Assembly: GCA_040752695.1 (NCBI GenBank)
Contig: JBFMGO010000136.1
Location: 1 to 14,173, forward strand
Direction of reading: 5' to 3'
From: a bacterium
Lineage (GTDB): Bacteria; SZUA-182; DTGQ01
DNA length: 14,173 nt
The notes below the pieces were generated by a model, which worked only from the letters and a program-made list of their open reading frames with translations, made no database searches and was not told the origin of the DNA. Of the stretch, positions 1 through 14,173 are shown piece by piece (the stretch's first letter is position 1; every line of letters begins with the position of its first letter). Position numbers and translations under genes: made by a program.

Positions 1-107
1 ACCATTCTCCATTGAATAAATTGGGAAGAATAATTCAAAATAGTGCAAATGGTATCTTATCGTCAATATTTCATAATATTATCTGCTTTAGAACTAAAAA
101 TGCCTAC

Positions 108-133
108 ACTTGTAGACTTATGCGTTTACAAGT
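108..133. terminator. Inverted repeat just downstream of the zinc-finger gene; possible weak terminator or operator
   Basis: ACTTGTAGAC (108-117), 6-nt loop, GTTTACAAGT (124-133): 10-bp arms with one mismatch, ending next to the stop codon at 135. AT-rich with no clear U-tract. Confidence 0.3.
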
Positions 134-134
134 A

Positions 135-356
135 TCACAAACTAACCACCTCAACATCTATCCGGTTTTTTACTTCATGTTCTGCCTCAAGAAAACGGTC
201 TATCTCATCGAGGGTTTTAGCATGAAAGTACCGTTCTCCACATTCAGGGCAGACTTCTGCCTCCACATTTTCAACTATGTACAGCTTGCCATGAAGCCAG
301 TGTTGCTTTTTGACCCTCTTTTTTACTGTCTGACCGCCACACAATTCACAGGTCAT
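135..356 (-). CDS. YgiT-type (MqsA N-terminal-like) zinc-finger protein
   Basis: 73 aa with CxxC (CELC) and CxxCGE (CPECGERYF) and the typical 'LYIVENVEAEVC' strand; GGAGAG RBS before the ATG. Confidence 0.88.
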   Translation of the reverse strand: MTCELCGGQTVKKRVKKQHWLHGKLYIVENVEAEVCPECGERYFHAKTLDEIDRFLEAEHEVKNRIDVEVVSL

Positions 357-389
357 GTTCTCTCCGATAGACTGTCCCTCAATCAGGAA

Positions 390-626
390 TCACAGCCTGT
401 CACATTCATCTGGTTCAACGTCAGCCACTTTAGAAAGGGCCTTTTCAAACTTTGAGCGATCCCCAGACTTTGCCCTTTCCTTCAGGTATTCTTCCGTATC
501 GAGGGCAGATAGCTTTTCAGCCAAAGCGGTTGTAATAAGCTGATTAATGGAGATATTCTCCCGCTTGGCTAGTACCTTGATTCTCGTATGGATCGACTCT
601 GGCAGCCTTATACTTATGGTACTCAT
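390..626 (-). CDS. Ribbon-helix-helix (CopG/HicB-like) antitoxin
   Basis: 78 aa; N-terminal 'STISIRLPESIH...LAKRENISINQLITTALAEKL' RHH signature; acidic C-terminal tail; 4-bp ATGA overlap with the PIN gene. Confidence 0.85.
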   Translation of the reverse strand: MSTISIRLPESIHTRIKVLAKRENISINQLITTALAEKLSALDTEEYLKERAKSGDRSKFEKALSKVADVEPDECDRL

Positions 627-1054
627 GACACCTCTCCAATTTCAAGTAATAGTTCTTTGGGCGTTAAAACCCGAATGCCAAAGTATTGCTCGACATTCCT
701 AAAATCTTTTTCGTTGTACGTTATGATCATATCGCATTGGGAAGTTACCGCCAATTCCAGCACCATATCATCTTTTGGGTCCTTCAGGAATGGACGCCAT
801 AGATAAAAGATCTTTCGCCACTTCGAGACGCTACAGATGTAATTGAGGATGTCGTCTATATCCTCTGCTGTTAAGGCCGTTCCTCCAATCAATTCTTTGG
901 CAACCGCTTCGTATTCAAGTAATAACGGGACAGATAGATTGATGTTAAACTTACCCTGGCCGATCATGGACAGTAACCTGAATGAAGCTCCTCGCCTCGA
1001 TTTGAGAGCGGCAATCAGTACATTTGTGTCTACGACAATCTCTGGCATTCTCAT
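623..1054 (-). CDS. PIN-domain (VapC-like, PIN_3 type) putative toxin/ribonuclease
   Basis: Motifs 'IVVDTNVLIAAL', 'LLLEYE', 'DPKDDMVLELA', 'IITYNEKDF'. Start moved from 1078 to ATG 1054 (alternative 1048) because the promoter lies at 1062-1090. Confidence 0.9.
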   Translation of the reverse strand: MRMPEIVVDTNVLIAALKSRRGASFRLLSMIGQGKFNINLSVPLLLEYEAVAKELIGGTALTAEDIDDILNYICSVSKWRKIFYLWRPFLKDPKDDMVLELAVTSQCDMIITYNEKDFRNVEQYFGIRVLTPKELLLEIGEVS

Positions 1055-1055
1055 A

Positions 1056-1079
1056 TATGGTATTGTATATGATACCATA
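1056..1079. promoter_or_regulatory. Palindromic operator, likely the antitoxin autorepression site
   Basis: TATGGTAT (1056-1063), N8, ATACCATA (1072-1079): perfect 8-bp inverted repeat overlapping the -10 element. Confidence 0.7.
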
Positions 1080-1090
1080 GATTATGTCAA
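1062..1090 (-). promoter_or_regulatory. sigma70 promoter of the PIN-RHH-ZnF operon
   Basis: Minus strand reads TTGACA (1090-1085), 17 nt, TACAAT (1067-1062): perfect -35, 5/6 -10, optimal spacing. Confidence 0.85.
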
Positions 1091-1139
1091 TGGCTATTAT
1101 GCTGTCAGTAAAGGCATAGATGAGCTTTGAGTCGGGTGG

Positions 1140-1255
1140 ATTTAACGTATTAAGGTGAGCTGTGCGGTTTATCTATCTGAATTGGTTTAACTTACAGGAA
1201 ATCACCCCGCATCCGGCCCCCAGCATGCCGTCCAGCTCCTAGCATCCTGATATTT
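1140..1255 (+). other. Degenerate integron attC-like site
   Basis: ATTTAAC (1140-1146) fits RYYYAAC. GAGCTG (1157-1162) pairs with CAGCTC (1233-1238) and CGG with CCG. The position expected for GTTRRRY reads GATATTT (1249-1255). Confidence 0.4.
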
Positions 1256-1282
1256 TTAAGAAAAAACCGATGAATAAACCAA

Positions 1283-1861
1283 ATGAAAAAGATACTCGGA
1301 CTTGGGTTACGTCTGGCTTTTGTGTGTGCTCTGGCTGCAGGAATCCTGGCCTCTGTCTACCGGGTGACCAGCCCTATCATCGAGGAAGGTGCCAGGCAGG
1401 AGAAGCTCAGAAAGCTTCGCTTTGTGTTACCGGGGGCGGATCGGCTGGAGGTAAGGCAGATAAAAGGAAGGGAGATTACGCTGGGCTATGCGGGACAGGA
1501 ACTGGTTGAAGCTGCCATTGAGGTAGCTCCGCACGGGTACAGCGGGTCAATTCGCCTGCTGGTTGGGGTTTCGACCACAGGGAGGGTAGTGCGGCGCATC
1601 GCTGTCTTATCCGATAAGGAAACTCCGGGGCTGGGGAACAAGATCCACGATTACTGGTTCTTGCAGCAGTTTGTAGGCAAGGATGCAGAGCACCTCCAGC
1701 TTAAAAAGGATGCGCCGCAAGGGACGATAGATGCTATCTCCGCAGCTACCATCTCTTCGCGGGCTGTAACCAACGGGGTTCAGCAGGCCGTAAGGGATGT
1801 GCAGGACTTGCTGGCGGATTTATCGAGTTTACGTGAAGGAACAGCAAAAAACCGAGGATAA
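1283..1861 (+). CDS. rnfG: Rnf electron transport complex subunit G (FMN-binding)
   Basis: N-terminal TM anchor; 'GYSGSIRLLVGV', 'ETPGLG' and the flavinylation-type motif 'DAISAATISSRAV'; directly upstream of rnfE-rnfA. Confidence 0.9.
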   Translation: MKKILGLGLRLAFVCALAAGILASVYRVTSPIIEEGARQEKLRKLRFVLPGADRLEVRQIKGREITLGYAGQELVEAAIEVAPHGYSGSIRLLVGVSTTGRVVRRIAVLSDKETPGLGNKIHDYWFLQQFVGKDAEHLQLKKDAPQGTIDAISAATISSRAVTNGVQQAVRDVQDLLADLSSLREGTAKNRG

Positions 1862-1871
1862 AAACCGAGGA
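1847..1871 (+). repeat. Short tandem duplication across the rnfG stop codon
   Basis: AAAAACCGAGGA at 1847-1858 and 1860-1871. Confidence 0.7.
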
Positions 1872-1915
1872 ATAAAAATGAGAGAAGGTCCACCCTGCCG
1901 AAAGAGGAACAGATC

Positions 1916-2518
1916 ATGCCAACAACATGGAAAGACTTCACCACCGGGATCATCAGGGAAAATCCGACGCTTCGCCTCATGATCGGCTTATGTCCCACCC
2001 TGGCTGTTTCAACCACAGCTACCGGCGCTTTAGGTATGGGCCTGGCCACTACCTTTGTGCTGGTGGGGTCAAATCTGAGCATTTCCCTTTTTCGGAAGCT
2101 TATTCCCATTGAGTTGCGCATTCCCATCTTCATTGTCATTATTTCCACCTTCGTCACTACCATCGATTACGTGATGATGGCCTACTTTCCTGCAATCCAT
2201 CGCACCCTGGGGGTTTACGTCCCTTTGATCGTGGTCAACTGCATAATCCTGGGTCGCGCCGAAGCCTTTGCCTACCATCATACTGCTCTTTCATCCATCC
2301 TGGACGGCCTGGGGATGGGGACCGGGTTTACCGGCGGAATCACTCTCCTTGGGATCTTCCGTGAGGTTCTGGGCAACAACACTTTCTTCCAGGTTTCTGC
2401 CCTGGGCACTCATTTTCAGCCCATGATCTTGATGATCCTGCCTCCCGGTGCCTTCCTGCTTATTGGTTTTCTGATAGCCGGGTTAAATGCTGTCACCCGC
2501 AAAGGGGGCAAGGGATGA
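1916..2518 (+). CDS. rnfE: Rnf electron transport complex subunit E
   Basis: Polytopic membrane protein with 'ENP..LMIGLCPTLAVS', 'LRIPIFIVII', 'PLIVVNCIILGRAEAFA', 'ILPPGAFL'. Confidence 0.95.
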   Translation: MPTTWKDFTTGIIRENPTLRLMIGLCPTLAVSTTATGALGMGLATTFVLVGSNLSISLFRKLIPIELRIPIFIVIISTFVTTIDYVMMAYFPAIHRTLGVYVPLIVVNCIILGRAEAFAYHHTALSSILDGLGMGTGFTGGITLLGIFREVLGNNTFFQVSALGTHFQPMILMILPPGAFLLIGFLIAGLNAVTRKGGKG

Positions 2519-2572
2519 AGAGTAAAATGATAAATGATAAATGATGAAGGGTGAAGGGTGAAGGGCGAAGAG
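2514..2572 (+). repeat. Heptamer tandem tract in the rnfE-rnfA spacer
   Basis: (AAATGAT)x3 followed by about three TGAAGGG-like units and CGAAGAG. Confidence 0.75.
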
Positions 2573-2583
2573 GAGAACAAACC

Positions 2584-3171
2584 ATGAAGCAGATGTTTCT
2601 TATTTTTTTTGCAGCATTGATCGTCAATAATATACTTCTTGTCCGGTTTCTCGGTCTTTGCTCTTTTTTCGGCATTTCCCATAAGATAGAAAACTCTCTC
2701 AGCATGGGACTGGCGGTGACCTTTGTTATGACAATGGCCTCATTGGTCACCTGGCCCCTTTATCATTACCTGCTCAAGCCCTATAACCTGGTGTATTTGA
2801 GAACTATCTTTTTTGTACTGGTTATCGCCTCGCTGGTTCAGTTCGTGGAGATGTTCATGAAAAAAACCATGCCTGCCCTTTACCAGACTCTGGGGATCTT
2901 TCTCCCGCTGATCACCACGAACTGCGCCATTCTCGCCGCCGCTTTTCTCGGCATTGATTACAACTATACCCTGTTGCAGAGTCTGGTCTATACGGCCGGA
3001 GTTTCAGGAGGGTATGTCATGACTATCGTTATCTTTGCCTCCCTACGGGAGCGGATCGACCGTGCTCCAATTCCGCCTGCCTTTCAGGGCTATCCTATCG
3101 CTTTTATTCTTGCCAGTCTACTTTCCCTGGCTTATCTGGGATTTGTGGGTATGTTCGGCTTACAATTGTAA
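2584..3171 (+). CDS. rnfA: Rnf electron transport complex subunit A
   Basis: 'NNILLVRFLGLCSFFG', 'MGLAVTFV', 'IASLVQFVEM', 'LGIFLPLITTNCAIL'. Start set to ATG 2584, after an AGGAG RBS. Confidence 0.95.
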   Translation: MKQMFLIFFAALIVNNILLVRFLGLCSFFGISHKIENSLSMGLAVTFVMTMASLVTWPLYHYLLKPYNLVYLRTIFFVLVIASLVQFVEMFMKKTMPALYQTLGIFLPLITTNCAILAAAFLGIDYNYTLLQSLVYTAGVSGGYVMTIVIFASLRERIDRAPIPPAFQGYPIAFILASLLSLAYLGFVGMFGLQL

Positions 3172-3258
3172 GGCCAAATCGGACGAATGGTCGAATTATT
3201 ATTCTGACGTAATGAAGCTGATCATAGAGATAGGAAAAAAATGTAAGGAGAAAGAAAC

Positions 3259-3501
3259 ATGGCTGATAGAGAAAGAAAAGTCTCAGAAAATGTAGATGGA
3301 CCTTTTTATGTAGATGAAAGTTGTATCCAATGTGGTAATTGCGCTGAGGTTGCCCCTGAAAATTTTACTCAGGGTGAAGAATTTTTCTATGTCTATAAGC
3401 AGCCTGAAAACGACGAAGAAACGGAAAATTGTCAACAGGCTTTGGAAGAATGCCCTGTAGATGCCATAGGCGACGATGGAGAAAGAGGAGGCGGAGAGTA
3501 G
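3259..3501 (+). CDS. Small acidic single-cluster [4Fe-4S] ferredoxin
   Basis: 'YVDESCIQCGNC' (CxxCxxC) plus distal 'ECPVDAI'; the second cluster motif is degenerate (EVAP); AAGGAG RBS. Confidence 0.9.
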   Translation: MADRERKVSENVDGPFYVDESCIQCGNCAEVAPENFTQGEEFFYVYKQPENDEETENCQQALEECPVDAIGDDGERGGGE

Positions 3502-3632
3502 GAAAACAGGCAGAGGGCAGGGGAAAAAAGAAGAGAAAGCAGGAGATCAGGAAACGGGGAGGAGAGGGGCTGAGATAAGGAGATTCCGGGATGAGATAAG
3601 AATTCTGGAGTAAATGAAAAAGGGAATGGGAA

Positions 3633-4043
3633 TTGAAGCAATCAATCGAGCAGGTAAAAAAATTTATACTGGAGCAATCGAGCCTGGCTATTATCGGTAC
3701 TGCCGATCAGGAAGGGTTCCCTCATCTGGCTATGGAAAGAGGAGTTCGATGGGTCAGGGAAAAAACGGTTGAGTTTGAAAGCTGGTTTTGTGAAACTACT
3801 GTAAAAAATCTAAGGGAAAATCCCAAAGTTTCCGTAGCCATATTTGATCAAAAGACCCAAAAAGGATACCAACTGCTGGGCCGGATAGAATCCATCCACG
3901 AGGGCGCAATCTTAGATGGATATATCCCAGGGGAAAAACCGGGAGAGCAGGACATCCCTTCCCAGGCATATCGAATCGATATAGCTATTGAGAAGATTTT
4001 GTTTTTTTCCAGCGGACCACATTCCGATGGTGCCTTGCTCTGA
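3633..4043 (+). CDS. Pyridoxamine 5'-phosphate oxidase-like FMN-binding split-barrel protein
   Basis: 'AIIGTADQEGFPHL', 'TVKNLRENPKVSVAIFD', 'GYQLLG'; TTG start. Confidence 0.85.
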   Translation: MKQSIEQVKKFILEQSSLAIIGTADQEGFPHLAMERGVRWVREKTVEFESWFCETTVKNLRENPKVSVAIFDQKTQKGYQLLGRIESIHEGAILDGYIPGEKPGEQDIPSQAYRIDIAIEKILFFSSGPHSDGALL

Positions 4044-4191
4044 CACCGGACAAAGGAAAACCCCTGTTGTCAGAGGGAGCACGTACAAAAAGGACTCAAA
4101 GGGCCTTGATGGATGCGCAGGAGATACATACATTATAAAGTGCGGCTCCCTTTGAGAATAGGTTTTTTCAGGAAGGAATCAAAAATACCAG

Positions 4192-4240
4192 GCTCCACCT
4201 CCCTCCTGTCAGCGCGGGCATGGTCGGTCGGAGGTGGAGC
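4192..4240. terminator. GC-rich hairpin between convergent genes; possible bidirectional terminator
   Basis: GCTCCACCTCC (4192-4202) and GGAGGTGGAGC (4230-4240): perfect 11-bp inverted repeat with T-runs a few nt beyond it on both strands; the 27-nt loop is unusually long. Confidence 0.45.
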
Positions 4241-4267
4241 AGAATGCATTCCCTTTTTTTGCACAGC

Positions 4268-4504
4268 TCAAATCAGGTCCTTGGTGACAGCAAGCCCTGG
4301 GGTCTTTCCTGAGCCTGTGAAAAACAGACCATTTGGTTCAAATCGACTTATTAATGATGGCTGATTTTTTTGGAAGAGATCCCTTGCATCGCTGGAATAG
4401 ATTACGATAAATAGGGCTATCATAGCTACAATAAAAAAAGTAAGGCTAAAAATAATAAAGGTAAAAATAAGCTTTTTATCTGAATTACTAAAAAACAGAT
4501 GCAT
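4268..4504 (-). CDS. Hypothetical small single-pass membrane protein
   Basis: 78 aa with a strongly hydrophobic segment 'LIFTFIIFSLTFFIVAMIALFIVIY'; AAGGA upstream; no recognised family. Confidence 0.45.
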   Translation of the reverse strand: MHLFFSNSDKKLIFTFIIFSLTFFIVAMIALFIVIYSSDARDLFQKNQPSLISRFEPNGLFFTGSGKTPGLAVTKDLI

Positions 4505-4583
4505 ACTCTATTGTATCCTTAATGAATAGTTATCTCATTTCCTGACCTGAAAAAAGATTTCTGGTAATTACTCAGATTTTTGG

Positions 4584-4650
4584 TTCAGGATTAGTGTTCG
4601 GTTTCAGGGATAGCGTTCGGTTTCAGGATTAACATTCGATTTCAGGGGTA
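4584..4650 (+). repeat. 19-bp tandem repeat, about 3.5 copies, inside the left end of the MITE
   Basis: TTCAGG starts at 4584, 4603, 4622 and 4641; unit approximately TTCAGGattAgcgTTCGGT. Confidence 0.85.
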
Positions 4651-4748
4651 GAATGATGAAAATGAAACGGTTTGGCATTTTTAAGGTATGTATGCCTGGC
4701 AATTGATGCACTCATCGTTTCGTTAAGTGTGAAGACCGCCGGGCGACT

Positions 4749-4802
4749 AACCGTGAACCATGACCCATGAACCTGAACCGTCAACTATGAACCGTGAACC
4801 TG
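4749..4802 (+). repeat. 6-7-mer tandem tract inside the right end of the MITE
   Basis: AACCGTG AACCATG ACCCATG AACCTG AACCGTC AACTATG AACCGTG AACCTG. Confidence 0.85.
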
Positions 4803-4843
4803 AAAGCCTGAATAGTTACGATTTCTACCACAAACGGAGTCTG

Positions 4844-5191
4844 TCAAGACAGAATAATGACGGATGAAAGAAAGATGGGAAAGTAAACCCGGTCGGGGAT
4901 TTCGTGGTTAAGGCAAGATTGTCCTGAATATACAAGATCATTCAGAAACCACAAAACTGTTGAGAAGCGGACTGCTGTTTGACGTGATATTATTTCATTG
5001 AGCGGTCCTGAGCTCCTGCGTTTTAAGGTAATATTAAAATCCAACACCTCATCAGGCAATAAATGGTGGCAGTGCACATAGTTGAGAATACTGAAAGAGC
5101 AAAAAAGAAAAACAATGGAAACTACAGATAAGGTTACTGATAAGACTACCTTCTGCCTGGCGGGCGATCCATGCCTATACATACTGCACAT
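4844..5191 (-). CDS. Hypothetical small membrane protein with HCHH motif
   Basis: 115 aa; N-terminal hydrophobic helix followed by 'VHCHH'; hydrophobic C-terminus; sigma54-like promoter about 100 nt upstream. Start may be 5182. Confidence 0.5.
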   Translation of the reverse strand: MCSMYRHGSPARQKVVLSVTLSVVSIVFLFCSFSILNYVHCHHLLPDEVLDFNITLKRRSSGPLNEIISRQTAVRFSTVLWFLNDLVYSGQSCLNHEIPDRVYFPIFLSSVIILS

Positions 5192-5290
5192 ACTTAGAGA
5201 AACCTTTACTCCCTTTGGATTATCAACTGCTTGAATTGGTTAAGGATGGTTTGATTATTTTCAAAATCTACATAACCATGATGTATGAAA

Positions 5291-5306
5291 AGCAATTTTA
5301 ATGCCG
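5291..5306 (-). promoter_or_regulatory. sigma54 (RpoN) -24/-12 promoter
   Basis: Minus strand reads CGGCATTAAAATTGCT: GG-N10-GC spacing, matching TGGCAC-N5-TTGC at most positions. Confidence 0.6.
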
Positions 5307-5603
5307 TCTTCTTAACTGTGCAGCGTACTTATGAAACCAGGAAAAAGACAAGGGAAAAAGCATAGATAGGGGATGATTCGATAATAAAGGTATATGAAAA
5401 AGATTACATATGCTGCAAGAAGATGCAACGGATCTTTTCTGTTTCCATCCTGCACAGCAGGGCAAGGCCATAAATTAATTATCTGATTGCAGGAAGAGTT
5501 TGTAAAGTATCCGATTTTTTCTTTATCGGGTTCTTTACCGATTCATAATCATAAGCAATATAATCATAAGCTCTCTAATCGTAGAGAACTGATAAGAATA
5601 ATC

Positions 5604-6857
5604 ATGAGTGACTTCCCTTATCCGGGCTTACGTCCTTTCCGGCGGGACGAGACGGACATTTTCTTTGGCCGGGAAGAGCAGGTGGATCAGCTTCTTGAAC
5701 GGCTTGACCAATCTCGTTTTCTGGCCGTGGTCGGCCCGTCGGGATGCGGCAAATCATCGCTGGTTCAGGCAGGTCTGTTTGCAGCCCTTGAAACCGGCTT
5801 TCTGGTCAGTGCCGGAGTGCGGTGGAGGACAGCCAAGACGCGGCCTGGTACGTGTCCCATGCGGCATCTGGCCAAAGCTCTGGTTAAGAAATCGGCCCTG
5901 GGACCGGAGAGAGGGGAAGACGACGAGAGTGCAGCTTTTTTGCTGGCTACCCTGCGAAGGGGGCCTTTGGGTCTTATTGATGCCCTCTCTATGACACTTC
6001 TACCTCAGGGTACGAATTTACTCATTCTAGTGGATCAATTCGAGGAGATCTTTCGCTACCGCCAGCAGTATAGCCTCGATGAGGCCGAAGCCTTTGTGGC
6101 TTTGCTTCTGGCCGCGACACAGCAAAAAACTCTGCCCGTATATGTGGTTATTACCATGCGGTCGGATTTTTTGGGAGATTGCGCCCTATTTCGCGGTCTT
6201 CCAGAGGCAATAGACGAGGGGCAGTTCCTGACGCCCCGTCTCAGCAGGGAACAGTGCCGGGCAGCCATTATCGGACCTGCCGAAGTATTCGGCGGCGAAG
6301 TCGAACAGGCCCTGGTCAACCGGCTCCTGAACGATATGGGAGAGGACTCCGAGCAATTACCCCTTTTTCAGCATGCCCTGATGCGTATGTGGAGAGAGGC
6401 AGGCAAAAGGGCAGAGCACCCTATCCTTACTCTCGGGGATTACGAGGCGATCGGCGGCCTGGAAAATGCCCTGTCAAATCATGCCGATGAAGCTTTCGAG
6501 GAACTGGATGAAAAGCAAAAAACTATTGCCGAAGTGCTCTTTCGCTCCTTAAGCGAGCGATCCGAAAGTCTGCGGGATACCCGCCGGCCGAGCCGGTTAT
6601 CCGAGATAGTAAAGGTGGCAGGGGTGCACCCTGAGCAGGTTAAGGAGGTAGTGGATATCTTTCGCAGACCGGACCGCAGCTTTCTTACCCCTCCTGCCGG
6701 TATCCCCCTGACCTCAGAAACAATCATCGATATCAGCCACGAGAGCCTGATTCGTCTGTGGAAGCGGCTAAACACGTGGGTGGAGGTGGAGGCAGATTCA
6801 GCCGATACCTATATTCCCGTCCCGGCATCGGCTCGTCCAATCATTACATCCATTTGA
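5604..6857 (+). pseudogene. C-terminally truncated nSTAND1-family ATPase (paralog of the gene at 10619)
   Basis: Starts 'MSDFPYPGLRPF'; Walker A GPSGCGKS; Walker B 'LILVDQFEEIF'; 'DISHESLIRLWKRL'. Similarity to the full copy stops at '...EADSADTY' (~6812); the last 14 aa are antisense peptidase sequence. No TM or WD40 part. Confidence 0.85.
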
Positions 6858-7966
6858 TAACTGGATGAATACCACACATCGAAAATGGCACTCCGTACCC
6901 CTTCATAAGGCAAAAACAAGGATGCCTCACCTTTATCATCCACCTGATACCCCAGATGAATGAAATCAGAGCCTTCATTACCCGCGGCTGCAACGATGAT
7001 TTTGCCTGGCCCCGTAAGCTCGTTCAATGCCTGCTCAAAGAGAGATGTTCCATCATGCGGCCCTAAATGGCTTCCTAAACTCATATTGATAACAACAGGC
7101 TTGCCTATAGACTGAGCCTTCCTGAAGATATAGTTTGCAGCATCGACGATCCAGGTATCCGATGCGGAACCTTCACAGGTACCGAATGAAGTAACGACAA
7201 TAATATCAGCTAAAGGAGCGATACCGGTGTAATCGGCATTATCATTGGGAGCATTTCCATTGCCTGCGGTGATACCTGCAACGTGTGTACCATGGCCCCA
7301 GGCATCTACATTATTATCCTGTTCCGAGCAATTTCCGCTGTCAATTTCCCCTGAATCGCACTCATTTCCATACGTGTAGCCCTCTGGCGGAGTCCCGTTC
7401 GGAGCACATTGATCCCAGATAGAGGCGATGCGCGTTGATCCATCGGGATTTTTAAAATCCGGATGATCGAAGTCAATACCGGTATCAATAACGCCCACAA
7501 TCACGCCCTTGCCTTTACAGGCTGCGGGCAGACCCTGTCCTTGCTGAACCTTATCGACGCCAATCTCCGGGCGGCTGACATCCAGAAGCGGCCAGTTCCT
7601 GGAAGCCAGTTCCACATATTCAATCCCATCCAATCTGCCAACAGCGTCCAGGCTCCGCAATGGAAGCCAGGCAGTGGCGATCCCCGATGGTAAAACCGTA
7701 TGGACCCGTCCGTCAGCCTTCTTAAGAGCGCTGGTGTATGAAGCATTTTTAAACTTGATCAGTACACCGAGCGTTGTTTCACCGGTCACGGGATGAGAAA
7801 AGATGGAAAAGTGATTGGCGAAAATGGATGTCTCATCAGCTTTTTTGGAAGCAATCAGATTGAGGGCAGGACTGAACCTGGCGCTGATCGCTCCAAAGGC
7901 ATTGGCCGAAACCAATGGAACCAGGAGCAAGATGCAGAGAAATAACGCTGATTTTCTACGAATCAT
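6809..7966 (-). pseudogene. Secreted S8 (subtilisin-family) serine peptidase, truncated before the catalytic Ser
   Basis: Signal peptide, propeptide, 'GVIDTGID' (Asp), 'GHGTHVAG' (His), 'INMSLG', 'AAAGNEG' (oxyanion Asn). No GTSM/GTSA motif before the stop. GGAGG RBS. Confidence 0.85.
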
Positions 7967-8613
7967 CTTTCACATCCTCCATGGTTTTTATGGTTATGCT
8001 GATCGCTAGGATAAACCTCCTTGGCAAGCTCCAGGTAGGTGACAAAATCAAATTTGGCCAGGTCCAGGATGTCCCCTGCCTGACATTCCGTAGTAAAGAA
8101 GCTGCTCGTCACGGTGCCGACCGAACATCCCAAGTCCGACACTTTTTGCCGCAATTCCTGCGACTCTACACCAGCATATTTGCCTATTATTCCCAGGTAC
8201 TCATCAAGACGATCTTCTTTTGTCAATTCAGCGAGCTTTCTCTTCAAGGCAGGATCGAGTTTTTCCGCGATATTGGGATCGATATCCAGTGTCGTATCGG
8301 TGGCTGCCTTAATACTTTCTCGTTTTCTCGTTAGCGGATGGATGCCCGCTTCCGGTTTTACAGATTCGTTTACCTCATCTACCTCATCGCGGGTAGCGAC
8401 CTCCCCTACGGATTCGTTCGCTTCATCCCGGGAAGCGACCTTGCTTTGACTCTGACCACAACCTGCTGCCGAAATCAGGCACAGGCACAGAACCATTGCA
8501 GCAAACCACTGCCAGAGGGTATCTTCTCTATGTACAAATATATCTATTATTGTCCGGCGCATCCGGCTGATTTTTGTCTTAAGTTGAATCAACTTCCAAC
8601 CTTTCCTGATCAT
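7963..8613 (-). CDS. Putative lipoprotein with a stand-alone S8 propeptide/I9-like domain
   Basis: Hydrophobic stretch ending 'LISAAGC' (lipobox-like), acidic repeated linker, C-terminal domain resembling the neighbouring peptidase propeptide; 4-bp ATGA overlap with the peptidase. Start uncertain (8613, 8562 or later). Confidence 0.65.
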   Translation of the reverse strand: MIRKGWKLIQLKTKISRMRRTIIDIFVHREDTLWQWFAAMVLCLCLISAAGCGQSQSKVASRDEANESVGEVATRDEVDEVNESVKPEAGIHPLTRKRESIKAATDTTLDIDPNIAEKLDPALKRKLAELTKEDRLDEYLGIIGKYAGVESQELRQKVSDLGCSVGTVTSSFFTTECQAGDILDLAKFDFVTYLELAKEVYPSDQHNHKNHGGCER

Positions 8614-8626
8614 AACCTTACACCTT

Positions 8627-8658
8627 CCTTCATTCCTTCGTTCCTTCATTCGTTCATT
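8627..8658 (+). repeat. Octamer tandem tract upstream of the lipoprotein gene
   Basis: About four copies of a TTCCTTCA-like unit (TTCCTTCA, TTCCTTCG, TTCCTTCA, TTCGTTCA). Confidence 0.7.
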
Positions 8659-8814
8659 TATGATATTGATGTTAAAACCTCCCCCTGTCATCTTTCTTTC
8701 GAAAAGGGGGAGAAAGTAAATGACCATGTTCTGTGGTGCTATGCATCATATTTACAGGGCCCTGATTGCCTTATCGGAGATAGCAATCACTATCCTATCA
8801 GCCCGAATTATTAT

Positions 8815-8945
8815 TCATAAAAGCATACATTTTTATTAATTTATTATGTAGTATTATTATTAATGTTACATATAATATTGAAATTATCTTCTAGCCAATA
8901 TGAGTACAAATGGGCTATAATATGGATATAAGTGATTGAAAATAT
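8815..8945. promoter_or_regulatory. AT-rich divergent promoter region
   Basis: Very AT-rich spacer between divergent genes. TATAAT at 8871-8876 and 8916-8921 on +; the second has TAGCCA 18 nt upstream. Confidence 0.4.
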
Positions 8946-8977
8946 CACCTTTGAGAGGAAAGGAGAGGTAAGTTCTG

Positions 8978-10438
8978 ATGACTGTCTTTGTTCCAGGCTA
9001 TGAGCATGACATTTTCATAAGTTATGCGCACGTCGATGATGAACCTATCCCCGGTGCAGAAGAGGGCTGGGTTTCAACTTTGGTGGGGGGACTCAAGACG
9101 CTTTTAGCCCAGAGGCTGGGCAGGAGCGATACCTTTTCTCTGTGGATGGATTATCGGTTATCCCTGCATGAGCCAATTACGCCTGAACTTCTGTCTACCA
9201 TAGAGCATTCGGCTGTACTGGTCGTTATCCTGTCACCCGGATATCTTGCCTCAGAGTGGTGTCAGAGGGAGAGAAACACCTTCTTGCAGATGGTAAGAGA
9301 CCGGCCTCGTCGCAATTCGCGGATATTTGTCGTGGAGCGTGATAAAATTGAAACAAGCGAGCGGCCGGCTGAATTCAGAGACCTTTTGGGGTATCGTTTC
9401 TGGGTTGAAGACAAAGGATGCAGAACGCCTCGTATTCTGGGTGAGCCAAGGCCAAATCCCAGTGATCCCAAAAGCCAGCCTTATTACGACCGGCTCAATG
9501 ATCTCAGCCACGACATGGCCGAGGAATTGAAGCGGATCAGAGAGTCAGTTGAAAGCCCTGATGCAGAAAGGGAGAGAGTCGATACGCGGCCTGCTGTTTT
9601 CCTGGCCGAAGTCACCGATGATCTGGTTATTCAGCGTGATGAGGTGATGCGCTACCTGGTCCAGGCTGGCCTGAGAGTGCTGCCTGAAACTCAGCTCTAT
9701 TTCAGTGAGCCGGCTGCTTTTCAAAAGGCAGTGGATAGAGACCTTGAAGAATGTAAAATCTTTGTCCAGTTGCTGAGCGGCCTGACCGGCAGAAGGTGTG
9801 CGCATGGGCCAAGCCACATCTGCCTTCAATATCAACTGGCTCTGAAAGCAGGAAAACAGATTCTCCAGTGGCGCAGTCCCTCATTGGACACGGCGACCAC
9901 AGCGGACAAGGATCATCGCAATCTTCTGGAAGGTGAAACAGTTCTGGCAGTCGGGCTGGAGGAATTCAAGCGGGAGGTTGTAGAGCTGGCACTGGCCAAG
10001 CCTGCTCCCAGGGTCAGTGCGGTATGTACCCTTGTTTTTCTGGATGCAAACAGGGAGGATGATTCATTGGCCCGGGAGGTAGTCAGGGTGATGGAAAAAA
10101 ATGAGATCGGCTATGTCCTGCCACTTCGCAGCGGCCACCCGGCAGATGTTCGGAAGGATTTAGAGGAGTGCCTCCTTGATTCCGATGGAGTAATCGTCGT
10201 TTATGGCACCGTTACTCCGGTCTGGGCACGGGAGCAGCTTCGATATTGCCGCAAGATCATGTACAAGCGCGAGGAGCCCCTCAAAGCCATAGCCGTTTAT
10301 GAAGGCCCGCCACCAGGGCCCAAAGACCCTTTGAATATCGCTCTCCCCGGTATGCAAATCATTCAGTGCCCGATATGCTCCCTTGAAAGAGCGCTTCAGC
10401 CCTTTTTCGAGTCGCTTAAAAGAGAAGAAAGGCGATAA
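8978..10438 (+). CDS. TIR-domain protein (N-terminal TIR_2-type domain plus two further TIR-like alpha/beta domains)
   Basis: 'DIFISYAHVD', 'LWMD', 'SAVLVVILSPGYLASEWCQRE' (Glu at the TIR catalytic position). Two downstream units share VFL...VLP...DLEEC. Strong AGGAGAGG RBS. Confidence 0.9.
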   Translation: MTVFVPGYEHDIFISYAHVDDEPIPGAEEGWVSTLVGGLKTLLAQRLGRSDTFSLWMDYRLSLHEPITPELLSTIEHSAVLVVILSPGYLASEWCQRERNTFLQMVRDRPRRNSRIFVVERDKIETSERPAEFRDLLGYRFWVEDKGCRTPRILGEPRPNPSDPKSQPYYDRLNDLSHDMAEELKRIRESVESPDAERERVDTRPAVFLAEVTDDLVIQRDEVMRYLVQAGLRVLPETQLYFSEPAAFQKAVDRDLEECKIFVQLLSGLTGRRCAHGPSHICLQYQLALKAGKQILQWRSPSLDTATTADKDHRNLLEGETVLAVGLEEFKREVVELALAKPAPRVSAVCTLVFLDANREDDSLAREVVRVMEKNEIGYVLPLRSGHPADVRKDLEECLLDSDGVIVVYGTVTPVWAREQLRYCRKIMYKREEPLKAIAVYEGPPPGPKDPLNIALPGMQIIQCPICSLERALQPFFESLKREERR

Positions 10439-10618
10439 ATAGTACGCCACCAGCCATTCCCCTTACGGAACTGCCCCAGCATAGCCAAGTCAAGCTATAT
10501 GTTATCTATTATCTGATTGCAGTAAGAGTTCAAAAAATTCCGATTTTTCCTTTAACGGAGTATAATCCAAGGAACATAATCATAAGAAACACAGCCTGGA
10601 AAGTTGATACGCGAAACC

Positions 10619-13600
10619 ATGAGTGACTTTCCCTATCCGGGGCTTCGCCCTTTTCGGCAGGACGAGACAGACATTTTTTTTGGTCGTGAAGGCCAGGTAG
10701 ACCAGCTTCTCGAGAGACTCGAGAAATCACGGTTTCTGGCTGTACTGGGCCCATCTGGGTGCGGGAAATCCTCTCTTTTGAATGCAGGTATGTTGGCCAG
10801 CCTCGAAATCGGCTTTATGGCCAGTGCCGGAGCGCAATGGCGAACGGCCACCATGAAACCCGGCAATTCTCCCATAAGGGAATTAGCCAGGGCCCTTTTG
10901 AAGGATGAGTCCCTTGGGCCGGAGTGGGGCGAGTACAGGGAAAATGTGGCTTATCTGCAGGCGGTTCTGCGAAGGGGGCCTCTTGGCCTGGTTGAAGCAC
11001 TCAAAGAAACGCCCCTGCCAAAAGGCACGAATGTGCTGATTCTGGTTGACCAGTTTGAGGAGATCTTCCGCTACCGCCAGCAGGGCAGTGCTGATGAGGC
11101 TGAAGCCTTTGTATCTCTTCTTCTGAATTCTGCCAGGCAAAGGGAAGTCCCCGTGTATGTGGTCATTGCCATGCGTACGGACTTTCTGGGCGATTGCAGC
11201 CTTTTAAGTGGCCTTCCTGAGGCGATAAATGAGGGCCAGTTTCTCATCCCGCGCCTCGATAGAGAGCAAAGCCGGGCGGCCATAGAAGGACCTGCCGGAG
11301 TGTTCCAGGGAGAAATTGAGCCTGCTCTCGTGAACAGGCTCCTCAATGACATGCAAAAGGATCCGGATCAATTGCCCCTCATGCAGCATGCCCTGATGCG
11401 GATGTGGACCCTTGCCCTGGCTAGAGGTGCTGCTTCTCCCACCCTCACCTCAGGGGATTATGAGGCCATCGGCGGTCTGGAGAAAGCCCTGTCAAACCAT
11501 GCTGACGAGGCTTTCGATGAATTGGAGGAGAGGCAAAAGCCAATAGCAGAGACGCTTTTTCGCTCATTGACCGAGCGGTCCATCACCAGGCGGGATACCC
11601 GCCGTCCTACAAGGCTTTCAAAGGTAGCTGCGATAACCGGTGTAGACCCGGAGGAAGTGGCCAAAGTAGTAGAAGTCTTCCGCCAGCCTGGCCGCAGCTT
11701 TCTCACTCCCTCTGTCAGAGAGCCCCTGTTGCCTGAAACCATAATCGATATCAGCCACGAGAGCCTGATTCGCCAATGGGAACGATTAAATGGATGGGTT
11801 GAGGCAGAGGCAGTTTCAGCGGGCGAGTATTACCGGCTGGAGCAGACCGCTCACCTGTGGAAAGAGGGAGTCGCTGAATTGTGGGGCGGGCTCGATCTTC
11901 AAAACGCCCTGGCCTGGAAGGATCGCCAGCATCCCACGCGAGAATGGGCAAACCGCTATGGCACGGATTTCGACTTGGTCATGGAGTTTCTCACGAAAAG
12001 CCAAAATCACTGGGAAGAGGAAAAAAAGAGGAAAAAGGAGTCCGCACAACGGGAATTGAAGTTAAAGCAGGCCAAAAAACGTATGGCCTTGACCCTTGTT
12101 GGGCTGGTAATAGCCTTATGCCTGGTTTTTTGGGCGCTTTCAGAGAGGGAGAAAGCCAGGAAGGCTGAAGATTTTATCTGTCTTCATCTTTTTAAATCCT
12201 ATCTTAAGCAGGCATCCTTGCTGGCAGAGAATGATAATTACGAGCATGCCCGTGAGACTCTCAGGAGCAGCCGCACGCTTGATCCGCAAATCCAGCACAT
12301 CCAGCCGGAACTGCTGCTGAGCAGAAAGCTGCTTGACTGGTTTGTCAACACGAAAGGCGGCAAGGCTGCAAGGACCTATCAATTAAGGGATGACAGGCAC
12401 CTCGGTGACATACGTCTTTATGATGTAGCAGTCAGTCCGGATGGCCACCTTTTGGCAGCCATTGGAGAGGAAGGCACTGTTGCTCTCTTTGATCTGGACA
12501 GTGCGAGAGTAGTGGGGAGGTGGCAGGTATCATCGGCGGAAACAAAAGATGCGTTTCGCATCTGGGGAAGCATAGCCTTTCATCCTGATGGCAAGCGGCT
12601 GATAACAGCCGGGGATGGCCGGGGTATTGTATTGTTGAGTGTACCGGACGGGAAAAAACTGGATGTGTGGCAGACACGGGGTAAAATATGGGATCTTGCT
12701 CTCAGTCCGGATGGTAAATGGCTGGCAACTGGCGGCACTGATCCCAATGTGACAATCCGGGACGTGGAAACGGGAAAGGTAATACGTATTCTTGAAGGGC
12801 ATCATAATGAAATCAATGGCCTTTCCTTTAGCCCTGATGGAAGGTTTCTGGCCAGTGCATCTGCTGATCAGAATGCTATCATATGGGAATGGGATCTGAA
12901 AAAATGGAAGTGCAGGCATGTTCTCTGCGGGCATACAGACGAAGTTGCAGAAGTTGTCTTCAGCCCTGACAGCCGCATCCTGGCAACCGGAGGCGAAGAT
13001 AAAAATATCCTCCTGTGGGATGTGGAGTCAGGAAGACAAAAAGGTATACTGCAAGGCCATAGCAATGAAGTATACGGCCTTGCTTTTATCAATCACCGCT
13101 ATCTCGCCTCAGCCAGTCGTGATCGCACGGTGAGGATATGGGATGTAGACCTCAGCCTGAGGCAGGATCATCTCAGTATACCTGTATGGGTACTCCAGGG
13201 GCATAGAGCATTCATAAACCGCCTGACTGCATTCGGCAATCAACTTTTCAGCGCAGGCGACGACCATAAGGTGCTCAGGTGGGATATTCCATCGAAGATA
13301 ATGCCGGAAGATATAAAAATGCTCGATTTCTCTGGTGATGGTCGCGGCTATGAACCGCGCTCCTGCGCCATTGCTCCGGATGGCTCCGCACTGGCCGTGC
13401 AGTTTTCCAGCGGCAGGCTTCGCCTCTATGCGTTGCCTGATACCCGATTGCTGTGGGAGAGTCCAGGAGTACGGACGAAAAGGCGAAAAGAAGAAGAATC
13501 ACCAGCCAGGGAGCCGGAAACTGAAGAGCCGGGAGCTGAAGTGATAAGCCGGCTTATCTTCAGCTCCGATGGTCAAAGTCTGGCCCTGGCCAATTACGAT

Positions 13601-14173
13601 GATCCCAATATAAGTATCTGGCAGGCCAGGAGCGGCCGATTGATGCGGATCTTCAAAGGTCATAAGGGAGGTGTTCTAGGCCTGGCCTTCTCCCCGGATG
13701 GCCGATTGCTGGCTACTGCCGGTTTAGACGGCAAAATCGGCATCTTTGAAAGAGACAAGGAAAACGGCCGTTTCTATTCTGCCCATGAAAGGGCGGTCTT
13801 TTCAGTGGCTTTCAGCAGGGACTGCCGGCAGCTGCTGAGCGCGGGGGAGGATGGCACGGCAAGACTCTGGGATCTTAAAACCTGGTCCTCCGGGCCAATT
13901 CTGCGGCAAGTCTTCCCCGTTTCAGAGGACAGAATATACTGGGCAGCATTCAGCCCTGATGAAAGCAAGATCGGTTTGGTCGGACGGGATACGATGGTTC
14001 ATATCCTGAGAGCCAGTGACGGGAGAAAAGAAAGGATACTGCCCGGCCACGAAAGTAGTATCTACCGCATTGCCTTCAGTCCTGACGGCGGGCAGGTCGT
14101 TACCGTGAGTAAAGATGCCACGCTGCGGTTATGGGACCTGGAAAACGAAGAAGAGCTTTTTGCTTTGCGTCTG
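10619..14173 (+). CDS. nSTAND1 ATPase - transmembrane helix - WD40 repeat protein (NLR-like), partial at the 3' end
   Basis: Open frame from ATG 10619 to the window end (1185 codons, no stop, so not in the ORF track). 'MSDFPYPGLRPF', Walker A GPSGCGKS, Walker B 'LILVDQFEEIF', charged helix, TM 'MALTLVGLVIALCLVFWAL' (12083-12139), then about 13 WD40 repeats (GH...FSPDG...WD) from ~12410. Confidence 0.95.
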   Translation, partial: MSDFPYPGLRPFRQDETDIFFGREGQVDQLLERLEKSRFLAVLGPSGCGKSSLLNAGMLASLEIGFMASAGAQWRTATMKPGNSPIRELARALLKDESLGPEWGEYRENVAYLQAVLRRGPLGLVEALKETPLPKGTNVLILVDQFEEIFRYRQQGSADEAEAFVSLLLNSARQREVPVYVVIAMRTDFLGDCSLLSGLPEAINEGQFLIPRLDREQSRAAIEGPAGVFQGEIEPALVNRLLNDMQKDPDQLPLMQHALMRMWTLALARGAASPTLTSGDYEAIGGLEKALSNHADEAFDELEERQKPIAETLFRSLTERSITRRDTRRPTRLSKVAAITGVDPEEVAKVVEVFRQPGRSFLTPSVREPLLPETIIDISHESLIRQWERLNGWVEAEAVSAGEYYRLEQTAHLWKEGVAELWGGLDLQNALAWKDRQHPTREWANRYGTDFDLVMEFLTKSQNHWEEEKKRKKESAQRELKLKQAKKRMALTLVGLVIALCLVFWALSEREKARKAEDFICLHLFKSYLKQASLLAENDNYEHARETLRSSRTLDPQIQHIQPELLLSRKLLDWFVNTKGGKAARTYQLRDDRHLGDIRLYDVAVSPDGHLLAAIGEEGTVALFDLDSARVVGRWQVSSAETKDAFRIWGSIAFHPDGKRLITAGDGRGIVLLSVPDGKKLDVWQTRGKIWDLALSPDGKWLATGGTDPNVTIRDVETGKVIRILEGHHNEINGLSFSPDGRFLASASADQNAIIWEWDLKKWKCRHVLCGHTDEVAEVVFSPDSRILATGGEDKNILLWDVESGRQKGILQGHSNEVYGLAFINHRYLASASRDRTVRIWDVDLSLRQDHLSIPVWVLQGHRAFINRLTAFGNQLFSAGDDHKVLRWDIPSKIMPEDIKMLDFSGDGRGYEPRSCAIAPDGSALAVQFSSGRLRLYALPDTRLLWESPGVRTKRRKEEESPAREPETEEPGAEVISRLIFSSDGQSLALANYDDPNISIWQARSGRLMRIFKGHKGGVLGLAFSPDGRLLATAGLDGKIGIFERDKENGRFYSAHERAVFSVAFSRDCRQLLSAGEDGTARLWDLKTWSSGPILRQVFPVSEDRIYWAAFSPDESKIGLVGRDTMVHILRASDGRKERILPGHESSIYRIAFSPDGGQVVTVSKDATLRLWDLENEEELFALRL

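Follow-up and report, generated by a model that had tools for sequence, protein, structure and literature searches.

How does a STAND receptor that carries no effector of its own act on the cell? The question is raised by a stretch of 14,173 nt (the window), which is one complete contig of a 6.05-Mb genome in 239 contigs. Here, a gene for a protein with three TIR-fold domains is followed on the same strand by a gene for an nSTAND1 protein in which nothing precedes the NTPase. STAND proteins oligomerise, and TIR domains are activated by clustering. A first-pass annotation of this DNA had proposed that the upstream gene supplies the effector in trans, in an inflammasome-like system for defence or conflict. 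We found that the pair is real, conserved and uncharacterised, and that it has already been catalogued. To the catalogue our analysis adds the paired Glu-to-Gln pseudo-TIR domains, their constant position, the occurrence of sensors as orphans, and the absence of a defence-island signal. On balance, we favor a split NLR-like module of two genes for conflict or cell death, in which the TIR protein would be both the effector in trans and the adaptor.

Domain anatomy of the two proteins

The triple-TIR gene (8978..10438, + strand), delimited by Pfam, a structure model and fold matches, encodes 486 aa and is the only such gene in the source genome. In the notation of Kaur et al. 2021, the protein reads TIR + DrHyd/DUF4062-like + TIR. 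There are 715 homologues among 8000 scored, and one of them (P0002) is 82% identical. AlphaFold2, given a 97-row alignment, models three alpha/beta domains (pLDDT 88.7), called D1, D2 and D3 below. Foldseek returned poor global matches for the whole 486-aa model, and the three domains were resolved by a wide VIA search.

D1 (8999..9553, + strand) is a TIR domain that resembles the FxsC-N type. Pfam TIR_2 matches aa 43-142 at 61.8 bits (cut-off 28), the best NCBIfam match is FxsC_Nterm (47.8 bits, E 1.5e-12, under the cut-off of 130), and the nearest solved TIR is RPP1 (Z 13.8). The WCxxE motif that had been pointed out in this co-oriented upstream gene is present as W94-C-Q-R-E98, with Glu98 encoded at 9269-9271. 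D1 therefore combines the TIR fold with a catalytic Glu in helix C, as TIR NADases do, and is probably a catalytically competent TIR and a predicted NADase. The Glu is found in all 97 close homologues, in 47 of 50 genome-derived homologues and in 117 of 133 cluster representatives; it is absent from several pairs in Bacteroidota and Planctomycetota (L195, L197, L116 and L167).

D2 (9584..10000, + strand) is DUF4062/NIR-like. The DUF4062 match on aa 207-286 lies under the Pfam cut-off (20.2 against 24.7 bits), and the nearest solved TIR is that of SARM1 (Z 11.3). Its LQY aligns with the LEY of a strong DUF4062 domain, in which the Glu is that of ITELEY, so that Gln284 (codon 9827-9829) stands where NIR/DUF4062 NADases carry their catalytic Glu. 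D3 (10022..10432, + strand) has W416-x3-Gln420 (codon 10235-10237) and is nearest to the TIRs of RPS4/RRS1 (Z 12.7), with small GTPase and receiver folds close behind. Among the best 150 D2-D3 matches, the Gln is kept in 145 for D2 and in 128 for D3. According to the available text of one study, a Glu-to-Gln change in characterised DUF4062/NIR proteins abolishes defence and NAD+ depletion (10.64898/2026.09.04.749371). Because the Gln is conserved and the same change kills NIR activity, the likeliest reading of D2 and D3 is that both are conserved pseudo-enzymes. Profile-profile comparison detects a weak similarity between D2 and D3 (probability 23%, E 9e-4) and nothing significant between D1 and D2 or D1 and D3; the kinship of the three domains therefore rests on fold. 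Thus, the label "multi-TIR effector" given in the first-pass annotation is right about three TIR-fold domains, but only D1 has the Glu, and D2 and D3 are probable Glu-to-Gln pseudo-TIRs.

The STAND ORF runs on the + strand from 10604 (TTG) or 10619 to 14173, and its 3' end is open at the contig edge. The likely start is the ATG at 10619, which gives MSDF-PYPGL. An in-frame stop sits just 5' of this ATG and therefore leaves no space for an N-terminal domain. The earlier view that the protein starts at PYPGL without an effector is sound apart from the four residues that precede the motif. The nSTAND1 NTPase (10619..11920, + strand), identified by Pfam, motifs and a structure model, matches PF20703 from aa 10 at 340 bits (curated cut-off 27.1) and has an intact Walker A (GPSGCGKS, 10748-10771) and Walker B (DQFEE, 11048-11062). 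G-x-S-G-x-G-K and DQFEE show no variation among 50 partner STANDs. The model of the NTPase (pTM 0.87) is nearest to Cdc6/Orc, NRC and Apaf-1. A basic coiled segment then leads into a single transmembrane helix predicted by hydropathy (12083..12139, + strand; KD 2.66 at aa 494-512 in the numbering of the TTG ORF). The WD40 beta-propeller sensor region (12419..14173, + strand), defined by Pfam and by comparison with orthologues, is clipped by the contig end, and the protein lacks about 45-55 C-terminal residues relative to those orthologues. TIR_2, nSTAND1 and WD40, the three Pfam families anticipated for the pair, were thus all matched; neither ORF is disrupted, and every key residue is in place.

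Between the triple-TIR stop and the STAND start lie 180 nt, without overlap (10439..10618, + strand). Sequence comparison and a scan for promoters and terminators revealed a leader with a single weak promoter-like match; no terminator-like site was found in it. About 110 of the 180 nt resemble the leader of a second STAND copy in the window, and the STAND of an orthologous locus, L085, has a similar motif ahead of it. The second nSTAND1 (5604..6857, + strand) belongs to the same clade, is 70% identical, has no TIR gene upstream, and is broken at about 6811, before the helix and the sensor. A subtilase (S8) gene that lies outside the module (6809..7966, - strand) is interrupted at this very junction, and a search of the rest of the genome did not turn up the 3' part that it lacks. 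One deletion or assembly mis-join explains both breaks. We did not accept the second STAND as a natural sensor-less form, because the subtilase gene, which converges on it, is interrupted at the identical point.

Conservation and variation of the gene pair

How constant is the linkage of the two genes? A GTDB scan from the TIR side covered the best 79 of 248 relatives, of which 9 loci end at or within 400 nt past the TIR gene and 70 are informative. An nSTAND1 of the same clade (50-69% identical) starts no more than 233 nt downstream in 66 of the 70, and the PYPG motif lies within 60 nt of the TIR stop in 59 of these 66. One of the remaining four has its nSTAND1 2.2 kb off behind inserted genes, and three have none. 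The hosts are Gamma-, Beta- and Alphaproteobacteria, Acidobacteriota, Planctomycetota, Bacteroidota/Chlorobia, Desulfobacterales and Gemmatimonadota. The reverse search, from the STAND side of GTDB, gave 64 loci, 3 of them with insufficient upstream DNA. A D1/D2/D3 match lies within 1.5 kb in 48 of the 61 that were scored, a set that includes centre genomes picked for carrying the pair (one part of the search contributed loci for 30 of its 43 matches). At two of the 13 unlinked loci, a TIR gene or a piece of one lies a little farther away, and three of the 13 stand beside another TIR-STAND pair. In metagenomes, 5 of 23 STAND loci were too short, and the TIR gene is present at 13 of the 18 informative ones. 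The tie between TIR homologues and effector-less STAND genes, on which the first-pass annotation had staked its reading, therefore holds in both directions.

Pairwise distances of the TIR and STAND proteins are also correlated (50 pairs, r 0.85; 0 of 2000 permutations). This is a sign of co-inheritance and not of binding, since shared descent alone can produce such a value. A TIR-nSTAND1 fusion was sought in 11 longer homologues and none was found, which is weak evidence. We rejected the idea that the pair is a frameshifted single gene, because 66 loci have two distinct ORFs and nSTAND1 is absent from all 11 longer homologues.

Orphan STAND genes occur. The two STAND orthologues closest to that of the source, L084 and L085 (about 83%), have no TIR gene upstream; L084 is otherwise syntenic, with the subtilase and lipoprotein neighbors kept and the STAND gene following directly. 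STAND genes outnumber TIR genes in some genomes (5 against 2 in G352; 3 against 2 in G358). The distribution is patchy: the pair occurs in 2 of 13 genomes of the host's order, one genome of the same family retains it (G005), and carriers make up 10 of 101 Isosphaeraceae, 10 of 301 Bacteroidota and 3 of 251 Acidobacteriota. They are enriched in the family of G063 (22 of 55 genomes), which from its member L067 we take to be Beggiatoaceae. These counts include the centre genomes, and in the large sets each genome contributed few scored candidates.

Around the linked core, both proteins vary. A profile of D2-D3 finds 1959 representatives (50% identity) at E<=1e-30. The two domains sit at the C-terminus in 148 of the 150 best matches, and 22 of the 150 have additional N-terminal parts. 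Fused ahead are kinases, EAD8, CHAT, caspase, PNPase, AAA_35 and further TIRs, one further homologue has EAD1 and trypsin, and in L189 and L190 D1 is swapped for a different Glu-bearing TIR. Of these front ends, kinase, EAD8, EAD1 with trypsin, CHAT, caspase and PNPase belong to the effector repertoire of known conflict systems. D2-D3 stays constant while the front ends change, as one would expect if it served as an adaptor.

On the STAND side, 39 of 63 partners have WD40 sensors, 2 TPR, 2 RHS and 1 LRR, and 19 have no family; for one of these family-less sensors, no usable atlas match was obtained. A hydrophobic helix follows the NTPase in 57 of 62 partners at KD>=1.5 (47 at >=1.8), with an average of 4.5 basic residues before it and 2.3 after it, a positive-inside bias. 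This charge bias and the position of the helix suggest that the NTPase is probably cytoplasmic and the sensor outward, likely periplasmic. Two intact pairs, L006 and L041, have the helix cleanly deleted in frame. The sensor region diverges faster than the NTPase, with identities of 59% against 82% to L084 and 47% against 83% to L085.

A proposed split receptor and its alternatives

Taken together, what might the module do? We propose that the nSTAND1 protein would be the receptor and switch. Its variable C-terminal domain, here WD40, would detect a cue, upon which the cytoplasmic NTPase would exchange nucleotide and oligomerise. Lacking an effector, the STAND protein would act through the co-encoded triple-TIR protein, with the constant pair of pseudo-TIRs, D2 and D3, as adaptor or scaffold. 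Clustering would then activate the D1 NADase and lead to NAD+ depletion or an ADP-ribose-type signal, and any further effector fused in front would be brought together likewise. Domain anatomy, residue conservation, gene linkage and the swapping of sensors and effectors are observed. What the model would predict from them is the orientation in the membrane, the oligomerisation, the direct contact between the two proteins, the activity of the enzyme and an invader as trigger.

An effector in trans is the best inference because the linkage held and no fusion was found. The split module is further supported by the invariant Walker motifs, the correlated distances of the partners (for which shared descent would suffice), the C-terminal place of D2-D3, the loss of NIR activity upon the Glu-to-Gln change, the swapped sensors and effectors, the fast divergence of the sensors, and the enrichment in the family of G063. 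It is weakened by the TIR-less L084 and L085, the loss of the Glu in some pairs, the deleted helix in L006 and L041, and the lack of a docking domain on the STAND protein, on which no EAD or TIR that could explain docking was found. The lack of defence enrichment and of a PADLOC system also weakens it. PADLOC matches (E<=1e-12) account for 12 of 112 neighbor genes in the 4-kb stretches upstream of 40 loci and for 17 of 117 control genes in 20 arbitrary 8-kb regions of carrier genomes, as determined with simple longest-ORF calls on the upstream side only. Hence, the trans-effector proposal of the first-pass annotation gains from the linkage, and the neighborhood lends no support to a role in anti-phage defence.

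The same two-protein receptor could instead serve ordinary envelope or environmental signaling, by way of second messengers or in the development of filaments or aggregates, and not immunity. We regard this as doubtful, but it would account for the missing defence-island signal, for the helix and positive-inside bias of most partners, and for the pairs that keep three domains with a D1 that has no Glu. It also fits the neighbors in Bacteroidota, which include a TLC-HEAT-cNMP protein, a GAF adenylate cyclase and outer-membrane barrels. However, a signaling receptor of this kind is hard to square with the patchy occurrence within the host's order (2 of 13), the fast-diverging sensors, the fusions to caspase, trypsin, EAD and PNPase, and the D1 Glu retained in 117 of 133 representatives. 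An alternative that we consider unlikely is that the coupling is chemical. D2 and D3 would sense NAD+, ADPR or cADPR by binding it and exert allosteric control over D1, and the STAND protein would act through a diffusible molecule up- or downstream. The replacement in both domains is specifically Gln (145 of 150 and 128 of 150), unlike random decay, and Gln would keep the contact with the substrate without cleavage. A STAND protein without a docking domain and the excess of orphan STANDs in G352 and G358 agree with such an arrangement, but the strict gene order, with STAND starts near or overlapping the TIR stop, fits a stoichiometric complex, and nSTAND1 is not known to make a signal. Finally, it is very unlikely that the pair is a local remnant, loosened or decaying here, in which the STAND gene keeps a leader to itself and its product functions without the TIR gene, or no longer together with it. 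The 180-nt gap, the leader in common with TIR-less copies, L084 and L085, and the broken paralogue 2 kb away point that way; the intact ORFs with their key residues, the existence of P0002 and the pair kept by G005 speak against it.

Within the split-module reading, a more specific possibility can be put forward tentatively. Animal Toll signaling uses enzymatically dead TIR adaptors, and plant sensor NLRs share helper NLRs. The module may follow a Toll-like logic, in which a single-pass membrane NLR would receive a cue from beyond the cytoplasm and recruit, by way of the tandem Glu-to-Gln pseudo-TIRs, a cytoplasmic adaptor-effector without a death-like adaptor. One TIR protein could then be common to several sensors in a genome, and the exchangeable sensor types would be the propeller, LRR, TPR and RHS forms.

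Relation to known systems

Is the pair an already named system? Kaur et al. 2021 named nSTAND1, and in the source data of that paper "TIR+DrHyd" occurs 103 times; all 30 occurrences at places 6-35 precede an effector-less nSTAND1 (PMC8195603). The listed architecture, TIR + DUF4062/DrHyd-like (+TIR) followed by an effector-less nSTAND1-TM-propeller, is that of the source pair, and the rows share gene order and architectures with our loci, including Pkinase-fused forms and cNMP neighbors (PMC8195603). One row (isolate 4572_84, 1231 aa) agrees with our L051 in isolate name and STAND length. These source data confirm the suspicion voiced in the first-pass annotation that related pairs might already be catalogued, and they limit the novelty of the pair (PMC8195603). 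The main-text sections examined are silent on the pair, on its Glu-to-Gln pseudo-domains and on any mechanism (PMC8195603). We found no name for the pair and no experiment on it in the literature searched, which includes few subscription papers. PADLOC 2.0 returned no specific system, just generic WD40, P-loop and weak TIR matches.

The TIR-ParA apoptosis systems, in which FxsC (TIR-FC + FxsC-C) goes with FxsT and which are computational only, resemble the pair in having an upstream active TIR, an inactive C-terminal TIR, and a downstream STAND sensor that can be nSTAND1 (10.64898/2026.10.19.760177). However, they are defined by the ParA domain of the partner, which the source pair does not have, and their ParA-less forms are direct TIR-STAND fusions, unlike the source pair (10.64898/2026.10.19.760177). 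A DUF4062-like pseudo-domain is absent from the available description of these systems (10.64898/2026.10.19.760177). In our partner, nSTAND1 starts at residue 5, and the 25 best of 63 Pfam families include no ParA.

Other systems encode the effector in trans to the STAND protein, as the available texts describe for bDLD3-TIR with bDLD3-STAND-FGS (PMC8195603) and for the Lysobacter gasdermin with NLR-CARD (PMC10312443). Both couple via death-like adaptor domains, which are CARD-like in the gasdermin system (PMC8195603; PMC10312443). EAD-coupled systems have the same adaptor on both partners, but here nothing precedes the NTPase, and EAD8 and EAD1 occur only on some TIR-side homologues. Since the source STAND has no N-terminal adaptor, its docking mode would be new.

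A similar logic is seen in Avs and bacterial NLRs such as PsAvs2 with its NIR effector, which have a STAND switch, a repeat sensor and an NAD+-cleaving effector of TIR fold (10.64898/2026.09.04.749371; PMC13581612). In the available texts, characterised Avs proteins recognise phage proteins and carry the effector on the same chain, fused N-terminally, with the NIR Glu intact (10.64898/2026.09.04.749371; PMC13581612). Unlike these and bNACHT proteins, the source STAND has no N-terminal effector fused to it. Its putative effector has a gene to itself, Gln takes the place of the Glu in the NIR-like domain, and the sensor is preceded by a membrane helix. Glu98, Gln284, Gln420 and the Walker A Lys are defined positions that make the module directly testable. 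What this large family from many phyla would contribute is a STAND sensor that spans the membrane and an adaptor built of pseudo-TIRs, in parallel to the dead TIRs of Toll signaling.

A broken second STAND gene and a common leader

The window carries a second nSTAND1 gene (+ strand) and a subtilase gene (- strand) in the 5604-7966 region, both of which are truncated: a junction near 6811-6818 interrupts the two genes together. Either one deletion or a mis-join in the assembly lies behind this break. A leader motif, TGATTGCA...AAGAGTT/AAAAGTT...CCGATT, is common to three STAND genes and stands 5' of each, at 10508-10600 and 5478-5600 of the window and at 3860-3995 of L085, the locus of one of the two closest STAND orthologues.

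The remaining genes of the window include a toxin-antitoxin type PIN_3 domain gene (623-1078, - strand) and, within 1283-4043, an Rnf-like rnfG gene (FMN_bind), genes that we take to be rnfE/rnfA-like, a ferredoxin gene, and a PNPOx_N gene. The 3190-4038 segment has a paralogue (76-80%) on contig C193.

Short STAND genes and sensor variants

At L085 and at L084, the locus of the other closest orthologue, a short STAND gene lies directly 3' of the full STAND-WD40 gene (L084:6245-7552, 435 aa; L085:7847-9211, 454 aa). The two short proteins are 88% identical and end just past the NTPase module. They may represent a conserved helper that lacks a sensor, or else a pseudogene common to both loci.

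Sensors vary among the homologous loci. At L018, L020, and L068, the C-terminal 170 aa past the membrane helix form a short unassigned sensor domain that had no match in a Pfam search, nor, for L020, in an atlas search. The sensor at L090 is TPR; in the branch comprising L087, L090, and L091, a predicted outer-membrane beta-barrel gene (Phenol_MetA_deg) comes next.

Other gene arrangements around nSTAND1

Two more distant nSTAND1-like proteins, on contigs C17 and C70 of genome G000, have ~220-230 residues of open frame ahead of the NTPase and are possibly effector-fused types. At L097 (2541-3986; the locus of the three that was scanned), L098, and L103, a membrane GAF-adenylate/guanylate cyclase gene, not a TIR gene, precedes the effector-less nSTAND1-WD40 gene. 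Clusters of cyclase and DUF4062 are also present in Bacteroidota, according to the atlas.

At L205:958-3417, D1-D2 is joined to ~500 extra residues in which Pfam found no match, and D3 is absent. In a more distant Bacteroidota branch (L198, L206, and L207), a D1+D2-like protein is followed by an effector-less nSTAND1, an arrangement which suggests that the pairing is of old date.
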